DNA from: an uncultured Candidatus Saccharibacteria bacterium
Lineage (GTDB): Bacteria; Patescibacteriota; Minisyncoccia; Phycocordibacterales; DATGWK01
DNA length: 64,000 nt
Reading direction: 5' to 3'
NCBI GenBank assembly: GCA_964492195.1
Contig: CAZBJL010000002.1
Coordinates: 25,472-89,471 of the forward strand
Below are positions 1 through 64,000 of the stretch, piece after piece. Numbering within the stretch: position 1 is the first letter of the stretch; every line of letters starts with the position of its first letter. The position numbers were made by a program, and so were the translations under genes. The notes under the pieces are model-generated. The model searched no databases. It saw nothing but the letters and a program-made list of their open reading frames with translations, and had not been told where the DNA came from.

Positions 1-570
1 GACAGCAAAGGCGCACGACTCGACCCTGAAAAACTTGTCTATAAATGGAAGCAAGATGACACGGTGAATGGGGCACTTTCAGGATTTGGTAAAAAAACCT
101 TCAAAATTACGCCATCCATCCTTCCTAAACCAATCGATATTGAAGTTGAAGTGTCTTCTTCCGACAATTCCTACCACGCTGTGTCTTCAATCAGCATTCC
201 AAACACGAATCCACAAGTAATTTTTTATGAAAATAAACCACTCTATGGAATTGATTTTGCTCACGCATTAAATAATTCTGCTTTTGAAATTACAGAAAAC
301 GAAGCGCGCATCACCGCAGTTCCATTCTTTTTCTCAAATCAACAAAATCAATTTAATTTACTTTCGTACAACTGGACGCTTAACAGCAACAAGGTAGACC
401 AAGAGGGGAATGAGGTTATTTTGAGGAAGCCGGAAAATGGAACGAGCGGCCAGTCATCGATCAATCTCAATGTTAAAAACTTGGAGAGGTTCATGCAGGC
501 AGCAAGTGCCAGCTTTACTGCAAAATTTAACAATCAAGCCTCAACGCAAAATAGCCAAACCATTTTCTAA
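1..570 (+). CDS. hypothetical protein, 3' portion (ORF open from window start)
   Basis: Frame of the 64..570 ORF has no stop back to position 1; N/S/T-rich, no recognised motif. Confidence 0.35.
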   Translation, partial: DSKGARLDPEKLVYKWKQDDTVNGALSGFGKKTFKITPSILPKPIDIEVEVSSSDNSYHAVSSISIPNTNPQVIFYENKPLYGIDFAHALNNSAFEITENEARITAVPFFFSNQQNQFNLLSYNWTLNSNKVDQEGNEVILRKPENGTSGQSSINLNVKNLERFMQAASASFTAKFNNQASTQNSQTIF

Positions 571-573
571 CAC

Positions 574-1506
574 ATGAAAATCTCCACAAAAAAAATTACA
601 CGAAGTCTCTTGATTGGCTTTTGTGCGTTTGTAATCCTCTCACTCCCTCTCGCTTTTACATTTGCACAAGAAATTAACTACGTCCCACTCGCACCATTGC
701 CGGGAATAGGTGACACAGGGCCCGTCACGAGCTTGTCTTCATACCTTGTCTCGGCATTCCGCCTCATTATTGGTCTTGCGGCATTGCTCGCTGTCGTCAT
801 GATCACGCTCGGAGGCATACAGTACATGTCTACTGACGCCATCAGCGGAAAAAGCGAAGGAAAGGAGAAAATAACAAATGCATTAATTGGTCTATTTCTC
901 GCCATCGGTTCTTGGCTCATTTTGTACACTGTGAACCCACGAACACTCGATTTCAACTTAAACATTTCACCGATTCAAACAGTTACCACCAACCCAACAA
1001 ACTCGGGAGTGATGCGAAAGTTTATTAAAGAAAGATTTTGTTTTCCTGAAGGCACAACGTCGATTGCTGAAGCACACGCAACACAATTTACAGAATTTCC
1101 TTATAGGGTATCTTCAGCTACAGAAAAAAATGAGGCTCGTGTTGCGTGTGCACAATCTTTCCCAGCCAACATGAGTCAAGGCCCGGCAACAAGTAATTGT
1201 CCTGGGGCCTCACAAGAAGCGGTGTACTGCACTGATGTAGAAATCACCGCGAATAGTTCCGGCCCCACAATACAACACGCATGGGTAAAGAAACTTATCT
1301 GCCACCCTACAGCAGGCAACACAGAAACCACAACAGAAGTCAGCGGGGGACGTTTTCCGTACGAAACAGGGAATGCAAACGCGAGAACTGACGCTATGGA
1401 CATGTGTACAGCTGCAAACCCAACCGTTCGCTCTGACACACCGCCCGATCACTGTGGCAACACCGCACGATCAGAAACAATCCAATGTTTTGATGAAACT
1501 ATTTAG
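574..1506 (+). CDS. TrbC/VirB2-like pilin-like membrane protein with Cys-rich C-terminal domain
   Basis: Signal-like N-terminus, two hydrophobic helices separated by a short loop (LIIGLAALLAVVMITLGG...LIGLFLAIGSWLILY), then a 180-aa Cys-rich extracellular region; architecture typical of T4SS pilin-like proteins in small-genome bacteria. Confidence 0.4.
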   Translation: MKISTKKITRSLLIGFCAFVILSLPLAFTFAQEINYVPLAPLPGIGDTGPVTSLSSYLVSAFRLIIGLAALLAVVMITLGGIQYMSTDAISGKSEGKEKITNALIGLFLAIGSWLILYTVNPRTLDFNLNISPIQTVTTNPTNSGVMRKFIKERFCFPEGTTSIAEAHATQFTEFPYRVSSATEKNEARVACAQSFPANMSQGPATSNCPGASQEAVYCTDVEITANSSGPTIQHAWVKKLICHPTAGNTETTTEVSGGRFPYETGNANARTDAMDMCTAANPTVRSDTPPDHCGNTARSETIQCFDETI

Positions 1507-1517
1507 CTCACACACTC

Positions 1518-2789
1518 ATGCTCAAGAAAATTTTTAAAATCTTACTCGTTCTCATAGTTCTCACCGCTCTTGCCTTGGGAGCGTTTTGGTTTTTCAATCA
1601 TCGGAACAATGCCACGAGTGATTCATTTCTTTCCAACATTAGCGTTGGCAACTTCTTTCCGTTTGGACAGGGGACAGTTGAAACACCCGTAACCCCAATC
1701 GAAACAAACAACCCCACAAACCCCGACACAACCTCGTCTCCAGGCATCCCCGTACTTCCACCAGCATTGTGGCAGATTTCAAACCAACCACAGTCAGGGG
1801 CAATTGCTTTTAACGCTTCAGGAACTCCCACTGTTCGCTACATAGACAAAGCAACAGGCAATACATTTGAAGGTGCTTTGAGAATTTTAGGTGTAAAAAG
1901 AATTACAAACACAACGATTCCAAAAGTGTACGAAGCACTCTGGCAGCCAAACGGAAATGCACTCGTTCTTCGTTTTCTCATAAATAAAGACGAAACAATC
2001 CGAAGCACATTCGGCAAATTATCAACGAAATCTGCGAGCTCAACACCAGCAGGGGAGGAAACTTTTCGAGAACTTGCTGTTTCATTTCTCGCAGACAACA
2101 TCACAAGCCTTTCTGTTGATCCATCGAGTGGCGCAATTGCATATGTTTCTAAAAATCCGACTGGTTCAAGAATCTATGTCGCAAGTTCCAACGCCACTAA
2201 TCCAAAACAGATTTTTGAATCTCAAATAAACGATCTCTCGATTTCTTGGGTAAACAGCACGACTTTGGCGGTCCTTAGCAAACCAAGCAAAGACACTATT
2301 GGTCAATTCTATTTCCTTAAAACAGATTCAGGAAAACTTGAAAGGGTGCTTGGTGGTCAAAACGGCCTCATGGCGTTAGCCCAAGCCGATGCCAACACGG
2401 TTGTATACTCATGGACATCGGGCACTTCAATACAATCTGCACTATTTAACAAAAAAACAGGGGAGAGAAACGCACTCCGCTTTGCCGTCATCCCAGAAAA
2501 ATGCGTTTTCTCAAACAAATCTACAAACCTCTACTGTGCTGCACCAAAAGCAATGCAGTCCAACAACCTTCCAGACGATTGGTATCAAGGCCGTATCACA
2601 TTTAACGATTCATTCTGGAGAATTAACACAACAACAGGTGCCGCTGACCTCATTACAGACCCTAAAGTTGCCGCTGGAACAGAAGTTGATGCAACAAACC
2701 TCATGCTCGATCCAAACGAAGAGCATCTTATATTTACAAATAAAAAAGACTCCGCTCTCTGGGGTCTACGAATCGGGGCAGGGAATTAA
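1518..2789 (+). CDS. hypothetical membrane-anchored protein
   Basis: N-terminal TM helix (ILLVLIVLTALALGAFWFF), beta-rich body, no catalytic motif recognised. Confidence 0.45.
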   Translation: MLKKIFKILLVLIVLTALALGAFWFFNHRNNATSDSFLSNISVGNFFPFGQGTVETPVTPIETNNPTNPDTTSSPGIPVLPPALWQISNQPQSGAIAFNASGTPTVRYIDKATGNTFEGALRILGVKRITNTTIPKVYEALWQPNGNALVLRFLINKDETIRSTFGKLSTKSASSTPAGEETFRELAVSFLADNITSLSVDPSSGAIAYVSKNPTGSRIYVASSNATNPKQIFESQINDLSISWVNSTTLAVLSKPSKDTIGQFYFLKTDSGKLERVLGGQNGLMALAQADANTVVYSWTSGTSIQSALFNKKTGERNALRFAVIPEKCVFSNKSTNLYCAAPKAMQSNNLPDDWYQGRITFNDSFWRINTTTGAADLITDPKVAAGTEVDATNLMLDPNEEHLIFTNKKDSALWGLRIGAGN

Positions 2790-2910
2790 TTTTGTTTAGC
2801 ACACCATCTCGCAGCGAGGAAGGATCATGTGTTGAGCGAAGCCTGCGACGCGAAACACATGTCCGAACGCAAGCTGCGTTGGCGAAAGCCAGTACAACAG
2901 CCTAGATCTT

Positions 2911-3696
2911 CTACTTATCTGAAACCAACGCAACTGCAGGGTTTGGAGATGCCGTGGTATCACTCGTTTTTGCAACGGATCGTCGAATTACCAACTCCTG
3001 ACCAATCGTAAAGAGGTTGCTTGTGATCCAGTACACAGCAATCGCACCAGAAACCGTCCACGAAACGATAAATGCGAGAACAGGGAGCATGTATCTCATC
3101 TGTGTGCCCATACTTCGGGTCAAATCGTGCTTAAATTTTTCTTCTTTGGTCATATTTTCCTTCGCAGGCTTACTTGAAACTGGGGGAATAGAAAATCTGA
3201 TCTGAATAAAAGACGTCACACCTGCAAGAATAGCGAGAATCAAACTCTTTCCAGAAATATCGAAAAGGCCTAGGAACATTGTATTGATTACGTGCGGCAC
3301 TGAAACGAAAGAGTAGAGAATCGAAGTGTTTATTTGGTCAAAACCAACAATGAACACTCGGTAGAGAGCAAAAATGATCGGCAACTGAATGAGAATGAGC
3401 ACAACGCTTGCGAATGGATTGATTTTATTATTCTTATAGAGCTCCATCGTCTTGCGAGCGTATTCTTGTTTGTCGTTTTTGTATTTTTCTTTGAGGTTAG
3501 CGAGTTCTGGCTCAACTTTTTTCATTTTGAGCTGGGTGGTGACGGCCTTTTTGGAAATAGGGAAGAGAACAAGCTTTACAATGATGGTAAAAATAACGAT
3601 TGCGACGCCGGCATCAACCCACGGCAATACATCCATTAAAAAAATCAGACCGTTATAAAGCGGGTTAAAAACAATCGTGTGGTAGAGAAATGACAT
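2911..3696 (-). CDS. yidC: membrane protein insertase YidC (short form)
   Basis: YidC/Oxa1 core helices (LFPISKKAVTTQLKMKKVEPELANLKEKYKNDKQ...NPFASVVLILIQLPIIFALY); canonical position next to rnpA-rpmH. Confidence 0.8.
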   Translation of the reverse strand: MSFLYHTIVFNPLYNGLIFLMDVLPWVDAGVAIVIFTIIVKLVLFPISKKAVTTQLKMKKVEPELANLKEKYKNDKQEYARKTMELYKNNKINPFASVVLILIQLPIIFALYRVFIVGFDQINTSILYSFVSVPHVINTMFLGLFDISGKSLILAILAGVTSFIQIRFSIPPVSSKPAKENMTKEEKFKHDLTRSMGTQMRYMLPVLAFIVSWTVSGAIAVYWITSNLFTIGQELVIRRSVAKTSDTTASPNPAVALVSDK

Positions 3697-3727
3697 TCGG
3701 TTATCTTACGCGAAAATAACTTGTTTT

Positions 3728-4069
3728 TCAAACAGAAAGAATGCGGGCACGAGTGAGAAGTTCTTTTATTTCTTGAGCAATGTCTTCATACGCACGCTTT
3801 TCACCACCCTTTTTTACAGACACACCAACAAGGAAGCCAGTAGCTACGCGGGGGAGGAGAGGTCGGATAGCGCTATACACCCTCCGACGAGTTCGATTTC
3901 GCATTACAGCTGTTGGTGCCACCTTTTTAGAAACAGAAACAGCAAAACGCGTATCTCCGTCGGTAGACTTTAGAATTTTGAGTAAGAAAAAGGGTGAAGA
4001 TGTAGAACCACCCCGTATAAACACCTCTCGGGCGAGCGCCTTGGGGATTCGTTGCTCTCGAGAAAGCAT
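3728..4069 (-). CDS. rnpA: ribonuclease P protein component
   Basis: 113 aa, basic, RNR-TRRR motif (AVMRNRTRRRV); located between rpmH and yidC. Confidence 0.8.
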   Translation of the reverse strand: MLSREQRIPKALAREVFIRGGSTSSPFFLLKILKSTDGDTRFAVSVSKKVAPTAVMRNRTRRRVYSAIRPLLPRVATGFLVGVSVKKGGEKRAYEDIAQEIKELLTRARILSV

Positions 4070-4078
4070 GAGGAGTAA

Positions 4079-4219
4079 TTAGACCGTAACTCGCTTACGA
4101 CCCTTTGTACGACGACGGGAAACAGTTCTTTTACCGCCGGCAGACTTCATTCTCTTCAAAAAACCGTGGCTTTTTGAGCGTTTTCTCTTTTTGGGTCTGT
4201 AGGTTAAACCTTGTTTCAT
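4079..4219 (-). CDS. rpmH: 50S ribosomal protein L34
   Basis: Hand-translated 46 aa [46 protein letters not shown]; not in the ORF track (<60 aa). Confidence 0.85.
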
Positions 4220-4289
4220 ATATGAGTGAGATATTACAATGTATTCAAAATTAAATCAATATTCGATCAAGAAAATTCCAAAAAATACA

Positions 4290-4385
4290 AAACTCACACC
4301 CTATCCACAATTTGTGAACATACAACTTGAACTTAAACAAGTATTATAATTCCACATCAAGGATATAATCTACTGCTAACGGACA
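4290..4385 (+). promoter_or_regulatory. dnaA upstream region with DnaA-box-like sites
   Basis: ctatccaca at 4301..4309 (8/9 to TTATCCACA); AT-rich with -10-like tataat. Confidence 0.35.
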
Positions 4386-5771
4386 ATGTCTACTGAAAAC
4401 AAAAAAATTTGGGATAACGTTCTGGTTGAAATGGAACTTTCTGTTTCAAAGCCCAATTTTACGACCTGGTTTCGAGACACTTCTATTTTTAAAGTCGAAG
4501 ATGGGGTAGCGTTCATCAGCGTTCCCAATAATTTCGTCAAAGACTGGCTCTACAAAAAATACCACTCAACAATTCTCAAGATTTTACGCACTGCGGCACC
4601 CACCGTTCGCTCTCTTGAGTATTCCGTAAGCCGAAGTGATGCCAAAAAGCGCAGCCCAGCCGAAGATCGTCCTTCTACAACCTCGTTAATCAACAACGAG
4701 CTTCCTCTAAGCGATTTTTACATAAACAAAGAGGACAATCTCAACCCTCGCTATGGTTTTGACTCATTTATCGTCGGGCCGTTCAACGAACTTGCATACG
4801 CAGCTGCCCAAGCTGTCGTAAAAAAGCCAGGTATCGTCTACAATCCGCTCTTTATATACGGAAACACTGGCCACGGCAAAACCCATCTCATCCAAGCAGT
4901 AGGGAATTACCTCAAACACATGTACCCAGAGATGCGAATTCACTACGTCACATCCGAAAAATTCGCGAGTGACTACGTGAGCTCCGTTCAATCCGCCCAA
5001 AGCAACCCAAACCACTCCAATAAAATAAGCAATTTTAAAGAAAAATACCGAAAATACGACGTTTTGATCATGGATGACATCCAATTCCTCTCAAAAACCG
5101 AGAAAACCCAAGAGGAATTGTTCCACCTGTTCAATCATCTCTACGACAACAACAAACAAATCGTCTTTTCATCCGACAAACACCCAAATTACATTCCCAA
5201 TCTCGAGGATCGCCTTCGTTCTCGCTTCGCGGCCGGCATGATTGTCGATATTCCTGCCCCAGACCACGAGTCGAGAATTGCAATTCTCAAAGCAAAGCTC
5301 CGAAACCAGGAATTAATCCTTTCAGATGAGATCATAGACTTCGTTGCAGCGTCAGTTTCTACAAACATCCGCGAACTTGAAGGAGTTTTGAACGCTGTCA
5401 TCTGCCAGGCACAGCTTAAAGGAAGAGAACTAACCCTCCAGGAAACAAAACTTCTCCTCAAAAACAGTGCGCGACCAGCAAAAAGAACCCTTTCTACCAA
5501 AGAAGTCATTAAAATCGTCGCTGATTTCTACAACATTGAAGAATCAAGTATTTATGAAAAAACCCGAAAGAAAGAAGTTATCCGTCCTCGCCAAATGACG
5601 ATGTATATCCTCCGAGAAGATTTCAAAATCTCATACCCGTCGATCGGGGAGAGACTTGGCGGACGCGACCACACCACTGTTATTCACTCATGCGAGAAGG
5701 TAAAAGGCGACCTCAAGGTCGACCCAACTCTTGGTCAGGAATTGAATCAGATTCGAGCTCTTATCACATAA
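4386..5771 (+). CDS. dnaA: chromosomal replication initiator DnaA
   Basis: Walker A GNTGHGKTHL, AAA+ box, C-terminal DnaA-box-binding HTH (HTTVIHSCEKV). Confidence 0.95.
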   Translation: MSTENKKIWDNVLVEMELSVSKPNFTTWFRDTSIFKVEDGVAFISVPNNFVKDWLYKKYHSTILKILRTAAPTVRSLEYSVSRSDAKKRSPAEDRPSTTSLINNELPLSDFYINKEDNLNPRYGFDSFIVGPFNELAYAAAQAVVKKPGIVYNPLFIYGNTGHGKTHLIQAVGNYLKHMYPEMRIHYVTSEKFASDYVSSVQSAQSNPNHSNKISNFKEKYRKYDVLIMDDIQFLSKTEKTQEELFHLFNHLYDNNKQIVFSSDKHPNYIPNLEDRLRSRFAAGMIVDIPAPDHESRIAILKAKLRNQELILSDEIIDFVAASVSTNIRELEGVLNAVICQAQLKGRELTLQETKLLLKNSARPAKRTLSTKEVIKIVADFYNIEESSIYEKTRKKEVIRPRQMTMYILREDFKISYPSIGERLGGRDHTTVIHSCEKVKGDLKVDPTLGQELNQIRALIT

Positions 5772-6024
5772 GCTGGGGATAAGGTATTGATAAGCTTTGG
5801 AATAGTTGTGAGAAAGCCTGTAGATATCTGGAAATTTCTCTAAACAAGGTGTGGATAAAAAAGCATCGAATCCCCAGATTTCAAATTCACCCACATACAG
5901 TTATATTTAATTCACACACGATGGGGACAAGAATTCACAAAAAACCCTTGAATTTAAAGAGAATTAAGCACTTATCAAGATATCCCCAGTCATAGTAATA
6001 GTAGTAGTATTTATATATAGATAT
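5762..6024. promoter_or_regulatory. putative oriC (DnaA boxes + AT-rich unwinding element) in the dnaA-dnaN intergenic region
   Basis: Perfect DnaA box tgtggataa at 5850..5858, 8/9 box tggggataa at about 5764, further degenerate boxes, AT-rich run 5988..6024 (atagtaatagtagtagtatttatatatagatat). Confidence 0.6.
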
Positions 6025-7128
6025 ATGAAGACCGAATGTGTAAAAGAAAAGTTAACAGCGGCGGTAGCACAAGCTGAAAAAATTACCGGGAAGAATTTAT
6101 CTCTTGCTGTTCTTGGTTGTGTATTTCTTGAAGCAGGAAAAAATACACTTTCGATTAAATCTACAAATCTCGATCTTGGTATTGAAATAACAATTCCAAC
6201 TAAAACCGAAAAGGAAGGGAAGGTGGCAGTGCCCGGGAATATTTTATCTGGTTTCCTTAACAACTCTCCGTACGAAAAAAATATAACCCTTGAAACCACA
6301 GACACAGGTCTTCTTAAAATCACTACAGAAAAAACTTCCACAACTATTAAATCCGTAAGTCCTGATGATTTTCCTTCTATTCCACAGGTTTCAGACGAAC
6401 AATCTTTTAAAATTAAAGGATCAGACTTTGTACGCGGTTTAAAGTCGGTCTGGTATAGCTCTTCGGTCTCAAGTATCAAACCCGAACTATCGAGCGTCCT
6501 GGTGCGTTGTGACGACGATACGCTTGTGTGTGCGGCCACAGACTCCTTCCGTCTTGCCGAGAAGAAAGTAAAACTTAAAGATCAAAAACCTTTCGACAGT
6601 ATTTTGATTCCCTTTAAAAACGTTCAAGAAATCATTCGAGTACTCGATGCTTCAGAGGAGGATGTTCTCTTTTGTGTGACTAAAAACCAAATTTCTATTT
6701 CTTACGACGGTGTGTATCTCACATCTCGCGTTATCGACGGTGTTTTTCCCGATTATCACCAGATTATTCCAAAGGAAAACCAAACAGAAGTTATTGTTCT
6801 TAAAGACGATCTCATTCAAGCCTTCAAAATCGCTAATATTTTCTCCGATAAATTTAATCAGGTGAATATGAAAGCTGAACCGTCAAAGAAAACATTTGAA
6901 ATTAAAACAAATAATGCAGATTTGGGTGAAAGTGTGAATAAAATCGATGCAACATTTAAAGGTGATGACGTTGCGGTGAATTTTAATCACAAATACGTTA
7001 CTGATTGTTTTGGTTCGTTGAGCGGCGACAGTCTTTCTTTGTCTTTTAACGGTTTAAGTCGTCCGCTTGTGATTCGTGGAGTAGGTGATCCATCATTCTT
7101 ATACCTCGTGATGCCAATGAATCGATAA
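6025..7128 (+). CDS. dnaN: DNA polymerase III beta sliding clamp
   Basis: 367 aa, three-domain clamp pattern; directly downstream of dnaA/oriC. Confidence 0.9.
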   Translation: MKTECVKEKLTAAVAQAEKITGKNLSLAVLGCVFLEAGKNTLSIKSTNLDLGIEITIPTKTEKEGKVAVPGNILSGFLNNSPYEKNITLETTDTGLLKITTEKTSTTIKSVSPDDFPSIPQVSDEQSFKIKGSDFVRGLKSVWYSSSVSSIKPELSSVLVRCDDDTLVCAATDSFRLAEKKVKLKDQKPFDSILIPFKNVQEIIRVLDASEEDVLFCVTKNQISISYDGVYLTSRVIDGVFPDYHQIIPKENQTEVIVLKDDLIQAFKIANIFSDKFNQVNMKAEPSKKTFEIKTNNADLGESVNKIDATFKGDDVAVNFNHKYVTDCFGSLSGDSLSLSFNGLSRPLVIRGVGDPSFLYLVMPMNR

Positions 7129-7131
7129 TAT

Positions 7132-7386
7132 ATGAATCATATCGACGGTTTTTTTAGTAAATTCAAAAGTGCTTTCGCCAACATGGCGAACAAAAAGGAA
7201 ATCGTTGCCGCTGTCTGTCTTGCTCACAGCAAAACCACAATTCCTTTGTCTGGTATTGAAATCCAAGGTCCTGTGCTCAGGCTTAACATTAGTCCTGCAG
7301 CAAAAAGTGCTATCTTTATGAAAAAAACAGAAATTTTAGCTGAACTTAATCAAAAAATTAAACCCGCTTTGTTTGATATTCGCTAA
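7132..7386 (+). CDS. DUF721 / DciA-like small protein
   Basis: 84 aa immediately after dnaN; C-terminal segment VLRLNISPAAKSAIFMKKTEILAELNQ resembles the DUF721 consensus (..v.v.ssawaqEl...k..il.kln). Confidence 0.45.
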   Translation: MNHIDGFFSKFKSAFANMANKKEIVAAVCLAHSKTTIPLSGIEIQGPVLRLNISPAAKSAIFMKKTEILAELNQKIKPALFDIR

Positions 7387-7397
7387 GGGTGAGCGTT

Positions 7398-9659
7398 CTA
7401 CCTATTAGAATTGTTTGAAATTCCATTTGCTGTAGCCCATGCTTGGACGCCGTATTCCCAATATTTAAACTGTGGATCATCAGAAGGGTTTGAAGGAATC
7501 GGACCCCGAGGATCGTTTTTATCTACCCAGTAGAGGATAGAGTGAACTCCACCAGAAAGAATTTCACCCAGGTCTTCGACCGGAGTAGAGTCTCGAGCAG
7601 CTCTGTTGGTGTCTGTATCGACGACTGAAGAAATGCCACCTTCCCATCTTCCTCGAAGGACAGGTTTTAGATCCAAACCATTTTCTACGACGGGTCTTTG
7701 GAATTTTGTATCAGGAACTTTTTTGAGTGCTTCTGCCATGACGTTGTGCCAGTACGGAGCAATAATAAAGGCCGCAACCTTTCTTTCCATCGAACTGTTG
7801 TCATTGTTTCCGGCCCAGGCGGCGATAGCGATGTCTGGGGTGTATCCGACAGTAATCGCGTCTTTGTAGTCGTTTGTGGTACCGGTTTTCACCGCAACGT
7901 CACGTCCTGCAAAATGAAGAGGGGAATTATATCCAAAGGCTGGAGCGCGAGCTTGTTCGTCTGACAATACGTCAGAAATTTGTTCGGCAATTTTTGCATC
8001 GAGGACACGAGTTGGGTTTGTTGTTGATTTTTCCAAAGTGTTTCCGTTTTTATCTTTTACTTCAAGAATCATGCGGGGTGCATTTCGTACACCTTCGTTC
8101 GCAAAGACGCTGTATGCACTTGTGAGGTCGAGGAGAGAGACTTCGCCACCTCCAAGGACGAGTGTGAGGCCGTACTGGCCGATGTTTGTGAGGCTTTGGA
8201 TTCCCATACTCTGTGCAAGTTTGAGTGTGTCAGTCATACCTGAAAGATAAAAGGTTTTGATCGATGCAATGTTGATCGACTGGGCCAACGCATCTCGCAT
8301 GCTCATCGGGCCGTGATACTTTCCGTCGTAGTTTACAGGCATGTAGCAGTGTGACGATGAGTTGATTGGTTTTCCGTCGACAGTACATGTTGTTGAAAAT
8401 TCTGTTGGAACGTCGAAAACAACAGTTTCTGGAGTAAAACCTTTTATGAATGCTTCGGCATACGCAAATGGTTTGAAGGCAGAACCCGGCTGACGATGAG
8501 CGGTGGTGATGTTGAAGTTACCGCTGATTTCTTTGTCGAAATAATTTCTTGAACCAACCATAGCGAGAACGTCGCCAGTTTTGGGTTCAATTGCGACGAG
8601 GCCAATGTTTTCTGCGTTAAAATTCTTTTTATTTTCTGTTGCTTGTTTCAGAGCGAGTTCCTCGGCTTTTTTCTCGAGGTCGTAGTCGAGTGTGGTGATG
8701 ACGCGGAGTCCTCCTTGTTCGAGAACTTGTTCGCCATATTTTTGGACAAGTTGGTTTCGAACTTCCATGACGAAGTGTGGCGCTTTTATACCGAACGCTT
8801 CTTGTGGTTGGAAGGTTACGACTTCAGCTTTTGCTTGGTCATATGCATCTTTTTTAATGAAACCGTTTCGAAGCATTTCACTCAAGACAAGATTTTTGCG
8901 GGCGTCGAGTTCTGCTTTGTGTGAACCGTACGGCGAATAGTATGTCGGTGCTTTTGGAAGTGCGGCGAGGTATGCAGACTCGGCGAGGGTAAGGTCTTTT
9001 GACGATGTCGCAAAAAATGCTTGGCTCGCTTCTTCAACGCCGTACAAATTTCCGCCGAAGGGGATTTCGTTGAGATAAATGTTGAAAATCTCATCTTTTG
9101 TGAGGATTTTTTCGAGTTTCGGGGCGAGTACCCATTCTTTTATCTTTCGTGAAATCTGCTTTTCGTCAGTCAAAAGAGCGTTTTTGATGACTTGTTGTGT
9201 GATCGTTGAACCACCTTGGTTGTAGCCAAGGCCTGTGATGTTGGCAAACACAGCGCGAAGGATTGAGGAAATTCTAATGCCGTTATGTTGGTAGAAGTTA
9301 ATGTCTTCGATAGCCAACACAGCTCTTTTGGCGTTTGGTGAAATATCTTCAAACGGAACCACGGTGCGTTTTACGTTTTGAAATACGTCGTAGAGGAGCA
9401 CTTCGCCGGTGCGATCATAGATTTTTGTGGATTGGGTAACCGCACGATCCTGGAAAGATTCGAGGTTTGGAATTCTCCAGCTCGAAATCCAGAGCAAAAA
9501 GAGAGCGGCGACAAAGACAAATACACCAGCTCCTACTGTTGCGGTTCGGAGCGCAAAAGGCTTATTTATTTTGGGGATTTTGATTTTTTTCACAGTTTTT
9601 CTATTTACCCGCGCGACACACAACAGAAGTAATAATAAAATCAATATTATCACAATCAC
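7398..9659 (-). CDS. class A penicillin-binding protein (transglycosylase + transpeptidase), PBP1A-like
   Basis: N-terminal TM, GT51 motifs (EDINFYQHNGI, RISSILRAV), transpeptidase SxxK (SAFKPF), SxN and KTG (KTGTT). Confidence 0.85.
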   Translation of the reverse strand: MIVIILILLLLLLCVARVNRKTVKKIKIPKINKPFALRTATVGAGVFVFVAALFLLWISSWRIPNLESFQDRAVTQSTKIYDRTGEVLLYDVFQNVKRTVVPFEDISPNAKRAVLAIEDINFYQHNGIRISSILRAVFANITGLGYNQGGSTITQQVIKNALLTDEKQISRKIKEWVLAPKLEKILTKDEIFNIYLNEIPFGGNLYGVEEASQAFFATSSKDLTLAESAYLAALPKAPTYYSPYGSHKAELDARKNLVLSEMLRNGFIKKDAYDQAKAEVVTFQPQEAFGIKAPHFVMEVRNQLVQKYGEQVLEQGGLRVITTLDYDLEKKAEELALKQATENKKNFNAENIGLVAIEPKTGDVLAMVGSRNYFDKEISGNFNITTAHRQPGSAFKPFAYAEAFIKGFTPETVVFDVPTEFSTTCTVDGKPINSSSHCYMPVNYDGKYHGPMSMRDALAQSINIASIKTFYLSGMTDTLKLAQSMGIQSLTNIGQYGLTLVLGGGEVSLLDLTSAYSVFANEGVRNAPRMILEVKDKNGNTLEKSTTNPTRVLDAKIAEQISDVLSDEQARAPAFGYNSPLHFAGRDVAVKTGTTNDYKDAITVGYTPDIAIAAWAGNNDNSSMERKVAAFIIAPYWHNVMAEALKKVPDTKFQRPVVENGLDLKPVLRGRWEGGISSVVDTDTNRAARDSTPVEDLGEILSGGVHSILYWVDKNDPRGPIPSNPSDDPQFKYWEYGVQAWATANGISNNSNR

Positions 9660-9693
9660 TTAAAACATATTTCAAATATGCTAAAGTAGAGCC

Positions 9694-10920
9694 ATGTTTA
9701 AGAATTTTTTCTCAAGTTCCGCTTCTGGTGCTTCGACGGATGCCGGTATGATACACGAAATCCTCACTCGTGGCGTGGAGGAGATTTTTGTTAAGGAAAA
9801 TCTGGAAAAGCGTCTCCGATCAGGCAAAAAGCTCCGAATTAAGTTTGGAATTGATCCAACAGGCAAAAATATTCACCTCGGTAATGCAATTCCTCTTTTA
9901 AAACTCCGCGCATTTCAGAATCTTGGACACAAAGTTGTGTTGGTGGTGGGAGATTTTACAGCACAAATCGGCGACCCGTCCGACAAACTCGAAAAACGCC
10001 CAATGCTTACTGACGCGGATATTGCCCAAAACCTTATCGGATACAAAAAACAACTCGGAAAAATTATTGATTTGAAAAAAGCTGAAATCGTTCATAACAG
10101 TTCATGGCTTTCAAAACTTACATTTGAAGAAATTTGTCGCTTGGCGGAAAGTTTTTCTGTGCAACAGATGACAAATCGACGTAATTTTAAAGAGAGAATC
10201 GAAAATGGCACCGAAGTTTCGCTTCGAGAATTTCTATATCCGCTCATGCAGGGCTATGACTCCGTGATGACTCGGGCGGATGTTGAACTTGGTGGTTTCG
10301 ATCAATTGTTTAATCTAAAAGCAGGCCGAACGATTCAGAAACATTATGGAATGGTTGAGCAGGATATTGTCGCAGGCAAAATGCTTCTCGGTACTGACGG
10401 CAGAAAAATGTCGAAATCGTGGGGAAATACGATCAATGTCACCGACGAACCAAACCAAATGTTCGGCAAGGTGATGGCGATTCGAGATGAATTAATGCAG
10501 GATTATTTTTTGCTTTGCACAGATATGCCGCACGCTGATGCAGAAAAAATCGGTGCGCGAATCGAAACAGGGGAAAATCCTCGAGATCTCAAACTTGATC
10601 TCGCAGAACGAATCGTAACGTTGTACTGGGGTGTAAACGCTGCAAAAAAAGCTCGAACGGATTTCATTGAAACATTTAGTGAAAAGAAAATTCCAACAGA
10701 CATCAAAACGGTCCACGTAAATCCTGGCACGAAGCTTGTCGATGTCATTCTTTCCGAAAAACTTATTGAATCAAAAACAGAATGGCGAAGGTTGGTGGGT
10801 GAGGGAGCGGTGACTGATGCCGAAGCAGGGGTTGCTGTCACAGACGCAAACGGTGTCGCTGAAGGAAAAACATATCGGATCGGAAAGAGACGCTGGATAA
10901 AAATTGAAATAAAGAGTTAA
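9694..10920 (+). CDS. tyrS: tyrosyl-tRNA synthetase
   Basis: Class I HIGH (GIDPTGKNIHLGN), VVGDFTAQIGDPSDK, KMSKS; C-terminal S4-like domain; pattern matches TyrRS rather than TrpRS. Confidence 0.75.
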   Translation: MFKNFFSSSASGASTDAGMIHEILTRGVEEIFVKENLEKRLRSGKKLRIKFGIDPTGKNIHLGNAIPLLKLRAFQNLGHKVVLVVGDFTAQIGDPSDKLEKRPMLTDADIAQNLIGYKKQLGKIIDLKKAEIVHNSSWLSKLTFEEICRLAESFSVQQMTNRRNFKERIENGTEVSLREFLYPLMQGYDSVMTRADVELGGFDQLFNLKAGRTIQKHYGMVEQDIVAGKMLLGTDGRKMSKSWGNTINVTDEPNQMFGKVMAIRDELMQDYFLLCTDMPHADAEKIGARIETGENPRDLKLDLAERIVTLYWGVNAAKKARTDFIETFSEKKIPTDIKTVHVNPGTKLVDVILSEKLIESKTEWRRLVGEGAVTDAEAGVAVTDANGVAEGKTYRIGKRRWIKIEIKS

Positions 10921-10926
10921 TAAAAA

Positions 10927-10948
10927 CCCCGCACTCTGCGGGGTTTTT
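10927..10948. terminator. bidirectional rho-independent terminator
   Basis: ccccgcactctgcgggg hairpin flanked by A-run and T-run, between convergent tyrS and small acidic ORF. Confidence 0.6.
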
Positions 10949-10950
10949 AA

Positions 10951-11085
10951 CTACATATCTTTTTCCTCTTCTTCTACGGGGAGATCTTCTCCTTCGACGT
11001 GCATACCACTTGCAGTGAGTTCGTCCTCACCGTCGTTGTCTAAGCCGTCGTCGTAGACTTCCATTGCATCACGCGTATCCTCCAT
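10951..11085 (-). CDS. small acidic protein (44 aa), hypothetical
   Basis: Hand-translated MEDTRDAMEVYDDGLDNDGEDELTASGMHVEGEDLPVEEEEKDM; may be co-transcribed downstream of ruvC. Confidence 0.25.
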   Translation of the reverse strand: MEDTRDAMEVYDDGLDNDGEDELTASGMHVEGEDLPVEEEEKDM

Positions 11086-11189
11086 GTTTATTTTGAAAAA
11101 ATTTACTTTTATAATTTACAAACTATGTTGCCCCCATGTTGTATCAAATTTAAAAAAACTTGGCAAGAAAAAACACATGTTTTTGTCGA

Positions 11190-11693
11190 TTATTGCTTTG
11201 CAAATTTGCTGTGACGACACGCAAGGTGAGTGAGTCCGACGGCGATTGCATCGTACTCGTCGTCTAGCTTTGGTTTTTTCTCCATCTTGATGAGCCGGGA
11301 AACCATGTCGGTGACGTGAGTTTTGTCGCTTCGGCCGTAGCCTGTGACCGCAACTTTTACTTCTATTGGTTTGTAGTAAAAAACTTCTACGGCAGAGCGC
11401 GTGGCTTCATAAATAATGACCCCGAGAGCTTGGGAAACGAGGAGGGCGGTCGTTTGGTTTTTACTAAAGAAAAGCTCTTCGATAGCGAGGGAATGAGGCG
11501 ACCATTCTTGTATGAGCTTTGAAATCGTTTCGCCTACAATACCAAGTCGTTTTTCGTGCACATTTTTTCGGTCGGTGGTGATGCAGTCAGAAAAAAGGAG
11601 AGTTGATTTGCCGTTTTCTTCTTTTATCACTGCAACGCCAAGTCTGTCATAGCCCGGGTCGATAGCGAGAACAATATGCTCGGAATGTTTCAT
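11190..11693 (-). CDS. ruvC: crossover junction endodeoxyribonuclease RuvC
   Basis: IVLAIDPGYDRLGVAV start, RNase H-like fold, catalytic D/E positions; 4-nt overlap with upstream yebC. Confidence 0.85.
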   Translation of the reverse strand: MKHSEHIVLAIDPGYDRLGVAVIKEENGKSTLLFSDCITTDRKNVHEKRLGIVGETISKLIQEWSPHSLAIEELFFSKNQTTALLVSQALGVIIYEATRSAVEVFYYKPIEVKVAVTGYGRSDKTHVTDMVSRLIKMEKKPKLDDEYDAIAVGLTHLACRHSKFAKQ

Positions 11694-12217
11694 TCGGCAT
11701 TAGTATACACCGCTTGAACATCGTCATTTTCTTCGAGTTCGGTGATGAGTTGGTCGAGTTTTGCTACGTCTTCGTCCGCAAGTTCCATTGTTGTGTTTGG
11801 TTTCCAGCCTTCAGCGGATTTTTCAAATGCCCACGATGCTGCGCCCATGCCGGCGAGTTCGTAGCCGTTTCGAGAAAGAATGTGTTTTATTTCTTGCACC
11901 GCTTTATTTTTGTTGTCGGTAAGTGTGTCGATGATGAGCGCGCATCCGCCGGGGCCGTAGGCTTCGTACATTGCGGACTCCATGACTGTGGAATTGTCTG
12001 TTGATTTTTTTACTGCGCGGTCGATGCTGTCGTTTGGCATATTGATAGCTCGCGCACGGTCGATGATTGCTTTGAGCGTGGGGCTATTTTTGTCGCCTCC
12101 AACTTTTTTCGCTTCGACGGTAATGAGTCGAGAAAATTTTGAAAAGGCTTTGCTTTTTTGAGCATCTGTTTTTCCTTTCTGTCTTTTGATTTGCGCCCAT
12201 TTATTATGTCCGGCCAT
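11690..12217 (-). CDS. YebC/PmpR-family regulator, shortened (internal domain missing)
   Basis: MAGHNKWAQIKRQKG... N-terminus and DDVQAVYTNAE C-terminus match YebC, but 175 aa versus about 245 aa. Confidence 0.75.
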   Translation of the reverse strand: MAGHNKWAQIKRQKGKTDAQKSKAFSKFSRLITVEAKKVGGDKNSPTLKAIIDRARAINMPNDSIDRAVKKSTDNSTVMESAMYEAYGPGGCALIIDTLTDNKNKAVQEIKHILSRNGYELAGMGAASWAFEKSAEGWKPNTTMELADEDVAKLDQLITELEENDDVQAVYTNAE

Positions 12218-12340
12218 AGTGGTTTATATAGTAATGGAAGGAAAAATCGAGGGCAAGCGCGAGGAAAATATGTTGACACTGCCATGCCAATAACCGATAC
12301 TTTCCGCAGATCATCGTACACATTCAAAAAGGAGGTAAAA

Positions 12341-12808
12341 ATGTCACACACCGATTTCCCGTCAATTTGCACTGCCTCTACCCATGTGGCAGTTGTCGTG
12401 TGTGTCACGACATTTTTTGAGAGAGTGCTCAACAACGAAACGACGAGTTCAGTACCCGAAGCGGCACTTTTTGCCCTCAAGGAGCGGTTTTTCAATCCCG
12501 TCCTCGATGGAGTTCTGATCGGCCGTGGTCATGTGAAGAAGGGTGCAGATCACGGGTTTGCAATTCAAAATTACGGAATTGCGTTCCGCGTGTTCCAGGC
12601 TCTCACCCCATGTAGATCGCAGGCCCAGATCGAGAAGGACATTGAGCCGAAGATCGAGCTGTATTCGAGCCTTACCGAGAAAGCCCGCAAAGGACTGCTG
12701 AACCTGAAGGATGCGTGCACTCTCAAAGATCTCAATGAAATGCGTTTGTTTTTGCGAGAGCTCGCAAAGCAAGGAGGAGCACATCGGCTTTCGTGTGGAG
12801 GATCCTAG
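12341..12808 (+). CDS. hypothetical protein (GC-rich insert)
   Basis: Strong SD aaaaggaggtaaaaATG; local GC about 52% versus about 40% in neighbours; followed by terminator. Confidence 0.45.
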   Translation: MSHTDFPSICTASTHVAVVVCVTTFFERVLNNETTSSVPEAALFALKERFFNPVLDGVLIGRGHVKKGADHGFAIQNYGIAFRVFQALTPCRSQAQIEKDIEPKIELYSSLTEKARKGLLNLKDACTLKDLNEMRLFLRELAKQGGAHRLSCGGS

Positions 12809-12815
12809 AAAACAA

Positions 12816-12846
12816 AGACCGTTCGAGTGGACGGTCTTTTATTTTG
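12816..12846 (+). terminator. rho-independent terminator
   Basis: agaccgttcgagtggacggtct hairpin + tttatttt. Confidence 0.5.
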
Positions 12847-12927
12847 CTTCAATACTTTACAAACATGTTTTAATGTGATATTTATATTGCAGATCATAGA
12901 GGCAACACACAACACAGGAGGTGAATT

Positions 12928-13404
12928 TTGGAAGATCTGCTTACCAGAGAAGATCGGCACGAGAGGGAGAGGTCGATAAGTGGAGAGATGAAGGTATTCT
13001 TGGATCGCTTGAAAAATAGGGCCTTGCTTCAACACGGAGAGAGTTTGCAGATAAAGGTTGTTCCGCAGCAAGGCCCTGATATGTTTGTGTACACAACAAT
13101 TACTCCTCCGGGTCCGCTGTTAAGGACTGAAAATCCTAATTCTTACTCAAAATTTACAGGGAAGGTTCTTACCGAGGAGGACTGGACCATAATCCTCAAC
13201 CTGCCATGGCGAAAACAAGCGACGTTGGTGAGGGAACTGAAAGACAGAAAGAACAACCCACCAAAAAAGAGAGAAATTACCCTTGCTGTGGTTGGAAGCA
13301 TCAACCGCACTTTTAGGAATAATAAATCTCCCTATCGCCTCCGAGTGTCTCAACGCAGTAGGGATTCAGAAGAAGGTCACTACGCAATCGTTCATGTTTC
13401 GTGA
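12928..13404 (+). CDS. hypothetical protein (TTG start; GC-rich insert)
   Basis: SD aggaggtg 4 nt before TTG; 158 aa; own terminator. Confidence 0.4.
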   Translation: MEDLLTREDRHERERSISGEMKVFLDRLKNRALLQHGESLQIKVVPQQGPDMFVYTTITPPGPLLRTENPNSYSKFTGKVLTEEDWTIILNLPWRKQATLVRELKDRKNNPPKKREITLAVVGSINRTFRNNKSPYRLRVSQRSRDSEEGHYAIVHVS

Positions 13405-13410
13405 TTCCCA

Positions 13411-13439
13411 AGCCCGTCCGAAAGGTCGGGCTTTTTTTA
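13411..13439. terminator. bidirectional terminator (hairpin with GAAA loop + T7)
   Basis: gcccgtccgaaaggtcgggc + ttttttt; overlaps the ruvB stop codon on the other strand. Confidence 0.5.
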
Positions 13440-14465
13440 TAGCAACGCCCCTCGTTCGTGTGGTGGAGAATCGATATGTTTGTACGCAGCGTCAGTTGCA
13501 ATGCGGCCGCGGGGAGTGCGTTCGATGAAACCAATCTGTAAAAGGTACGGTTCGTTAAATTCTTCGACGGTTGCTTCTTCTTCGGAAAGGGAAGCGGAAA
13601 GGGTGTTGAGCCCAACGGGGCCGCCTTTGAATTTTTTAATAATTGTTTCGAGAATTGATCGGTCAGATTGAGTGAGACCCATTTCATCGACTCCGAGGAG
13701 ACGAAGAGCTTCGTCGACAGATTTTTTGTCGAGTGGACGTTTGTGGATCTGGGCATAGTCACGGCATCGCTTCAAAAGATAATTCGCTGTACGTGGTGTG
13801 AATCGGCTTCGTTTTGCAATTTCTTTTATTGCGCCGTCATCACTTTCTACGCCAAGAATTTTCGCCGAGCGACGAACAATTTTTTCAATTTCGGCGTCAG
13901 TGTAAAATTCGAGTCGGAAAATACCGCCAGAGAAACGACTTCGAAGCGGAGCAGAAATCATGGCGATGCGTGTTGTTGCAGCGACGAGTGTAAACGGCGC
14001 GAGCTCAAGTTGAATCGTGCGCGCTGAAGGCCCTTTACCAATAACGATATCGAGTTGGCCAGTTTCCATTGCAGGGTAGAGGACTTCCTCGATCGCTTTG
14101 TTGAGGCGATGGATTTCGTCGATGAAAAGTAGATCTCCGGGTGCGAGGTTTGTAAGGATAGATGCAAGATCGCCAACTTTTTCTATTGCAGGGCCAGACG
14201 TAACTTTTATTTGCGTGTTGGACTCTTTGGCGATGAGGTGGGCGAGCGTCGTCTTACCGAGGCCTGGCGGGCCGTAAAAAAGAATGTGTTCTGGTGGATG
14301 GTTTCGACCCTTTGCAGCAGACAGAAGAATTTTTAAATTTTCTTTTATAGAATGCTGACCAATGTATTCATCAAAATTCTGCGGACGCAGTGTGAGATCA
14401 AGAAAAGAAGTTTCTTTTTTTGTTTCTTCGGTAATCTCGTTTTCTTCGTTCTGAATTTTTGACAT
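13437..14465 (-). CDS. ruvB: Holliday junction branch migration helicase RuvB
   Basis: Walker A GPPGLGKTTLAHLIA, Walker B DEIHRL, sensor 2 and winged-helix C-terminus. Confidence 0.9.
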   Translation of the reverse strand: MSKIQNEENEITEETKKETSFLDLTLRPQNFDEYIGQHSIKENLKILLSAAKGRNHPPEHILFYGPPGLGKTTLAHLIAKESNTQIKVTSGPAIEKVGDLASILTNLAPGDLLFIDEIHRLNKAIEEVLYPAMETGQLDIVIGKGPSARTIQLELAPFTLVAATTRIAMISAPLRSRFSGGIFRLEFYTDAEIEKIVRRSAKILGVESDDGAIKEIAKRSRFTPRTANYLLKRCRDYAQIHKRPLDKKSVDEALRLLGVDEMGLTQSDRSILETIIKKFKGGPVGLNTLSASLSEEEATVEEFNEPYLLQIGFIERTPRGRIATDAAYKHIDSPPHERGALL

Positions 14466-14476
14466 ATTGTTTGAGT

Positions 14477-16159
14477 TTAGAAAACCGGGAGATCAAGCAC
14501 TCGCACAAGTTCTTCTATCGTCGTGACTCCGGTGAGGACTTTGAGTATTCCGTCTTGATTCATGTCGAGGATATTTTGCGCAGCTGAAGCTTTTTTTACT
14601 TCGCGTTCGCTTGGGCTATTTTCCACAACTTCTTCGATGACTGCATCGCTCAATATCGCTTCAAAGATTCCGATTCGGCCTTTGTAGCCGGTATTATGGC
14701 ATTTGTCACAGCCGGCAGCTACCCACATATTTTTTGTTTGAACTCCGTCGGTGTATGTTTTGTCAGTAATTGTTCCTAACACCATATCGACAAGCTTTCT
14801 GTCGGTGTTTTTTATTTCCGTTTCCTTTTTACAGATCGGGCAGAGCTTTCGGACGAGTCGTTGAGCCATCGCAATGCTCAAAGACGACGTAATAACTTTG
14901 GGATTTACACCGAGGTCGATGAGGCGGGGGAACGTGCCGGCTGCGTTGTTAGTGTGAAGTGTTGAAAAGACCAAATGGCCAGTGAGTGCGGCGTTAATCG
15001 CGATCTCGGCAGTTTCATTGTCGCGAATTTCACCAACCATGATGACATCAGGGTCTTGGCGGAGCGCTGAACGCAATCCTTCGAGGAAGGTGTAGCCTTT
15101 TTCGGAATCAGTTTGGGTTTGGACGATGCCGGGCAAATGATATTCGATCGGATTTTCTATGGTGATTATTTTTATTTCCGGCGAATGAATTTTTTTCATG
15201 AACGCGTAGAGTGTTGTTGTTTTTCCGGAACCTGTTGGGCCGGTATTCAAAATCATGCCGTTTGGTTTTTTGATTTCGTGTTCGAGGATTTTGAGAAGGC
15301 GCGGATGAATGCCGAGTTCTTCGAGAGGAACTGCAATGGAATCGGGGTTCAAAATTCGAAGTACAATTGTGTCGTTGTAGGCACCTGGCAAAAGGGACGT
15401 TCGGATTTCAACTTCGCTGTCTTCGTACTTGATGCTGAAGCGTCCGTCTTGCGCTTTGCCTTTTGTGTTTAGTTTTAAATTAGAAAGGAGTTTGATGCGC
15501 GACAAAAGAAGGTTGTACGTGTCTGGGTCGAGACCAATGATGTTGGTGAGGATACCGTCGAGACGATAGCGCAAACCAACGTGCATTTCTTCTGGTTCAA
15601 AATGAATGTCTGATGCTCCAGTTGAAAGTGCTCCGGCAATAATGATTTCAAAAAGGCGAGAAATTCTGTAAATCTTTTTTGAAGCCAAAATTTCTTTAAT
15701 GAGTGCGGTGATGTCTGGGATACTTTGGACTTTTTTTGTGAAATCAACAATTTCTTCGTTGGAAATAGTGAGCGCGCCGCCTTTTGTTTCAAAAGAATAT
15801 GAAAGATCTTTGTAGCGTTCCCAGACTTTTTTCAAACTTTCCATTGAAACGAGAAATAGTATCGGCTCGTAATTTCGATTTTTCAAATCCTCAATGACGT
15901 CGATTGTTGCGGGGTTTTTTGGTGACAAAATGCCGAGTCGAACTTTTTTGTCGACCATGTGAAATGGTGCCACGTTCGCAGCTCGAGCCACGTCTTCTTT
16001 AATAATACGAAGCGCATCAATGTTTACCGGATAAATCGTGAGGTCGAGGTAGGGTAGGGCGTATTTTGCCGAAAGGATTTTGGTGAGATTTTCAGCTTCG
16101 AGTTTTTTGAGCTCGTCGATCCGATCATTTTGTTTTTGCTCATCAAATTCAAGGGCCAT
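14477..16159 (-). CDS. pilB: type II secretion / type IV pilus assembly ATPase (GspE/PilB family)
   Basis: Walker A TGPTGSGKTTTLYA, Asp/His boxes, C-terminal tetracysteine (CPICKK...CDKCHNTGYKGRIGIFE). Confidence 0.85.
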   Translation of the reverse strand: MALEFDEQKQNDRIDELKKLEAENLTKILSAKYALPYLDLTIYPVNIDALRIIKEDVARAANVAPFHMVDKKVRLGILSPKNPATIDVIEDLKNRNYEPILFLVSMESLKKVWERYKDLSYSFETKGGALTISNEEIVDFTKKVQSIPDITALIKEILASKKIYRISRLFEIIIAGALSTGASDIHFEPEEMHVGLRYRLDGILTNIIGLDPDTYNLLLSRIKLLSNLKLNTKGKAQDGRFSIKYEDSEVEIRTSLLPGAYNDTIVLRILNPDSIAVPLEELGIHPRLLKILEHEIKKPNGMILNTGPTGSGKTTTLYAFMKKIHSPEIKIITIENPIEYHLPGIVQTQTDSEKGYTFLEGLRSALRQDPDVIMVGEIRDNETAEIAINAALTGHLVFSTLHTNNAAGTFPRLIDLGVNPKVITSSLSIAMAQRLVRKLCPICKKETEIKNTDRKLVDMVLGTITDKTYTDGVQTKNMWVAAGCDKCHNTGYKGRIGIFEAILSDAVIEEVVENSPSEREVKKASAAQNILDMNQDGILKVLTGVTTIEELVRVLDLPVF

Positions 16160-16303
16160 ATGACATAAGTATATTGTCGGAAGCCTGTTTTCACAATGAA
16201 TTGCTGGTCTGTTTTTGGCTGTTCAAGCATTTGACTAATCACTTTATTTATGATAATATAAATAGAGAGTTCCATACACAAAATTTCACTAGGGAGAATT
16301 GAT

Positions 16304-16771
16304 ATGAAGTGCCTTGCCGTATTGTTTTGTCTGATTGTTTTCTCTGTTACTGGTTGTGGCCCAAGTCATGGCTACGTCCGTACAGGGAATCATGTGCTCG
16401 TGAGCTACGACGATTCCAATACGGTTGTTGTGAAGAACAACATCGGTGGTGCGGTTCTCACAAACCTCTCCGTTGGAGGCAACACAGTTGCTTTCGAAGG
16501 TAGCGGGGGTACAATCAAGCAAATCGAGCTTACTACTGGCCAGGAAATTTCAGTCGGCCTTGGGTATACCGGTCAGTATTCAAACTGGTATATCGAGGTT
16601 AAGGCCGACGTCTACGACCTTTCCGGACAGTACCTCGGTTTGGCTGTGAAGGAGATTCCGCTCCGACACAGCTGGAATGGAAATGGCTACGGATACACCG
16701 AGCTCGTCTCGAAGCTCTGCGTCATCGACGCCTTCAAGCCGGTGCGAAGTATCGAGAAGTCAAAATATTAG
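16304..16771 (+). CDS. putative lipoprotein, hypothetical (GC-rich)
   Basis: Lipobox FSVTGC after signal peptide; -35/-10-like ttgact-17-taatat upstream; followed by hairpin + T-run. Confidence 0.5.
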   Translation: MKCLAVLFCLIVFSVTGCGPSHGYVRTGNHVLVSYDDSNTVVVKNNIGGAVLTNLSVGGNTVAFEGSGGTIKQIELTTGQEISVGLGYTGQYSNWYIEVKADVYDLSGQYLGLAVKEIPLRHSWNGNGYGYTELVSKLCVIDAFKPVRSIEKSKY

Positions 16772-16859
16772 CTCCTTTGTGAAGCCCGTCTGGTCTCTGC
16801 TTATGTAAATGGCAGAACCAGGCGGGTTTTTTATTTGTGTCGCATGTTACAATCACCCC

Positions 16860-17303
16860 ATGAATTCCGCTCCGCTTAAAATTTCCGAGACTCAAAATAT
16901 GGCCCAAAACCTACTCCAGCGCGTGGCTAACGTTTCTCGGGCGGGAGCGCTCGTGGTCGGCCTTTTTGGCGATTTGGGTGCTGGCAAGACTACATTTATG
17001 CAGTTTTTCGGTGCTTCTCTGGGCGTAAAAGAAAAAATACTAAGCCCAACGTTTGTTATTGAAAAAATCTACAAAATTGATCATGCGGATTTTGATCACC
17101 TCATTCACATCGACGCGTATCGTCTCGAAAATTCAAAAGAATTGCTTAATTTAGGTTGGGAAGAAATCGTTGCAAATCCGCGCAATATCATTTGTGTTGA
17201 ATGGGCAGATAAAATTGCTGATTTACTTCCGCGTGGTTACGTTTCACTTCGTTTCAGCCATCACGACGAAGAAAGTCGTCGCATAACTCTCGACAATGTC
17301 TGA
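16860..17303 (+). CDS. tsaE: tRNA threonylcarbamoyladenosine biosynthesis ATPase TsaE
   Basis: P-loop GDLGAGKTTFMQ, about 150 aa; start placed at MNSAPLK because the longer ORF would overlap the upstream terminator. Confidence 0.65.
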   Translation: MNSAPLKISETQNMAQNLLQRVANVSRAGALVVGLFGDLGAGKTTFMQFFGASLGVKEKILSPTFVIEKIYKIDHADFDHLIHIDAYRLENSKELLNLGWEEIVANPRNIICVEWADKIADLLPRGYVSLRFSHHDEESRRITLDNV

Positions 17304-19734
17304 AAAAACAAAAAAAAGACTCGTTTTGCTCGACTCGCACGCGATCATTCATCGGGCGTATCATGCGTTGCCAGAGTTTGCGTCTTCGAAAGGGGAGCCA
17401 ACGGGAGCGATCTACGGTCTCGTTTCGATGCTCATAAAAATAATCACGGATCTTTCTCCGGATTACATTGTTGCGGCGTACGATGTCCCATCACCGACAC
17501 ATCGACACGACGTGTACGAAGGATACAAAGCAACGCGAAAGAAAATCGACGATGCACTTATTGCTCAACTCATTCGTTCGAAAGATGTCTTTACGGCTTT
17601 GAATATTCCGATGTATGAAATCAAAGGTTTCGAAGCCGACGATATTTTGGGTACGATTGTTGAAAAACTAAAAACTGACAAAGACACTGAAATCATCATT
17701 GCCTCTGGTGACATGGACACGTTCCAACTTATTTCTGGAAAAAAAGTTCGCGTGTACACATTGCGCAAAGGTTTGACTGACACGATTACATATGACGAAG
17801 ATGCTGTGAAAGCACGTTTTGGTTTTGGTCCGGAACTTTTGCCTGACTACAAAGGTCTTCGTGGTGATCCTTCCGACAACATCATTGGTGTTCCAGGAAT
17901 TGGCGAAAAGACAGCGACAGTGTTGATTCAAAAATTCGGCACGATCGAACACATGTACGAAAAAATAAAAGCTGGTGAAAATATTGTTGACGGAGCGATT
18001 AAAGAAAGAACCGTTGAACTTCTAAAAACCAACGAAGACGAAGCTCGATTTTCCAAAATGCTCGCAACCATTCGTCTCGACGCACCGGTTGAATTTGTAT
18101 TGCCGGAAAAACACTGGCGCGAGGCGATCGAAATAGAAAAAGTAAAAAAACTTTTTAGCGAACTCGAATTCAGGTCTCTTCTTGATCGTTTGCAGAGTGT
18201 AATGAACGGTGCAGGTAAAAAAGAAACCCAACAACCAACCGAGCATAAAAAAATACCAACGAGTAAAAAAACCACTGATGCAGGGAAGGGGACGCTTACG
18301 CTTGGTGGTGAGGTTGCGGATTTACCCGCCGGTGTTACCCAGGAAGACGTCGACACCGTTGCGCTCGCACTCTGGGTTGTCGATTCTAATATTTCAAATC
18401 CTGGCATTGCGGAGATTTTAAACTACGCGAACACAGATTCTTTTGAAATTGCTAAAGAAAAAATTTATACAAAGCTGAAAGAAGGAAGAACAGAAGAGGT
18501 CTATGAAAAAATCGAATTGCCACTTCGTCCGATTGTTAAAAAGATGGAAGTGCGTGGTGTAAAAATTGATACCGACTATTTAAAAAAGCTTTCTGTTGAA
18601 TATCACACCGAGCTCGACAAGCTCCAGAAAAAAATCTGGGAATATGCTGGCGAGGAATTCAACATCAATTCACCAAAACAGATGGGCGAAATTCTTTTCG
18701 GAAAAATCCTCCTTCAAACAAAAGGTAAAAAAACAGCAAGTGGAAACCGATCTACAAAAGAATCTGAACTCGAAAAAGTTCGCGACGCTCACCCAATCGT
18801 GCCGCTTATCCTCGAATACCGCGAACTCCAAAAGCTTCTTTCAACATACATAGACAGCATTCCGGAAAAAGTTGCACCAGACGGCAGGCTCCATGCAAAA
18901 TTTATTCAGACGGGGGCAGTAACTGGTCGACTTTCTTCTCAAGATCCAAACCTTCAAAACATTCCGATCAAAAGTGAACTCGGTCAGCGAATTCGCAACG
19001 CGTTTACATCTGAAAAAGGGTTCGAGCTTGTTGCGTTTGATTATTCGCAGATCGAGCTTCGCATTGCCGCATTCATGTCTGGCGAACAAAAGCTTATCGA
19101 TATTTTCAAAAGCGGGGGAGATGTTCACACAGGTGTCGCATCTTTTGTGTTTAACGTACCGCCAGAAAAAGTCGACAAAGAAATGCGCCGCCGAGCAAAG
19201 GTTATTAATTTCGGAATTCTCTACGGTATGGGCGTGAACGCACTTCGAACAAACCTCGGAACAGACAAAGACGAAGCAAAACGTTTCCACGAAGAATATT
19301 TTAAAAATTTCAACACGTTGGCGGCATATCTCGAGCAAACTAAATACGAAGCGGGAAAAACTGGCTTCACAGAAACATTTTTTGGCCGACGACGACATTT
19401 TCCAGGTCTTCGTTCCAAACTTCCGTTTATTCGTGCATCGAGCGAACGCATGGCGATAAACGCGCCACTTCAAGGAACAAGTGCCGATATCATCAAGCTT
19501 GCGATGATCAGAGTGAATGAATATATTGAAAAAGAAAAACTCGAAGACAGTGTTTCTCTTATCCTCACAATTCACGATGAATTGGTCTATGAAATTAAAA
19601 AAGAAATCGTTGCAGACGTTCGCCAGAAAATAGTTGAAACTATGGAAAGCATCATTTTGCCTGCAGAAATAAAAGGTGTGCCGCTCGTTGTTTCAAGCGC
19701 CGTTGGAAAAAACTGGGGCGAGATGAAGAAATAA
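17296..19734 (+). CDS. polA: DNA polymerase I (5'-3' exonuclease + polymerase; no obvious 3'-5' exo domain)
   Basis: FEN-like N-terminus (LLDSHAIIHRAYHA), pol motif A (DYSQIELRI), motif B (RRRAKVINFGILYG), motif C (HDELVYE); 812 aa. Confidence 0.9.
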   Translation: MSEKTKKRLVLLDSHAIIHRAYHALPEFASSKGEPTGAIYGLVSMLIKIITDLSPDYIVAAYDVPSPTHRHDVYEGYKATRKKIDDALIAQLIRSKDVFTALNIPMYEIKGFEADDILGTIVEKLKTDKDTEIIIASGDMDTFQLISGKKVRVYTLRKGLTDTITYDEDAVKARFGFGPELLPDYKGLRGDPSDNIIGVPGIGEKTATVLIQKFGTIEHMYEKIKAGENIVDGAIKERTVELLKTNEDEARFSKMLATIRLDAPVEFVLPEKHWREAIEIEKVKKLFSELEFRSLLDRLQSVMNGAGKKETQQPTEHKKIPTSKKTTDAGKGTLTLGGEVADLPAGVTQEDVDTVALALWVVDSNISNPGIAEILNYANTDSFEIAKEKIYTKLKEGRTEEVYEKIELPLRPIVKKMEVRGVKIDTDYLKKLSVEYHTELDKLQKKIWEYAGEEFNINSPKQMGEILFGKILLQTKGKKTASGNRSTKESELEKVRDAHPIVPLILEYRELQKLLSTYIDSIPEKVAPDGRLHAKFIQTGAVTGRLSSQDPNLQNIPIKSELGQRIRNAFTSEKGFELVAFDYSQIELRIAAFMSGEQKLIDIFKSGGDVHTGVASFVFNVPPEKVDKEMRRRAKVINFGILYGMGVNALRTNLGTDKDEAKRFHEEYFKNFNTLAAYLEQTKYEAGKTGFTETFFGRRRHFPGLRSKLPFIRASSERMAINAPLQGTSADIIKLAMIRVNEYIEKEKLEDSVSLILTIHDELVYEIKKEIVADVRQKIVETMESIILPAEIKGVPLVVSSAVGKNWGEMKK

Positions 19735-19735
19735 T

Positions 19736-20452
19736 ATGATTTATTTTGTTACAGGCGATGGTCGCGAAAAAGTCCAAAAAACTACACATGGACTTGTTGA
19801 AGCATTGCAGAAAAAGCGTCCCGACGCGCTCGTCTTTCGAATTGGGGAAGGTGAATGGGACAAAGACACCTTCAACGGTATCGCATCTGGGCAGGGCCTT
19901 TTTGAGAAAAAATATATTATCGTTCTTGATTCTGTTTTTCAAAACGAAGACGCGGCAGAGTACCTAAAAAGTATTCTTGGAGATTTACGTTCGGCTGAAC
20001 ACGCATTTGTAATTTCCGAACACGCACCAAAAGCTCCGATCAAAAATGCAATAAAGAAATTTTCAGAAAAAGTATGGGAAGTTGCAGAAGCCGAAAAAAT
20101 TTCCAAAAAAGAATTTAATATTTTTTCATTAACAGACGCATTGGGCGAGCGAAACAAAAGCCGACTCTGGACGCTTTACCAGAAGGCGATTATGGATGGA
20201 TCCGAACCAGAAGAAATTCACGGCATTTTATTTTGGCAGGTAAAAAGTCTCCTTGCTGCGGCACAAAGCAAGGATGCAGCGGAAGCTGGGCTTAAGCCAT
20301 TTGTGTGGGGGAAAGCGCGAGGATTTTTAAATAATTATTCGCTCGATGAACTCAAAAAGATATCGAGTAACATGGTGAGTTTGTATCACAACTCGAGACT
20401 CGAAAGTGTGCCACTCGAAGTTTCACTCGAGGAGTTTGTGTTAAGTATTTAA
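19736..20452 (+). CDS. DNA polymerase III delta subunit-like (HolA-like)
   Basis: Translationally coupled to polA; N-terminal Rossmann-like segment (KYIIVLD) and helical middle (FSLTDALGERNKSRLWTLYQ) resemble HolA; weak. Confidence 0.4.
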   Translation: MIYFVTGDGREKVQKTTHGLVEALQKKRPDALVFRIGEGEWDKDTFNGIASGQGLFEKKYIIVLDSVFQNEDAAEYLKSILGDLRSAEHAFVISEHAPKAPIKNAIKKFSEKVWEVAEAEKISKKEFNIFSLTDALGERNKSRLWTLYQKAIMDGSEPEEIHGILFWQVKSLLAAAQSKDAAEAGLKPFVWGKARGFLNNYSLDELKKISSNMVSLYHNSRLESVPLEVSLEEFVLSI

Positions 20453-20470
20453 AATCTGAACTTCTTAGAT

Positions 20471-20499
20471 TTGTAAGTTTATTTCTAATCCGTTACAAT
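20471..20499 (+). promoter_or_regulatory. sigma70-like promoter TTGTAA-17-TACAAT
   Basis: Near-consensus hexamers with 17-nt spacer upstream of the GC-rich orphan locus. Confidence 0.45.
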
Positions 20500-20575
20500 T
20501 TCGCAGGAAATAGGGTGTCTGGCGCGTGCCGGGTATTTCCTTACATGGCTCTTTAAAAGAAGGATGAGGTGAACA

Positions 20576-21121
20576 GTGAGTGCAATCTCTACTGTGGAGT
20601 CTGGGCCAAGAGCCGTTCAGTCACTCGGTTGTTTGAGGCAGGTCACGGGTGCAGAGAGGGTGGTCATTCCAGCTTTTCGGAGCACACGAACAATCGCAAG
20701 TGCGTTTCCGGAAGTTTTCAGTTTTGTGGCGAATGATTTTTTGCGTCCTGACGTGAACATTCCGCTCGAGGTGAATTCTCTCGACACGTCTGTTCGGGTC
20801 TGTGAACCATTTCGTGAGTGCTCGTTCGAAGAGATGTTCGGTGATTTCAACCCCGCGAGATACGATGAACTCTGCCTTTCGCAGGCGCACATCGTCAATT
20901 TTTTCCTTATTCCTGGTGTCGAACAGTTGTTGGCCAAGGTGGAGCCCATCACGTTGTTCCTTTTGAAGGTGGAAGACAGCTTCTCGGTTGTGAAGGTGTG
21001 TACACTTCCGAGTCGCAAACAGGAGGCGTCGATGTATCCACTCTCGCTTCTTCGCAACTGGAAGAGGATCACACAGATTCGAGTCGTCGTTCCGTGCTCG
21101 TTGTCGCCAGTTCCGACTTGA
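20576..21121 (+). CDS. hypothetical protein (GTG start), GC-rich orphan; coding status uncertain
   Basis: 181-codon ORF with gaggtg SD-like 5 nt upstream of GTG, bounded by promoter and terminator on + strand; local GC about 52%; a 206-aa antisense ORF also open. Confidence 0.35.
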   Translation: MSAISTVESGPRAVQSLGCLRQVTGAERVVIPAFRSTRTIASAFPEVFSFVANDFLRPDVNIPLEVNSLDTSVRVCEPFRECSFEEMFGDFNPARYDELCLSQAHIVNFFLIPGVEQLLAKVEPITLFLLKVEDSFSVVKVCTLPSRKQEASMYPLSLLRNWKRITQIRVVVPCSLSPVPT

Positions 21122-21130
21122 TCGTTTAAA

Positions 21131-21158
21131 CCCCCAGACATGTTCTGGGGGTTTTTGT
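21131..21158 (+). terminator. rho-independent terminator
   Basis: cccccagacatgttctggggg + ttttt. Confidence 0.55.
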
Positions 21159-21247
21159 TATGCCGGATTCTATTTTTAGAGTAATATGGCCTAGGAAAAA
21201 TGAATAGCTGTGTGCTGTTCGTGTCGATCTTTAACAAGGAGAATGAG

Positions 21248-22336
21248 ATGCGTTTTCTACTATCGCTGTTTGTTGTTTTGTCTTTCGTTATTCAACCAGC
21301 TTCAGCTCAAAGGTATACGGTGACCGATTTGGGAACACTCGGGGGTGGTTCTAGTCGAGCTACTGGAATCAATAATTATGGGCAGGTTGTTGGGTGGGCG
21401 AATACACCCAATGGATTTCAGCGGGCGTTTTTGTACACGAACGGTTCAATGCAGAATCTTTCACTCGGCGGCGCATCCAGTGTTGCTAATGGAATTAATG
21501 ATAATGGACAAGTTGTCGGACAGTCCGAATATGTTAATGGTTTTGGTATTAAACACGCTTTCCTGTACTCTTCCTCAAATGGTGCAATGCTTGATTTATT
21601 TGCTTCATCTGGCAATTTAATTAACGGTTACAGTAGTGCTGAAGCGATCAATAATAATGGGGAAATAGTCGGGTGGCATTTTCGAGGTGTTGAAGTTCAT
21701 CAAGCCTTCAAATATTCGGCTGGGGTTTTGCATGACCTAGTAACTCTTACGGGCTCTGGTCCAGGTTTTAATGGAAGTAAGGGGATCAACGATGTTGGTG
21801 AGGTTGTGGGCTATAGCTGGGCCAGTGTCGATCCAATTGTCAGCCACGCATTTCTTCATGTTGATGGAGCGGCGCGTGATTTGGGAACCCTCGGTGGTTC
21901 CTTTAGTATTGCTGTAGGAATTAATCTCACCCGACAAATAGTTGGGTGGTCTAACACTACAAATAACGTCTCTACTCATGCGACGCTCTGGCAAAATGAT
22001 ATGGTACGAGATCTGGGAACTCTTGGAGGGGATTATAGTTACGCAAACTCAATTAATGTAGGTGGGCAGGTGGTAGGTAGTTCTTCAAGAGCTGATGCGA
22101 CCTATCGAGCTTTTGTGTATCTAGATGATCAAATACAAGACCTGAATGATCTGATTGACCCTAATCTGGGTTGGACTCTGCTCGATGCAACTTCTATAAA
22201 CAACTCCGGTCAAATTGTTGGTTATGGAACAAATTCATTGGGTCAAGAACATGCGTTTCTACTCAATCCTGTTCCGGAACCAGCGACCTTGTTGTTCGTT
22301 ACGTTCCCTCTTCTTATTTTTCGGCGTCAACGATAA
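21248..22336 (+). CDS. HAF-repeat extracellular protein with PEP-CTERM-like sorting tail
   Basis: Signal peptide; at least 6 repeats of G.N..GQVVG.......HAFL..G.M.DLGTLGG; C-terminal VPEPATLLFVTFPLLIFRRQR (PEP motif, TM, Arg cluster); SD aaggaga before ATG. Confidence 0.6.
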   Translation: MRFLLSLFVVLSFVIQPASAQRYTVTDLGTLGGGSSRATGINNYGQVVGWANTPNGFQRAFLYTNGSMQNLSLGGASSVANGINDNGQVVGQSEYVNGFGIKHAFLYSSSNGAMLDLFASSGNLINGYSSAEAINNNGEIVGWHFRGVEVHQAFKYSAGVLHDLVTLTGSGPGFNGSKGINDVGEVVGYSWASVDPIVSHAFLHVDGAARDLGTLGGSFSIAVGINLTRQIVGWSNTTNNVSTHATLWQNDMVRDLGTLGGDYSYANSINVGGQVVGSSSRADATYRAFVYLDDQIQDLNDLIDPNLGWTLLDATSINNSGQIVGYGTNSLGQEHAFLLNPVPEPATLLFVTFPLLIFRRQR

Positions 22337-22362
22337 TTGTTCTGTGTGTAAAAATAAACTAA

Positions 22363-22392
22363 CCCGGCGATTACATCGCCGGGTTTTTTTCT
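22363..22392 (+). terminator. rho-independent terminator
   Basis: cccggcgattacatcgccggg + ttttttt. Confidence 0.5.
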
Positions 22393-22473
22393 TTACTAAA
22401 TTTTTAATAGTAGTTTTTACCTCGTGTCGTCACGGATAATTTCCTCGCCGACGCCCTGGATTTTTCTTGCTTG

Positions 22474-22546
22474 TCCGCCCAGCAGGATTCGAACCTGCGA
22501 CCAAGTGCTTAAAAGGCACCTGCTCTACCAACTGAGCTATAGGCGG
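22474..22546 (-). tRNA. tRNA-Lys (anticodon TTT)
   Basis: Hand-folded cloverleaf: acceptor CCGCCTA/TGGGCGG, D arm GCTCAGTTGGTAGAGC, anticodon loop CTTTTAA, T arm GCAGGTTCGAATCCTGC. Confidence 0.75.
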
Positions 22547-22580
22547 ATATTTTGTGGTTTTGTGCGCAATTCCTCCTGTA

Positions 22581-22605
22581 ACTACCAAAACAGCTATAGG
22601 CGGAT
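22581..22605 (-). pseudogene. partial tRNA copy (5' acceptor + D-arm-like fragment)
   Basis: aactaccaaaacagctataggcggat matches 21/24 nt to the tRNA-Lys 5' third located 35 nt away; no T arm follows. Confidence 0.4.
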
Positions 22606-22687
22606 TGTTCATGTCTACACCTTGTAGACGCTCCGAAAATATAACGGAATAAAGGCGAAAAGTAAAACGCTACTCACTGCGGTCGAT

Positions 22688-23092
22688 TTACAACGGCAAA
22701 TCAATTGCGAGCGAACCTGCTCCGAGGAAAAGGAGAGAAAGTCCGATTACTGTTACCAAAACAGCAAGCCAAAGTTCCTGAAAGGGAATTGTGGTGCCGT
22801 TCGTGCGTTTTTTAAACCATTCGACCCACACAAAAAGGAGAGCGAGAATGCCTGCGACTTGGGTAAAAAGACCAACAAATAAAAGTACGCCGATTATAAT
22901 CTGAATTTTTGCGAGAATGGCAGCGACGGTGTACGTGCCGAGTTTTTTATTTACCCAGAGCGCATTCCATCCCATGCTGTCTTCTTTGTGACGGCGGATG
23001 CCCTGCAAAACAAAAAAACTACCGAGCGCTATTCGTAAAACGAAAGGGGCGATGAGGGAATAGGTGAATAAATCTGGAAAAATTGAAAGCAT
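22688..23092 (-). CDS. DoxX-family membrane protein
   Basis: 134 aa, four TM helices, DoxX-like N-terminus (LIAPFVLRIALGSFFVLQG). Confidence 0.55.
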   Translation of the reverse strand: MLSIFPDLFTYSLIAPFVLRIALGSFFVLQGIRRHKEDSMGWNALWVNKKLGTYTVAAILAKIQIIIGVLLFVGLFTQVAGILALLFVWVEWFKKRTNGTTIPFQELWLAVLVTVIGLSLLFLGAGSLAIDLPL

Positions 23093-23135
23093 GGAAAGAG
23101 TATATCATTTTCCTTTAAGAGTGTACTATGCCCGT

Positions 23136-23615
23136 ATGAAAAAGAGTCAGCCAGCGAGAATAATCCTCCACGACATCCGAAGTTCCCACAATGTGGGGTC
23201 TATTTTCCGTACGGCGGATGCGTTAGGCATTGAGAAAGCATACCTCACTGGTTTTACGCCGGCGCCACAGGATCAGTTTGGTCGGGACAATAAAGAGATC
23301 ATAAAAGTTGCACTGGGCGGAGAAAAGTCAGTTGCATGGGAAGCAGTAAAAAATATTGGCACAGTTATTAAAAAATTAAAAGCAGAAGGGTTTAGAATTG
23401 TCGCAGTTGAACAGCATGCGCGGTCAGTGGATTATAAAAAGTACAAAATATCTAAACCGACTGTATTTATTTTTGGAAATGAAGTTAATGGCGTGCCAGA
23501 AAAAGTTATTTCACTTTGTGACGATGTGCTTTGTATTGATATGAAAGGGAAGAAGGAGTCGCTTAATGTTTCGGTGGCGTTTGGAATTGCTCTCTCGAGA
23601 ATTTTGAATTTATAA
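23136..23615 (+). CDS. SpoU/TrmH-family RNA 2'-O-methyltransferase
   Basis: SPOUT motifs (NVGSIFRTADALG; FIFGNEVNGV; LNVSVAFGIAL); start placed at MKKSQPA to avoid overlap with the doxX ORF. Confidence 0.7.
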   Translation: MKKSQPARIILHDIRSSHNVGSIFRTADALGIEKAYLTGFTPAPQDQFGRDNKEIIKVALGGEKSVAWEAVKNIGTVIKKLKAEGFRIVAVEQHARSVDYKKYKISKPTVFIFGNEVNGVPEKVISLCDDVLCIDMKGKKESLNVSVAFGIALSRILNL

Positions 23616-23617
23616 TT

Positions 23618-24562
23618 TTAATATGTGTACGTATCAACCACTAACCCTGCATTGTCGAGGAGTTGGATGTTGTCTCTTTTGCTAAGCCAGAGAAGTTTTG
23701 TGTGGCCTGCATAAAATCTCCATTCGTGGGTCAAAAAATCTCTGTCGTATTGATGATTCGCAACACAGCTTCCGTAATTTACTTGGGTTTCGAGAAAATC
23801 TTCACACGAACGACTTAAATCTTCAGGAAAATCGTTGTCATCGGGAATTTTGCATCGAGGAAGATTGTCGATGTAATCGAGGCATTCATTATCTATTGTA
23901 TTTGAAAGTGCGGGAGCGTCTTCACTCACTTCTGGACAAGAACTTTGTAGCGCAGGACGAAAGTTTCGTATTTCTTGGAGATAGCCAGCGCATTTATTTA
24001 TTCGAAATGAAATACCAATTGGAGAACGACCTTGCTGAACGATTATCTGTGAATTTCCCGCGACAACGATCGATCTTTCTATTTGAGAATTTACACCAGG
24101 AATATTTACTGCATTACCGATCACAATCTCACTTCCTGTAACGGTGCTTCGCAATCTCCAGCCAGAAAGCAAAAGTTCTTCGCCATCGTTGAAGTTTGTG
24201 TCTAAAACAATGTATTCATTCAACGAACCAGCCTCATTTACTTCAGAAATTGCTACTTTGTATTTGTACGGCGAATCATATCGATTTTCTACATATTTTT
24301 GAACGTCTCTTGAGAGAATAGAAACCTGCTGTGAAATGTCTTCGACTTGCTGTGCGGTGTCGGCTCTGCTTTGGCTGGAAGAATTGTCGTTGATCGGCAC
24401 AATGAAGCCGTTTTCGTCTGTGTAGTGACCGAGGCCACTGTTTGTTTGATACACCGCAGTACTCGTCGCATAATATCCGGTGCCAAAAATCTTGCCGCCG
24501 GTGATGACACCGAGAACAATGAAAAAAATAATTATTAAAATTCCGAGAGTGTCGCTACTCAT
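23618..24562 (-). CDS. membrane-anchored protein with lamin-tail-domain (LTD)-like segment
   Basis: N-terminal TM; ISEVNEAGSLNEYIVLDTNFNDGEELLLSGWRLRS resembles the LTD core; Cys-rich C-terminus. Confidence 0.45.
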   Translation of the reverse strand: MSSDTLGILIIIFFIVLGVITGGKIFGTGYYATSTAVYQTNSGLGHYTDENGFIVPINDNSSSQSRADTAQQVEDISQQVSILSRDVQKYVENRYDSPYKYKVAISEVNEAGSLNEYIVLDTNFNDGEELLLSGWRLRSTVTGSEIVIGNAVNIPGVNSQIERSIVVAGNSQIIVQQGRSPIGISFRINKCAGYLQEIRNFRPALQSSCPEVSEDAPALSNTIDNECLDYIDNLPRCKIPDDNDFPEDLSRSCEDFLETQVNYGSCVANHQYDRDFLTHEWRFYAGHTKLLWLSKRDNIQLLDNAGLVVDTYTY

Positions 24563-25509
24563 TTATTTTTGCGAGATTTTTTAACAGCATCTGTTTTGAA
24601 AAGTGTTTGATGCTTTGGGCAAAAATGGGCACTTCTGCCGCCGATCTTCGCTCTTGCAATTATGCCTCCACAGCTCTTCCGAAAGCAAATCTCGCCAGTG
24701 TGTCTGTATGCATGATGTTTGTTTTGAAATTCGCCAGGAGTTCCTTCGATGTTTCTGTAATCAGAATCCGAATCACCGCCAAAATTTATTCCTTTTTCTA
24801 AAACTAATTTCATTTCTTTAAAAAGTGATTTCAGAAATGGTTCCGGAACATCAGCCGGAGCCGAAAGGGGATGAATGCCTGCTGTCCAGAGCATTTCATC
24901 GGAATAAATATTACCGATGCCGGCGATCACGTGTTGGTCCATGAGAACTGATTTTATCGGAGCGTGAGGTCTCTCAAGGATTCGCACTTTAAATTTTTCA
25001 AATGAGAAATCTTTTTCTAATGGTTCTGGGCCAAGAACAGAAATATCTGGCAACATGCTAAGTTCTTTTGTCGGAAAAATAAAAACTTTCCCGAACTTTC
25101 TTAAATCCGAAAAAACTAAATGTTTTTTATCCGACAGTGTAAATACAAGCCTGATGTATTGGTTAAACGGATCTCGAAGCGGACCATCGTTCTTCGCATG
25201 CCATTCATTTTTATGTGTATCGAATGTGTAAGAACCGTAGAGCAAATGCCCGGTCATCTTCATGTGAACGAGAATAGTGTGATGGTTTGAAAGATGAATG
25301 AGAATGTTTTTGCCTCGACGTTTGGCCTCAAGGAACTTCGCACCAGAAACCGCTTCGCGAAAATTTTTAAAATAATGAACGTTTTTTATATTTGATTTTC
25401 CTTTATGAAATGGACTGTTGTAGCTCGACCATACATCAGTGATGGTTTTGTTTTTGAGTTTTTGGTTGAGGCCCGTGACAGTTGTGTGGACTTCTGGGAG
25501 TTCTGGCAT
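24559..25509 (-). CDS. mutM: formamidopyrimidine-DNA glycosylase / Nei-family (Fpg/MutM)
   Basis: N-terminal MPELPEV, H2TH region, C-terminal zinc finger CFRKSCGG...CPKHQ. Confidence 0.85.
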   Translation of the reverse strand: MPELPEVHTTVTGLNQKLKNKTITDVWSSYNSPFHKGKSNIKNVHYFKNFREAVSGAKFLEAKRRGKNILIHLSNHHTILVHMKMTGHLLYGSYTFDTHKNEWHAKNDGPLRDPFNQYIRLVFTLSDKKHLVFSDLRKFGKVFIFPTKELSMLPDISVLGPEPLEKDFSFEKFKVRILERPHAPIKSVLMDQHVIAGIGNIYSDEMLWTAGIHPLSAPADVPEPFLKSLFKEMKLVLEKGINFGGDSDSDYRNIEGTPGEFQNKHHAYRHTGEICFRKSCGGIIARAKIGGRSAHFCPKHQTLFKTDAVKKSRKNK

Positions 25510-25629
25510 GCGGTAAATGTAGCTTCAAGTAGATATAAAGTAAATATTCAGATAATTCATTGACCTTCCTGGCTCCGCATGACAGTCTTAAAAGAGAAAC
25601 GTGTAAAAATATTTTTGAGAGGAACCACA

Positions 25630-25740
25630 ATGAATGAACGCTATTGGTATAACGGTCGAGTCGCTGGGATCATGTACGGCTTCGTCGTTTTCGGAAGTAT
25701 TATCGCTCTCGTTATCCTTTGTATTGTAAAAGCAACATGA
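25630..25740 (+). CDS. small membrane protein (36 aa), hypothetical
   Basis: Hand-translated MNERYWYNGRVAGIMYGFVVFGSIIALVILCIVKAT; gagagg SD-like; own terminator. Confidence 0.3.
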   Translation: MNERYWYNGRVAGIMYGFVVFGSIIALVILCIVKAT

Positions 25741-25746
25741 CCTCGT

Positions 25747-25779
25747 ACCGCTATGCATCTGTGTAGCGGTTTTTATTTT
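25747..25779. terminator. bidirectional terminator
   Basis: accgctatgcatctgtgtagcggt + tttttatttt; overlaps stop of convergent murE-like gene. Confidence 0.5.
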
Positions 25780-27029
25780 CCAAATTGCTTTTCGAGTTCT
25801 TCGCGTGCAACTGTCGCATCACTCCACGGAGTTTTTTTGCCATGAGCTTCCATAATGTATGGGTCAGTACCTTTGCCGGAAATGAGGACAACGTCGCCAG
25901 CGTGTGCGAGCGAGATCGCTTTTGCAATTGCTTCACGACGATCCATGATTATTTCGCAGGGCTTTTTTGTAATCGCTACGCGCATTTCCTGGATGATTTT
26001 TTGTGGATCTTCGTCGTACGGATCCTCGTTGGTGAGAATGATGTGGTCACAATACGTGTCAGCAATTTTTGCCATTTCTGGACGTTTCCACGTGTCTCGG
26101 CCGCCGCCTGTATTGCCGAGCACACCAATCTTTTTTTGATTCGGAAAGGCTTTGTAGAGTTTTTCGAGTGAGTCTGCGGTGTGAGCATAGTCGACATACA
26201 CACCAAAATTTTGACCAACGTCAATTTTTTCAACACGTCCGTCGATACCCTTTATATTTTCAATTCCTCTTTTGATTACCTCGTTTGAAATTCCTAATGC
26301 TTTGGCGAGTGTTGCAGCAGCGAGCGCATTATATATATTGAAAACACCGATGAGTTTCGGTTCCATTTTTGTGTTATTGAAAGTGAAGAAACTATTTTTC
26401 TCGTCGGTGGCGTATGGCTCGGCATGTGTAAGAGAGTATAAAATTTTTGTAGGAACTTTGAGGTTGAGAAAGAGGGAAGCGTTCGGATCGTCACCGTTTA
26501 CCACCATTACTTTATTCGGTTTTTTAGATGATTCGATGAGTGTGCCGATCGAAACTTTTGCTTTTTTATAATTTTCATACGAACCATGAGACTCGATGTG
26601 TTCTGGTGAAAGGTTCGTAAATACAAATGCGTCGAGATCGATCCATTTGTGTCTGAATTGCCGCGCGCCTTCAGAAGTCATTTCAACAATTGCATGAGTG
26701 CATCCAGCTTTTTTTGCTTCAGAAAGAAAATGTTGAATGAAAAAGCGTCCCGGCATCGACATTTTGTAGAGATTTTTTTGTGAATTGTCACCGATTTTAA
26801 ATCGAATCGTATTCGACACAGCTGTTTTGTGACCGGCTGCTTCGAGAATGCTGTTGATGATTTCTGTCGTACTCGATTTTCCTTTTGTGCCTGTAACGCC
26901 GATCACATAAAGTTTGCGGGAAGGGAAGCCATACACGACTGCGCCGAGAAGAGCGATGCTGTAGTGGTACATTGGTTGGAAAAATCTAAATACTCGTCTA
27001 GGAATAATTTTTTTGAGAAATTCAGTCAT
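25773..27029 (-). CDS. murE: Mur ligase, MurE-like (UDP-MurNAc-tripeptide synthetase), N-terminally short
   Basis: P-loop GVTGTKGKSST, DYAHTADSLEKL, GNTGGGRD...ILTNEDP resembling MurE DNPR; 418 aa, lacks most of the N-terminal domain. Confidence 0.6.
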   Translation of the reverse strand: MTEFLKKIIPRRVFRFFQPMYHYSIALLGAVVYGFPSRKLYVIGVTGTKGKSSTTEIINSILEAAGHKTAVSNTIRFKIGDNSQKNLYKMSMPGRFFIQHFLSEAKKAGCTHAIVEMTSEGARQFRHKWIDLDAFVFTNLSPEHIESHGSYENYKKAKVSIGTLIESSKKPNKVMVVNGDDPNASLFLNLKVPTKILYSLTHAEPYATDEKNSFFTFNNTKMEPKLIGVFNIYNALAAATLAKALGISNEVIKRGIENIKGIDGRVEKIDVGQNFGVYVDYAHTADSLEKLYKAFPNQKKIGVLGNTGGGRDTWKRPEMAKIADTYCDHIILTNEDPYDEDPQKIIQEMRVAITKKPCEIIMDRREAIAKAISLAHAGDVVLISGKGTDPYIMEAHGKKTPWSDATVAREELEKQFGK

Positions 27030-27031
27030 TT

Positions 27032-27607
27032 TTATTTATTACTACCCAAAGATTTGAGCGCCTTTTTAACTTTGTCTCCAGCAGAAATATTTTCTCCAGA
27101 AAGTTTTTTGAGGGCTTCGCGAGCTTCGCGTTCAGAATATCCGAGCGATTTGAGTGCCTCGAGAGCGTCTGTCTCGCCACGGAGATCTTCTTGTTCGGTT
27201 TCGCCGTATACAGAAAGTTTTTCTTTGAGTTCGAGGATTATTTTTTCAGCGAGTTTGCGGCCGATACCAGAGACTTTGGTGAGGTAGGCGAGGTCGCCAG
27301 AAGACACTGCTCGGCGGAGTGTTTGTGGGCTTGCGACGTTTACGATACCGATTGCAGTTTTGGGCCCAATACCCGAAATATTTATCAAAAGTTCAAAAAG
27401 ACTTAATGAATCTTTGTCAGGAAAGCCATATAAATCAAGGGCATTTTCGCGTACGGCCAGGTGAGTCCAAAACGAGGCCGTGGCGCCTTCTGTGGCACTG
27501 TGGAGCGCTTCATCGGTGGTAAAAACCTTGTATCCAACGCCTCCAACGTCCAAAACACAGAATCTAAGGGCTTTATCGATAACCTTTCCGTGGAGGTGTG
27601 AAATCAT
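27032..27607 (-). CDS. ruvA: Holliday junction DNA helicase RuvA
   Basis: MISHLHGKV...VLDVGGVGYKV OB domain, two HhH (LINISGIGPKTAIGI, LTKVSGIGRKLAEKI), C-terminal domain III; start at internal M (ORF extends upstream without support). Confidence 0.85.
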   Translation of the reverse strand: MISHLHGKVIDKALRFCVLDVGGVGYKVFTTDEALHSATEGATASFWTHLAVRENALDLYGFPDKDSLSLFELLINISGIGPKTAIGIVNVASPQTLRRAVSSGDLAYLTKVSGIGRKLAEKIILELKEKLSVYGETEQEDLRGETDALEALKSLGYSEREAREALKKLSGENISAGDKVKKALKSLGSNK

Positions 27608-27668
27608 TGGGGAATCATAACAAAATTTGTCACTAACCGCGACATGTGTTAAAGTACCCGACACAAAT

Positions 27669-27947
27669 ATGCCGATCACAGAATCAGCCAAAAAAGCCTT
27701 AAGAAATTCTCGCCGAAAGCGAGGTTTTAACATGGCTCGAAAAACAGCACTTTCATCTTCTATTAAGAAATTTAGAAAGCTTGTTGTTGCAGGCAAAATC
27801 GAAGAAGCCAAGAAAATGGTTCCAGAAGTTGAACAAGCAATAGACAAGGCAGCAAAAACTAACCTCATTAAGGGAAACAATGCGAGCCGAAAGAAGGCCC
27901 GACTTGCTGCGTATCTCACGAAAAGCGCAAAAGCAAAAACTAAGTAA
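27669..27947 (+). CDS. rpsT: 30S ribosomal protein S20
   Basis: MPITESAKKALRNSRRKR...ASRKKARLAAYL basic helical protein matching S20; divergent from ruvA. Confidence 0.8.
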   Translation: MPITESAKKALRNSRRKRGFNMARKTALSSSIKKFRKLVVAGKIEEAKKMVPEVEQAIDKAAKTNLIKGNNASRKKARLAAYLTKSAKAKTK

Positions 27948-27954
27948 TAAAAAA

Positions 27955-27978
27955 CTCCCTAGTCAGGGAGTTTTTTTG
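27955..27978 (+). terminator. rho-independent terminator
   Basis: ctccctagtcagggag + ttttttt. Confidence 0.55.
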
Positions 27979-28002
27979 ATTCAAAAAGGAGAGTGAAAAA
28001 AT

Positions 28003-28169
28003 TAGCGTCCAATGAGATCGAGCATTTGTCCGGCCATGGTGACCCAGATGATGTGGGCTGCAGCTGCACCAACGATAAAGCCAGTTAATGAAGAGGCGAC
28101 AGTTCGGCCGATTTTCATCGGATACTCTCTCTGTTCTGTGGAAACGAAATCTCTAAAAATTTTTTTCAT
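28003..28169 (-). CDS. small hydrophobic protein (55 aa), hypothetical
   Basis: Hand-translated MKKIFRDFVSTEQREYPMKIGRTVASSLTGFIVGAAAAHIIWVTMAGQMLDLIGR; not in ORF track. Confidence 0.2.
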
Positions 28170-28226
28170 ATGTTATGTATAGCTGATAAATACTTTAGGT
28201 ATTATACATCATAACATTTAGCTACT

Positions 28227-28241
28227 ATATGCCCTCGGTAG
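28227..28241 (-). repeat. 14/15-nt copy of tRNA-Arg 3' end (atgccctcggtaggc)
   Basis: Matches atgccctcggcagga at the 3' end of tRNA-Arg 55 nt away; intervening segment holds two short palindromes. Confidence 0.4.
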
Positions 28242-28297
28242 GCCGCGAGTACGCGGTCGACCCTTACAGGGTCAGTACCCATGTCTCTCACAATCTA

Positions 28298-28369
28298 TGC
28301 CCTCGGCAGGAATCGAACCTGCATTTTGAGTTCCGCAAACTCATGTTCTATCCATTGAACTACGAGGAC
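28298..28369 (-). tRNA. tRNA-Arg (anticodon read as GCG)
   Basis: Hand-folded: acceptor GTCCTCG/CGAGGGC, D arm GTTCAATGGATAGAAC, perfect anticodon stem TGAGT/ACTCA with loop TTGCGGA, T arm CAGGTTCGATTCCTG; anticodon assignment not software-checked. Confidence 0.6.
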
Positions 28370-28429
28370 GATAAAAACTACACACGAATGAACTTCGACA
28401 ATGTACTACAAAAGACGCCCCTAATCCAA

Positions 28430-28891
28430 TCAAAAACCAAGATGTTCCATGATGAGCTCGAGAAGTGGCTCGCTTTGCTCGTATTCTGTTATTTTGGTTT
28501 TGAGGAATACACGAAGCTCTTCTTTCTCAATTTCTGAAAGACCGTCGACAGGAATAATGACGTGCGGCATGAAAAATCGCTTTGTTTTGATGAGAAGGCG
28601 AGGGTGTTCGTGGTGTTCGAGCCAAAAAGATTCAAGGTTTGCGTACGAAAAAAGATATTTGCTGATTTTAATTCCGGCGTCACTGATTTCAATATCGTTT
28701 TCGTCTGGCAAACGAGCGGCGTACATCAAAAGAGAGAAGGAGGCGAGGAGAATAAGGATCGCAAGGAGAATGTTGCCAAAAATTATCGCTGTGGCTGCTG
28801 ATGCAATCGTAATGATGCCGACAGTCCAGTACCAATCAGCACTTTTATGTCGATGATGATACTCGACAGCTTTAAAACGGAACGAAGTCAT
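28430..28891 (-). CDS. hypothetical membrane protein
   Basis: Two TM helices then soluble domain; start chosen at MTSFRF. Confidence 0.4.
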   Translation of the reverse strand: MTSFRFKAVEYHHRHKSADWYWTVGIITIASAATAIIFGNILLAILILLASFSLLMYAARLPDENDIEISDAGIKISKYLFSYANLESFWLEHHEHPRLLIKTKRFFMPHVIIPVDGLSEIEKEELRVFLKTKITEYEQSEPLLELIMEHLGF

Positions 28892-28954
28892 TCGTAAATT
28901 GTAGCACACGAGAAAAAAGCGAAAGATGTCTCACTAACACACCGTACGATTTAA

Positions 28955-29356
28955 TTATTTTGCGTTCTTGTCTGCCTGATGAATGCCAAATGTATTGCCT
29001 TCGGTGTCGAGGAAATATCCTTGCCACGCCATACCGACGAGAGCAAACTTCGGCATCGCAACGATACCGCCATTTTCCAAAATCTTTTTTGCTGTTTCGT
29101 CGTAATTATCAACCTGCATGGTGCAGACAAATGCATTCGTACCACATTCTTTTTCGGCGGTTTTTGCGGGACGTTGGAGCATACCGCCGTTAATTCCTAA
29201 TTCCTTGCTGTCTTTGTCTGCGGTCATAATCATCCAGTATTCTGTTCCTGGGTTTTCCCATTTTTGAAAATTCCAATCAAAGGCGTTCTTGTAGAAATTA
29301 ATCGCGCGTTCCGGGTTGTCTACTTGAATTTCAAAATGTACTGGTCTGTTGCTCAT
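28955..29356 (-). CDS. glyoxalase/VOC-family protein
   Basis: VHFEIQVDN...GGM...FGI beta-alpha-beta-beta-beta pattern typical of VOC fold; start at MSNRPVHF. Confidence 0.55.
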   Translation of the reverse strand: MSNRPVHFEIQVDNPERAINFYKNAFDWNFQKWENPGTEYWMIMTADKDSKELGINGGMLQRPAKTAEKECGTNAFVCTMQVDNYDETAKKILENGGIVAMPKFALVGMAWQGYFLDTEGNTFGIHQADKNAK

Positions 29357-29474
29357 GATTTTAAATTTAAGAATAATCTTGCCTGCATTATAGTCTACCT
29401 TCTGAAATAACATCAAATGTTTGAAAAAGCATAACGTTGTATTTTTTTATTTTAAATTTATCTATAATGAATAC

Positions 29475-29939
29475 ATGTCACTACAAACATTTGAAAGAGC
29501 ATTTGATATTCGACTCATTCATTTTTTCCGAAGAATTTTTATTCCTGTCGCTCGGTTTGCATTATTCGCGGTTTTTTTCTGGTTCGGACTTTTGAAAGTG
29601 CTTGGACTAAGCCCGGCAAGTGGGCTCGTCCAGCGTTTGTTTGAACAGACTATCCCATTTATGTCGTTCGGTACGTTTCTTATTTTGTTCGGGCTCTTTG
29701 AATGTATTATAGGCGTTCTGTTTCTTATACGAGGAGCGGAACGGATCGTCATTCCACTTCTTTTTGTTCATATGATCACAACGTTTGGTCCGCTCTTTTT
29801 ATTGCCTGAAGAAACGTGGTCTGGGTTTTTGGTACCAACACTCGAAGGTCAGTACATCATTAAAAATCTTGTGATTATTGCGACAGGAATAGGTATTGCT
29901 TCCCATATGCATCCGATGCATATCAGCACGAAAAGGTAA
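29475..29939 (+). CDS. hypothetical 4-TM membrane protein
   Basis: Four hydrophobic helices; start at MSLQTF. Confidence 0.4.
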   Translation: MSLQTFERAFDIRLIHFFRRIFIPVARFALFAVFFWFGLLKVLGLSPASGLVQRLFEQTIPFMSFGTFLILFGLFECIIGVLFLIRGAERIVIPLLFVHMITTFGPLFLLPEETWSGFLVPTLEGQYIIKNLVIIATGIGIASHMHPMHISTKR

Positions 29940-30000
29940 GTTCTTAATTTTTATAAAAGAAAAGGCCCGAACTTTTTGTTCGAGCCAATGTTGTGTGAGG

Positions 30001-30267
30001 TTATTCGCCCACGTAAGCAGCGGTGAGGCCGCTTTTGTCGCGAACAAAATCCTCAGCTTCTTTTTCGTGAAAGGTGGCCCAGCGTCTGACCGCCATATCA
30101 AATTCTCCTCGTTTTGTGCTGTCCTCCGTGAGCTCCATGCATTGTTCGGGTTTGAGGTTCGCGATTTTCTTGACACCTTCGACCAAGCTTGCTGGCCAGT
30201 GGGATGGGTTGGTTGCAAGCAAGTGGGGAATGAGCATTCCTTGTCGGTCTGTGTAATCACGAGGCAT
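30001..30267 (-). CDS. hypothetical small protein (GC-rich), downstream member of overlapping pair
   Basis: 88 aa, local GC above 50%, 11-nt overlap with upstream ORF. Confidence 0.4.
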   Translation of the reverse strand: MPRDYTDRQGMLIPHLLATNPSHWPASLVEGVKKIANLKPEQCMELTEDSTKRGEFDMAVRRWATFHEKEAEDFVRDKSGLTAAYVGE

Positions 30268-30508
30268 TGGTAACTCCTTCTGTGGTTTTCAGGTGTGCGG
30301 CGGCTTTTTCGACCACCGTGCGAGTGATCCGGGGATTTTCTATGGCCGTATTGCCATACGCAAAACTCTGCCGTTGTTCTTCCATCTCGGTCGGGGTCAT
30401 TACGTGCCCTCGAGCCTTTGCAACAAGCATGTCTAATCTGGTCTCCACAACTACCTCCTTTTTAAAAGATTCCATATTCAATAGTAAAGATTTGTGAAAA
30501 AATGACAA
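30257..30508 (-). CDS. hypothetical small protein, upstream member of overlapping pair
   Basis: 83 aa; may start at internal MESFKKE. Confidence 0.35.
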   Translation of the reverse strand: MSFFHKSLLLNMESFKKEVVVETRLDMLVAKARGHVMTPTEMEEQRQSFAYGNTAIENPRITRTVVEKAAAHLKTTEGVTNAS

Positions 30509-30612
30509 GAAAATACCGACCTTGTCGGTATTTTTATGTTAACAGGGGATTGTTGATGTTGTTAAAACTTATTATCTGAATAATGCAAAGGCGGAAACTG
30601 TGGTACGGGAAA

Positions 30613-30987
30613 TTATCCCTGAACCAAAACTTTAAAACCACCATATGCCATCTTTTTCATATCAAAGGGCATTTCCATCTTCTTGCTGTCTGCATCCTGT
30701 GTTTTCATATTTTTCATTACTTTTGCGTTTACTTGATCTCGATGAGCGCGAGACTTGAACGTAATGAAAGAAAAGAATACGACCTCATTTTTCTTCGCTT
30801 TCGTTAATTGGGGAAAGGGAAGCGCCCACTTGGCACTCATATCGTCGGCGATACATTCTTTGTAGTCTAATGCACCATATTCTTTCCACATGCGAGCGCC
30901 CTCAAGGGCCATTTTTTTATACACTGCGAGTTTGCTTTTCGGAACTACGAGTACAAAACCATCTACGTATTTTTCTTGTGTAGTCAT
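30613..30987 (-). CDS. DUF1428-family protein
   Basis: KYVDGFVLVVPKSKLAVYKKMA...WKEYGALDYKECIADD resembles the DUF1428 consensus. Confidence 0.55.
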   Translation of the reverse strand: MTTQEKYVDGFVLVVPKSKLAVYKKMALEGARMWKEYGALDYKECIADDMSAKWALPFPQLTKAKKNEVVFFSFITFKSRAHRDQVNAKVMKNMKTQDADSKKMEMPFDMKKMAYGGFKVLVQG

Positions 30988-31077
30988 GTGTGTATCTGAT
31001 TAGTAATGATTAATTATACCCATTGCCAGAATTAAAATAGCCCGGAAAACCGGCTATTTTAAATTGGCGGAGGACCG

Positions 31078-32373
31078 TTGAGGCCGTTAGAACTCATTGG
31101 TATACTTCCTAGCATGTTCACATATCTTATTTTTGAAATATTGTCAGGGGTTTTTGGAGTCATTGCCCTTATTGTCTTAGTTATCCATTTAATAAAAAAA
31201 CCTGCAATTCGCGATATTGTAAAAAAACCCGGCATTTACGTCCCTTTCGTTTTGTTCGTGATCGCTCTTTTCACCGGCCTTATCTCCAACCGCACATACG
31301 CACCAGATTTTGCCATGCCGGCGTTCATGCACTCTCATGCTCCTGGCGGTTTACCACCGTCGATTCCTTTTTCTAAAATTTTTGATTTCTTTCAGCACGG
31401 AAAAGATTTTGCGAGGGTCGCTGATATTGGCGCCGATCCAAACGCCGTTCCGAGTGAACCGCAACAGTCAGACGTCGATGGAATTGTGAGAATAAAATTA
31501 CGAGCGCAAGAAGTGATTTCAGAAATTGCCCCAGGAATATATTTTAATTATTGGACGTACAACAATCAGGTTCCAGGACCGATGCTTCGGGTACGTGAGG
31601 GTGACACTGTTGAGGTCGAACTCACCAATGACTCAACAAGCCTGCATGATCATAATATTGACCTGCATGCGGTTACTGGTCCCGGTGGGGGCGCAACCCT
31701 TACTCACGTCGCGCCGGGGGAAACCAAGACTTTCCGGTTTAAGGCGCTCAATCCTGGTTTGTACATTTATCACTGTGCAATGCCAAACGTCAGCACCCAC
31801 AATTCACATGGGCAGTATGGGCTAATCATGGTGGATCCGTTGGATCCAACTTTAGCGCTGTCTCCGGTCGATAAAGAGTTTTATGTTTCCCAGGGTGAGC
31901 TTTATACCGAAGGTCAGCTCGGCAAAAAAGGACTTGTGCCCTTCGATAGCAATGCTTTGCTTGCGGGTGTGCCAAACTACGTCGTGTTTAATGGAAAGGT
32001 CGAAGGTGTGCCAAGAATGCAGGCAAAAGTAGGGGATAAGATAAGAATGTATGTCGGCAACGGCGGGGTGAATTTAATTTCTTCATTTCACGTCATCGGA
32101 GAAATTTTTGACACGGTGTATCCAAATGCAAGTATCGGCGGAGCGCTTGAGCACAATACTCAGGCGACAGGTGTGCTTCCTGGCGGGGCTGCTATTGTTG
32201 AGTTCACCACAGACGTGCCAGGTAAGTATTTGTTGGTTGACCACGCGCTTGCGAGAATGAACAAGGGCGCCTGGGCGGTGCTCGAGGTGTCTGGTCCGGA
32301 AAATCCAGAGATTTTTAGTCAGGTGAACGGCGGGTCTAAAGACGCCCACGTCGGAAGTATGGAGGCGAACTAG
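31078..32373 (+). CDS. copper-containing nitrite reductase-like two-domain cupredoxin (NirK-like), membrane anchored
   Basis: Two N-terminal TM helices; type-2 Cu motif HNIDLHAVTGPGGGA (cf. NirK HN.DFHAATGalGGG); type-1 site YIYHCAMPNVSTH; GC about 50%. Confidence 0.6.
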   Translation: MRPLELIGILPSMFTYLIFEILSGVFGVIALIVLVIHLIKKPAIRDIVKKPGIYVPFVLFVIALFTGLISNRTYAPDFAMPAFMHSHAPGGLPPSIPFSKIFDFFQHGKDFARVADIGADPNAVPSEPQQSDVDGIVRIKLRAQEVISEIAPGIYFNYWTYNNQVPGPMLRVREGDTVEVELTNDSTSLHDHNIDLHAVTGPGGGATLTHVAPGETKTFRFKALNPGLYIYHCAMPNVSTHNSHGQYGLIMVDPLDPTLALSPVDKEFYVSQGELYTEGQLGKKGLVPFDSNALLAGVPNYVVFNGKVEGVPRMQAKVGDKIRMYVGNGGVNLISSFHVIGEIFDTVYPNASIGGALEHNTQATGVLPGGAAIVEFTTDVPGKYLLVDHALARMNKGAWAVLEVSGPENPEIFSQVNGGSKDAHVGSMEAN

Positions 32374-32376
32374 TTA

Positions 32377-32405
32377 TAAAAAGAGCGACCGTCGTCGCTC
32401 TTTTA
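32377..32405 (+). terminator. rho-independent terminator after nirK-like gene
   Basis: aaaaagagcgaccgtcgtcgctcttttaaa. Confidence 0.5.
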
Positions 32406-32582
32406 AATGTGCGGGAGTGGTTAGATGCGTTTAGAACTGTTAATTGGAAGGAAATAAGGCATGAACTCCAGTTTAGTGGAATTTTGGGTTTTATACCATT
32501 ACTCCCAGATGTCGCAGTCTAATTTTCCGAAGCAGGGACTTTTCTTTTATTCTAGAAGTTAAATCCAAAAAAATGTAAGCTG

Positions 32583-33320
32583 TTGCCTATGCTAGCTTTT
32601 ATCGACGAAACCGGAGACCACAACTTAACTGTAATTGATACACAGTATCCTATATTTGGACTCGGAGTCCTTCTGATTTCTGAAAATGAATATTTGAAAA
32701 TGGATGCTGAAGTAAATTCTCTCAAAAAAAAGTTTTTTGCAGACGACGGAACCTTTATTCTGCATTCATCAGAGCTCAAGCGACCAGTTGATAAAAGGTC
32801 AGATGAACGGAACCTTTGTATGTTAAAGCCAGAAACTCGTACCTTGTTCTATAACGAGTTTGATGAACGAATCATAAAATCCTTAGATTTCAAAATTGTC
32901 ACCTGTTTTATTTTGAAAAAAAGAATGGTTGATAGATACGTGTATCCGGTAGACCCGTACTATCTTTCGTATGAAAACTTGCTTAACAGAATTATAAGAC
33001 ACGGTGGTCAAATGAACACGATGTATGTAGAAAAAAGGGGGCCTGAGCTTGATACTGAGTTGTTGTCGGAACACGAAAGATTAACAAAAACAGGCATCCA
33101 CTCTTTCTCAGCCGAGTCTGTATCTACCAAAACCAGTCTTAACCTGGTGAGTAAAAATAAAAACATGAACGGATTACAGGTTATCGACCTCGTCCTTTCT
33201 TCTTTAACTCGCGCTGGGTTGGGGAAAAAAGACAAAATGATTGGCAATGACCTTAATCCTGAATTTCTTAAAATAAAATACGCTTGCCCTGCGACAGTTT
33301 TCCCCAAAAAACGCATGTGA
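32583..33320 (+). CDS. DUF3800-family protein
   Basis: N-terminal LAFIDETGDHN (DUF3800 ..iDESG.. signature) and HSSELKR (cf. E.HAsE motif); 245 aa. Confidence 0.5.
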   Translation: MPMLAFIDETGDHNLTVIDTQYPIFGLGVLLISENEYLKMDAEVNSLKKKFFADDGTFILHSSELKRPVDKRSDERNLCMLKPETRTLFYNEFDERIIKSLDFKIVTCFILKKRMVDRYVYPVDPYYLSYENLLNRIIRHGGQMNTMYVEKRGPELDTELLSEHERLTKTGIHSFSAESVSTKTSLNLVSKNKNMNGLQVIDLVLSSLTRAGLGKKDKMIGNDLNPEFLKIKYACPATVFPKKRM

Positions 33321-33533
33321 TTTAGTACAAAAGCAAAGGGACCCCCCGCTAGGCAGTGAGTCCCTTATGCGCTCTCAGTCTACTCTATTTAGGGTCATTT
33401 TTCAACAAAAAAGACATTTCGAAACTGGGTATCAAAGCTTAGAAAATAAGTACCATTTCAAGTCTATTTTAAGCCATTTTCTACTGAGTTATTGCGAAGG
33501 AGGTTTTATTCTCACTGTAAACTAATGTAAGGT

Positions 33534-34733
33534 GTGGGAGAAAATATGACCGAGCGCAATAAACGAAAACAGGACTATTTACCGGAGGCAGATTTGTACA
33601 TACTCTGGCTTTTGTGCGATGCGAATAAAATGTTCAGAAAATCAAGAATAGTTTTCGGCGACCTCACAGCTCTTGGCTCAAGCGAAATGCTTTCGGTCGT
33701 TATCACCAAGAATCTTTCTCGTGCCTTCGGCTTTGAACTTAAAGATTTTGAACTCGTGCGAGGTAAGTACGCTTTCGATGGTTTTTGTGCTGACAAATAT
33801 GAGAAAAATAAAGAATTTTGCGAAAAGCATCCCGACAGCACAATGGCAAAAGCGTTAGCCAAAATACATGAAGGCGATTTTGATTTTGAAGATGTGGAGA
33901 AGGCGAATTTTCGTCTGAATGGATACTTGGAGTTCATTGAATTTTCTCCTCAGATTTCAAAAAAATCTAAAAAAACAATTTTGGACTTCATGTCGCGTTA
34001 CCTTACTGACTATGTGAACGACGGGCTCAGGCCAGAGAAAGAAAATTTCTACGAGTTCAACAAACAACTCCTTTTTACATACGGATTACTGAAGAAATAC
34101 ATCGACCAGTACGGGAATAGTTTTGTTTTTGAAATAGCCCAACTCACGGTGAAACCGAACGAGTTTCCCGAGCAAAAAGAAAGCCCTTACCTGCCGGTTC
34201 ACAACCTGCTTGCCCTGGAAGCAATGAAGTTTATCGAGATAGACCAGGTTTGGATTTCTGATTGGGAAGTGAATCCTGAAGAAGAGCGGGGTACTTACAA
34301 GGTACGAGTGAAAATAAATCAGGCAATGATTGATTTCTTTGGCGATTTTGACCCAAAAATCACTTACGATTTTGGTGAAAAAACGAAAGACGACTCTGCT
34401 GTAAAAACTGATGATGCTGATGCGAAACTAGAATTTGACGGTGTCACTAGAACGCTGTTTTTTGCCAACACGTCAATTCTTATCTCGAAGCAGTCAGAGA
34501 GTGACCCGTGCAAGCTAATGAAAACTCTTTTCAAGGATAAAAATAAGGTTTGGGCTAATGATGAAATATTGGAAGACTGGGGCTACTCTTTTGACGATGA
34601 AACATCGAAAAACAAGGTCTATCAGGCAGGCAAGGCCGTCAACCGGATTGTGGCTCAGGATACGAAAATAAAAGATTTCCTTGATGTTAGTACAAAATCA
34701 GTATCGATAAACAAAAAATATTTGAAGACCTAA
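33534..34733 (+). CDS. hypothetical protein (399 aa)
   Basis: SD-like aaggaggt upstream; acidic, no recognised motif; followed by hairpin + T7. Confidence 0.4.
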   Translation: MGENMTERNKRKQDYLPEADLYILWLLCDANKMFRKSRIVFGDLTALGSSEMLSVVITKNLSRAFGFELKDFELVRGKYAFDGFCADKYEKNKEFCEKHPDSTMAKALAKIHEGDFDFEDVEKANFRLNGYLEFIEFSPQISKKSKKTILDFMSRYLTDYVNDGLRPEKENFYEFNKQLLFTYGLLKKYIDQYGNSFVFEIAQLTVKPNEFPEQKESPYLPVHNLLALEAMKFIEIDQVWISDWEVNPEEERGTYKVRVKINQAMIDFFGDFDPKITYDFGEKTKDDSAVKTDDADAKLEFDGVTRTLFFANTSILISKQSESDPCKLMKTLFKDKNKVWANDEILEDWGYSFDDETSKNKVYQAGKAVNRIVAQDTKIKDFLDVSTKSVSINKKYLKT

Positions 34734-34769
34734 AAAGTTTACAAACTTTTGTAAACGAGCATACGAATA

Positions 34770-34798
34770 ACCTGAGGGCACACCCTAACAGGTTTTTT
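34770..34798 (+). terminator. rho-independent terminator
   Basis: cctgagggcacaccctaacagg + ttttttt. Confidence 0.45.
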
Positions 34799-34984
34799 TA
34801 TGTCCGACGAAAATATTATCAACGAAGAATCAAAACCGGACTGGTCGTTAAAAGAACTTGGCGAAACAGAGCGAAATAATTTACTCGGTTTTTTCGCTCT
34901 GGGTTTTAAGGTCGATAGAAGGGTAAATCCACATTTGTACAAAAAAACAGATGAGCGCTACGGAAGCTTAGAGTAAAAATAGCC

Positions 34985-36100
34985 ATGTTGGACACTGTCG
35001 TTCTAAACGTGCCGAGAGGGTCGTATAAGCTCAGACCCGAAGCGTTTACGCCAAACGCAATCATTCTCAGGATGTCTGGGAATTATCTAGTGAAGTGCGT
35101 CAATAATCCGAGTGCCGCCGACAAGAAAGCCGGAATCTATAGGCCACGTTTGACCTTAATGAAAAGGATGACACGAAACGGTAGCGAAATACCGCTTAAA
35201 ATCGAGTTCTCTGTGGCAAAGATGCTTTATGGAAATAATGTTGACGAGGTGGAAGAAATCGACTTTGAAAAAGTTATTTCGGCACTACATGAAGCAATGA
35301 TTGAAATGCAGGTCTATGTGTCGCACGAGAATTTAAGAAATGCCAAAGTGTCGGCTTTTCATCCGTCAAAAAACGTTAGGCTTACAGACGGGTACACTTC
35401 AAGCTTCGTGATTACTGAACTCCGTAAGGTTGATGTCAGTAAGAAAATGGACATTAACCGTGACAGCTTCAGGAATAGTGGACATTCGCTCCAGTTCTAC
35501 ACAAACTCCCATTCGCTTGTTGTGTACGACAAAGTTTACGACCTTAAAAAACCCGAGAAACGAGCTATGGATAAAAACCAGAACTCACTTCAACTTTCTC
35601 TCTTCGACACACTAACGAAGAAGAAAAAGACAGAGGTCTTGCGTATTGAAGCTCGACTCGCAAAAAAAGTTAAAATGAATGCGATTTTGAGAGGGCTGGG
35701 ACTCAAGGAAAATCCAACTTTTGCAGATGTTTTTAAGAAGAATGTTTGTCAGAAAATACTTCTCAATTACTGGGATGAAATCATTGTGGGTAAAAATCTT
35801 TTCTTGTTCGATGTTGAGAGCAATCCGAAGAAAACCCTTGATTCCATTTTCAAAAATAAGCCCAAAATAAAACCAAAAGACGCTCTGTACCTCGTGGGTC
35901 TCAGGGTTCTCAGTAAGGGTGGAATCAGAGACACGAGGTCGGTTGTCGAGCGGTATTCGACACCTCGAACTTGGTATCGGATAGCAAAAGATTTGAAGTT
36001 TCTCGACGACATTTCAAGTAAGACCTACCACGGTTGGGTAAGACAAATAAAAGATGCGCTCGATGATTTCGTACCATTCCGAATATCCACGGCCGAATGA
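34985..36100 (+). CDS. hypothetical protein (371 aa), possible replication/mobilisation function
   Basis: Basic, Lys-rich; located in recombinase-associated cluster; no catalytic motif securely recognised. Confidence 0.4.
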   Translation: MLDTVVLNVPRGSYKLRPEAFTPNAIILRMSGNYLVKCVNNPSAADKKAGIYRPRLTLMKRMTRNGSEIPLKIEFSVAKMLYGNNVDEVEEIDFEKVISALHEAMIEMQVYVSHENLRNAKVSAFHPSKNVRLTDGYTSSFVITELRKVDVSKKMDINRDSFRNSGHSLQFYTNSHSLVVYDKVYDLKKPEKRAMDKNQNSLQLSLFDTLTKKKKTEVLRIEARLAKKVKMNAILRGLGLKENPTFADVFKKNVCQKILLNYWDEIIVGKNLFLFDVESNPKKTLDSIFKNKPKIKPKDALYLVGLRVLSKGGIRDTRSVVERYSTPRTWYRIAKDLKFLDDISSKTYHGWVRQIKDALDDFVPFRISTAE

Positions 36101-36131
36101 TTGGCTTGTAAAGAATTGTAAAGTATAATTA

Positions 36132-36329
36132 TTGACATCAAAACATAAAACCATGAAAGAAAAAGACTTTTACACAGCAAAAGATTTAGCGGAAAAACTG
36201 GGACTGAACGTGATGACCATTTATCGTTACATCGACTCCAAGAAACTTGGAGCATATAAAATCGGCAAGGAATATCGGATAGAGAAAGTCGAGTTTGAGG
36301 CGTTTTTGAAAAAGGTAAGCACTAAATAA
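36132..36329 (+). CDS. excisionase-family helix-turn-helix DNA-binding protein
   Basis: 65 aa; FYTAKDLAEKLGLNVMTIYRYIDSKKLGAYKIGKEYRI matches the excisionase/MerR-like HTH_17 pattern. Confidence 0.6.
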   Translation: MTSKHKTMKEKDFYTAKDLAEKLGLNVMTIYRYIDSKKLGAYKIGKEYRIEKVEFEAFLKKVSTK

Positions 36330-36330
36330 A

Positions 36331-39300
36331 ATGGCCGGATTATTCAAAAATAAAATCATAAAAGGAAAGATTGAACGGTTTGAAATACCCGATTTTGACC
36401 AGAAGCTCTCGGTAGTTAAATCCTGGTCTGATGCCTACAATGCAGGGGAACTTCAAAAGAAAAATGAGACCCAGTGCGAGCAGGCTTTCAATCAAGATTT
36501 TTTCATAAACATCCTTGGCTACTCGGCTTTTCCAAAAGAAAACTACACTATTCAGCCTAAAGACAATGTGGAAAGTGGAGGCGGTCAGATGCCTGACGCA
36601 ACGCTCGGCTATTTCGGCAAAGAGGGAAAGCGTGTTGTGGCCGTCGTTGAAATAAAAGACGCCAATACATCTCTTGATAAGTCGCAGTATCGGGAAGGTA
36701 GCCTGAGTCCAATCCAGCAGGCTTTCAAATACAAACCTCAATTCAAGGAGTGTGGTTTTGTTATAGCTACGAACTTTTTTGAACTCCGATTATTCCGAGA
36801 TAATCAACTCGATTACGAAAAATTTACACTCACGGAGCTAATCGACCCAAAAGATAATTATTACAATTTTCGCAAATTCTTTTTTCTCCTGAATGTTCAG
36901 AATTTTGTAACGGAAAAGGGGCAGACAGAAACCGAAATGCTTCTTTCGGCTATTCGTGTTGAGCAAGAAAAAATTACGAACCGGTTTTATGCGCAGTATA
37001 AGGAACTCCGTGAAAGTCTAATTACCGACATCGTAGAAAACAATAAAGACATTAAGCGGCCGGACTTTTATGGTTATATCGTTGAAAAGGCGCAGAAAAT
37101 TGTAGACCGAATAGTGTTCATATGTTTCTTCGAGGACTCCGGATTGTTGCCAGAGAATAAATTGGTCGAGGTTGTTGAGTATTCGCAAAAAAGCCAGTTG
37201 AGCGAACCGATTTGGGAAACCCTAAAAAAGTTCTTTAAGGCTGTAGATGAGGGAAGTGACCGGTTGGGAGTGCCGAACGGATATAACGGTGAACTTTTTA
37301 AGCAGGACAATGACCTTGATAGGCTGAAGGTAAGCGACTCAATTTGCAAACGCTTCATCGAACTTACGAATTTTGATTTTCAGGAAGACCTCTCGGTTAA
37401 CATTCTTGGTCACATTTTTGAGCAATCTATTACCGACCTTGAGAGACTGAAACAGTATTCAGAAGCAAGCACAATCACTGTCAGTAAAAAGGACACAAAG
37501 CGTAAAAAGGATGGAATTTTTTATACACCGGAGTATGTTGTTGATTACATTGTTAAAAACTCGTTGGGTAAATTCTTGTTTGAAAAAGAGACCGAAATTT
37601 TACAGAAGTTTAATCTTGACGACAAAAGGGTAAAAGAAGCTGGCTACAATAAAAAATTGGCACAAGCGTACTCGGAGTACAGTCAGTTTTTGAGAGGCGT
37701 GAAAATTCTTGACCCCGCTTGTGGCTCCGGAGCTTTTTTGGTAAAAGTGTTCGATTACTTACTTGCCGAACATAAAAGAGTTTTCAAGGTCGTTAATGAA
37801 GCGGAGGGACTAGACGGCAATAGCGCGTTACTTTCTGAAGAGAGTTACATAAAGCCGATTTTGGAAAACAATATTTTCGGTGTAGACCTTAACCCTGAGA
37901 GCGTCGAAATAACCAAGCTTTCGCTATGGCTCAAGTCGGCTCAAAAAGGTCAGAAGCTTATTACGCTCAAAGGAAATATAAAATGTGGCAACAGTTTGAT
38001 TGATGATTCGCAGATTGCAGGTGAACGAGCTTTCAATTGGTCTGCCGAGTTTCCATCAGTTATGAATGAAGGGGGCTTTGATGTTGTCGTTGGTAATCCT
38101 CCATATGTATTTGCCCGCGGTGGTAATTTCAATGAAAAAGAAAAGGAATACTATTACGGAAAATATAAGCTCGCAAACTATCAGATAAATACCTTCCTTC
38201 TTTTTATCGAGTTATCCAGGGGTTTGTTAAAGAAAAATGGTGAACTCGGTTTCATTATCCCGAACAACTGGCTCACGATAAGTTCCTTCGCGCCATTGAG
38301 AGAATTTATCATCAAAGAAAATGGCGATGTTCACATCTACAATGCGGTAGATAAAATATTCAACCAAGCCAGTGTAGATACTTGTTTGTTGTTTTTGAAA
38401 AAAGCTGAACCAACTACTGTCGTTCTTGGCGAACTTACAGCAGAAGAGGTAACGGTCGTGTCTGAGTCAAAACCCGAAGCATTTTTTGGCAACGATTTTA
38501 TATTGAGAATTGCTCACAAAGACAAGGTAGCAATAAAGTTTAAAAATTGTATTTCTTTGAAAGAAATTGCAACCGTAAAATCAGGGCTGAAAGCTTACGA
38601 GGTTGGAAAAGGTATCCCACAGCAGACGAAAGAAATGAAAGACACTCGAGTTTATCATTCGACGACATCTAATGGCGTGGATTGGCTTAAATACCTAGAG
38701 GGAGCAGATGTTGTCCGTTATCATCTTGGTTGGTCTGGCGAATATATCAAATATGGTCATAACCTAGCGGCTCAAAGGAGTTTGGAGCTATTTAATAGCC
38801 CAAGAATTGTGGTTCGCCAGATACCCTCGCGGCCGCCTTACTGCATAAATGCAATTTATTCAAAAGACATATATATAAACGACATCAATAGCCACAATAT
38901 TCTAAATATAAAAAGTGATTACCCTTATTTATACGTTCTTGGTGTTATCAATTCGGCGTTGCTGTCTCACTGGTTTGTAAATACCTTTGATAAATTCCAG
39001 AGAAAGATTTTTCCTCAATTTAAGGTTAATGAGCTTGAGCAATTTCCAATCGCAGAGGCGACGGATAAGGACAAAAATTCACTAGAGGTTCTTGTTGGAA
39101 ATACAATTTTGGCTAATGACGAGTTCTACTCAAAACTTAACAAGAGCAAAGAGCTTTTACGCATTGAGCTTAGTCTTGAAAAATTACCGACAAAACTCAA
39201 TCATTTCTATGAATTTTCATTTGACGAAGTGCTCAAGATTTCAAAAGCATCATTGAGTTTGGATAAAAAATCAGAACTCATGGATTTCTTCACAAAACAA

Positions 39301-39432
39301 AAAGACGAACTAAAAAATCTTAACGGTCGAATCGTTGCTTTAGACCAAGAGATTGACGAGCTTGTCTATAAGGTCTATGGGCTTTTAGCCGACGAAATCA
39401 AGGTTGTAGAAGACTTCAAAAAGAACAAATGA
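36331..39432 (+). CDS. Type IIG restriction-modification enzyme (MmeI-like fused endonuclease / N6-adenine methyltransferase)
   Basis: N-terminal PD-ExK (PDATLGYF...VVAVVEIKD), gamma-class MTase motif I LDPACGSGAFL and motif IV VVGNPPYV, long C-terminal TRD; 1033 aa. Confidence 0.65.
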   Translation: MAGLFKNKIIKGKIERFEIPDFDQKLSVVKSWSDAYNAGELQKKNETQCEQAFNQDFFINILGYSAFPKENYTIQPKDNVESGGGQMPDATLGYFGKEGKRVVAVVEIKDANTSLDKSQYREGSLSPIQQAFKYKPQFKECGFVIATNFFELRLFRDNQLDYEKFTLTELIDPKDNYYNFRKFFFLLNVQNFVTEKGQTETEMLLSAIRVEQEKITNRFYAQYKELRESLITDIVENNKDIKRPDFYGYIVEKAQKIVDRIVFICFFEDSGLLPENKLVEVVEYSQKSQLSEPIWETLKKFFKAVDEGSDRLGVPNGYNGELFKQDNDLDRLKVSDSICKRFIELTNFDFQEDLSVNILGHIFEQSITDLERLKQYSEASTITVSKKDTKRKKDGIFYTPEYVVDYIVKNSLGKFLFEKETEILQKFNLDDKRVKEAGYNKKLAQAYSEYSQFLRGVKILDPACGSGAFLVKVFDYLLAEHKRVFKVVNEAEGLDGNSALLSEESYIKPILENNIFGVDLNPESVEITKLSLWLKSAQKGQKLITLKGNIKCGNSLIDDSQIAGERAFNWSAEFPSVMNEGGFDVVVGNPPYVFARGGNFNEKEKEYYYGKYKLANYQINTFLLFIELSRGLLKKNGELGFIIPNNWLTISSFAPLREFIIKENGDVHIYNAVDKIFNQASVDTCLLFLKKAEPTTVVLGELTAEEVTVVSESKPEAFFGNDFILRIAHKDKVAIKFKNCISLKEIATVKSGLKAYEVGKGIPQQTKEMKDTRVYHSTTSNGVDWLKYLEGADVVRYHLGWSGEYIKYGHNLAAQRSLELFNSPRIVVRQIPSRPPYCINAIYSKDIYINDINSHNILNIKSDYPYLYVLGVINSALLSHWFVNTFDKFQRKIFPQFKVNELEQFPIAEATDKDKNSLEVLVGNTILANDEFYSKLNKSKELLRIELSLEKLPTKLNHFYEFSFDEVLKISKASLSLDKKSELMDFFTKQKDELKNLNGRIVALDQEIDELVYKVYGLLADEIKVVEDFKKNK

Positions 39433-40901
39433 AAGCCATAATCCTCGCCAGAGTTTCGGATAAAAAACAGGACTCAAACGAGGCTCAACTTTCACGAATA
39501 CTTTCGTATGCCAAGAGTAAGAATTTAGAAAAATGGAAAGTTTTTGAGCTAGAGGAGTCGTCCACTAAAGGTGTTAGAAAAAAGTTTCAGGAAATAATCG
39601 ACATCATCCGAGCATCCAAAGAGATAATCGCGCTTGTTGTTGATACGGTAGACCGACTGCAAAGGAGTTTTCAGGAATCGGTTGTTTTCGACGAACTTCG
39701 CAGAGAAGGAAAGGTAGAAATACATTTTTTTAGAGAAAATTTAATCATCAACAAAAAATCGAATAGCGCAGACATTCTTCGTTGGGATATGGGCGTCATG
39801 TTCGCCAAAAGCTACGTGTTGCAACTCAGCGACAACGTCAAAAGGAAGCAGGACAAAATGCGAGAAGATGGAGATATAACCGGAGCGCCGCCAATCGGCT
39901 ACGAGAGTGTATATAACGAAGCAGAAAAGAAGAGAAGAATCGATGTTATTCCAGACGAAAAAGCACACTACATCGTTAAAATTTTTGAAGAATACGCAAA
40001 GGGTGACGTGTCAGTAAAAACACTTTCAGAACGGATGTATAACGTCGGCTTGAGGAGCAAGACTGGCGTGAAGGTTAATCACGCAATGATTTTCAAAATT
40101 TTGAACGACACTTTCTATCACGGTGAAGCTTATTCGCGTACGCACAAACTCAGGTATCGTCACAAGTTCAAGTCAATAATCACAAAGGAACTTTTTGATA
40201 GATGTCAGGCTGTGATGGCGAAACACAATAAAGTACCGACAAAATATGCCTCGATGCCCTTTATGTTCGGAGGAGGCTCTGTTACGTGCGCACATTGTGG
40301 CGGTACTGTCGGGGGACAACTTAAAAAGGGTAAATACGTCTATTACAGTTGTTCTGGGTACAAGAAGTGTAAGAGGGTATACGTAACCGAAGAAGAGCTT
40401 GTGGGGCAGGTATACGGCGTTCTAGACAACCTGGAGCTACCTGATGACAGGATTGAAGAAATCACTGCCGGTCTAAAGGAAATCGGCGAGAACGAGAACA
40501 AATTTTATCGAACCAATATAACCGGCCTCAGGGCGGAATATGACAAGTACGATGCAAGAATAAAGAAAATGTACGAAGACCGGCTCGACGGACGTATTAC
40601 GGAAGATTTGTATGACAGTTATTTAAGAGAGTACAAAGAAAAACAGGCTGAACTCTTGAGTCAGATGCAAGACCACTCGAGCGCTGACGAACAATTCTAT
40701 ATAACCGCGAATATGACTTTGAATATAGCCCAAAGAGCCAAAGAGATATTCTTGAGTTCTGAACCCGAGGAGAAAAGGCAATTTTTGGGTTTTCTACTTC
40801 AGAACTGTACCCTAGACGAGAAAAAGCTATATTTCTCCCTACGTTCACCCTTTAATTTCATATCGGATTACACCGATAATACTACGTTGCGGAGGAGGTG
40901 A
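39429..40901 (+). CDS. large serine recombinase (integrase)
   Basis: Resolvase catalytic domain with Ser in AIILARVSDKKQ, recombinase domain, Cys4 zinc ribbon (CAHCGG...YYSCSGYKKCK), coiled-coil tail; last 12 nt overlap tRNA-Ser 3' end. Confidence 0.8.
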   Translation: MKAIILARVSDKKQDSNEAQLSRILSYAKSKNLEKWKVFELEESSTKGVRKKFQEIIDIIRASKEIIALVVDTVDRLQRSFQESVVFDELRREGKVEIHFFRENLIINKKSNSADILRWDMGVMFAKSYVLQLSDNVKRKQDKMREDGDITGAPPIGYESVYNEAEKKRRIDVIPDEKAHYIVKIFEEYAKGDVSVKTLSERMYNVGLRSKTGVKVNHAMIFKILNDTFYHGEAYSRTHKLRYRHKFKSIITKELFDRCQAVMAKHNKVPTKYASMPFMFGGGSVTCAHCGGTVGGQLKKGKYVYYSCSGYKKCKRVYVTEEELVGQVYGVLDNLELPDDRIEEITAGLKEIGENENKFYRTNITGLRAEYDKYDARIKKMYEDRLDGRITEDLYDSYLREYKEKQAELLSQMQDHSSADEQFYITANMTLNIAQRAKEIFLSSEPEEKRQFLGFLLQNCTLDEKKLYFSLRSPFNFISDYTDNTTLRRR

Positions 40902-40975
40902 GATTCGAACTCACGGTCCCTTGCGAGACTCTCGTTTTCAAGACGAGCGCGTTAGACCACTCTGCCACTCCTCCA
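40890..40975 (-). tRNA. tRNA-Ser (anticodon TGA)
   Basis: Hand-folded: acceptor GGAGGAG/CTCCTCC, anticodon stem CTCGT/ACGAG loop CTTGAAA, long variable arm, T arm GTGAGTTCGAATCTCAC. Confidence 0.8.
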
Positions 40976-40979
40976 TATA

Positions 40980-41249
40980 TTATTTTGTTTCACTCACAAC
41001 CTCTTCTTCTACTGTGTACTTTCTCGCAATGAAATAAATGTAAATTATTTCTAAAATTCCCACGGTGTTGGCGATCATGATTACGATAAACCACCACTTG
41101 TGCGAAAGGCGAGCTGCTTTCCAGAGCGCGACGCCTTTCCACGCGAGGGTCCAGACAAGAATCGCTATCAAGGCAATTGGATTTGCTTGAAGAAATCCAA
41201 GAATTCCTGAATCTTCGCCTGAAGCGAACTGTGTAAGTACATCCATCAT
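40980..41249 (-). CDS. small 2-TM membrane protein, hypothetical
   Basis: 89 aa, two hydrophobic helices. Confidence 0.4.
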   Translation of the reverse strand: MMDVLTQFASGEDSGILGFLQANPIALIAILVWTLAWKGVALWKAARLSHKWWFIVIMIANTVGILEIIYIYFIARKYTVEEEVVSETK

Positions 41250-41361
41250 ATTTTTGCTTGAAACTGCCGAAGTGCTCTGGCGTTACTGCCGGAGAACACA
41301 GGCGAGTGTCCTTTACTATACCGAAATTTTGCCTGTTCGCAATCAGATGTACAATGGTCGC

Positions 41362-41745
41362 ATGACACGATTAATGGGAATTGATTACGGTTCGAAAAGG
41401 GTTGGCATCTCTCTTTCTGACGAAAGTCACACGATTGCGATGCCAAAAGCGACATTTCCCAATGATCGAAATCTTTTTGGTTCAATAAAAACGCTCTGCA
41501 AGGGCCATGATGTGGAAGCGATTGTTATTGGAGAATCAAAAGACTATAAAGGAAATGACAATCCAATCATGAAAGACATTACTTTTTTTAAAGGCGAACT
41601 CGAGCGCGAATTACATCTTCCGGTTTACCTTCAACCTGAATACATGACGAGTCATGAAGCGGCTCGAACACAAGACGACAAAACACTTCTCGATGTATCT
41701 GCCGCAGCACTTATTTTGCAAAGTTACCTCGATAAGAAAAAATAG
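41362..41745 (+). CDS. ruvX: RuvX/YqgF pre-16S rRNA nuclease (Holliday junction resolvase-like)
   Basis: MTRLMGIDYGSKRVGISLSD start, RNase H-like; about 127 aa from internal M. Confidence 0.75.
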   Translation: MTRLMGIDYGSKRVGISLSDESHTIAMPKATFPNDRNLFGSIKTLCKGHDVEAIVIGESKDYKGNDNPIMKDITFFKGELERELHLPVYLQPEYMTSHEAARTQDDKTLLDVSAAALILQSYLDKKK

Positions 41746-41765
41746 GTTTGTTTGTATTTGTATTT

Positions 41766-41818
41766 CTACCCCAATAAACTCCGCCGGGGCGGGGCCCGCT
41801 CCGGCGGAGTTTATTGAA
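41766..41818. repeat. 15-bp-arm GC-rich inverted repeat
   Basis: aataaactccgccgg-ggcggggcccgct-ccggcggagtttatt between ruvX and pilM; no flanking T-run. Confidence 0.4.
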
Positions 41819-41843
41819 AAAAACACATGTTATAATTTTTTGA

Positions 41844-42860
41844 ATGAAGAGTTTACGTTTCTTTGATTTTTTTCCGCCGCCGAAATTCCTTGTCATGCCT
41901 GCTGTCGGCATTTCAGTTGAGAGTACTGCTCTCCGCGTTGTTTCATTTGAAAAAAAACACAACGCACTTACGTTGAAAAGTATCGATGAAATTAAACTCG
42001 AACCCGGAGTAATCGTCGCTGGTGATATTGCCAAACCCGACAAACTCGTAAGTGTGCTCAAAGATATTCGAAGCACATACGGCGCTCATTTTGCCCGCCT
42101 CGCATTGCCAGAAGAAAAAGCCTACGTGTACGAAACCGTTATTCCATTACCAGAAGAAGGGGATTTGCAGGATGCGGTTGAATTTTCTCTCGACCAAAAT
42201 ATTCCACTCAAAGCAACAGACGTTGTGTTTGATTTTGAAATTATCGAAGGACCATTTGCAGTAAATAATGTGCAGTCTGTCCGCGTTGTGGTTTCGGCGT
42301 ATTCAAAAGGTGTTGCTGAAACATGGGTTGAACTTTTAAAACAGGCGAGGATCACACCTCTTTCTTTTGCTACAGAATCGCAGGCAGTGGCTCGGGCTGT
42401 AGTGCCGCACGGCGACACAGAGGCGTCTCTCCTTGTTCACTTTTTGAAAGACAAAACAATTATTGCGATTTCTTCTGGAGGTCTTGTGCGGTTTACAACA
42501 ACGGTTTCTTCTTCGCTTGAAAATTCCGACAAAATTCTCAAATCTCACGAAGGTGAAAAAATTGCCGAATCTGTTGAGCTTCTTTCTGTGTCTGACGAAG
42601 TAAAAAAAGTGTATTCATATTGGATTTCGAGGTCTGGAGTGAAATCAAAAAATGATTCAGGAAAAATTAAAGCATTGGTAGTGAGTGGCCACGTCGGAGA
42701 CATGACTGACGTTGCGGATTATCTTGGTAAAAATATCGGAATCCCCGCACGACGTGGGAATGTCTGGGTAAATGCATTTTCTCTCGATGCTGTCGTACCA
42801 TCGATACCGTTCGAAGAGTCTTTGCTTTTTTCTGCTGCGATCGGCGCGGCATTGTCATAA
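41844..42860 (+). CDS. pilM: type IV pilus assembly protein PilM (actin-like ATPase)
   Basis: Actin-like fold pattern (AVGISVESTALRVV...); precedes PilN/PilO-like genes; start may be internal M at 41895. Confidence 0.65.
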   Translation: MKSLRFFDFFPPPKFLVMPAVGISVESTALRVVSFEKKHNALTLKSIDEIKLEPGVIVAGDIAKPDKLVSVLKDIRSTYGAHFARLALPEEKAYVYETVIPLPEEGDLQDAVEFSLDQNIPLKATDVVFDFEIIEGPFAVNNVQSVRVVVSAYSKGVAETWVELLKQARITPLSFATESQAVARAVVPHGDTEASLLVHFLKDKTIIAISSGGLVRFTTTVSSSLENSDKILKSHEGEKIAESVELLSVSDEVKKVYSYWISRSGVKSKNDSGKIKALVVSGHVGDMTDVADYLGKNIGIPARRGNVWVNAFSLDAVVPSIPFEESLLFSAAIGAALS

Positions 42861-42864
42861 ATAT

Positions 42865-43401
42865 ATGCTCAATATTCTTCCGAGAGAACAAAAAATAATT
42901 TTGAGAAAAGAGTATCGACTCCGACGCATTGCAGTGTGGCTTGGACTCGTACTTGTTTCACTCGCAGTTTCACTCGTGCTTTTAGTGCCCTCGTATTTCA
43001 TATATAGAGTCAAAGCAGGGGACGTTCGAGGTGAGCTCGAACGTTCGCGAAAAGTGTTGGAGGCCGATCTTCAAACAGGGGAATCGGCTGCAGAAGTTGC
43101 GGAGGCGCTAAAAAATGTGGAGGAATTAAAACCGTTTACTCCTCGCACGTCTGTTTATTCTTTGATGCGAATTTTTGAAGGGAAGCCACAAACGATTCGA
43201 ATTCTCGACATCACATTTCTTGCAAAAGCTGTCGACAAGCCAACTATTGTGCTCCGTGGTATTGCCGCTGACCGTGAAAGCCTCACCACGTTTAGCCGAG
43301 CACTTGAAAGTCGTTCAGAGTTCGGTTCTATCGACTTGCCCGTTTCGAATTTTGCCAAAGAGCGAAATATCGATTTTTCTATGACTATCACCGTAAAATA
43401 A
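42865..43401 (+). CDS. pilN: PilN-like bitopic membrane protein
   Basis: Basic N-terminus, single TM, periplasmic coiled-coil; translationally coupled after pilM. Confidence 0.5.
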   Translation: MLNILPREQKIILRKEYRLRRIAVWLGLVLVSLAVSLVLLVPSYFIYRVKAGDVRGELERSRKVLEADLQTGESAAEVAEALKNVEELKPFTPRTSVYSLMRIFEGKPQTIRILDITFLAKAVDKPTIVLRGIAADRESLTTFSRALESRSEFGSIDLPVSNFAKERNIDFSMTITVK

Positions 43402-43947
43402 ATGAAAACGCTTTCAACAAAAAAAATCATTATCATTTCCGCAATTCTGATTGTGGTATTAATCGCAGGACACTTTGTGGTGTTTGGATTTATAAAAAAT
43501 TCTGCAACGACCGTTTCTACATTGGAGCGCGATATTAATTCACTGCAAGCTCAAGCAGTTGAGTTTTCAAAATACAGTCCAGAAGATCTCAAAAAACTCG
43601 CCGAGTCTGTGAACAGTCGAATTATTTCGCACACAGATTTTGTTAGTTTTATCGAAAAAATTGAGGCCACTGGTCGGGTACAGAATGTTCCCGTCATCGT
43701 TCGGTCTGTTAACGTTGAACCACGAAACATTGAAGACACCGCTGATGATAAAGAAATCATGCGTCTCAAACTTGAAACAACAGGAACATGGGAAAATACC
43801 CAGCGCTATATTAATTATCTCGAACATTTGCCGTACAAAATCGCTATCACCAACCTCGGCCTTTCAATACTCAAAACAGAAGGGAAGGCGAGCAGTACGC
43901 CGACCTGGCGTGGGCAAATTGAATTAACTGCACTGAAATTCAAATGA
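43402..43947 (+). CDS. pilO: PilO-like bitopic membrane protein
   Basis: Start 1 nt after pilN stop; TM + coiled-coil + alpha/beta region. Confidence 0.45.
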   Translation: MKTLSTKKIIIISAILIVVLIAGHFVVFGFIKNSATTVSTLERDINSLQAQAVEFSKYSPEDLKKLAESVNSRIISHTDFVSFIEKIEATGRVQNVPVIVRSVNVEPRNIEDTADDKEIMRLKLETTGTWENTQRYINYLEHLPYKIAITNLGLSILKTEGKASSTPTWRGQIELTALKFK

Positions 43948-44267
43948 AACTTTTCAATAAAGAAAAAAAACCAAGTAAAAATATCGTAAAGCCAAAGTCG
44001 ACTATGGCGGAAGTTACGATGCGCGATTGGAAGTTAATGCTCATCGTGTTTACCGTGCTCATTGTGTGCGCCGTTGGGATAGACGGATATCTTTCAGTAC
44101 GGGTGAATAGGGGCGACTTTTTTGTGGTGGAGCCGGAGTCTACAGTTAACCCAGCTACTGCGGGAAGGAAGAGTCTTCTCGATGCTGACAACTTTTTTGT
44201 GAATCGGGAGAAGGAGTACGAAAACTTCAAAGCCTCTGCCGTGCCCGAAATTGACCCCTCTATATAG
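43944..44267 (+). CDS. small bitopic membrane protein, pilus-operon associated
   Basis: 4-nt overlap with pilO-like gene; one TM helix. Confidence 0.35.
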   Translation: MKLFNKEKKPSKNIVKPKSTMAEVTMRDWKLMLIVFTVLIVCAVGIDGYLSVRVNRGDFFVVEPESTVNPATAGRKSLLDADNFFVNREKEYENFKASAVPEIDPSI

Positions 44268-44287
44268 CCCTGGTATATTTCGACAAG

Positions 44288-44359
44288 GTCCTCGTAGCTC
44301 AACGGATAGAGCAGTGCTCTTCTAAGGCATTGATGTAGGTTCGATTCCTACCGAGGGCA
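44288..44359 (+). tRNA. tRNA-Arg (anticodon TCT)
   Basis: Hand-folded: acceptor GTCCTCG/CGAGGGC, D arm GCTCAACGGATAGAGC, anticodon loop CTTCTAA (stem has two G-U pairs), T arm GTAGGTTCGATTCCTAC. Confidence 0.65.
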
Positions 44360-44365
44360 GAGAAT

Positions 44366-45157
44366 TTGCGTATAAATTGTTATGAGATGGAATTAGACGG
44401 CCCTATTTTAGACAAAATTAAAATCTCTTTTTCAGATAACGTGGATTTTTCGGAGTATCCATTTTCTCTGGACATCGTTAGAAATTTGAAAGATATCGTT
44501 TTTTCGTCACAAGTTACTTTTTTTATTGGTGAAAACGGAACGGGTAAATCAACCATTTTGGAAGCAATAGCGAGTAAGTCGGGATTTGGCAGAGAAGGAG
44601 GAAGTAAGAACATAAATTTTAACACCGCAGATAATTCCTTTTATTCCGAAATTCAAAAGTTGTCGGATTGCATGACGTTGTCCTGGAGGAAGAAAACAAA
44701 AGACGGGTATTTTTTTAGAGCAGAAAGTTTTTTTAATCTCGCAAATCACATCGATCATCTTGAGAAAGAAGGAGGTCAGCGCGCCGGGGTCGCATATTCT
44801 CCCTATGGTGGGAAGTCGTTACATAAACAATCTCACGGCGAGAGTTTTTTCTCTTTTTTCAAAAATAGGTTAGGTGGCGGAGGGTTTTATATTCTTGATG
44901 AACCAGAAGCAGCTCTTTCTCCGCAACGTCAACTTGCTCTACTGATCATAATAAATGATTTGTGTAAAAATCCTGAAACACAATTTCTTATAGCTACTCA
45001 TTCTCCGATATTGCTTGCGTTTCCGAATTCAACTATTTATTCATGTGATGGAAGTGCATTAGAGAAAATCGACTATAAAAAAACTGATCATTACGAAATA
45101 ACCAAAGGGTTTCTCAATAATCCGGAGCAATACTTAAAACGTTTATTGCGGGATTAG
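44366..45157 (+). CDS. AAA/ABC-type ATPase (AAA_21-like), orphan
   Basis: Walker A GENGTGKSTIL, Walker B FYILDEPEAALS, H-loop LIATHSP; 263 aa; no nuclease partner in cis. Confidence 0.6.
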   Translation: MRINCYEMELDGPILDKIKISFSDNVDFSEYPFSLDIVRNLKDIVFSSQVTFFIGENGTGKSTILEAIASKSGFGREGGSKNINFNTADNSFYSEIQKLSDCMTLSWRKKTKDGYFFRAESFFNLANHIDHLEKEGGQRAGVAYSPYGGKSLHKQSHGESFFSFFKNRLGGGGFYILDEPEAALSPQRQLALLIIINDLCKNPETQFLIATHSPILLAFPNSTIYSCDGSALEKIDYKKTDHYEITKGFLNNPEQYLKRLLRD

Positions 45158-45164
45158 AGTATTT

Positions 45165-45206
45165 CAGGATAATTAAAACAACCAAACTTTAACGTTTGGT
45201 TGTTTT
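45165..45206. repeat. perfect 17-bp-arm palindrome
   Basis: aattaaaacaaccaaac-tttaac-gtttggttgttttaatt between the ATPase gene and tRNA-Val. Confidence 0.45.
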
Positions 45207-45213
45207 AATTAAT

Positions 45214-45286
45214 GTGCGGGCTGAGGGACTTGAACCCCCGACCTTCTCAGTGTAAATGAGTTGCTCTACCAACTGAGCTAAGCCCG
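45214..45286 (-). tRNA. tRNA-Val (anticodon TAC)
   Basis: Hand-folded: acceptor GCGGGCT/AGCCCGC, D arm GCTCAGTTGGTAGAGC, anticodon loop TTTACAC, T arm GGGGGTTCAAGTCCCTC. Confidence 0.7.
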
Positions 45287-45339
45287 CATGACGTACCTTC
45301 GATTTTCAAGAAAGCTGATTACCACTGTCTAGTTCAACG

Positions 45340-45367
45340 ACCTACCAAGACAGCTAAGCCCACATTC
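45340..45367 (-). pseudogene. partial tRNA-Val-like copy (5' acceptor + D-arm-like)
   Basis: cctaccaagacagctaagcccacat versus tRNA-Val ctaccaactgagctaagcccgcat; shares ctaccaaRacagcta core with the tRNA-Lys-adjacent fragment. Confidence 0.35.
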
Positions 45368-45453
45368 TTTTAGTCCGCATTGTGTTGCGGTCCTGTGAGA
45401 ATACTAGACAAAGCCGATTTTTTCAACTGGAGCAGGCGTGCTAGTATCAAAAA

Positions 45454-46173
45454 ATGAAAATCCTGGTTCTCTATGAAGACGACAATTACATAATTTTCAA
45501 CAAACCGGCTGGATTGGTCGTGCATGCTGACGGACGAACAACTGAACCCACGCTTGTGGATTGGCTTATGGAAAATCGCCCAGAAATGAAAGATGTAGGC
45601 GAACCAATACTCCTTAAAACAGGGGAGACAATCGTGCGTCCTGGCATTGTTCACCGTCTCGACAAAGATACCTCTGGTGCAATCGTTGTTGCAAAAAATC
45701 CTGCTGCGTTTGCTGACCTCAAAAAGAAATTCCAAGACAGAGAAGTCGAAAAAAAATATCACGCATTTGTGTACGGAAATGTAAAAGAAGACGATGGAAT
45801 TATTGATCGACCAATCGGCCGGAGCAAAAGCGACTTCCGAATGTGGTCTGCCCAGCGTGGCGCCCGTGGCGAAATGAGGGAAGCGATCACTCATTACAAA
45901 GTGATTACTCGGAGCGAACAGGCAGCACTTGTAGAAATTGAATTAAAAACTGGCCGAACACATCAGATCCGTGTCCATTTTAAGGCAATTCATCATCCAG
46001 TCGTTGCAGATACTCTGTACGCACCAAACCAAGCTCCACTTTTTGGCTTTGAACGTCAGGCGCTCCATGCGTTTTCGATCTCTTTTACAGGAATTGATGG
46101 TAAAAAAATCTCGGCAGAGGCTCCGTACCCGACGGACTTTAAAAAGGCTGTAAAGCTCATTCAAAACGACTAA
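45454..46173 (+). CDS. RluA-family pseudouridine synthase
   Basis: Catalytic motif HRLDKDTSGAIVVAKN and downstream R.HQIRVH. Confidence 0.8.
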   Translation: MKILVLYEDDNYIIFNKPAGLVVHADGRTTEPTLVDWLMENRPEMKDVGEPILLKTGETIVRPGIVHRLDKDTSGAIVVAKNPAAFADLKKKFQDREVEKKYHAFVYGNVKEDDGIIDRPIGRSKSDFRMWSAQRGARGEMREAITHYKVITRSEQAALVEIELKTGRTHQIRVHFKAIHHPVVADTLYAPNQAPLFGFERQALHAFSISFTGIDGKKISAEAPYPTDFKKAVKLIQND

Positions 46174-46215
46174 GATTTGCCCTCAAGTGGCTATCATGTT
46201 ACATTATTGACCTAT

Positions 46216-46638
46216 ATGAATCCGACGGAAATCAAATTTTCAACAGTCAATATGGCCGAGCGAAAGAAGCTCGGTATTCGTTCTGGAGACACCGTGAAGG
46301 TCTGGCAGAAAATCCAGGAGAAAGACAAGACTCGCGTTCAGGCTTTTGACGGCCTTGTTCTTGCGGTAAAGCACGGTCTTGAAGCTGGTTCTACTTTCAC
46401 TGTTCGTAAAGTTGCGAGCGGTGTTGGTGTTGAGAAAATTTTTCCTCTCTATTCTCCTATGATCGACAAGATCGAAATCGTAAAACGTTCAAAAGTTCGC
46501 CGTGCAAAGCTCTACCACGTTCGTGACAAAGCCGCTAAAGAAGTTCGCCGCCAAATGCGCCATACTCGCGCAGAAAAGGGTGGTGATGTTTCTGCTGAAG
46601 AAGCTCCTGTTGAGAAAACAGAAGTCGAAGCAAAATAA
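46216..46638 (+). CDS. rplS: 50S ribosomal protein L19 with C-terminal basic/acidic extension
   Basis: GDTVKVWQKIQEKDKTRVQAFDGLVLAVKHGLEAGSTFTVRKVASGVGVEKIFPLYSP matches L19. Confidence 0.85.
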   Translation: MNPTEIKFSTVNMAERKKLGIRSGDTVKVWQKIQEKDKTRVQAFDGLVLAVKHGLEAGSTFTVRKVASGVGVEKIFPLYSPMIDKIEIVKRSKVRRAKLYHVRDKAAKEVRRQMRHTRAEKGGDVSAEEAPVEKTEVEAK

Positions 46639-46702
46639 GTAAATTAGGCGAGGTCTCTGCCTTGCTTGTGTAAGCTCTCGTTTTTACATATCATTTGTCT
46701 AC

Positions 46703-46785
46703 GCGCAGGTGGCGAAATTGGTAGACGCACTACCTTGAGGTGGTAACGCCCATCGGGCATGGAGGTTCAAGTCCTCTCCTGCGCA
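46703..46785 (+). tRNA. tRNA-Leu (anticodon GAG)
   Basis: 83 nt, acceptor GCGCAGG/CCTGCGC, anticodon loop TTGAGGT, long variable arm, T arm GGAGGTTCAAGTCCTCT. Confidence 0.75.
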
Positions 46786-46797
46786 CTGGTTTTTTAT

Positions 46798-46869
46798 GGT
46801 GGCTATAGTTTAGTGGTAAAACCCAAGTTTGTGGAACTTGAGTCGAGGGTTCGATTCCCTCTAGTCACC
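46798..46869 (+). tRNA. tRNA-His (anticodon GTG) with encoded G-1
   Basis: G-1 + GTGGCTA acceptor pairing TAGTCAC with C73 discriminator; anticodon stem CAAGT/ACTTG loop TTGTGGA; T arm GAGGGTTCGATTCCCTC. Confidence 0.8.
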
Positions 46870-46951
46870 CTAGTTGGGATTTTCTTAAAATAGCTTTATT
46901 TGGTAAGGGCTTTTTAGTTCTAGCCGCTTCATATACAAGATTGATTTATTA

Positions 46952-47632
46952 TTGTACCCTTGTCTTATCATGAAAAACTTACAAAGAGGATTTATTGTCC
47001 CACTTTTAATAGTTATTGCTGTTTTGGTGATTGGTGGAGGAATTTATTTTTATTCAAAAAATAAGGCCAAAGATATCACCATTGATACACAAAATTGGAA
47101 AATCTATACAAACACAAAGTATGGATTTAGTTTTAAATATCCTGAGACTTGGTTTATACGAGAGACGCCAGACAAAACAAATGTAGATTTCTCCAAATCC
47201 GAACTGACAGCAAACGACCCACAGGGAGCGACAAAGGTTTTTGCAAAATTTTACATAAGTACCCCTCTGTATTCAAATAAAGAAGGATCTGCGCCGACAT
47301 ACTTTACTGCACAGGGATACTTTAAATCGTATTATCCAGAACCTGATCCTTTTTCATTCAGTCCAGAGAATAAGATAGTAAGGGGATGGGACAACATATC
47401 AGGCATTCCAGTGTTTCATCATTGGGTTGCCAGCGATTCACATTTTCCATTTGATAACAGATATATGTTTTTTACGGATAATACTCTGTACGATTTTGTT
47501 TTGTATGCTGGAACTAGTCATCAACCTACTACGTATGAGCAGAGTGATGATGCGCTCATCAAGGAAATTATCGGTACTTTTTCCTTGAACGATAAGACAA
47601 AAGCATTTGTTAGGGCTGACCAATCAAACTAA
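46952..47632 (+). CDS. hypothetical membrane-anchored protein
   Basis: N-terminal TM (IVPLLIVIAVLVIGGGIYFY), beta-rich body; true start may be 46970. Confidence 0.4.
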   Translation: MYPCLIMKNLQRGFIVPLLIVIAVLVIGGGIYFYSKNKAKDITIDTQNWKIYTNTKYGFSFKYPETWFIRETPDKTNVDFSKSELTANDPQGATKVFAKFYISTPLYSNKEGSAPTYFTAQGYFKSYYPEPDPFSFSPENKIVRGWDNISGIPVFHHWVASDSHFPFDNRYMFFTDNTLYDFVLYAGTSHQPTTYEQSDDALIKEIIGTFSLNDKTKAFVRADQSN

Positions 47633-47711
47633 AACGTCTTAAGAGTTGGAATATAAATCGTCGCATCATTCCTCCTCTCAAACCCAGTTCTAACGTCCTC
47701 TAGTCACACCA

Positions 47712-48329
47712 ATGAAGAAAACACAAAAAATTTTTATTGTATTCTCGGTAGCCATTGTCCTTATTGGCGTGGTCGGGTGCTTTTCCTTTATCTCCTTTAT
47801 CGGAAAATCAAAAAACAATGATGTGGTAGCATCGTGGAAGTCGTACACATACGGTTCAAAAGAATCTGGAATTTTGCCTGATATAACCTTTAAACTCCCT
47901 TCTTCAACATTTGGGGGTGATCCATTTATCTCCTCTCGAAGCACAAATCGTCCTGAAAATATTTCCCAAGATTGGGGAGGATTTATTGGATTCGGCCCTG
48001 ATGGAGATATTAGCGACGATGTGTTACGTATAGAATTCTTTAAACGACAAAATTCTGAAAATACTTTTGAAAGTTATGTTTCGAAGTCGTCTTCGGGTGG
48101 TTGGGATTCAATAAAATATTTTGAAGTAGATGGTCGTAATGCTGCTCGTGTGAGGTTTTTATCTCCATCACATCGTGACGCTGATATAGGCTGGTATTTT
48201 ATAGAACTGTCTGATAAAAGCATCCTAGCAATCTCAACAGGTGGTGATAAAAAACTTTTATACGATGATGATCGAAATGGTAATTCCACAAGAGATAGAA
48301 TTATCTCCACGATTGTTATCAGTCACTGA
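47712..48329 (+). CDS. hypothetical membrane-anchored protein
   Basis: N-terminal TM, no motif. Confidence 0.4.
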   Translation: MKKTQKIFIVFSVAIVLIGVVGCFSFISFIGKSKNNDVVASWKSYTYGSKESGILPDITFKLPSSTFGGDPFISSRSTNRPENISQDWGGFIGFGPDGDISDDVLRIEFFKRQNSENTFESYVSKSSSGGWDSIKYFEVDGRNAARVRFLSPSHRDADIGWYFIELSDKSILAISTGGDKKLLYDDDRNGNSTRDRIISTIVISH

Positions 48330-48502
48330 TATGAAACAATTGAATCAAGGTTCTAAACCCATCTAACCACCGACCCATGTTAAAATAGTTTACTTGTGCC
48401 TACCAAAGAACGTTCCTGCGGGCGACCGTACGTAAATTATTTCGGTAGAGGATTCGAGAACTCTTATAACATTAATCTGTTATTCATCTAATAAATAAAA
48501 AT

Positions 48503-49120
48503 ATGCAAACAAAATCAGTTGTAATTGGTTTGGTGGCAGGGCTGGTTCTAGGTTTACTGGTTTATCCTACGGTTTTTCAAGGTAGAGGAATGATGAATGG
48601 CAGATTTTCGTCAAATGGCACGAACAACCAAATGATGGGCAATATCGATCGTCATTTTATTGAGCAAATGATTCCACACCATGAAGGGGCGATCGAAATG
48701 GCAAAACTTGCGTTAGAAAAATCAAAACGTCCAGAAATGATTTCTCTTGCGAAGGGAATTATCGAGGCTCAACAGCGTGAAATTACGGACATGAAGAAGT
48801 GGTATAAGGATTGGTTCGGTGCAGACGTGCCTGTGACAAGTCAGCACATGATGGGCGGTAACATAATGAGTGGCAGTAACTCGCACATGAGTAGCATGAG
48901 TGGAGACCTCGACAATCTCAAGGCCGCAAAAGATTTTGACCTAGAGTTTATCAACCAAATGATTCCACATCACGAAATGGCAGTAATGATGGCAACGATG
49001 CTTAAGGGTTCAACCGATCGACCTGAAATGAAAGAACTGGCTGATAATATTATTTCATCTCAAACCAGTGAAGTTGAGATGATGCGTTCTTGGGCGAAGG
49101 TCTGGAGTAAGCAGTTATAA
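48503..49120 (+). CDS. DUF305-family protein
   Basis: Duplicated FIEQMIPHHEGAIEMA / FINQMIPHHEMAVMMA motif typical of DUF305; N-terminal TM/signal. Confidence 0.6.
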   Translation: MQTKSVVIGLVAGLVLGLLVYPTVFQGRGMMNGRFSSNGTNNQMMGNIDRHFIEQMIPHHEGAIEMAKLALEKSKRPEMISLAKGIIEAQQREITDMKKWYKDWFGADVPVTSQHMMGGNIMSGSNSHMSSMSGDLDNLKAAKDFDLEFINQMIPHHEMAVMMATMLKGSTDRPEMKELADNIISSQTSEVEMMRSWAKVWSKQL

Positions 49121-49183
49121 TAGTTCGCAACTTATCCACCTAGGCGCAAGATTTTTGAAATTGCCATTGTTACAATTATTGGT

Positions 49184-49546
49184 ATGACAAACGATAAAAA
49201 AATAGAGTGGATTTTGAGGATTGGTGTTGCGGGGGAGTTCTTGGGTCATGGCGTTTTCGCTTTACAAGGTAAGGCAGATTGGATTACCTGGACAGAGAAA
49301 TTGACTGGCATGGGTCACTCTGCCGCCGCAACCTTTATCTTAGTCGTCGGGATTGTTGATGTTCTCCTAGCTTTGTTAGTTTTAGTAAAACCAATGCGTC
49401 CGCTGTTGCTTTGGATGGCATTTTGGGGTTTGTGGACCGCGCTCGTACGTCCACTTGTTGGTTTGCCTGTATGGGATTTTATTGAGAGACTTGCAAATTG
49501 TGCCGCTCCTCTTGCTCTATTTTACTTTTATAAATCTAAAAAATAA
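49184..49546 (+). CDS. small 4-TM membrane protein, hypothetical
   Basis: Hydrophobicity pattern only. Confidence 0.4.
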   Translation: MTNDKKIEWILRIGVAGEFLGHGVFALQGKADWITWTEKLTGMGHSAAATFILVVGIVDVLLALLVLVKPMRPLLLWMAFWGLWTALVRPLVGLPVWDFIERLANCAAPLALFYFYKSKK

Positions 49547-49657
49547 AAGCAGGAATGTAGATGGTTGCGTCGTTTTTCTGCTCAAATTTAGTCCTAACTA
49601 AGTGCTTCGCCTTATCCACGACGGCATCCCAAGGAGAGAATGTGATATTCTCAGAGC

Positions 49658-50746
49658 GTGCGTTCTCATTTTAAAAAAGTAAAAAATTGGATTGGTAGGC
49701 ATGAACGTAAACTTGCCTCGCTCGCTCTTTTTTTGGGCTTTATTCTTGACGCTTTAACATTGCGTCGCATTGATAACCTCTACGAGAACGCGGTCTTTGC
49801 CTTTTATTTTCTTATTGTTGGATTTTCTATTTTTGCCATAAATTATATTGAAGCTGGGAAATACGAGAGGGAATGGGTGGGTCGAACACATCCTTTCTTA
49901 CTCCTTCTTACGCAGTTTGCCTTCGGTGGTCTTTTCAGTGCTTTTTCAGTTTTTTATTTTCGCAGCGGGTCTCTGTTGTCGAGCTGGCCGTTCATCTTGA
50001 TTCTTTTCGCATTGCTTGTCGGAAACGACCACCTTCGTAAACAGTATGAACGTTTAATTTTTCAAATTTCGCTCCTGTTCGTCTCGGTGTTCTTTTTTGC
50101 AATCTTTGCGGTACCTGTGGTGTTAAATCGTATGGGCCCAATTATTTTTGTCATGAGTGGAGTCATTGCGCTCGCTTTCGTTATTGTCTTTGTGTATGTG
50201 CTCGGCCGTTTTGTGCCGGAGCGAGTTATGCAAAGCAAACGTTCGCTTATGTATTCTGTTAGTTTTATTTTTCTATTTATCAATGTACTTTATTTCACCA
50301 ATCTCATTCCACCGATCCCACTTTCTTTGAAAAATGTCGGTGTCTATCACTCTATTCAATACACCGGGAGTAAATATATTGTTGAAGAAGAGCAGACGGC
50401 TGGCCTTCTGGCTTTGCGGATTTTCAAAAACATACATATTAAAAAAGGTGAGCCCGTGTATGTATACAGCGCGGTTTTTGCACCGGACAACATCAGTACT
50501 ACCGTGGTTCACAATTGGCGATATTTTGATTCTAAAACAGATAGTTGGATTTCGGTGAGTCGGATTCCTTACACAGTCATCGGTGGTGTGGATCGAGGGT
50601 ATCGCGGGTACACCAAGAAGTCGAACCTTGCAGAAGGTCTGTGGAGGGTCAATATTGAAACTAGCCGTGGTCAGGTCCTCGGTCGAGTGACCTTTGAAGT
50701 GGTTTACGACACCTCGTCTCCTCAACTTGTGGAGAAGGTTATATAG
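49658..50746 (+). CDS. polytopic membrane protein with C-terminal beta-rich extracytoplasmic domain, hypothetical
   Basis: About 7 TM helices in first 230 aa. Confidence 0.45.
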   Translation: MRSHFKKVKNWIGRHERKLASLALFLGFILDALTLRRIDNLYENAVFAFYFLIVGFSIFAINYIEAGKYEREWVGRTHPFLLLLTQFAFGGLFSAFSVFYFRSGSLLSSWPFILILFALLVGNDHLRKQYERLIFQISLLFVSVFFFAIFAVPVVLNRMGPIIFVMSGVIALAFVIVFVYVLGRFVPERVMQSKRSLMYSVSFIFLFINVLYFTNLIPPIPLSLKNVGVYHSIQYTGSKYIVEEEQTAGLLALRIFKNIHIKKGEPVYVYSAVFAPDNISTTVVHNWRYFDSKTDSWISVSRIPYTVIGGVDRGYRGYTKKSNLAEGLWRVNIETSRGQVLGRVTFEVVYDTSSPQLVEKVI

Positions 50747-50791
50747 ATTGATTCTCACATTCTTCACCTTGGACGCACGAGATGATTGATT

Positions 50792-51184
50792 TTATTCCGT
50801 TGTTTCTCCGTCAAAATGTTCTTTGTCGGCTTCTGCTTCAGCTTTTGTTTTGTGAATTACGCCGTCACGGTGATGGGGTGGCATGTAGAGAGTATAAAGT
50901 TTCATCGGGGCGGAATCTGAGTTACGTATGTTGTGTGTGGCGCCGGCAGGAACAAGGATAACGCTCCCGTCAGAAATATCATGAGAGTTGCCATCAAGAA
51001 TCGCTTTGCCGACACCCTTTTCAACACGCAAGAATTGATCCACGTCGTGGACTTCTTCACCAATTTCTTCTCCTGGAAGAAGTGACATCAAAACGAGCTG
51101 ACTATTTTTGTCCGTGTAAAGAACCTCTCTGAAATTGTTGTTTTCCAGAGAAAGCGTTTCGATGTTTGAGACGTAGCCTTTCAT
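50792..51184 (-). CDS. cupin-domain protein
   Basis: Cupin motifs G(X)5HXH-like (GEEIGEEVHDVDQ) and G.....PAGATHNIRN. Confidence 0.55.
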   Translation of the reverse strand: MKGYVSNIETLSLENNNFREVLYTDKNSQLVLMSLLPGEEIGEEVHDVDQFLRVEKGVGKAILDGNSHDISDGSVILVPAGATHNIRNSDSAPMKLYTLYMPPHHRDGVIHKTKAEAEADKEHFDGETTE

Positions 51185-51304
51185 GAAATCTATAATATCA
51201 CATTAGTTAATTAGCGACTTCATGATAAGGGGTGGAAGATAGTTTTTACCTTGCGCACAAAATATAGATAACCGATAATTAAATTACGTTTCACGTAGTT
51301 TTTT

Positions 51305-51916
51305 ATGCTTACTAAAAATAATTCTTTTCGATTAGTAAAAGGAGATTCTTTGAAAGAAAAGGAAAAAATTCCTACCGCGGTTATTTCTTCGTCGACTGAG
51401 AAAAAACATGTTCCAGATGAAAATAAAAGAATTTTTCTAAAAGCGCTTGGTGTTGCAGGAGTTGGAATTGCTGCATCTCAACTTTTACCAAGGAAAGCAG
51501 AAGCACTTGTGATGGGTAGTACGCCTTCGTCGAGTGTCGTTGGTCTCAAAAATGCAAGCAATACTCGGATCAATCCTGCGACCGAAGAAACCCTCGTCTC
51601 ACTATTGTCAGGTCAGAGTGTTGAAAAATTGTCCATCAACTTGTCTGCGTCGGGTAACGTGTTGGTGCCTGGGTCAGGTAATAAAATTAGAGTGTACGCT
51701 TCGAGATTTTCATTAACTGCAGACGCAACGTCAGTTTCATTTCGTTTTACTGCTGGTGGAACTGATCATGAAAAATATGTAACACCAAAAACCGGTGGAC
51801 TCTATGGTGCAAATAATCACCCCAACTATATTGAAGGGGGAGTGGACGAAGTTTTGTATTGTGTAATTTCTGGCACAACAACAGTGCAAATTAATGTTGA
51901 TTATTTAGAAGTTTAA
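51305..51916 (+). CDS. secreted hypothetical protein with Tat-like (KR-FLK) signal
   Basis: NKRIFLKALGVAGVGIAASQLLPRKAEA resembles an RR-x-FLK twin-arginine signal with KR variant. Confidence 0.4.
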   Translation: MLTKNNSFRLVKGDSLKEKEKIPTAVISSSTEKKHVPDENKRIFLKALGVAGVGIAASQLLPRKAEALVMGSTPSSSVVGLKNASNTRINPATEETLVSLLSGQSVEKLSINLSASGNVLVPGSGNKIRVYASRFSLTADATSVSFRFTAGGTDHEKYVTPKTGGLYGANNHPNYIEGGVDEVLYCVISGTTTVQINVDYLEV

Positions 51917-51941
51917 TTTTTTTGTACCTTATACTATAGTC

Positions 51942-54608
51942 ATGGCAAAGCGCGCAATTGAACATATTTTTACAGGAGCAACGGTACCGTACGAAAATTA
52001 CGATGCTGATAAAACGATGTTGGGAGATTTGATCGAGCAGTACACCGGTGCTCTTGCGACAGACAATTTTGCTGGACCTGCAAAAATTGGCGTCGCTCGT
52101 CCTTTCGAAACAGGAACATCGATCCCGGGAATCTTTCCACATGTTATTTCGTGGGGAAACAAAGAGGGCTTTTATTCTACTGGCACAGTTTCAGTTGCGG
52201 CCACAGCGGTTACCGGATCGGGGACTGGTTGGCTTGCCAACGGAGTTCCGATTGGTGCCCGTATCGGCTTCGGTTCAACAGATCCCGCTAGCATAACTAC
52301 CTGGTATACGATAACGGCAGTAGCTTCAGCTACGGCTCTAACAATAGGTAGTTCTGCGGGGACGATCGCCGGAGGTACCGCTTTTGTTATAAATAAGGAA
52401 ATTAAAAAAGACTGGGTATTTTTGGCTGACGGTATCGCTGCATCTGCAATTCGTCGCATTACATGTTTTGAATACGACAGACTCACATCGCTTTTTTCGT
52501 GGAGAGGTTTCATCACTATCACATACGCTGCCGGTGGAGGTAACCAAACGATTCGTGGAATGCGAGCGGTGTATGAGACGTACACTACAGGAACAATAGG
52601 TGTTTCAGGTGCCACGGTTACTGGTTCCAGCACAACGTGGTCAGCAGATCGAATTGCTATTGGTTCACGTATTGGTTTCGGTAGCACGGATCCAACACAA
52701 ATATCTACGTGGTACTACATCAACGCTGTTGGTTCTGATACCTCTATTACTATTCAAACAAACATAACCGCGAGCGGTACTGGTGGAACCGCGGCAAATA
52801 TTTCAGTATCGTCGAGTACCGCCTATGTCATTGAGGATTTGAAAATTTTAACTGCCACTACCACTGCTACGAATATAAACGCAGGTGGTCTTACAATGGT
52901 GAACGGTCTTTCGTATGACGATTTTGCTGTTGGAGGTACTACCATTGCTGCGGCAACAACGGTGGATAAAACAAAAGCCGCATATTCTCTTGTTGATCTC
53001 GATTCGGTGTATTCAACGGGAACAATAAACACAGTTACCAATTCAACAACAGTTACCGGTTCTGGAACAACGTGGGTGTCAGCCTCTCACGTGGGTTGTA
53101 TGATCGGTTTTGGTTCAACAAGTCCCGCCTCGATTACAGAATGGTTCACTATTACTGCGTTTACGTCGGGTACCTCCATAACTATTTCCTCCGCCACCAC
53201 TGTCACCAACGGTTCAGCGTATGTGATCGTTGGTGGAAACGGTATATCCTGCGGTTTGGCGATGGATGATCGTGATAGTTGGACACAACAATATGCATAC
53301 ATCATTGAGCTTCAGGGAGGAACGACACCACAGGTGTATAAATATAATTTCCGAGTGAACCTCAGTACCCTCGGAAACGTAGAAGCGGGAAAAGCTGCAG
53401 CTGCGTGGGTGCTCACAACCGGTACCCAGACGCTTACTGGAACCGTGACACAAACAAATAATGGGCGAATTGGAACGCTCGCTCATGGTCCTGGTTCTGG
53501 TACGAAGTGTTTGTATTTCGCAGCAACAACAAGGATTCATCGTGCTCCACTCGCTAGTATCACCCAAGGAAGTATTACGTGGGTCGCGGATTCGATGACA
53601 GAAGTACCAACAGGAGGATCGGGAACGTATACCTTAACGAGCTTGATGACATCAGTAGAAATTGCCGATCAGATCGATCGACTTATTATTACTTCAACAG
53701 GAGCAGGCGCGACCGTTGCCCATCATCGTGCCTACATTACAAAATACGACGCCTCTGGTTCGTACCAATTTGACCATATGTTTTTGGCAGATACTGCACA
53801 ACAAGACCAATCTACTGCAGACTCGACCTCTACACCCCACCCGAGTTACCAGGGAGCCGCTTTGTCTGTGTGGTCACAGGCTGGTCTTGTATATATTGTT
53901 CGTACCGGACTTACAGCAACGACGAATATTATGTACGCTGTTCCGCTCGGTGCTGATTGGCAGTACGCGGATGGTACGGTAAATCAAAGACTCATCACAC
54001 CTTCACTTCCTACAACAAATGCAGAAAAACTATCCAGGGTGTTTGTAAATAATGCTGATTATCTTGGATCAGGTGGACTTACGTTGCCGACAGAACCTTT
54101 AAGAATTTATTATCGAACAGCGGATATTACTGATGATTCTGGTTCCTGGACACTCGTAGACACTACAGGAGATTTGTCTGCTGCGAACGTCACGACCGAG
54201 ATACAGTTTGCAATAGAATTTCGAATGATCGGAGCATTGTGTATTCCAAACCGTGTCTACAATCTTTGCTGCACGTACGAAGACAACACAACTGATAGTC
54301 ACTATCAGCCGTCTGTGGGCCAGTCATCTACAACTGGAAAGATTTTTGCATGGAGATTTTCAACTGCATTCGGTGGTACAGTACCGACATTGCGTATCAG
54401 GCTCTACAATGCTGAAACAGATGCGGAATTGCTCGATGACACAACAACGGCTTCTGCTGATGGAACGTGGGGAAAATCAACAAACGATGGGGCAGGGTGG
54501 GGTTTATACGACGCAACGGACAAGGGAAATGAAACGACGTACATTCGGTATACCCCAACGGTCCTTGCTGACAATATAAAAGTAAGAGCGCTTCTCACTC
54601 AAGCATAA
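51942..54608 (+). CDS. large repeat protein (888 aa) with about 45-aa GSGT.W...IGFGST.P..IT.WYTI repeats
   Basis: At least 4 copies of the repeat in the N-terminal 450 aa; Thr/Ser/Gly-rich; no signal peptide seen. Confidence 0.5.
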   Translation: MAKRAIEHIFTGATVPYENYDADKTMLGDLIEQYTGALATDNFAGPAKIGVARPFETGTSIPGIFPHVISWGNKEGFYSTGTVSVAATAVTGSGTGWLANGVPIGARIGFGSTDPASITTWYTITAVASATALTIGSSAGTIAGGTAFVINKEIKKDWVFLADGIAASAIRRITCFEYDRLTSLFSWRGFITITYAAGGGNQTIRGMRAVYETYTTGTIGVSGATVTGSSTTWSADRIAIGSRIGFGSTDPTQISTWYYINAVGSDTSITIQTNITASGTGGTAANISVSSSTAYVIEDLKILTATTTATNINAGGLTMVNGLSYDDFAVGGTTIAAATTVDKTKAAYSLVDLDSVYSTGTINTVTNSTTVTGSGTTWVSASHVGCMIGFGSTSPASITEWFTITAFTSGTSITISSATTVTNGSAYVIVGGNGISCGLAMDDRDSWTQQYAYIIELQGGTTPQVYKYNFRVNLSTLGNVEAGKAAAAWVLTTGTQTLTGTVTQTNNGRIGTLAHGPGSGTKCLYFAATTRIHRAPLASITQGSITWVADSMTEVPTGGSGTYTLTSLMTSVEIADQIDRLIITSTGAGATVAHHRAYITKYDASGSYQFDHMFLADTAQQDQSTADSTSTPHPSYQGAALSVWSQAGLVYIVRTGLTATTNIMYAVPLGADWQYADGTVNQRLITPSLPTTNAEKLSRVFVNNADYLGSGGLTLPTEPLRIYYRTADITDDSGSWTLVDTTGDLSAANVTTEIQFAIEFRMIGALCIPNRVYNLCCTYEDNTTDSHYQPSVGQSSTTGKIFAWRFSTAFGGTVPTLRIRLYNAETDAELLDDTTTASADGTWGKSTNDGAGWGLYDATDKGNETTYIRYTPTVLADNIKVRALLTQA

Positions 54609-54611
54609 TTT

Positions 54612-55301
54612 ATGATCCACATAGAAAAAGGAGAATTCGTAGCAGAAAATCCGTCACTAAAAGTAGTGACTAATACTGGTGACTACGAAGATACAGCTCT
54701 CATTGAATTTAAGGATGTGAACTCCGAAGACGAACTTGTGGCAGGTGCGTACCAGGCGCAGTTTGTGAAATACGGAAGCCTGGTCTACAAGTTCAATGAT
54801 CCAAAAAGTTTAGGAACGGAAATTTTAAGAATTGATCCAGAGTCGACTCACACAGCGGCGTCTTTTGTGAGAATGAGTAATGAACTTTTGGATCAGATGA
54901 ACGGGGGAACTCTGGAGTCGGATTCTTTGGATAAAATGATTCCACAAGAACCGGTAAAACCAAAAGAACCCGTTGTCGAACCAGAGGTGGTTGAAGAAGA
55001 AGATGATGAAGATGAGGAGACAGAACCAACGGACACTGAAACGCGTACCACTCCGCCCGTTGTGATAATTCCAGATACGATTCCTGCAACGACGACCGTT
55101 CCAATCATCGATACTTCTACTACAACACCTGCTCTTCCTGATATTTATACACCAACGTCAACTTCCACAATAAAGTCAGACGCAGTCGAGGAATTACTAA
55201 GAGAAGAAGGATCGGATACTCCATCGGTAGCAAATGAGATTGTTGCGTATGCAAAAAAGAAAGTTAAGAAAAACATTAGGAAAAAGTTAGGCCTTAATTA
55301 A
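54612..55301 (+). CDS. acidic Thr/Pro-rich protein, hypothetical
   Basis: Start 4 nt after previous stop; poly-acidic EEEDDEDEE and TTTPxxP low complexity. Confidence 0.4.
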   Translation: MIHIEKGEFVAENPSLKVVTNTGDYEDTALIEFKDVNSEDELVAGAYQAQFVKYGSLVYKFNDPKSLGTEILRIDPESTHTAASFVRMSNELLDQMNGGTLESDSLDKMIPQEPVKPKEPVVEPEVVEEEDDEDEETEPTDTETRTTPPVVIIPDTIPATTTVPIIDTSTTTPALPDIYTPTSTSTIKSDAVEELLREEGSDTPSVANEIVAYAKKKVKKNIRKKLGLN

Positions 55302-55444
55302 TATGGCTATCACAGATGTAATTTTTCAATCAGGTGATAAGCAGGATTTTGTTGTGGAACTACCAAGTGCCACGTACAGCGGCACACTCAAAGATGTCGC
55401 TGTAGAGTCAGGAAGTACGCAGTACCTTTTGCTCGAAGTCCCTC

Positions 55445-56236
55445 TTGCTTCAAGTAGTATCTTCATCATGTCAGAATAGGCGTGATATTCTAGGGTTTGT
55501 GGAAAGGTTCAAAAATTTCATACACAAATTTACTCCGTATCTCGAAGACATACGAAAGCGTCTGTATTTTACTGCGGTTTTCTTTGCAGCATTTTTCGTA
55601 ATAGGATTTTTAGCTACCAGTAGGATTTTAAGAGCGCTGGTTTCAATTTTTGATATTCAGGATGTTGCCATTGCAACCACGTCTCCTTTTCAATTTGCTG
55701 ATCTTTCTATCGACATTGGCCTTTTCAGTGCGTTTCTAGTATCTCTGCCAATTTTCATTTACAACATTTTTGCCTTCTTGCGACCAGCTCTTAGTAAAAA
55801 GGAAAGGGGAATATTTTTTCTTATGATCCCGCTTTCAATTTTTCTTTTTGCTTTAGGGTTTATGTACGGTTTTTTAATTTTGTACTACGCACTTATGATT
55901 TTGGCTCAAGTTAACGTACGCATAGGAATTCAAAATATTTGGGATATTGGAATGTTTTTGACACAAATCGTCCTTACTTCGGCGTTGCTCGGGGTGTTGT
56001 TTCAGTTTCCGCTTGTCATGACGGGTCTCATCCGTGCCGGCTTTCTAGATGTGTCTTTTTTAAAGAAAAAAAGACGAGTGGCGGTGTTCATTATCTTCAT
56101 TTTTACAACTTTACTTCCCCCAACTGATGGTCTATCATTAATGGCAATGGCGTTACCGCTTATCTTACTTTACGAAATTGCAATTCTTGTAAATTCGGGT
56201 GTGAGAAGGCAAAAAGTGGGAGAAGTTTCGATATAA
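55445..56236 (+). CDS. tatC: twin-arginine translocase subunit TatC
   Basis: FIHKFTPYLEDIRKRLY (TatC HLxELRxRL-like), six TM helices. Confidence 0.75.
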   Translation: MLQVVSSSCQNRRDILGFVERFKNFIHKFTPYLEDIRKRLYFTAVFFAAFFVIGFLATSRILRALVSIFDIQDVAIATTSPFQFADLSIDIGLFSAFLVSLPIFIYNIFAFLRPALSKKERGIFFLMIPLSIFLFALGFMYGFLILYYALMILAQVNVRIGIQNIWDIGMFLTQIVLTSALLGVLFQFPLVMTGLIRAGFLDVSFLKKKRRVAVFIIFIFTTLLPPTDGLSLMAMALPLILLYEIAILVNSGVRRQKVGEVSI

Positions 56237-56264
56237 TCGTTGATTATTAATTTAAATAAATAAA

Positions 56265-56432
56265 ATGCTCGGAAACATTGGCACAAAGGAAATAATAATC
56301 ATCGCGATTATTTTCATCATTCTGTTCGGTGCAAAGAAAATCCCGGAACTTTCTAAAAGTCTTGTAGAATCAATCCGACATCTTCGAGGTGCGTTCAAAG
56401 ATCTTCCTGAAGATGCTAACAAGAAGAAATAG
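56265..56432 (+). CDS. tatA: twin-arginine translocase subunit TatA/E
   Basis: Hand-translated 55 aa MLGNIGTKEIIIIAIIFIILFGAKKIPELSKSLVESIRHLRGAFKD...: TM + amphipathic helix with conserved FG and KLP-like signature. Confidence 0.7.
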   Translation: MLGNIGTKEIIIIAIIFIILFGAKKIPELSKSLVESIRHLRGAFKDLPEDANKKK

Positions 56433-56466
56433 TTTTCGTTTGCTCTTTCGTATTTTTAAAATTTAA

Positions 56467-59400
56467 ATGTCTGTTCGTGCCCCTTCTATTTCCAATGGAT
56501 TGCGTAGAGTGTCCATATTCACTTGGGCATTAATTATTTTTTTATCTGGGGTTCCAGCAGTTGTAAATGCAGCGTATGAGCGATACGGAACCGGGGAAAC
56601 GGCCGTTGTCGGCGAATTTGTGTATGACGATGATTTTGTGGCGACGACGACCCCTTGTACTGTTTCAATATATGACCCATCGGGATCTTTGATTGTAAAC
56701 GCGGCCTCCATGACTGCTGATGCAAATGGTTGGCATCATTACGACTATTCAGTTCCGTCTTCGGGTCCAGAGGGTACGTGGCCTTCATCAATGACGTGTG
56801 GCAGTGTGCCGACAGGTGATCTGGTAAAGCTAGATAAGACGTTTGTGGTTGGAGCGACTTTTGTATCAACTTCCACGTTGGCGACTTCTGTATGGACGAG
56901 CACAGCTCGAACTTTGACATCGTTCGGTACGCTTGTGGCAGATGTGTGGAGCAATACAAGTCGAACATTGACTGGTGCAGGGCTAAATTCAGGATCACTT
57001 GCAACACAGCTTGACGTTAACAACGCGTCGTCTTCACTTGCGGCAACCTTACCTGCATCTATTTGGGCAAATCCAACTCGTTCACTTACAACGTTCGGAA
57101 CATTGGCTGCAGATGTGTGGGCAAATAGCACACGCACATTATCTTCCGGCGGCGTAACAGCAGTTTCAACTGACGTATGGTCATTTGCAACCCGTAGACT
57201 TTCAGACGCCACGCTTGATTCTGGTTCGCTCGCAACGGTTTCAAATCTTACAACAGCAAGCTCATCTCTTGCCGCTGTCGTAAACGGAACTATTTCAACT
57301 GCCTCAACTTCTTTGGCAGCTGTAATAAACGCGAATACAGATACTCAAGCGTCGACAATAACTTCAGGAGTTAATTCAAATACAAATGCTGCAATTCTTA
57401 GCGCAACTTCATCTCTTGCCGCTGTCGTAAACGGAACTATTTCAACTGCCTCAACTTCTTTGGCAGCTGTAATAAACGCGAATACCAATTCTCAAATTTC
57501 AAGTGCGGTTGTGACTATCAACAACAATACAAATTCAACTGTCCTCACGGCATCTTCTTCTCTTGTTGCAACTATTCCTACCGCGGTATGGTCAAACAAC
57601 ACAAGATCACTTACAACGTTCGGAACATTGGCTGCAGATGTGTGGAACGTAGCTACGTCATCTTTTGTGACGGCAGGGTCAGTGGGTCTCCAGTTGGTAA
57701 CAAATCTTGATGTGCCTGTTTCAACAGCAGTGGGCAGTGCAGCACCAACCGCTTCGGACATTTGGAGTTTTGCGAGTCGAACACTTACAGACTCAACGCT
57801 TACTTCTGGTTCACTCGCAACATTGGCGAACGTAACGAGCGCGTCGTCTTCGCTGGCGTCAGCGGTTAGTGCAGGAACCGCAAGTGTCAATTCAAATACA
57901 AATGCCGCTGTGCTTGTAGCGTCAACTTCTCTCGCAACAGTTATTAATGCAAACACGAATTCACAAATATCGAGCGCAATCGCTACGATAAACAGCAACA
58001 CAGATTCTCAAGTTCTTACGGCCTCGACATCGTTGGTCGCCACTATCCCTACGGCTGTCTGGTCGAGTACGTCACGTTCATTAACAACATTCGGAACATT
58101 GATTGCAGATATTTGGACTAATCCAACTCGTACGCTCACATCCGGGGGTTCTCTAACGGCAGCAGACGTCTGGTCGTTTGCAACTCGTCGTCTTTCAGAC
58201 GCTTCGCTTGATTCTGGTTCGCTCGCAACGGTTTCAAATCTTACAACAGCAAGTACATCTCTCGCTGCGGTAATAAATGCGAATACAGATACTCAGACAT
58301 CAGGAATAGCTTCATCGGTTAATTCAAATACAAATTCAGCAATACTTAATGCGTCTACGTCGATTGCGTCAGGCGTAAATGCAAATACAAATGCCGCAAT
58401 TCTTGGCGCAACTTCATCTCTTGCCGCTGTCGTAAACGGAACTATTTCAACTGCCTCAAGCTCTTTGGCATCTGTAATAAACGCGAATACAAACTCTGTG
58501 GTTCTCGGTGCGTCCACATCGGTTGCTGCGGTTGTGAATACTAATACTAATTCCCAAACATCTGGAATCGCATCAGCAGTTAACTCAAACACGAATTCCA
58601 TTGTTGGTAGCGCTTCTACATCTCTCGGAGTATCTCTCACCTCGCTTCCAGCTTCCGTGTGGGCATATAGCTCACGTTCACTTACAACCTTTGGAACGCT
58701 CGTTGCGGATATTTGGGCAAACGTAACAAGAACACTCACGTCATCAACGGGCGCTACATGGTCTATGACAGTTTCTGATTTTGGAACTATTACAGCAGGA
58801 AGTAATTATCTCGCGACACTCCACACAGTTTTTGACGGTACTCTTACTGATGCCGACACTGTTCCGACAGTTACTCTCTATGATCCTAGTCGAAACGTGG
58901 TCGTGAGTGGGGTATCTATGACTCGTGTTTCTGCGGGTACTTATACATATTCATACACGACGTCAGGGTCTGCAGAAGCAGGAACGTGGGAAACAGTATT
59001 TTCTGCGACCGTAGAAACAGGAAAGACGTTGGGTGGTAACGATTACTGGGAGGTTTCTTCAAGTCCGGCGCAAGTAATTATTAATAGTATTTCAGACAAC
59101 ACAGTGCCGTCCATCGAAGCAAACGTTACGATAACAAACGAAGGTTTGACTGGATATGAATATCAATACGAGTGGTGCGTGGTTTCAGATATAAATAATT
59201 CTTGTGGAGGCGGAGATGACATTTTCCACGCAACTGCAGCAAAATTTATTAACCCTGGTGAAGATTTCAACACAACGCTTACCTCGACTGTTTCTTCTGT
59301 TGGGGATTACTACTTTAAAGCCGTGGTCTATTTCGGGACTGAAAGTTCCGGTGCTTCAAGGTCTTTTTCCGCAATATCAGACTCAACGTCACCGCCAACT

Positions 59401-59640
59401 ACTCCTAGAGGAGGTGGTGGAGGGGGCGGTGGTTCGTCCGGTTCTGGGGTTGTCCAAACACAGGGATGTCCGAACGCTGATTTCAACTGTGACAACAGAG
59501 TAAACTCAATTGATTTCTCGATATTGTTGTACTACTGGAAGGCAACTCCACCGTTTGGAAATGCAAGCACGGATATGAATCATGATGGTAAAATAGACTC
59601 AGTTGATTTCTCGATATTGTTGTATTGGTGGGGTAATTAA
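56467..59640 (+). CDS. giant secreted Ser/Thr/Ala-rich repeat protein with poly-Gly linker and C-terminal dockerin-like duplicated Ca-binding segment
   Basis: Signal peptide; dozens of about 25-aa repeats; PRGGGGGGGGSSGSG; C-terminus DFNCDNRVNSIDFSILLYYW ... DMNHDGKIDSVDFSILLYWW (two dockerin-like repeats). Confidence 0.55.
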   Translation: MSVRAPSISNGLRRVSIFTWALIIFLSGVPAVVNAAYERYGTGETAVVGEFVYDDDFVATTTPCTVSIYDPSGSLIVNAASMTADANGWHHYDYSVPSSGPEGTWPSSMTCGSVPTGDLVKLDKTFVVGATFVSTSTLATSVWTSTARTLTSFGTLVADVWSNTSRTLTGAGLNSGSLATQLDVNNASSSLAATLPASIWANPTRSLTTFGTLAADVWANSTRTLSSGGVTAVSTDVWSFATRRLSDATLDSGSLATVSNLTTASSSLAAVVNGTISTASTSLAAVINANTDTQASTITSGVNSNTNAAILSATSSLAAVVNGTISTASTSLAAVINANTNSQISSAVVTINNNTNSTVLTASSSLVATIPTAVWSNNTRSLTTFGTLAADVWNVATSSFVTAGSVGLQLVTNLDVPVSTAVGSAAPTASDIWSFASRTLTDSTLTSGSLATLANVTSASSSLASAVSAGTASVNSNTNAAVLVASTSLATVINANTNSQISSAIATINSNTDSQVLTASTSLVATIPTAVWSSTSRSLTTFGTLIADIWTNPTRTLTSGGSLTAADVWSFATRRLSDASLDSGSLATVSNLTTASTSLAAVINANTDTQTSGIASSVNSNTNSAILNASTSIASGVNANTNAAILGATSSLAAVVNGTISTASSSLASVINANTNSVVLGASTSVAAVVNTNTNSQTSGIASAVNSNTNSIVGSASTSLGVSLTSLPASVWAYSSRSLTTFGTLVADIWANVTRTLTSSTGATWSMTVSDFGTITAGSNYLATLHTVFDGTLTDADTVPTVTLYDPSRNVVVSGVSMTRVSAGTYTYSYTTSGSAEAGTWETVFSATVETGKTLGGNDYWEVSSSPAQVIINSISDNTVPSIEANVTITNEGLTGYEYQYEWCVVSDINNSCGGGDDIFHATAAKFINPGEDFNTTLTSTVSSVGDYYFKAVVYFGTESSGASRSFSAISDSTSPPTTPRGGGGGGGGSSGSGVVQTQGCPNADFNCDNRVNSIDFSILLYYWKATPPFGNASTDMNHDGKIDSVDFSILLYWWGN
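57190..58500 (+). repeat. near-identical intragenic nucleotide repeats (about 77-85 nt units)
   Basis: Unit gcaacttcatctcttgccgctgtcgtaaacggaactatttcaactgcctcaa...ctgtaataaacgcgaatac occurs at about 57262, 57402 and 58408 with 1-3 mismatches; a second unit at about 57196 and 58184. Confidence 0.6.
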
Positions 59641-59647
59641 TTAAAAA

Positions 59648-60550
59648 ATGAAAAATATATTCAATATAAAATTTATAATCTTTGCGGTTTTGTTCAGTGT
59701 ATTACCTGCGAGCGTTTCTGCGGCGACTGTGTATCTGGAATCTTCTCGAAACACCATATCCGTCGGTGACACTGCTGTTGTTGCTGTAAAAATAAACGCA
59801 GAAGGGGGAGTGCTTAACACTGTGGACGGCGAAATAGGTATGAAGTCTCTCTTGAACAATGTTGTTGTGCAGGAGTTCAGTTTATCTAATTCCTCTTTTG
59901 GTTTGTGGCCGCGAACTCCTTCACTTTCTACCGACGGTAAAACAGTTTCTTTCGTTGGTGGTGTACCGGGAGGATTCAGTATTGAAGGAGCAACCCTTTT
60001 TAAAATGATAATTGAAGCGAGAAAAGAAGGTACTGTAATTATTAGTCCGCAAAATATTTCTGTCTTTGCTAATGATGGTGCGGGCACAAAAATGCCCGTT
60101 ACTATGAAAAACTTGGCAATTCGGGTTGTGCCAAAAAATCCCAACACTCCTGTACAAAATGACTGGGCTGGAATTGTGGCACAAGACGCCGTTGCTCCGG
60201 AGTCATTTATTATTGTTCTTGGACAAGACAACTCACTTTTTCAGGGTAAAAAGTTCGCATTTTTCAGCTCTGTCGACAATCAGTCGGGGATAGACTATTA
60301 CGAGGTCTCTGAAAATGGCAGACCCGCAGTCCGAAGCGGCAGTACATACGTCCTCCAAGATCAAAGTGAAAACGTAACTCTTGATGTTGTTGCGGTTGAT
60401 AAGGCTGGAAACAAAAAAACGGCATCGCTTCGTTCCGGAAAAGACGGCATCGCGTGGCCTTTCGTTATTGTTGTGGTGATCCTGGGAGTTATTGGTAAAT
60501 GGTTGTACAGAAGATGGAAAAATAAGAGAAATGCTTCACGCGTTCTTTAA
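59648..60550 (+). CDS. secreted beta-sandwich (cohesin-like) protein with C-terminal TM anchor
   Basis: Signal peptide, SSRNTISVGDTAVVAVKINAEG... pattern, C-terminal TM WPFVIVVVILGVIGKWLY + basic tail. Confidence 0.45.
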   Translation: MKNIFNIKFIIFAVLFSVLPASVSAATVYLESSRNTISVGDTAVVAVKINAEGGVLNTVDGEIGMKSLLNNVVVQEFSLSNSSFGLWPRTPSLSTDGKTVSFVGGVPGGFSIEGATLFKMIIEARKEGTVIISPQNISVFANDGAGTKMPVTMKNLAIRVVPKNPNTPVQNDWAGIVAQDAVAPESFIIVLGQDNSLFQGKKFAFFSSVDNQSGIDYYEVSENGRPAVRSGSTYVLQDQSENVTLDVVAVDKAGNKKTASLRSGKDGIAWPFVIVVVILGVIGKWLYRRWKNKRNASRVL

Positions 60551-62243
60551 AAAAAATACGGGCGGTTTTGTTCTTCTGTTCGCTGTATTGTTAAGCTGTT
60601 CTTTTCTGTGGGCAGATGTTGCTCACGCCGCAACTATTTCTTTTTCTCCCTCTGTTTCAACGGTGTCTGTCGGTAATATTGTTACCGTAAAAGCGTTGGT
60701 GAACACGGCTGGAAAAGCTATCAATAATGCCGACAGCATTATTCAGTTTCCTTCAGATCTACTCGAAGTTATTTCTGTAAGTAAGGGCGGATCCGTTTTT
60801 TCTCTTTGGGTAGAAGAACCTTCATTTTCTAACCCATTAGGTCGGGTAACTTTCAATGGAGGTCTTCCAAATCCTGGCTTCAATGGTGTAAGCGGTGAAA
60901 TGGTTTCAGTTGTATTTAAGGCGAAAAAAACTGGTGTAGCGACGATTGCTTTCTCTGATTCCGCCGTGCGTGAAAACGATGGTCTCGGAACAGACATTCT
61001 TACTGCAAAGCAATCAACAACACTCCAGATTGGTGCGAGTGTTCCAGTTGTTCCTTCATTGGCAGGCGTCCCCGTAAAACCAACAGTTACTTCTTCAACT
61101 CATTCAGAGCAGGAATCTTGGTACACAGAAACAACCGCAATATTAAGCTGGGTTATTCCGAGCGGGGTCTCATCTATTCAAACTCTTCTCACCAAGAATC
61201 CAAATGAAACACCAACACTTACGTACGACAGTTCTGTATCACAGCGTACCGTTACTGATATTGCTAATGGTGTTTCATATTTCCATTTGCGCTACATGAA
61301 TGCCGCTGGTTGGGGACCAACAGCTCATTACAAAATCCAAATCGACAATGTGTCACCTGACGCCTTTCTACCCCGTGTCCGTATAGAAAATAGCAAAAAT
61401 ATTGTGGTACTCGATGCCACTGACGCTACGTCTGGGATAGATTCATATTCATTACAGATCGATAATTACCCTGCACTTACTGTGCGGAAGGATTCTATTA
61501 AAAATGGTGAATATGAACTCCCGGTTCAAACTGTAGGAGATCATAGCTTGCAGGTTGTTGCTTACGATAAGGCGGGGAACAAAACCGAAGCGCATACATC
61601 ATTTTTAAGTCCACAGATAACCGCTCCGAAAATAGTTCTTTCATCGGAGACAGTTCAACGTGGTGAAAGCGTGATAGTAAATGGAACGTCTGCGTATGCA
61701 CGAGTACCGGTTGAAGTATTTACTCAAATAAATGACAAGAAGATAAAAGTTTACAGCGCCACAACTGGTGACGATGGATCGTTCACGATTACTTCAGAAA
61801 AATTAAATACGAGCGGATCGCTTCATGTGTGGGCACAACTTGTATTTTCAGAAAGCGTACAGAGTCCACTTTCTGAAAAAGTAGAAATGCAGGTTGATGA
61901 TTCTCTTGTAGTTCAAACAAGTCTGTCGCTTATTTACACTCTTGCGTTTGTGATTCCAACAATAATTCTGATAATAATACTTACATTTATCATGTATCTC
62001 GGTTGGCACAAGTTCTTTGGTTTGCGACGAAAACTTCAGGATGATTTAGATGAAACGGTAAAAGAAACACACAAAGCATTCACTCTTTTCAAAGAAGAAC
62101 TTGGTTTGCAGTTAGAAAAACTAGAGAAGATAAAAGAGGATCGAGATCTGAATAAAAAAGAAGAGAAGATATTCAAACAACTTCAGTCAAATATTGATGA
62201 TATTGATGAGTTTATACACAAACGCCTTCGAAAAATCACATAG
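60531..62243 (+). CDS. paralogous secreted cohesin-like/Ig-like multi-domain protein with C-terminal TM anchor and coiled-coil tail
   Basis: N-terminal domain ATISFSPSVSTVSVGNIVTVKALVNTAGKAINNADS parallels previous gene; TM near residue 480; start at MLHAFFKK. Confidence 0.45.
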   Translation: MLHAFFKKNTGGFVLLFAVLLSCSFLWADVAHAATISFSPSVSTVSVGNIVTVKALVNTAGKAINNADSIIQFPSDLLEVISVSKGGSVFSLWVEEPSFSNPLGRVTFNGGLPNPGFNGVSGEMVSVVFKAKKTGVATIAFSDSAVRENDGLGTDILTAKQSTTLQIGASVPVVPSLAGVPVKPTVTSSTHSEQESWYTETTAILSWVIPSGVSSIQTLLTKNPNETPTLTYDSSVSQRTVTDIANGVSYFHLRYMNAAGWGPTAHYKIQIDNVSPDAFLPRVRIENSKNIVVLDATDATSGIDSYSLQIDNYPALTVRKDSIKNGEYELPVQTVGDHSLQVVAYDKAGNKTEAHTSFLSPQITAPKIVLSSETVQRGESVIVNGTSAYARVPVEVFTQINDKKIKVYSATTGDDGSFTITSEKLNTSGSLHVWAQLVFSESVQSPLSEKVEMQVDDSLVVQTSLSLIYTLAFVIPTIILIIILTFIMYLGWHKFFGLRRKLQDDLDETVKETHKAFTLFKEELGLQLEKLEKIKEDRDLNKKEEKIFKQLQSNIDDIDEFIHKRLRKIT

Positions 62244-62946
62244 ATTCTTTGTCGATCCTTTGTAAAACGCCGCCAGTTACGTGCGCTTGGATAATTTCCA
62301 ACTCTTTGGTGGCAGTAATTGAGTATTCGATTGTTATTATATTGTCTGTGATATAAATATTTTTTGGAACCACTTCATCTCCTAGAAAAATAAGATTTGT
62401 GCCTGTGTAGCCGGTCTCACCATTCAGAGCAGCGGCGAGATAGTAGAGCATTCCTCTGGAATCATCATTTCTATTTATTATAAAAGCAACATCCTCTTTT
62501 CCGTCACCGTCCAAATCACCCCTTGCTTCGGTGCCGAAATATTGTTTCGGAGTTTTATTTGTTGCTTGCAAGACGGTTGCTGTGTGTGCAAAAACATCAT
62601 CTACAATGACATGCTTTTTAGAGCCGGCATTTTGTTCTGCAAAAATTAAGCCTCCAACAAGGAGAATGATTGGAATAATAACGTAAGCGGCGCGAGTTAA
62701 TTTTTTAATGATTAAACCAACAATAGCTCCATATAAAGTGAAGACTGTGACGAAGAAGGCAAAGGATGTTATCAAAACTTGATTTTCTGGAATGTGAAAT
62801 TGTACAAGAAGGGGACGAAGCGATATCCAGTGCAGCGCATGACCAACAAAGCCACCGTTGCTTATGAGAAAGGTTGTGTATGCGGCCACAACAACCCCAA
62901 TAAAAAACCCAATAATACTTGTTTCAAGAACCGTGAGTCTTTTCAT
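62236..62946 (-). CDS. hypothetical membrane protein (N-terminal TM helices + C-terminal soluble domain)
   Basis: Hydropathy only. Confidence 0.4.
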   Translation of the reverse strand: MKRLTVLETSIIGFFIGVVVAAYTTFLISNGGFVGHALHWISLRPLLVQFHIPENQVLITSFAFFVTVFTLYGAIVGLIIKKLTRAAYVIIPIILLVGGLIFAEQNAGSKKHVIVDDVFAHTATVLQATNKTPKQYFGTEARGDLDGDGKEDVAFIINRNDDSRGMLYYLAAALNGETGYTGTNLIFLGDEVVPKNIYITDNIITIEYSITATKELEIIQAHVTGGVLQRIDKESM

Positions 62947-63028
62947 TTCAATTATTCTACCTCATTAAAAACTAGTCCGCGAGATCGGTTTTGTAATGTG
63001 TTTATGGCCGTGTCCAGAAATTTTATTT

Positions 63029-63817
63029 TCAATAACTTTTCTTCAAAACGTCTTTTTTAAAATGTTTGAGATATGCAACTAAAATAAAACTTATTATTAC
63101 CATGAGAAACCACGAGGTAATTTTATTTGTCGAAACGACATTCCACACATGGACCTGATCCGGATATTGCCAGGCACCAAAAAAGGTAGAAATATTTTCG
63201 GCAATCCAGATGAAAAAGGCAATCAAAATAAATCCAAGATTTAGCGGCATCCATCGTCTTTTGTCTGTAACAGTAAAGTACACTCGCGTTTTCCAAAAGA
63301 AAATAAAAACAGCAGCGATAAGAAGAAGGCGAAAATCATACACGTAATGGTTCGTGAAAAAATTGATGTATATGAGTGCGCAGAGAACGACGCTCCACAC
63401 GTAATGAGTGTAGTGCGTCAGTTCGAGCTTCATCACTTTCCACGACTGGCTTATGTAGCTCCCAACAGCGGCGTACATGAAGCCGCTATACAGTGGCACG
63501 GTCCCGATCTTAAAAAAGGCTGCTTCTGGATAACCCCACGAACCGATCGCTGGATTTGTTTTATAGAGTTCAAGCATGAGCCCGATAATATGAAAAAGAA
63601 AAATAACCTTAACTTCATCTTTTGTTTCAAGGCCGAAAAAATACAAAGCGATTTGAATTAATATTGCGGATACAAATAAAAAGTCGTATCTCGCAACGCC
63701 AAAGGGGGGAAGCGTCGTTGAGAGAAATAAAAGAACGAAAAAAGACCCAGCAAAACATGCAGCGCGAGCTTGTTTGATTCCGAATATAAAAAATTCTCCG
63801 ACGAAAGATGTGAACAT
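63029..63817 (-). CDS. polytopic membrane protein, possibly DUF817-like
   Basis: About 8 TM helices, 262 aa; family assignment from recollection only. Confidence 0.35.
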   Translation of the reverse strand: MFTSFVGEFFIFGIKQARAACFAGSFFVLLFLSTTLPPFGVARYDFLFVSAILIQIALYFFGLETKDEVKVIFLFHIIGLMLELYKTNPAIGSWGYPEAAFFKIGTVPLYSGFMYAAVGSYISQSWKVMKLELTHYTHYVWSVVLCALIYINFFTNHYVYDFRLLLIAAVFIFFWKTRVYFTVTDKRRWMPLNLGFILIAFFIWIAENISTFFGAWQYPDQVHVWNVVSTNKITSWFLMVIISFILVAYLKHFKKDVLKKSY

Positions 63818-64000
63818 ATCGACATCGTATATCTCTCGAGGTTAATTGCAATAGTTTCAAAACCGCACCCGATAATGCAGACGTTTGACACTCCCAATTT
63901 TTATTGTAATTATGTGCGTGCACGTTCTTTCACATACACACAGTAATTCACTCAATATATAAGGAGATTCGCATGACAACCTCTGGGCATGTTGGAAGCT

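What the first reader, a model, noticed from the sequence alone, without database searches (positions are those of the whole stretch)
12341..13439. Two GC-rich opposite-strand genes inserted between ruvC-yebC and ruvB
Genes at 12341..12808 (strong SD) and 12928..13404 (TTG start with aggaggtg SD) are each followed by a canonical terminator. They are about 50% GC and run opposite to the flanking yebC-ruvC and ruvB genes, which are usually close to ruvA/ruvB. Neither product is recognisable. Independent promoter/terminator units of foreign composition at a conserved housekeeping junction suggest a small acquired two-gene module such as toxin-antitoxin or anti-defence.
Basis: partly seen in the sequence, partly recalled or inferred. 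Interest (0 to 1): 0.5.

Follow-up and report, generated by a model that had tools for sequence, protein, structure and literature searches.

The report
Variable gene slot between ruvB and yebC
Two real but uncharacterised small genes sit between the DNA-repair gene ruvB and yebC in a Parcubacteria-type genome: one is a strain-specific orphan, the other belongs to a very rare, fast-evolving family that relatives carry at the same spot, and nothing supports a toxin-antitoxin or anti-defence pair.

Summary
The observation mostly holds. There are two + strand ORFs, 12341-12808 and 12928-13404. Each has a strong Shine-Dalgarno sequence and a stable intrinsic terminator, and both run opposite to ruvC-yebC and ruvB. 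Only ORF1 is GC-rich (51%; GC3 0.56). ORF2 (46%) matches its neighbours.

Synteny in about 25 relatives shows pilB-ruvB-yebC-ruvC with a ruvB-yebC gap of usually 14-135 bp. In the window the gap is 1219 bp, and six other relatives fill the same slot with different genes.

ORF2 is not an orphan. An exhaustive profile search found five further representatives among 1.84 billion proteins. A syntenic member fused to Clp_N (L004) and a cluster mate named as a Parcubacteria protein bring the family to nine proteins. Three members (L001, L045, L004) lie at the same position and in the same orientation. The family is small, basic (pI about 10) and matches no curated family. It looks ancestral to this genus-level clade and repeatedly lost.

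ORF1 has no relative anywhere. It occurs only here and has atypical codon usage.

The two genes are separate transcription units, and ORF2 homologues occur without ORF1. A toxin-antitoxin or anti-defence module is therefore not supported. Function remains unknown. My best guess for ORF2 is a nucleic-acid-binding small protein.

The parts
11190..11693 (-). ruvC (flank; 167 aa)
   Evidence: Pfam RuvC, E 4.7e-38. Syntenic in relatives.
11690..12217 (-). yebC/TACO1-family gene (flank; short form, 175 aa)
   Evidence: Pfam TACO1_YebC_N plus Transcrip_reg. The same length and position in relatives.
12223..12230 (-). -10-like TATATAAA box 6-13 nt upstream of the yebC ATG, with no SD. It is inferred to be yebC's own, leaderless-type promoter, which would make this junction a boundary between transcription units.
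   Evidence: Similar TAtAxT boxes lie at the same distance in L003, L004, L005, L024 and L038. Promoter function is inferred, not tested.
12273..12301 (+). Promoter-like site TTGACA-17-GATACT upstream of ORF1
   Evidence: 10 of 12 consensus matches. Such sites are about as frequent as chance in this region (5 found against 4.1 expected), so this is supportive only by its position.
12330..12336 (+). Shine-Dalgarno AGGAGGT of ORF1
   Evidence: Read directly from the sequence.
12341..12808 (+). ORF1: strain-specific orphan gene. 155 aa, pI 8.6, 5 Cys, predicted all-helical, GC 51.3%, GC3 0.555.
   Evidence: The called frame has the best codon score of six, but the score is low: 0.03 against 0.25 +/- 0.075 for long genes. 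Only a self hit among 5.8e9 proteins. No hit in metagenome or viral contigs, phages, plasmids or the PDB. AF2 pLDDT 44.
12814..12839 (.). Intrinsic terminator after ORF1: an 11-bp stem followed by UAUUUUGCUU. It also forms a hairpin on the - strand.
   Evidence: MFE -15.4 kcal/mol, z -3.4.
12916..12923 (+). Shine-Dalgarno AGGAGGTG of ORF2 (TTG start)
   Evidence: Read directly from the sequence.
12928..13404 (+). ORF2: member of a rare Parcubacteria-restricted family of small basic proteins. 158 aa from the TTG; alternative ATG at 12988 gives 138 aa. pI about 10.
   Evidence: Exhaustive hmmsearch found 7 representatives at E<=1e-3 among 1.84e9 proteins. A leave-one-out profile recovers ORF2 at E 1.7e-21. 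30% identity over 151 aa with the syntenic P0005, E 5e-15.
13162..13401 (+). Conserved C-terminal domain of ORF2. Motif: LTxxDWxxILxLPW(R/K)..Q(R)..L ... IN..FR...LPYRL. Predicted order is helix-helix-helix-strand-strand.
   Evidence: Alignment A3 has invariant W66, W74, N106 and Y116 in ATG numbering. Secondary structure comes from a low-confidence AF2 model.
13410..13437 (+). Intrinsic terminator of ORF2: hairpin AAGCCCGUCCGAAAGGUCGGGCUU plus U7, abutting the ruvB stop codon
   Evidence: MFE -16.1 kcal/mol, z -3.3. Equivalent hairpins follow the homologues in L001 and L045.
13437..14465 (-). ruvB (flank; 342 aa), convergent with ORF2
   Evidence: Pfam RuvB_N, E 4.9e-71, plus the AAA lid and RuvB_C domains.

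Best explanation
The ruvB|yebC junction of this Paceibacteria/Zambryskiibacteria-like genome is a permissive accessory-gene slot. It lies at a boundary between transcription units, the 3' end of ruvB and yebC's own promoter.

The slot holds two unrelated, independently transcribed monocistronic genes.
- ORF2 looks like the older resident. It belongs to a very rare, fast-evolving, Parcubacteria-restricted family of small basic proteins. That family occupied this slot in the ancestor of the genus-level clade and was later lost or replaced in several descendants.
- ORF1 is a later, strain-specific addition between the yebC promoter and ORF2. It has higher GC3 and atypical codon usage. The most likely origin is horizontal transfer from an unsampled donor of about 50% GC.

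The two genes do not form a functional pair.

Mechanism (inferred, not shown): the ORF2 product is most likely a cytoplasmic nucleic-acid-binding or adaptor protein. Its conserved basic C-terminal domain, predicted as three helices plus a beta-hairpin, would be the binding module. I give the nucleic-acid-binding reading about 0.3. No mechanism can be derived for ORF1 beyond 'small soluble all-helical protein'.
For: Slot:
- pilB-ruvB-yebC-ruvC is conserved in about 25 relatives, usually with a ruvB-yebC gap of 14-135 bp. The gap is 1219 bp in the window.
- The same slot is expanded with different content in six relatives:
  - L001, 715 bp: an ORF2 homologue.
  - L045, about 650 bp: an ORF2 homologue.
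  - L004, 2068 bp: a Clp_N-ORF2-like fusion plus a NYN gene.
  - L024, 487 bp: a zf-HC2 protein.
  - L021, 924 bp: unknown ORFs.
  - L030, 993 bp: a bPH_2 protein.
- L002 has a 163-bp gap that holds a structured element.
- A -10-like box sits directly upstream of the yebC ATG in close relatives.

ORF2 family:
- The exhaustive profile search gives 7 representatives at E<=1e-3.
- Leave-one-out profiles recover every member at E<=9e-9.
- ORF2 aligns with the syntenic homologue P0005 at E 5e-15.
- Members have pI 9.7-11 in 7 of 8.
- One member, P0009, is KKW12432.1 from a Parcubacteria MAG.
- An NJ tree of YebC plus RuvB places the carriers (L001, L045, window, L004) so that ancestral presence with later losses is the most parsimonious history.
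- ORF2 is about 30% identical to its homologues, while the flanking YebC/RuvB are 78-87% identical.

ORF1:
- No homologue in any search.
- No similarity to the slot genes of relatives.
- GC3 0.555 against 0.40 +/- 0.05. Its codon score is 4th lowest of 61 ORFs in the window.

Independence of the two genes:
- A strong terminator lies between them.
- ORF2 homologues lack an ORF1 partner everywhere.
Against: - Ancestral presence rests on a rough NJ tree of 261 columns and on species representatives only. Repeated lateral exchange of the cassette between relatives, through the conserved flanks, would give the same pattern.
- ORF2 also has a low codon score (0.01) and somewhat raised GC3 (0.487). 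Co-import of ORF1 and ORF2 from a higher-GC relative is therefore not excluded.
- No canonical -35/-10 pair was found upstream of ORF2. Some read-through from ORF1 is possible.
- No HTH profile matches.
- Expression of either gene has not been shown.
Confidence: 0.6

Rival explanations
1. One reading: ORF1 and ORF2 are a horizontally acquired two-gene toxin-antitoxin, defence or anti-defence module. One product would neutralise or work with the other.
For: - The two genes are adjacent, on the same strand and of similar size. Together they interrupt conserved synteny.
- Both have atypical codon usage.
- ORF2-family proteins evolve fast and are patchily distributed, as arms-race genes often are.
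Against: - A 119-nt spacer with a -15.4 kcal/mol terminator separates the genes.
- ORF2 homologues occur alone in L001 and L045, and with other partners in L004, L041, L042, L047 and L049.
- ORF1 occurs nowhere else.
- No significant Pfam, PADLOC or PHROGs match. The best are DpdD at E 0.026 for ORF1 and one family member matching Cas11b at 5.7e-5, a single hit among eight members that I did not inspect residue by residue.
- No phage or plasmid relatives.
- No mobile-element hallmarks.
Confidence: 0.07
2. Cassette exchange: the whole 1.2-kb ORF1+ORF2 segment was imported in one event from a higher-GC relative, by homologous recombination through the conserved ruvB and yebC flanks. On this view ORF2 was not inherited vertically in this genome.
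For: - Both ORFs have raised GC3 (0.555 and 0.487 against 0.40) and the 3rd and 4th lowest codon scores of 61 ORFs.
- Relatives that carry the family include 52%-GC genomes (L045, L041).
- The flanks are 78-87% identical at protein level within the clade.
- The Logan contig breaks 26 nt into yebC. This could reflect strain heterogeneity at the junction.
Against: - No donor is known.
- The insert has no nucleotide similarity to any relative.
- ORF2's GC (45.9%) equals that of its flanks.
- ORF1 is absent from all ORF2-carrying relatives, so at least one further event is needed.
Confidence: 0.2
3. ORF1 is not a functional protein-coding gene. It would be a chance ORF, a decaying remnant or a recently arisen proto-gene, and only ORF2 is a real gene.
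For: - No homologue among 5.8e9 proteins.
- Codon score 0.03, below the minimum of long genes (0.10).
- AF2 pLDDT 44.
- A terminator-like hairpin lies inside its 5' end at 12394-12412.
Against: - A 155-codon ORF (196 codons counted from stop to stop within the insert) has about a 2% chance in shuffles.
- It has a near-perfect SD at optimal spacing, a 10/12 promoter-like site 40 nt upstream and a strong terminator 6 nt after the stop.
- Its GC1>GC3>GC2 pattern has the same shape as real genes, and the called frame scores best of six.
- The internal hairpin is not significant (z -1.6).
Confidence: 0.12
4. The ORF2 family is an accessory factor of branch-migration or recombination helicases. It would work with RuvB (and with RecG elsewhere), which would explain its position.
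For: - Four members are convergent with ruvB (window, L001, L004, L045).
- One independent member (P0007, L047) lies 54 bp upstream of recG and in the same direction.
- The proteins are basic.
Against: - The four ruvB cases are one orthologous position, so there are only two independent associations.
- Other members sit next to class II aminoacyl-tRNA synthetases or a P-loop protein.
- Half of the clade and all outgroups keep ruvB without the gene.
- The orientation is convergent, so ORF2 and ruvB are not co-transcribed.
Confidence: 0.08

Closest known systems
Chromosomal hotspots or 'flexible islets' of accessory genes between conserved core genes (concept from comparative genomics of bacterial pangenomes; cited from my own knowledge, not from a paper read here)
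   Same: One interval between two conserved core genes holds different, mostly uncharacterised genes in different relatives. Composition is atypical. The flanking core genes are intact.
   Different: The slot is tiny, 0.5-2 kb with one or two genes. There is no integrase, tRNA, att repeat or phage gene. One occupant, the ORF2 family, appears to persist vertically rather than turn over.
Type II toxin-antitoxin pairs
   Same: Two adjacent small genes on the same strand, inserted among housekeeping genes.
   Different: The genes are not co-transcribed by design, because a terminator and a 119-nt spacer lie between them. There are no toxin or antitoxin domains. The partners do not co-occur in other genomes. 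Each product is about 155 aa.
Unnamed hypothetical proteins of Parcubacteria: KKW12432.1 (P0009), P0003-P0008, and the Clp_N-fusion protein in L004 (1946-3043)
   Same: They share the C-terminal domain with invariant W, W, N and Y and the LPYR motif. They are similar in size and basic charge. Three lie at the same ruvB|yebC position and in the same orientation.
   Different: Identity is only about 22-34%. N-terminal parts vary. The L004 member carries an N-terminal double Clp_N repeat that ORF2 lacks. No member has a known function.
Lineage-specific ORFan genes of Candidate Phyla Radiation genomes (general knowledge: a large share of CPR proteins have no annotated family)
   Same: ORF1 has no detectable homologue or domain. 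Of 15 other small ORFs of the window scanned against Pfam, 11 had no hit at E<=0.001.
   Different: ORF1 stands out even within this window, by GC3 and by interrupting a conserved junction.

Membership tests
Type II toxin-antitoxin module | Two genes in one operon, overlapping or separated by a few bases | tested here: not met
   A 119-nt AT-rich spacer holds an 11-bp-stem terminator (-15.4 kcal/mol, z -3.4). ORF2 has its own strong SD.
Type II toxin-antitoxin module | Recognisable toxin fold and/or antitoxin DNA-binding domain | tested here: not met
   No Pfam, NCBIfam, PADLOC or PHROGs hit below E 0.01 for either protein.
Type II toxin-antitoxin module | The two partners co-occur across genomes | tested here: not met
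   Eight other ORF2-family loci (L001, L004, L041, L042, L045, L046, L047, L049) have no ORF1 relative. ORF1 is unique among 5.8e9 proteins.
Type II toxin-antitoxin module | One product is toxic and the other neutralises it | not testable with these tools
   Needs expression assays.
Defence or anti-defence gene on a mobile element | Homology to known defence or anti-defence proteins | tested here: not met
   PADLOC best hits are DpdD at E 0.026 for ORF1 and none for ORF2. One family member matches Cas11b at 5.7e-5, a single hit among eight members.
Defence or anti-defence gene on a mobile element | Location in a prophage, plasmid or island with integrase, tRNA or att repeats | tested here: not met
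   Neighbours are a PBP1-type enzyme, Tyr/Trp-tRNA synthetase, ruvC, yebC, ruvB, a PilB-type ATPase and tsaE. The nearest tRNA is 9 kb away. There are no flanking repeats. tblastn against phages and plasmids finds nothing.
Horizontally acquired genomic islet at a hotspot | Interrupts synteny that relatives conserve | tested here: met
   The ruvB-yebC gap is 1219 bp here and usually 14-135 bp in relatives.
Horizontally acquired genomic islet at a hotspot | Different gene content in the same interval in different relatives | tested here: met
   The slot holds NYN, Clp_N-fusion, zf-HC2 and bPH_2 genes, unknown ORFs or a structured 122-nt element.
Horizontally acquired genomic islet at a hotspot | Atypical base composition and codon usage | tested here: inconclusive
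   Clear for ORF1: GC 51.3% against a window mean of 42.6%, and GC3 about 3 SD above long genes. Weak for ORF2: GC equals its flanks and GC3 is +1.7 SD. Both have low codon scores.
ORF2 family (unnamed small basic Parcubacteria proteins) | C-terminal domain with W..(7)..W, IN..FR and LPYR motifs, recovered by a family profile | tested here: met
   A leave-one-out profile built from the other 7 members scores ORF2 at 75 bits, E 1.7e-21 against 7023 ORFs. W66, W74, N106 and Y116 are invariant.
Clp_N domain protein (tested for ORF1, as a possible split version of the L004 fusion) | Match to Pfam Clp_N, or similarity to the L004 N-terminal half | tested here: not met
   No Pfam hit at E<=1. BLASTP against the L004 N-terminal half gives E 9.6.
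Winged-helix DNA-binding proteins (tested for the ORF2 C-terminal domain) | Three-helix bundle plus beta-hairpin wing, shown by a confident structure or a profile match | tested here: inconclusive

The most novel reading that the evidence does not exclude
The ORF2 family is a new, fast-evolving class of small basic effectors specific to Parcubacteria. They would act on nucleic-acid or AAA+ machinery: RuvB or RecG branch migration, or Clp-type unfoldases as the Clp_N fusion in L004 hints. One possible role is as a conflict or regulatory factor in these episymbiotic bacteria. ORF1 would be a newly captured partner or a proto-gene.
Probability: 0.1. Interest if true: 0.55.

Novelty: new member of a known kind. 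Interest (0 to 1): 0.25.

Why it matters
The finding shows that even the streamlined genomes of Parcubacteria keep small variable slots at boundaries between core transcription units. It also defines a previously unnamed protein family: 7 representatives among 1.84 billion proteins, plus a Clp_N-fused member and a cluster mate. The family has a conserved domain and a stable genomic address, which gives a handle on part of the CPR 'dark' proteome. It removes a false lead, since this is not a toxin-antitoxin or anti-defence module. No known biology changes unless the ORF2 family turns out to have a specific role with RuvB, RecG or Clp.

Tried and rejected
- Curated profile libraries (Pfam, NCBIfam, PHROGs, PADLOC) gave nothing for either protein. 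They also gave nothing for the family members.
- Rfam on 11000-15000 gave only sub-threshold chance hits.
- The word-indexed search of 5.8e9 proteins returned only self hits for both ORFs. With a 3-sequence profile it returned only P0003 in addition.
- Metagenome and viral contig scans found nothing with ORF1 or with the ORF2 alignment. A3 was too divergent to derive DNA patterns.
- tblastn against phages and plasmids found no match.
- PDB sequence searches found nothing significant.
- I looked for insertion scars (direct or inverted repeats) and for DNA similarity of the insert to relatives. There were none.
- I tested whether ORF1 is a diverged copy of a slot gene of relatives (Clp_N half, NYN, zf-HC2) or a paralogue of ORF2. 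It is neither.
- I looked for ruvA among eight ORFs of 181-209 aa in the window. It was not found, and the check was not exhaustive.
- Literature searches returned nothing useful on this lineage or locus.
Full report
**1. What is in the sequence**

The window has 42.6% GC. Its gene content is typical of a Patescibacteria (Parcubacteria/Paceibacteria) genome. The closest species representatives are MAGs labelled Zambryskiibacteriota, Paceibacterota or, loosely, 'Saccharibacteria'.

Three genes lie on the minus strand around the finding, all identified by Pfam:
- ruvC, 11190-11693.
- A short yebC/TACO1 gene, 11690-12217.
- ruvB, 13437-14465.

The next genes outward are a PilB-type ATPase (14477-16159), a Tyr/Trp-type aminoacyl-tRNA synthetase (9694-10920) and a class A PBP (7398-9659).

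- ORF1, 12341-12808: ATG start, 155 aa, SD AGGAGGT 4 nt upstream.
- ORF2, 12928-13404: TTG start, 158 aa, SD AGGAGGTG at 12916-12923.

The public annotation instead starts ORF2 at the ATG at 12988, giving 138 aa (P0002). The TTG start is better supported. It has the strong SD, and the alignment with the syntenic homologue P0005 runs from ORF2 residue 8 to the end.

Each ORF is followed by a stable hairpin plus U-run:
- 12814-12839: -15.4 kcal/mol, z -3.4.
- About 13410-13437: -16.1 kcal/mol, z -3.3.

A 10/12 promoter-like site lies at 12273-12301, 40 nt upstream of ORF1. No consensus pair passes the scan upstream of ORF2, where the spacer is AT-rich (34.5% GC).

**2. Are they genes?**

- In 2000 shuffles of the 1219-bp insert, the longest open run reached 155 codons in 1.9% of cases. 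The second-longest reached 138 codons in 0.1%.
- For both ORFs the called frame has the best codon log-likelihood of the six frames. The values are low, 0.03 and 0.01, against 0.25 +/- 0.075 for long genes of the window (minimum 0.10).
- The two ORFs rank 3rd and 4th lowest of 61 presumptive genes.
- ORF1 shows the GC1>GC3>GC2 shape of coding DNA, shifted upward: 0.574/0.413/0.555 against 0.496/0.380/0.403.
- An independent Logan assembly contig (L048, SRR12487045) is 100% identical to window 12192-15278. The ORF1-ORF2-ruvB-pilB arrangement is therefore not a binning chimera.

I conclude that ORF2 is certainly a gene (see section 5). ORF1 is very probably one.

**3. Composition**

The statement 'about 50% GC' is true only for ORF1.
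- ORF1 is 51.3% GC. The 99th percentile of 470-bp windows is 50.3%.
- ORF2 is 45.9%, indistinguishable from ruvB, yebC and ruvC at 46.4-46.8%.
- ORF2's GC3 (0.487) is moderately raised.

**4. Synteny**

A scan of one genome per species with RuvB returned 40 loci. tblastn with the neighbouring proteins shows the order pilB-ruvB-yebC-ruvC, with the aaRS opposite, in about 25 of them. The ruvB-yebC gap is usually 14-135 bp.

The window's gap is 1219 bp. The same interval is expanded in six relatives, with different content in each:

| Locus | Gap | Content |
|---|---|---|
| L001 | 715 bp | one opposite-strand ORF (ORF2 homologue) |
| L045 | about 650 bp | one opposite-strand ORF (ORF2 homologue) |
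| L004 | 2068 bp | Clp_N-containing protein plus a NYN-domain protein |
| L024 | 487 bp | zf-HC2 protein |
| L021 | 924 bp | unknown ORFs |
| L030 | 993 bp | bPH_2 membrane protein |

In L002, the relative with the most similar RuvB, the 163-bp gap has no ORF. It holds a 122-nt element with a 22-bp closing stem (-86.5 kcal/mol, z -9.1) and no Rfam match.

The junction is therefore a recurrent accessory slot. In close relatives a TAtAxT box lies 6-13 nt upstream of the yebC ATG, with no SD. This suggests, by inference only, that yebC has its own leaderless-type promoter. Insertions between the ruvB terminator and that promoter would then be harmless.

There are no mobile-element hallmarks:
- No flanking repeats.
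- No nearby tRNA.
- No nucleotide similarity of the insert to any relative.

**5. ORF2 belongs to a family**

The word-indexed search of 5.8 billion proteins found only ORF2 itself. However, the opposite-strand ORF in the L001 gap shares a motif with it (BLASTP E 3e-6). It was also the top non-self phmmer hit among 5457 local ORFs.

A profile of the two (A2), searched exhaustively against 1.84 billion representatives, returned 7 proteins at E<=1e-3: ORF2 itself, P0003 and P0004-P0008.

- P0005 lies on a 2-kb contig (L045), between yebC (85% identical to the window's) and ruvB (81%), in the same orientation as ORF2. It aligns with ORF2 over 151 residues at 30% identity, E 5e-15.
- The C-terminal 135 residues of the L004 Clp_N protein also belong to the family. 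A leave-one-out profile recovers them at E 9e-9.
- ORF2 itself is recovered by a profile of the other seven at E 1.7e-21.

The alignment (A3) shows invariant W66, W74, N106 and Y116. The motif is LTxxDWxxILxLPW(R/K)..QR..L...IN..FR...LPYRL.

Family properties:
- Members are 108-192 aa and hydrophilic. Seven of eight have pI 9.7-11.
- One cluster mate is KKW12432.1, a hypothetical protein of a Parcubacteria-group MAG.
- Outside this clade, members sit next to class II aminoacyl-tRNA synthetases (L041, L049), recG (L047) or a small P-loop protein (L042).
- None matches Pfam, PHROGs, PADLOC or the PDB convincingly.

**6. History**

An NJ tree from 261 shared YebC plus RuvB columns gives a genus-level clade:

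(L001,(L045,(window,L004,L002),(L003,(L005,L024))))

- The family is present in L001, L045, the window and L004.
- It is absent in L002, L003, L005 and L024.
- It is absent within 6 kb of ruvB in all outgroups.

The simplest reading is one gain at the base of the clade, followed by losses or replacements. ORF2-family proteins have diverged to about 30% identity, while the flanking proteins stay at 78-87%, so the family evolves fast. Lateral cassette exchange through the conserved flanks cannot be excluded with this sampling.

**7. ORF1**

- No relative among 5.8e9 proteins.
- None in metagenome or viral contigs.
- None in phage or plasmid records, or in the PDB.
- None among the 5457 ORFs of the window and the 40 related loci.
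- It is unrelated to ORF2.
- It is unrelated to the Clp_N half, the NYN protein or the zf-HC2 protein that occupy the slot elsewhere.
- The single-sequence AF2 model is all-helical but unreliable (pLDDT 44).

ORF1 is a strain-specific orphan lying between the yebC promoter region and ORF2. Its GC3 of 0.555 would fit a donor genome of roughly 50% GC. Such GC values occur among related Paceibacteria (L045 and L041 at 52%). This origin is inferred.

**8. Mechanism and rivals**

The toxin-antitoxin or anti-defence reading fails three features that could be tested:
- Operon structure.
- Recognisable domains.
- Co-occurrence of the partners.

The best-supported account is structural and evolutionary: a permissive slot, an older clade-specific resident (ORF2) and a recent orphan (ORF1), each expressed on its own.

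For function, the only indications for ORF2 are these:
- Strong positive charge.
- Lack of signal or transmembrane segments.
- A conserved C-terminal domain predicted as helix-helix-helix-strand-strand (low confidence).
- One fusion to the Clp_N protein-binding domain.

I commit, at about 0.3, to a nucleic-acid-binding small regulator or architectural protein. An adaptor role for AAA+ machines is the main alternative.

A link to branch-migration helicases is suggested by ruvB adjacency in one clade and recG adjacency in one other contig. That is only two independent observations.

**9. Verdict**

The locus is an ordinary small variable islet in a CPR genome. Its one mildly interesting component is a previously unnamed, very rare protein family with a conserved genomic address. 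Interest is low to moderate.

Noticed in passing
L002:7010-7131 (ruvB-yebC gap of the relative with the most similar RuvB): A 122-nt GC-rich element with a perfect 22-bp closing stem and two inner hairpins. RNA MFE is -86.5 kcal/mol, z -9.1. It has no Rfam match, and its arm sequence is found in none of the other 49 loci or in the window. It occupies the same slot as ORF1/ORF2. It could be a MITE-like remnant or a structured RNA.
   Followed up: partly
L004:1946-3043 (-) and L004:1232-1867 (-): In this relative the slot holds a 365-aa protein with an N-terminal double Clp_N repeat (Pfam E 1.6e-25) fused to the ORF2-family domain. It is followed by a NYN-domain (predicted RNase) gene.
   Followed up: partly
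L047:101-616 and 670-969: An ORF2-family member (P0007) lies 54 bp upstream of recG (RecG_wedge, E 2.8e-18), in the same direction. This is a second, independent adjacency to a branch-migration helicase.
   Followed up: no
L024:821-1132 (-): In this relative the slot holds a 102-aa protein with a zf-HC2 (anti-sigma-factor-type) zinc finger, E 4.5e-5.
   Followed up: no
window 11690-12217 (-): The YebC/TACO1 homologue is only 175 aa. The Pfam match to the second and third domain is split into two stretches. The same short length is conserved in all relatives. From memory, typical YebC proteins are about 240 aa.
   Followed up: no
window 12223-12230 (-), and the equivalent positions in L003, L004, L005, L024 and L038: A conserved -10-like TAtAxT box lies 6-13 nt upstream of the yebC ATG with no Shine-Dalgarno. 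This suggests a leaderless or very short-leader yebC-ruvC mRNA.
   Followed up: partly
window 12394-12412 (+): A terminator-like hairpin (7-bp stem plus T6) lies 54 nt inside ORF1. Its stability is not significant (-9.6 kcal/mol, z -1.6), so it is probably chance.
   Followed up: yes
window 16304-16771 (+): A 155-aa ORF whose N-terminus (MKCLAVLFCLIVFSVTGC) looks by eye like a lipoprotein signal. GC is 50% and GC3 0.587, the highest in the window, but its codon score is normal. No Pfam hit.
   Followed up: no
window 20576-21237, 29896-30273 and 43940-44302: Other small ORFs with high GC3 (0.54-0.59), very low codon scores and no Pfam hit. At 20.6-21.2 kb two long ORFs overlap on opposite strands. 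They may be further orphan genes or spurious ORFs.
   Followed up: no
window 46703-46786 (+): ARAGORN reports a tRNA of undetermined identity with a two-base 'anticodon' (tg), immediately upstream of tRNA-His.
   Followed up: no
L021:6958-7880 and L030:6934-7926: More distant relatives (RuvB 70% and 62% identical) have independently expanded the same ruvB-yebC gap. L021 holds two unknown same-strand ORFs in a 62%-GC genome. L030 holds a bPH_2 membrane protein.
   Followed up: no
L048 (= window 12192-15278): The independent Logan contig ends 26 nt inside yebC, exactly at the left edge of the insert. This might reflect an assembly-graph branch caused by strain variation at this junction.
   Followed up: no

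Follow-up and report, generated by a model that had tools for sequence, protein, structure and literature searches.

Partial tRNA copies upstream of tRNA-Lys and tRNA-Val in a Paceibacteria genome as probable units of a leader repeat

Two partial tRNA copies, lying upstream of the tRNA-Lys and tRNA-Val genes in a stretch of 64,000 nucleotides (hereafter the window), are very probably members of a leader repeat that is conserved, transcribed and local in origin. The window is cellular DNA from a Paceibacteria (Parcubacteria, CPR) genome, and the tRNAs of Paceibacteria (Patescibacteria/CPR) with the D-arm TAGCTCAGTTGGTAGAGC often carry one to ten such units of 34–54 nt, head-to-tail, between the sigma-70-type promoter and +1. 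The repeat is real and widespread, apparently undescribed, and apparently in a form that is unable to fold as tRNA. It is too conserved for simple decay; its core is rather probably under selection for some function and, on balance, we read the fragments as units of a selected, single-stranded and lineage-specific leader module that stems from the 5' end of the tRNA.

In bacteria the leaders of pre-tRNAs are as a rule short and not conserved, and it is routine to read partial tRNA copies as integration scars. Here a self-copied leader segment with one altered core accompanies seven tRNA identities in a large uncultivated clade, and in the tiny genomes of the CPR the long persistence of non-functional DNA is unexpected. 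If the core is functional, it would point to a so far unrecognised step in tRNA transcription or maturation in the CPR, or to a novel class of small RNAs that come from leaders. If instead it is neutral, the repeat would be a bacterial counterpart to the plastid trnF pseudogene arrays and a useful marker, and would call for caution in tRNA annotation and genomic-island prediction, since a partial tRNA copy is not always an att site. The motif is easily searched and both readings are open to direct test. Text searches of the literature turned up no account of leader repeats of this kind in bacteria.

The tRNA-Lys and tRNA-Val loci of the window

The two loci, both on the minus strand, comprise the following features.

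22474..22546, minus strand: tRNA-Lys(UUU), called by ARAGORN and Rfam; complete, 74 bits, CCA not encoded, D-arm TAGCTCAGTTGGTAGAGC
22547..22581, minus strand: spacer of the Lys unit; 35 nt, A-rich, with TAT immediately before the tRNA +1
22582..22605, minus strand: Lys leader unit; AT + CCGCCTA + TA + GCT + GTT + TTGGTAG
22582-22596, minus strand: conserved core of the Lys unit, TAGCTGTTTTGGTAG
22638..22666, minus strand: Lys promoter, sigma-70-like; TTTACT-17-TATATT, upstream of the Lys unit
45215..45287, minus strand: tRNA-Val(UAC), called by ARAGORN and Rfam; complete, D-arm identical to that of tRNA-Lys
45288..45341, minus strand: spacer of the Val unit; 54 nt long, with GTCGTTG at its start, as in the orthologue from the relative L005
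45342..45365, minus strand: Val leader unit; AT + GTGGGCT + TA + GCT + GTC + TTGGTAG
45398..45426, minus strand: Val promoter, sigma-70-like; TTGAAA-17-TATTCT, upstream of the Val unit

A preliminary description had claimed that partial tRNA copies precede both genes, that the Lys copy lies 35 nt from its tRNA, and that the two fragments have an altered D-loop in common; all of this was borne out. The repeat finder returned direct repeats with 21/24 identical nucleotides for Lys (22525–22548 versus 22582–22605) and 20/24 for Val (45266–45289 versus 45342–45365). Both copies correspond to tRNA positions -2 to +22, consisting of AT, the acceptor 5' strand, positions 8–12 (TAGCT) and positions 16–22 (TTGGTAG). 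The single clustered difference from the parent tRNA is the replacement of C13-A14-G15 by GTT in the Lys copy and by GTC in the Val copy. The latter has one extra acceptor mismatch (C2 to T), at which a wobble with G71 is still possible. The likeness to the tRNA stops exactly at G22, and the bases that come next, TTAC (Lys) and GTCG (Val), conform to the D-T-A/C-W junction found in 100 related units (see below).

The sequence CTACCAARACAGCTA, with up to two mismatches, occurs three times in the window versus 0.13 expected, and three or more occurrences were seen in none of 100 shuffles. The best match to the first 22 nt of the tRNA within the upstream 250 nt is 19/22 for Lys and 18/22 for Val, the other tRNAs giving 10–14/22. 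A second, independent assembly of this organism (L001; Logan SRR12487045) has the identical Val fragment. No second unit was detectable in the Lys spacer (22547..22581), and no similarity to decayed units was found in the 34-nt stretches from promoter to unit in the window. Within the Val spacer, nucleotides 45296–45325 may be a decayed second unit (AGCTTTCTTG versus AGCTGTCTTG; shuffle p ~0.04).

The -10 element of the Lys promoter ends ~33 nt from the unit +1, and the promoter lies directly past the stop of a gene for a DoxX-like membrane protein (22688–23092; Pfam). The genes beside both tRNAs are of the housekeeping type: besides the latter protein they specify PolA (DNA polymerase I), HolA, Fpg, a Mur ligase, a SpoU methylase, an RluA-type synthase, ribosomal protein L19 and PilM. 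Within ~5 kb of either tRNA there is neither an integrase nor any other gene of a mobile element. The best relatives of the RluA-type synthase are in MAGs labelled Zambryskiibacteria, Taylorbacteria, Campbellbacteria and Paceibacteria.

Recurrence in relatives and at other tRNAs

A search for the motif in relatives and at other tRNAs had been set beforehand as the refuting test of the preliminary description; the motif is clearly present in both. Seventy loci, among them ~58 tRNA-Val(tac) loci, were fetched by means of the RluA-type gene, that is without use of the motif. The order tRNA-Arg(tct), tRNA-Val(tac), rluA, rplS, tRNA-Leu(gag), tRNA-His is widely kept. Among the ~58 loci, TAGCTGTYTTGGTAG was found upstream of tRNA-Val in the window and in four other genomes (L005, L010, L029 and L055), whose RluA proteins are 54–65% identical to that of the window. 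L029 has a single unit 34 nt ahead of tRNA-Val, L005 has two, L010 has four arranged head-to-tail at 35–36 nt, and L055 has six to seven of 34–39 nt (6.6 copies of 39 nt according to TRF). Units are absent from L002–L004, which are closer relatives of the window than the unit carriers, and only degenerate copies occur in L017, L019 and L063. L053, L059 and L051 possess longer pseudo-tRNA copies in which CAG is intact; the true long pseudo-copies at these loci and at L026 look unlike the leader units. The motif-free support thus consists of five genomes at one locus, together with the spacer comparisons given below.

A scan of metagenomes used the pattern TAGCTGTYTTGGTRG, a gap of 17–47 nt and then TAGCTNNNTTGGT, for which we estimate a chance expectation of ~1 or less; at least 120 stretches carried it. 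Since this set was selected by the core motif, conservation of the core within it is circular. Among the matches listed, the motif lies 12–54 nt upstream of a complete tRNA, on the same strand, in ~104. By tRNA, these listed matches are divided among Thr (36), Val (30), Phe (19), Lys (13), Ala (3), Ile (2) and Met (2), the anticodons being GGU (19), CGU (10) and UGU (7) for Thr; GAC (17), UAC (12) and CAC (1) for Val; UUU (8) and CUU (5) for Lys; UGC for all three Ala and UAU for both Ile. Most of the listed matches without a called tRNA, where checked, proved to be tRNA-Thr with a long intron that ARAGORN had missed. In the listed matches the acceptor part is always that of the adjacent tRNA; among 100 distinct units it is identical at 9/9 positions in 58% and at seven or more in 87%. 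Arrays are common among the matches listed, with periods of 34–54 nt and up to ten copies head-to-tail; in L104, TRF reported 10.3 copies of 38 nt at 98% identity.

Synteny, a further check that the preliminary description had proposed, was compared at both tRNAs: the Val orthologues in the four other genomes carry units, and so do the tRNA-Lys loci of L174, L098, L138 and L168. In these four a SpoU methylase with 47–56% amino acid identity to that of the window is encoded next to a unit-bearing tRNA-Lys(ttt), and in L174 and L098 a DoxX-like protein is encoded as well. Since these genes are common to the loci, the Lys unit occupies the orthologous locus in distant relatives.

Some variants keep GCTGTTTT despite a different D-loop in the tRNA (L173 Thr and Asp, L152 and L183). 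Others, at Arg, Glu and Leu tRNAs, are plain copies that end near position 20. Among further tRNAs of the same D-arm class on the unit-bearing contigs, 6/21 have a unit.

Anatomy, origin and constraint of the units

The anatomy of the repeat was derived from 100 distinct units. In order, a unit consists of tRNA positions -2 to 12; a triplet G/A-T/A-Y in place of positions 13–15; positions 16–22 (TTGGTAG); the junction D-T-A/C-W, which takes the place of the D-stem 3' strand; and an A/U-rich spacer. The triplet is nearly always GTY, with GAC, AAC and ATT in some array members. Position +23 is G, A or T, C being the rarest base (3%); +24 is T in 79%, +25 is A in 70% and C in 23%, and +26 is A or T. 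The spacer has a minimum length of 12 nt and a peak at 15–18 nt, and T-A-T precedes both the unit and the tRNA. Judged against the standard tRNA structure, the changes at 13 and 23–25 would remove all four D-stem pairs, and the changes at 14 and 15 the conserved bases with which U8 and C48 make tertiary contacts; with the D-stem and the A14/G15 contacts lost, the copy should therefore be unable to build a tRNA.

No stable fold was predicted for the 100 units (mean fold z-score -0.19). A hairpin between GCTGTYTT and the spacer, apparent by eye in both window units, disappeared in the statistics of the 100 units, where the longest stem between positions 10–17 and the spacer averaged 4.98 versus 4.97 in shuffled sequences; CAG and ACC are modestly enriched in the spacers. 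A shifted-register helix, in which 8–13 would pair with 20–25, was rejected because C at +23, the base that would complete it, is the rarest there. With Rfam 15 the tRNAs alone score, and no family covers the leader units at gathering or E-value thresholds. The unit could also be read as part of a small ORF (GCT GTY TTG GTA, A-V-L-V, with Y at the wobble position); this was discarded, since array periods of 34, 35, 37, 38, 40 and 41 are not divisible by three.

At no fewer than 10% of the loci, the 3' part of the spacer shows homology to the stretch that precedes the first unit (24 nt in L080 and 17 nt in L128; also in L106, L124, L139 and L183), which suggests that the unit was born by local duplication of the leader plus tRNA positions 1–22. 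The left boundary of this duplication varies from 0 to ~24 nt upstream of +1, and the right boundary and the junction are fixed. A duplication between TAG microhomologies, with a junction derived from a -10 element, was considered and dropped; the last T of the -10 is missing, and units with long spacers carry the identical junction. Of the three origins that the preliminary description had offered, decayed tandem tRNA duplication therefore stands in part: the spacer homology argues for a local duplication, but the constant end at position 22 and the recurrent change at 13–15 speak against random decay. An ordinary tRNA pseudogene is likewise a poor match, the similarity stopping at G22 rather than extending over most of the tRNA and the differences being clustered at 13–15. 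That the two fragments resemble each other beyond random decay, as had been proposed, is upheld by the recurrence of the 13–15 replacement across lineages and tRNAs, and a conserved tRNA-like leader element is the best supported of the three origins, the motif being present at other tRNAs and in relatives.

The unit-free relatives L002, L003, L004, L008 and L014 have a promoter, TTGAAA-N17-TAGTATTsT, directly ahead of tRNA-Val. Because the same promoter lies upstream of the fragment in the window, the fragments are placed in the transcribed leader, at the point where the tRNA itself would begin if they were absent. A simple promoter scan found promoter-like sites that end 3–45 nt upstream of the first unit in 23/95 loci versus 7.9 expected, nine of the 23 ending 7–10 nt ahead of the unit +1; a site inside the last unit was found in 1/95 loci versus 1.0 expected. 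The units therefore lie in the leader and are not themselves promoters.

Constraint was assessed from pairs of loci. L138 and L187 have coding flanks that are 69–72% identical, and a 151-nt block of two units plus tRNA, in rearranged context, that is 97% identical. In five further pairs the spacers are 81–94% identical, the 80-nt flanks being at the background for unrelated sequence. When the window is compared with L005, core and junction (TAGCTGTYTTGGTAGGTCGTTG) agree at 21/22 positions and the remaining spacer is unalignable. In L005 unit 1 is decayed and unit 2 intact; at the window Val locus unit 1 is intact and unit 2 possibly decayed, so that each lineage has retained one good unit. The distal units of arrays are decayed at many positions, and in the Ala orthologues and in units 2–4 of L055 the core appears better kept than the acceptor copy.

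Competing explanations and possible function

The main rival to a selected module, which we regard as somewhat unlikely, is a neutral minisatellite of the tRNA leader: after a chance partial duplication of the tRNA start, a functionless repeat would expand, contract and become homogenised through replication slippage and through gene conversion with the 5' end of the tRNA, and selection would act only against copies that disturb tRNA folding. The near-identical arrays, the GTCGGGATATAT micro-duplications in L182, the decay of distal units and the patchy presence, with degenerate copies alone in some lineages, all speak for it, as does the acceptor part, which tracks the adjacent tRNA as concerted evolution predicts. 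An analogue is known from plastids, where trnF(GAA) pseudogenes of Solanaceae and Brassicaceae form one to seven tandem copies of 32–73 bp between promoter and gene (PMC3786074; Koch et al. 2005 cited there). There, as here, head-to-tail partial tRNA copies of variable number, which come from local duplication, lie 5' of a functional gene and after or between sigma-70-type promoter motifs; the same layout is found in our loci, the window having one Lys unit and, for Val, one plus the possible decayed one. The plastid copies, however, derive mostly from the anticodon domain and the T and D domains, in general have no acceptor strands, involve a single tRNA and are treated as non-functional markers, whereas the leader units always comprise the acceptor 5' strand and the 5' part of the D-arm, ending at G22, and their altered triplet and junction recur with seven tRNA identities in many bacterial lineages. 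Distal units decay as non-functional copies would; core, junction and some spacers are conserved amid randomised flanks. Slippage with the tRNA cannot maintain GTY and D-T-A-W, which are not tRNA parts and are common to seven tRNA identities and to genomes at 54–65% RluA identity; nor does it account for conserved spacers that lack a tRNA counterpart. Moreover, loss between perfect repeats of 12–14 nt placed 38 nt apart should be easy and irreversible, and long persistence therefore requires either repeated origin or selection.

The remaining alternatives are less probable still. In a DNA-level operator, the 18–20 bp core (TAGCTGTYTTGGTAG plus D-T-A-W) would bind a putative regulator, and arrays would give cooperative control of the tRNA. 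The core follows closely on the promoter, does not depend on tRNA identity, is apparently better kept than the acceptor copy, and contains a TAGST direct repeat with 12-nt spacing; it nevertheless lacks dyad symmetry, the array periods of 34–54 bp are unrelated to the helical repeat, the window offers no linked gene for a candidate regulator, and the strict same-strand orientation suits an RNA or a duplication origin equally well, so that we consider an operator improbable. It is highly improbable that the unit is a duplicated or secondary promoter which drives the tRNA with TTGGTA as -35 or TAG-n-TAW as -10. The TAG-(n)-TAW junction does resemble the TAG-TATTsT of genuine promoters in this clade, the spacer peak of 15–18 nt would be suitable, and there is one promoter-like match within the window Val spacer; but the essential last T of the -10 is unconserved (+29 is T in 19%), a -35 at the right distance is absent, and sites inside the last unit equal the shuffled expectation. 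Just as improbable, and largely refuted, are integration or excision scars, the first origin that had been put forward, in which attL-like copies would stem from mobile elements that target tRNA 5' halves. A partial tRNA copy beside the full tRNA is the classic signature of integrated elements (PMC9897764), and these genomes contain other partial copies, such as 3' end copies downstream of tRNAs. Partial tRNAs at the ends of such elements (att; Williams 2002, Reiter 1989) are reviewed in PMC9897764, which attributes the known tRNA fragments of prokaryotes to the integration of elements or to CRISPR spacers; neither origin fits the leader units. Both att sites and the leader units are direct repeats of part of a tRNA beside an intact gene, but the former bracket an element of 9–121 kb with an integrase, and are single and usually exact 3' copies, whereas the latter are 5' copies at 12–54 nt, often arrayed and systematically altered, without an element. 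None of the more than 120 loci has an element between copy and tRNA, with the proviso that the scan gap, fixed at 17–47 nt up to the tRNA-like D-arm (~10–40 nt from unit to tRNA +1), made a larger insert invisible in the metagenome loci; the RluA-selected loci and the window constitute the independent evidence. Around the tRNAs lie housekeeping genes, an integrase being absent within ~5 kb, tandem arrays of identical units are unlike scars, and one element family would need seven different acceptor strands. Viral contigs gave eight core matches, 8/8 of them away from tRNAs and apparently in coding sequence, so that no phage attP copy beside a tRNA was found there.

In the selected leader module that we favour, units would arise by local duplication of leader plus tRNA 1–22, and slippage would expand or contract the arrays. 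They would be transcribed within the leader and removed at the RNase P cut at the tRNA +1, the altered D-arm keeping the copy from building a tRNA. The selected part would be the altered core, a single-stranded site on the nascent pre-tRNA for a putative trans-acting factor such as an RNA chaperone or processing factor, and the acceptor copy would be mainly a relic. Any one specific function that might be named, whether a site that binds a factor or a leader RNA trimmed by RNase P, is at best a tentative suggestion.

A binding site on the nascent leader for a putative trans-acting factor seems the most likely role for the altered core and junction, which are common to all the tRNAs, G/U-rich and single-stranded. 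BoxA is bound by NusB/NusE, and cold-shock proteins bind short single-stranded leader motifs; like these sites, the core is a conserved unstructured motif between a promoter and a structured RNA gene. The core is not a BoxA, having no BoxA match. The 16S leader of L143, the sole one available, does contain a BoxA-like TGACCTTTGAAATC, and in L143 the core occurs ahead of tRNAs only. The core heptamer GTCTTGG/GTTTTGG resembles the CspB optimum, GTCTTTG/T (PMC1904285), at 6/7 bases.

Only the 3' acceptor strand of the same tRNA is conceivable as a partner for the acceptor copy. The leader copy and this strand can form the full acceptor helix in thermodynamic ensembles, and as it forms readily RNase P could trim the leader at unit boundaries, unit by unit. 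Acceptor mismatches that preserve pairing number 20/50 versus 15 expected, which is not significant (p = 0.085). The idea that the D-arm was broken as a safeguard against misfolding was rejected, the leader–3' strand pairing being as ready with CAG and AGC restored in silico, in ensembles that leave tertiary structure out. External guide sequences and RNase P model substrates were reportedly described by Forster and Altman in 1990. In such guides a strand pairs with the tRNA 3' acceptor to make a helix recognisable to RNase P, as the acceptor copy might; the analogy is conceptual, the acceptor copy with its T-A-T upstream context being able, perhaps, to act in cis. Pairing between the leader and the 3' end is reported to affect RNase P (PMC9433436).

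A broader proposal, which we hold to be doubtful, is that Paceibacteria encode, next to many of their tRNA genes, dedicated RNAs assembled from parts of the tRNA concerned; the upstream units and an element 3' of the tRNA would then make up a small-RNA system linked to tRNAs, which the enzymes of tRNA maturation would shape and which would have a function of its own. Units would be released one by one, the tRNA 3' acceptor strand guiding RNase P to their boundaries. The system might, for instance, bring in an RNA chaperone or processing factor, or titrate a tRNA-binding enzyme or nuclease. Type III antitoxin RNAs (ToxI-like) are encoded by arrays of 34–45-nt tandem repeats that are cut into unit RNAs. 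The leader arrays are alike in being short tandem repeats of similar period within a non-coding transcript, for which unit-length processing is conceivable; they differ in that they are tRNA-derived and no pseudoknot or other fold is predicted for them. No toxin endoribonuclease gene follows the array; a tRNA always does, and the next gene in the window is convergent. The tRF-5 class consists of 22-nt 5' fragments derived from tRNAs, and a unit matches these in length and is near-identical in sequence to the first 22 nt of the tRNA. It differs in being genome-encoded as a separate leader segment with fixed substitutions, not cut from the mature tRNA.

Regarding the region downstream of the tRNAs, covariance model R1, run at E values of up to 10, detected the 3' element nowhere in the window as a full copy. 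In many relatives it is a structured element of 105–155 nt that mimics an acceptor/T-arm 'minihelix', with a conserved insertion replacing the T-loop.

A structured element downstream of tRNA genes

Many tRNA genes of the Paceibacteria are followed by a structured element of 105–155 nt (the 3' element), which is distinct from the upstream leader units (altered copies of tRNA positions -2 to +22 lying between promoter and tRNA gene). It was present at 33 of the 441 tRNAs examined. Four instances, in loci from related genomes or metagenome stretches (L-numbers), are listed below; approximately 30 further loci carry it.

Instances of the 3' element
L016, 1519-1649 (-): 3' element
L026, 2941-3047 (+): 3' element
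L050, 3726-3830 (+): 3' element
L183, 3330-3439 (+): 3' element

At its start the acceptor 5' strand is copied and fused to a T-stem 5' strand; the element continues through the invariant GAAAGNCGGAG, a variable hairpin, the invariant CGGGGTCG, a second hairpin and GTGACC, and closes with copies of the T-stem 3' strand, the acceptor 3' strand and the discriminator of the tRNA. In effect the element mimics an acceptor/T-arm 'minihelix', with the T-loop replaced by a conserved insertion. The fold, calculated with RNAalifold from 13 instances, comprises 28 pairs, of which 20 show compensatory changes, and covariation in the outer helix follows the identity of the tRNA. Comparison with Rfam gave no match for the element.

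Traces of the element in the window and at L026

A covariance model search found no full copy of the 3' element in the window; the sole trace there is a degraded remnant, AGGGCGTCGGCGAGGAAATTATCCGTGAC, just after tRNA-Lys (22429-22457, minus strand). Approximately 55 nt downstream of tRNA-Arg(GCG) stand 13 nt copied from the 3' end of a tRNA-Arg, CCTACCGAGGGCA (28230-28242, minus strand); tRNA-Arg(UCU) ends in exactly these bases (44347-44359). Because GGGTCG and a short hairpin precede this copy, it may represent the element in compact or decayed form.

L026 has a pseudo-tRNA-Arg(UCU) (640-810, plus strand) upstream of the functional gene. It has stayed intact as far as position 52, and the core that is conserved in the 3' element is inserted in its T-loop. 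The end of this pseudo-tRNA overlaps a TATAAT, which precedes the functional tRNA-Arg(UCU) by 8 nt.

Interrupted, inverted and probably near-leaderless tRNA genes

In the tRNA-Thr(GGU) genes of L094, L125 and L170 a sequence of approximately 200 nt or more, resembling a group I intron, interrupts the gene 3' of the anticodon. ARAGORN called none of these three genes; the leader units are still in place ahead of them, at their usual spacing.

Comparison of L002–L064 with window positions 44288-46870 revealed a cluster conserved in the Paceibacteria: tRNA-Arg(UCU), tRNA-Val(UAC), rluA (an RluA-type synthase gene), rplS, tRNA-Leu(GAG) and tRNA-His. Within it the orientation of tRNA-Val and tRNA-Arg has flipped repeatedly between genomes, and small inversions are therefore frequent around these tRNAs. 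The tRNA called by ARAGORN at 46703-46786 (plus strand) with an undetermined anticodon ('tg') has tRNA-Leu(GAG) orthologues and an Rfam tRNA score of 49 bits.

In several tRNA genes of the clade the -10 hexamer stands merely 6–10 nt before position +1.

tRNA genes with a close -10 hexamer
Window, 44288-44359
Window, 46703-46786
L004
L005
L178

Judging by this spacing, these tRNAs are probably transcribed almost without a leader, a near-absence which may have some bearing on why a leader-adding duplication could be useful.

Leader-like sequences elsewhere in the window

The 12-mer GCTGTTTTGGTA of the leader unit of tRNA-Lys(UUU) (22582-22605, minus strand) has an exact second occurrence at 22754-22765, 171 nt from that unit and within a DoxX-like gene (22688-23092), where it codes for L-A-V-L-V-T. 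The bases after it are ACAGTAA, which the Lys units of L135 and L138 also have at that point. The recurrence is probably a chance match in T-rich hydrophobic codons. Upstream of tRNA-Arg(GCG), a candidate decayed 5' copy was read by eye at 28387-28399 (minus strand; GTCGAAGTTCATT against GTCCTCGTAGTTCAAT in the tRNA, with a 3-nt gap), directly 3' of the promoter-like TAGTACATT.

Follow-up and report, generated by a model that had tools for sequence, protein, structure and literature searches.

A partial downstream copy of the tRNA-Arg(GCG) 3' end in a Candidatus Saccharibacteria genome: an att-type remnant as the favoured reading, set apart from a serine-recombinase island at tRNA-Ser(TGA)

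When the 3' end of a tRNA gene recurs a short distance downstream of the gene, the question is whether mobile DNA once joined the chromosome there and, if so, what was left behind. Such a repeat follows tRNA-Arg(GCG) in the window analysed here, a 64,000-nucleotide stretch of DNA from an uncultured Candidatus Saccharibacteria bacterium. The original prediction, made from the letters alone, had taken the repeat as an attL/attR signature, either a scar left by excision or a minimal att-site remnant, and had placed it at the border of a GC-heterogeneous 12-kb stretch reaching to tRNA-Ser. What is this repeat, and what does it bound?

The tRNA-Arg(GCG) gene lies on the minus strand at 28298-28369 and forms a complete cloverleaf without an encoded CCA. 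It is one of seven tRNA genes found in the window by ARAGORN, which reads the same anticodon as the original prediction had, and Rfam RF00005 matches it over its full length with 67.6 bits. On the tRNA strand the gene terminates in ...GCAGGTTCGATTCCTGCCGAGGGCA and is followed by TA. The proximal repeat copy (CCTGCCGAGGGCA plus TA; 28296-28310, minus strand) consists of tRNA nt 61-73, that is, the 3' strand of the T-stem, the 3' strand of the acceptor stem and the discriminator, together with two trailer bases. The distal copy (CCTACCGAGGGCA plus TA; 28228-28242, minus strand) matches it at 14 of 15 positions. Read on the plus strand, TATGCCCTCGGCAGG (28296-28310) reappears in the same orientation as TATGCCCTCGGTAGG (28228-28242); read on the tRNA strand, the 15-mer CCTGCCGAGGGCATA (28310-28296) is repeated as CCTACCGAGGGCATA (28242-28228). 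The copies are separated by 53 nt and lie 68 nt apart start to start, and the positions and the spacing of 55 nt that had been predicted were right to within 2 nt. Neither copy carries the CCA trailer seen in the related locus L001. The arrangement is also found in an independent Logan assembly of the same organism (L086), in which the 3' part of the tRNA, the spacer and the distal copy are all identical to those in the window. As an observation on the tRNA itself, the anticodon of the CGN-decoding tRNA-Arg is GCG both here and at each of the 84 related loci. The usual bacterial anticodon for this tRNA is ACG, normally deaminated to ICG; the GCG anticodon hints that the clade does without reliance on TadA-type editing of A34.

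The short length of the repeat is the one property that would favour a chance match, and coincidence is extremely improbable. By simple arithmetic, a 15-mer with at most one mismatch is expected within 300 nt downstream with a frequency of about 1e-5, and shuffled sequence yields 0.45 matches per whole window even when 3 mismatches are allowed. Moreover, about 10% of the related tRNA loci show the pattern, on the downstream side each time, and the 14/15 repeat that had been predicted is thus real and far beyond chance. Elsewhere in the 64-kb window the 15-nt repeat has no match at one mismatch or fewer, and its sole match at two mismatches is the genuine 3' end of tRNA-Arg(TCT) (44347-44361; gene at 44288-44359). 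The last 13 nt of that gene are identical to the distal copy, whose 13 tRNA-derived bases are also the 3' end of many related tRNA-Arg(GCG) genes. Directly after tRNA-Arg(TCT) comes an ORF for an AAA_21/AbiEii-like ATPase (44366-45157), perhaps one more small insertion of accessory or defence DNA at the 3' end of a tRNA.

Since the tRNA is encoded on the minus strand, the distal copy and whatever it bounds face away from the interval at 28.4-40.9 kb. Both the tRNA's 3' end and the copy are directed to lower coordinates, where a conserved 55-aa membrane ORF (28005-28172, minus strand; TATAAT at 28201-28206), rpsT and ruvA lie; the 55-aa ORF represents the native flank beyond the distal copy. 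On the 5' side, a 159-aa gene (28430-28909, minus strand) adjoins tRNA-Arg(GCG) in all syntenic relatives, which means that no island has its edge at the tRNA there. The order 153-aa gene, tRNA-Arg(GCG), small ORF, rpsT, ruvA, mur ligase and fpg is conserved in eight syntenic loci. Protein look-up of the exact 55-aa ORF gave no match, and look-up of the window's own RuvA gave as its sole match an identical short contig. RuvA homologues assign the organism to Patescibacteria/Parcubacteria. The GC content does not set the 12-kb stretch apart as had been predicted: it is flat, at 0.38-0.46 over 28-41 kb versus 0.37-0.48 elsewhere in the window.

These observations bear on the idea that the two copies, or the tRNA, bound the 12-kb stretch up to tRNA-Ser as a single integrated island. 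The interval between the two tRNAs does vary in gene content among relatives, from about 1.9 to 12.5 kb, and it does include a recombinase. However, the repeat copy lies on the opposite side of the tRNA, the neighbouring gene at 28430-28909 is conserved core, the DUF1428 gene and the multicopper oxidase gene that lie between tRNA-Arg and the tRNA-Ser island are common to relatives, and the GC content is flat, while the recombinase belongs to an island that has ends of its own, 32411 and 40888, tied to tRNA-Ser. A single island is accordingly very unlikely, and the link that the original prediction drew between the repeat and the 12-kb stretch falls with it.

The accessory DNA of the 12-kb stretch is instead a separate 8.5-kb island (32411-40888) inserted by a large serine recombinase (LSR) at tRNA-Ser(TGA) (40889-40974). 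The 490-aa LSR (39429-40901, plus strand) is encoded at the tRNA-proximal end, and the last 13 nt of its gene lie inside the 3' end of tRNA-Ser. The island carries an MmeI-like type IIG restriction-modification enzyme (36331-39432), two hypothetical genes and a DUF3800 gene as cargo. At its far end is a conserved tRNA-Ser-like site of 32-40 nt (32411-32442), which defines the span of the island as 32411-40888. The site, ...YAACRGTTCTRAACGCATCTAACCAYYCCCGC, reads as the tRNA-Ser 3' end with a 7-nt insertion at the T-loop position and agrees with the window's own tRNA-Ser 3' end at 12 of 16 positions. Plain mismatch searches of this far end revealed no displaced copy of the tRNA-Ser 3' end, and the site was recognised solely through conserved element-borne sequence: it is kept across hosts, and host-specific terminators come after it, as does the native terminator at 32376-32405 in the window. 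Homologues of the LSR at 70-81% identity are common and overlap tRNA-Ser(TGA) exactly as in the window in every contig fetched; the layout of the island is repeated in L087-L094. Among the window ORFs tested this is the only recombinase, and none is a tyrosine integrase. The original prediction had pointed to integrase genes elsewhere that might pair with the tRNA-Arg repeat; the one recombinase among these ORFs sits in the tRNA-Ser island with that island's own ends.

The tRNA-Ser island also occurs in decayed form. In L006/L007, about 866 nt accommodate tRNA-Ser, the far-end site and a C-terminal fragment of the recombinase, 101 aa long (74% identity), which is direct evidence that such islands decay by internal deletion with both ends kept; this derivation by deletion is seen for the tRNA-Ser island and not at the tRNA-Arg locus. 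A second tRNA is used by a serine-recombinase element in the same relative: at 320-1144 of L006, an ORF with a recombinase zinc ribbon overlaps the 3' end of tRNA-His (1135-1206) by 10 nt. The equivalent of another tRNA gene of the window adjoins tRNA-His in L006. In the window this gene (46703-46786) is called by ARAGORN with an undetermined anticodon ('tg', tRNA-???) and is scored as a tRNA by Rfam with 49 bits; it may have an unusual anticodon loop. Among other landmarks, the window holds dnaA and dnaN (4386-7128) and a change in the sign of the GC skew near 3-7 kb, and thus spans the chromosomal replication origin region.

How often do tRNA end copies of this kind occur in related Patescibacteria? 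A degenerate tRNA-Arg(GCG) pattern yielded 72 metagenome loci that were added to 13 earlier ones; a scan of genome contigs with the exact tRNA gave 3 loci only. About a dozen of 83 tRNA-Arg(GCG) loci have a copy of the last 15 nt, with at most two mismatches, 41-181 nt downstream. When the last 14 nt of every tRNA were searched for within 400 nt with at most one mismatch, downstream copies were found at 11 of 126 distinct tRNA loci and upstream copies at none of the 126. Loci with downstream copies include tRNA-Ser(TGA) and tRNA-Lys(TTT). The copies in relatives begin at T-loop nt 56-59, compared with nt 61 in the window, run through the discriminator and sometimes into the trailer, and measure from 13 to about 27 nt; their variable length and their start in the T-loop or T-stem fit an att identity block rather than a fixed target-site duplication. 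At the other tRNA-Arg loci the copies track the sequence of the local host tRNA. Where native flanks can be recognised they come 3' of the distal copy, as with a terminator common to L008 and L004 and with the CCAGAC trailer common to L071 and L040.

The copy is a variable feature of the locus. In L001/L049, a tRNA identical to the window's tRNA-Arg(GCG) is followed by CCA and has no downstream copy, and the copy is likewise absent from the syntenic relatives L034, L004 and L006. The comparison of relatives to which the original prediction had pointed thus shows absence of the copy from L001/L049, with the polarity of the change, insertion versus loss, being decided by parsimony alone since DNA identity to the window locus reaches only about 75% even in the nearest relative.

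The DNA enclosed by tRNA end copies in relatives forms a continuum of sizes from 41 nt to 9.85 kb, with a small class of 41-181 nt at tRNA 3' ends. Intermediate inserts carry single genes: in L012 (tRNA-Ser at 6117-6204, minus strand) a small GIY-YIG nuclease ORF lies between copies at +154 and +534, 380 nt apart, and in L067 (tRNA-Arg(GCG) at 785-857, minus strand) a 654-nt insert between 22-nt copies holds a single 127-aa ORF with a signal peptide. At the upper end of the range, L093 has a 7.4-kb recombinase island at tRNA-Ser followed by an older module made of a conserved core plus a copy, and L084 has such a core-plus-copy module 9.85 kb downstream of tRNA-Ser, with methylases and regulators in the interval; in both inserts an LSR gene adjoins the tRNA. 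At tRNA-Arg(GCG) itself, a recombinase gene of the LSR class begins about 190 nt downstream of the tRNA in L019, where the far end of the element lies off the contig, and among the fetched loci no element of full size was seen between tRNA-Arg(GCG) copies. Units may also be stacked in arrays: L047 has a tandem run of three 56-nt units of identical sequence, L071 and L062 each have two units that differ, and L012 has one unit plus the GIY-YIG gene cassette. Inserts of 110-180 nt share a common layout made up of a hairpin resembling a terminator, a T-stem/T-loop piece in inverted orientation, a conserved core (GGAGCG ... GGGGTCGCGA ... long hairpin ... GTGAC) and the direct copy. Scans of viral contigs for this core and for the double-hairpin unit described below gave no matches. 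In the window, the trailer of tRNA-Lys (22425-22449, minus strand) contains GGCGAGGAAATTATCCGTGACGAC, which matches the 3' part of the conserved core found downstream of relatives' tRNAs and is 96% identical over 25 nt to the tRNA-Lys trailer of L008; no tRNA end copy comes after it.

What, then, lies between the two copies at tRNA-Arg(GCG)? The 53-nt spacer (28243-28295, minus strand) has no ORF of its own and no Rfam match, and no recombinase gene lies between the repeats. Both small palindromes that had been predicted are present, ccgcgagtacgcgg at 28243-28256 and gacccttacagggtc at 28259-28273. On the tRNA strand (minus) the latter forms hairpin 1 (GACCC-UGUAA-GGGUC) and the former hairpin 2 (CCGCG-UACU-CGCGG), which abuts the distal copy and has no U-run. 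The spacer sequence is unique within the window and among all fetched loci (640 kb of related loci), and exact searches gave no match in viral contigs (two patterns) or in metagenome contigs (one pattern). Covariance models of Rfam 15 matched the tRNA alone, both in the window region at E<=10 and in 11 related loci at gathering thresholds. The fold of the 70-nt unit is ordinary (z = -1.56), and on this ground the case for a structured RNA in the spacer was dropped; the z of -2.98 for tRNA plus trailer is mostly due to the tRNA itself. An intrinsic terminator of tRNA-Arg(GCG) was rejected after a scan of the minus strand over 28228-28297 found none; relatives have clear terminators at the position corresponding to the spacer. 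A MITE was rejected as well, there being neither an inverted T-loop piece nor a terminal inverted repeat, and the spacer having no dispersed copies. The 53-bp unit encodes nothing now and is probably inert DNA, at most co-transcribed as a tRNA trailer.

An origin without any mobile DNA would be a local duplication, in which the unit is a decayed tandem tRNA-Arg or a product of slippage or unequal crossover of the tRNA end and its trailer. The 68-nt period is near the length of a tRNA, the copy agrees with the tRNA-Arg(TCT) 3' end in all 13 of its tRNA-derived bases, and L047 shows that such units can be amplified in tandem. Yet the region at 28228-28297 has no RF00005 match at E<=10, and the 55 nt preceding the distal copy are no closer to two tRNA-Arg bodies than shuffled sequences are, 80% and 73% of which score equally well; a decayed tRNA or tRNA pseudogene was rejected on these grounds. 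The sequences that follow the proximal and the distal copy are, moreover, unlike each other, and the equivalent architecture at other tRNAs encloses genes and recombinases. We therefore regard local duplication as unlikely.

The two hairpins are harder to set aside, as they are the sole tandem pair of GC-rich hairpins in the whole window and such pairs are rare: 642 kb contain 13 sites, 9 of which lie within 150 nt of a tRNA. At Arg and Ser tRNAs of L047, L057 and L076, the sequence AGGTTC-hairpinA-hairpinB-GAWTCC is followed by a copy of the tRNA 3' end, the hairpin pair being placed exactly within the T-loop of the partial copy. Mirror-image pairs occupy the D-loop of partial copies of the tRNA 5' end and occur upstream of the gene, with 14 matches in 130 loci and none downstream. 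In the upstream units at tRNA-Arg(GCG), nt 1-13 are followed by a double GC hairpin about 30 nt long and then by CAATGGAT (L047 at about 4743-4890; also L028, L030, L033, L040/L078, L057 and L071), and in L047 the leader and the trailer are mutually complementary around the tRNA. The stems of the hairpins covary among related units (TCAGCC/GGCTGA, CCAGCC/GGCTGG, TGCGCC/GGCGCA). Random decay does not explain these regularities in the T-loop and D-loop of partial copies, and they thereby leave room for a more specific mini-element or a structural role. IS200/IS605-like insertion after GTTC and REP/RAYT were weighed for the hairpin units and neither fits all observations; nor do split or intron-bearing tRNAs, tRNA-primed reverse transcription or a casposon-like duplication. 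A partial 5' end copy is also present in the window at tRNA-Lys(TTT) (22473-22546): CCGCCTATAGCTGTTTTGGTAG, corresponding to the first ~22 nt of the gene with about 20 of 22 positions matching, starts 57 nt upstream (22582-22603, minus strand) and is kept in L006 and L008. This copy may be functional or an old scar.

It is conceivable, if doubtful, that the unit at tRNA-Arg(GCG) belongs to a small class of tRNA-flanking units of this kind, in which a partial tRNA end copy carries, in its T-loop or D-loop, a hairpin pair of about 30 nt. Such units would be pre-tRNA leader and trailer structures under selection or non-autonomous mini-elements mobilised in trans, and not random debris. The window's pair matches the family in size (31 nt) and in position, and the recurrence of the T-loop arrangement in three loci, the three identical tandem units in L047, the mirror-image units upstream and the covarying stems all speak for this reading. 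The window's hairpins, however, share no sequence with it, the flanking T-loop pieces GGTTC and GATTCC are absent, the covariation comes from related units, no known RNA family matches, and the fold is the ordinary one given above.

On balance, we lean towards reading the tRNA-Arg(GCG) unit as an att-type remnant or a mini-insert at the 3' end of the tRNA, in either case without a recombinase. A DNA segment would have entered the chromosome at the T-arm/3' end of tRNA-Arg(GCG) through site-specific recombination, as islands of the clade do; the tRNA would have been kept intact on the attL side, with a second tRNA-3'-like block left at the far end on the attR side, and the interior would later have shrunk to 53 bp, or the insert would have been tiny from the outset. 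We infer that the 53-bp unit arose by integration of this kind and that the recombinase was an LSR. After site-specific excision a clean attB is left with just one copy of the sequence, so that a remnant presupposes either internal deletion or a naturally tiny insert. The 'scar left by excision' of the original prediction does not survive this consideration, while its 'minimal att-site remnant' is a fair description given the absence of the copy in L001/L049 and the similarly bounded islands in L084, L093 and L006. Its attL/attR reading holds for the geometry, a block from the T-stem to the 3' end placed downstream in the same orientation, but not for any edge of the 12-kb region.

The att-remnant reading is supported by the non-randomness of the repeat and its strictly downstream asymmetry, by the continuum of insert sizes and the observed decay with both ends kept, and by the recombinase beside tRNA-Arg(GCG) in L019 together with the absence of the copy in L001/L049; comparable duplications recur in the clade beside full-size and decayed recombinase islands. 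What counts against it is that the 53 nt contain no recognisable recombinase or fragment of one, that tRNA-Arg(GCG) copies were nowhere seen to enclose a full-size element, that the spacer has no match in viral and metagenome contigs, that both copies are without the CCA trailer, and that the hairpins resemble the recurring double-hairpin unit, on which random decay would not obviously converge.

The repeat at tRNA-Arg(GCG) is ordinary in kind and of a sort common in this group of bacteria; it is att-like and variable. Two things that had been merged are now apart, an inert att-type remnant and a defined 8.5-kb LSR island at tRNA-Ser whose ends can be annotated precisely. With about one in ten sampled tRNA genes having end copies and inserts ranging from 41 nt to about 10 kb, it appears that mobile DNA in the reduced genomes of Patescibacteria lands chiefly at tRNA 3' ends, and serine rather than tyrosine recombinases seem to act there. 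A more speculative proposal, to which we would give perhaps one chance in a few, is that Patescibacteria harbour undescribed and widespread tRNA-anchored mini-cassettes, mobilised in trans by LSRs, or else pre-tRNA decoy or processing structures. If so, short structured units or single genes, bounded by a tRNA end copy and often containing a GC hairpin pair or a conserved core, would sit at the T-loop (3') or D-loop (5') of tRNAs and accumulate in arrays as an integron-like or SCC-like platform on tRNA genes, of which the window's 68-bp unit would be one member. For annotation, partial tRNA copies are liable to be miscalled. The pattern also helps to define attB/attP pairs of new LSRs, which are useful genome-engineering enzymes, and bears on how streamlined genomes gain and shed accessory genes.

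Among known systems, casposon-type insertion creates a fixed 14-15-bp target duplication, with terminal inverted repeats on the element and an integrase of the Cas1 family. The window resembles casposon and CRISPR-repeat insertion in that a tRNA 3' end is repeated over about 15 bp, and the clade in having tandem arrays that share repeats. Casposon-type insertion was nevertheless rejected: the repeats measure anything from 13 to 27 nt depending on the locus, the window's unit lacks terminal inverted repeats, and no Cas1 was found among the ORFs scanned. Closer to hand is the window's own tRNA-Ser island, which likewise uses a tRNA 3' end, has a tRNA-3'-like block at its far end and exists in a decayed version (L006). 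It differs in that its far-end block is element-borne, whereas the tRNA-Arg copies follow the host tRNA; the two recombinase families compared are only 27% identical, and no homology was found between the tRNA-Ser island and the tRNA-Arg spacer.

A T-loop sublocation class of tRNA integration sites was reportedly recognised by Williams in 2002. Partial tRNA duplications have been described as tRNA gene fragments left by integrating elements (bioRxiv 10.1101/2022.07.05.498093). Like the attL/attR duplications of this type, the copy in the window is downstream and in the same orientation, extends from the T-arm through the discriminator and leaves the tRNA intact. Unlike the duplications at islands and prophages, it is separated from the tRNA by just 53 bp, with no integrase and no cargo, and the recombinases seen at such tRNA sites in the clade are large serine recombinases, not tyrosine integrases. 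Serine recombinases are also at work in the ccrAB islands at the 3' end of rlmH, which have direct-repeat att sites and leave remnants without a recombinase (PMC6222049). The unit in the window differs from these SCC/ECC remnants in its target, a tRNA gene and not rlmH, and in its size, which falls below that of every remnant described by one to two orders of magnitude. As in remnants of SCCmec and of the Enterococcus cassette chromosome, however, both att-type repeats are kept and the recombinase is gone, and related genomes (L012, L047, L062 and L071) have tandem repeat-bounded units at the 3' end of one conserved gene, as SCC/ECC elements do at rlmH. Cis-mobilisable elements (CIMEs) offer a further parallel of recombinase-less units bounded by att sites.
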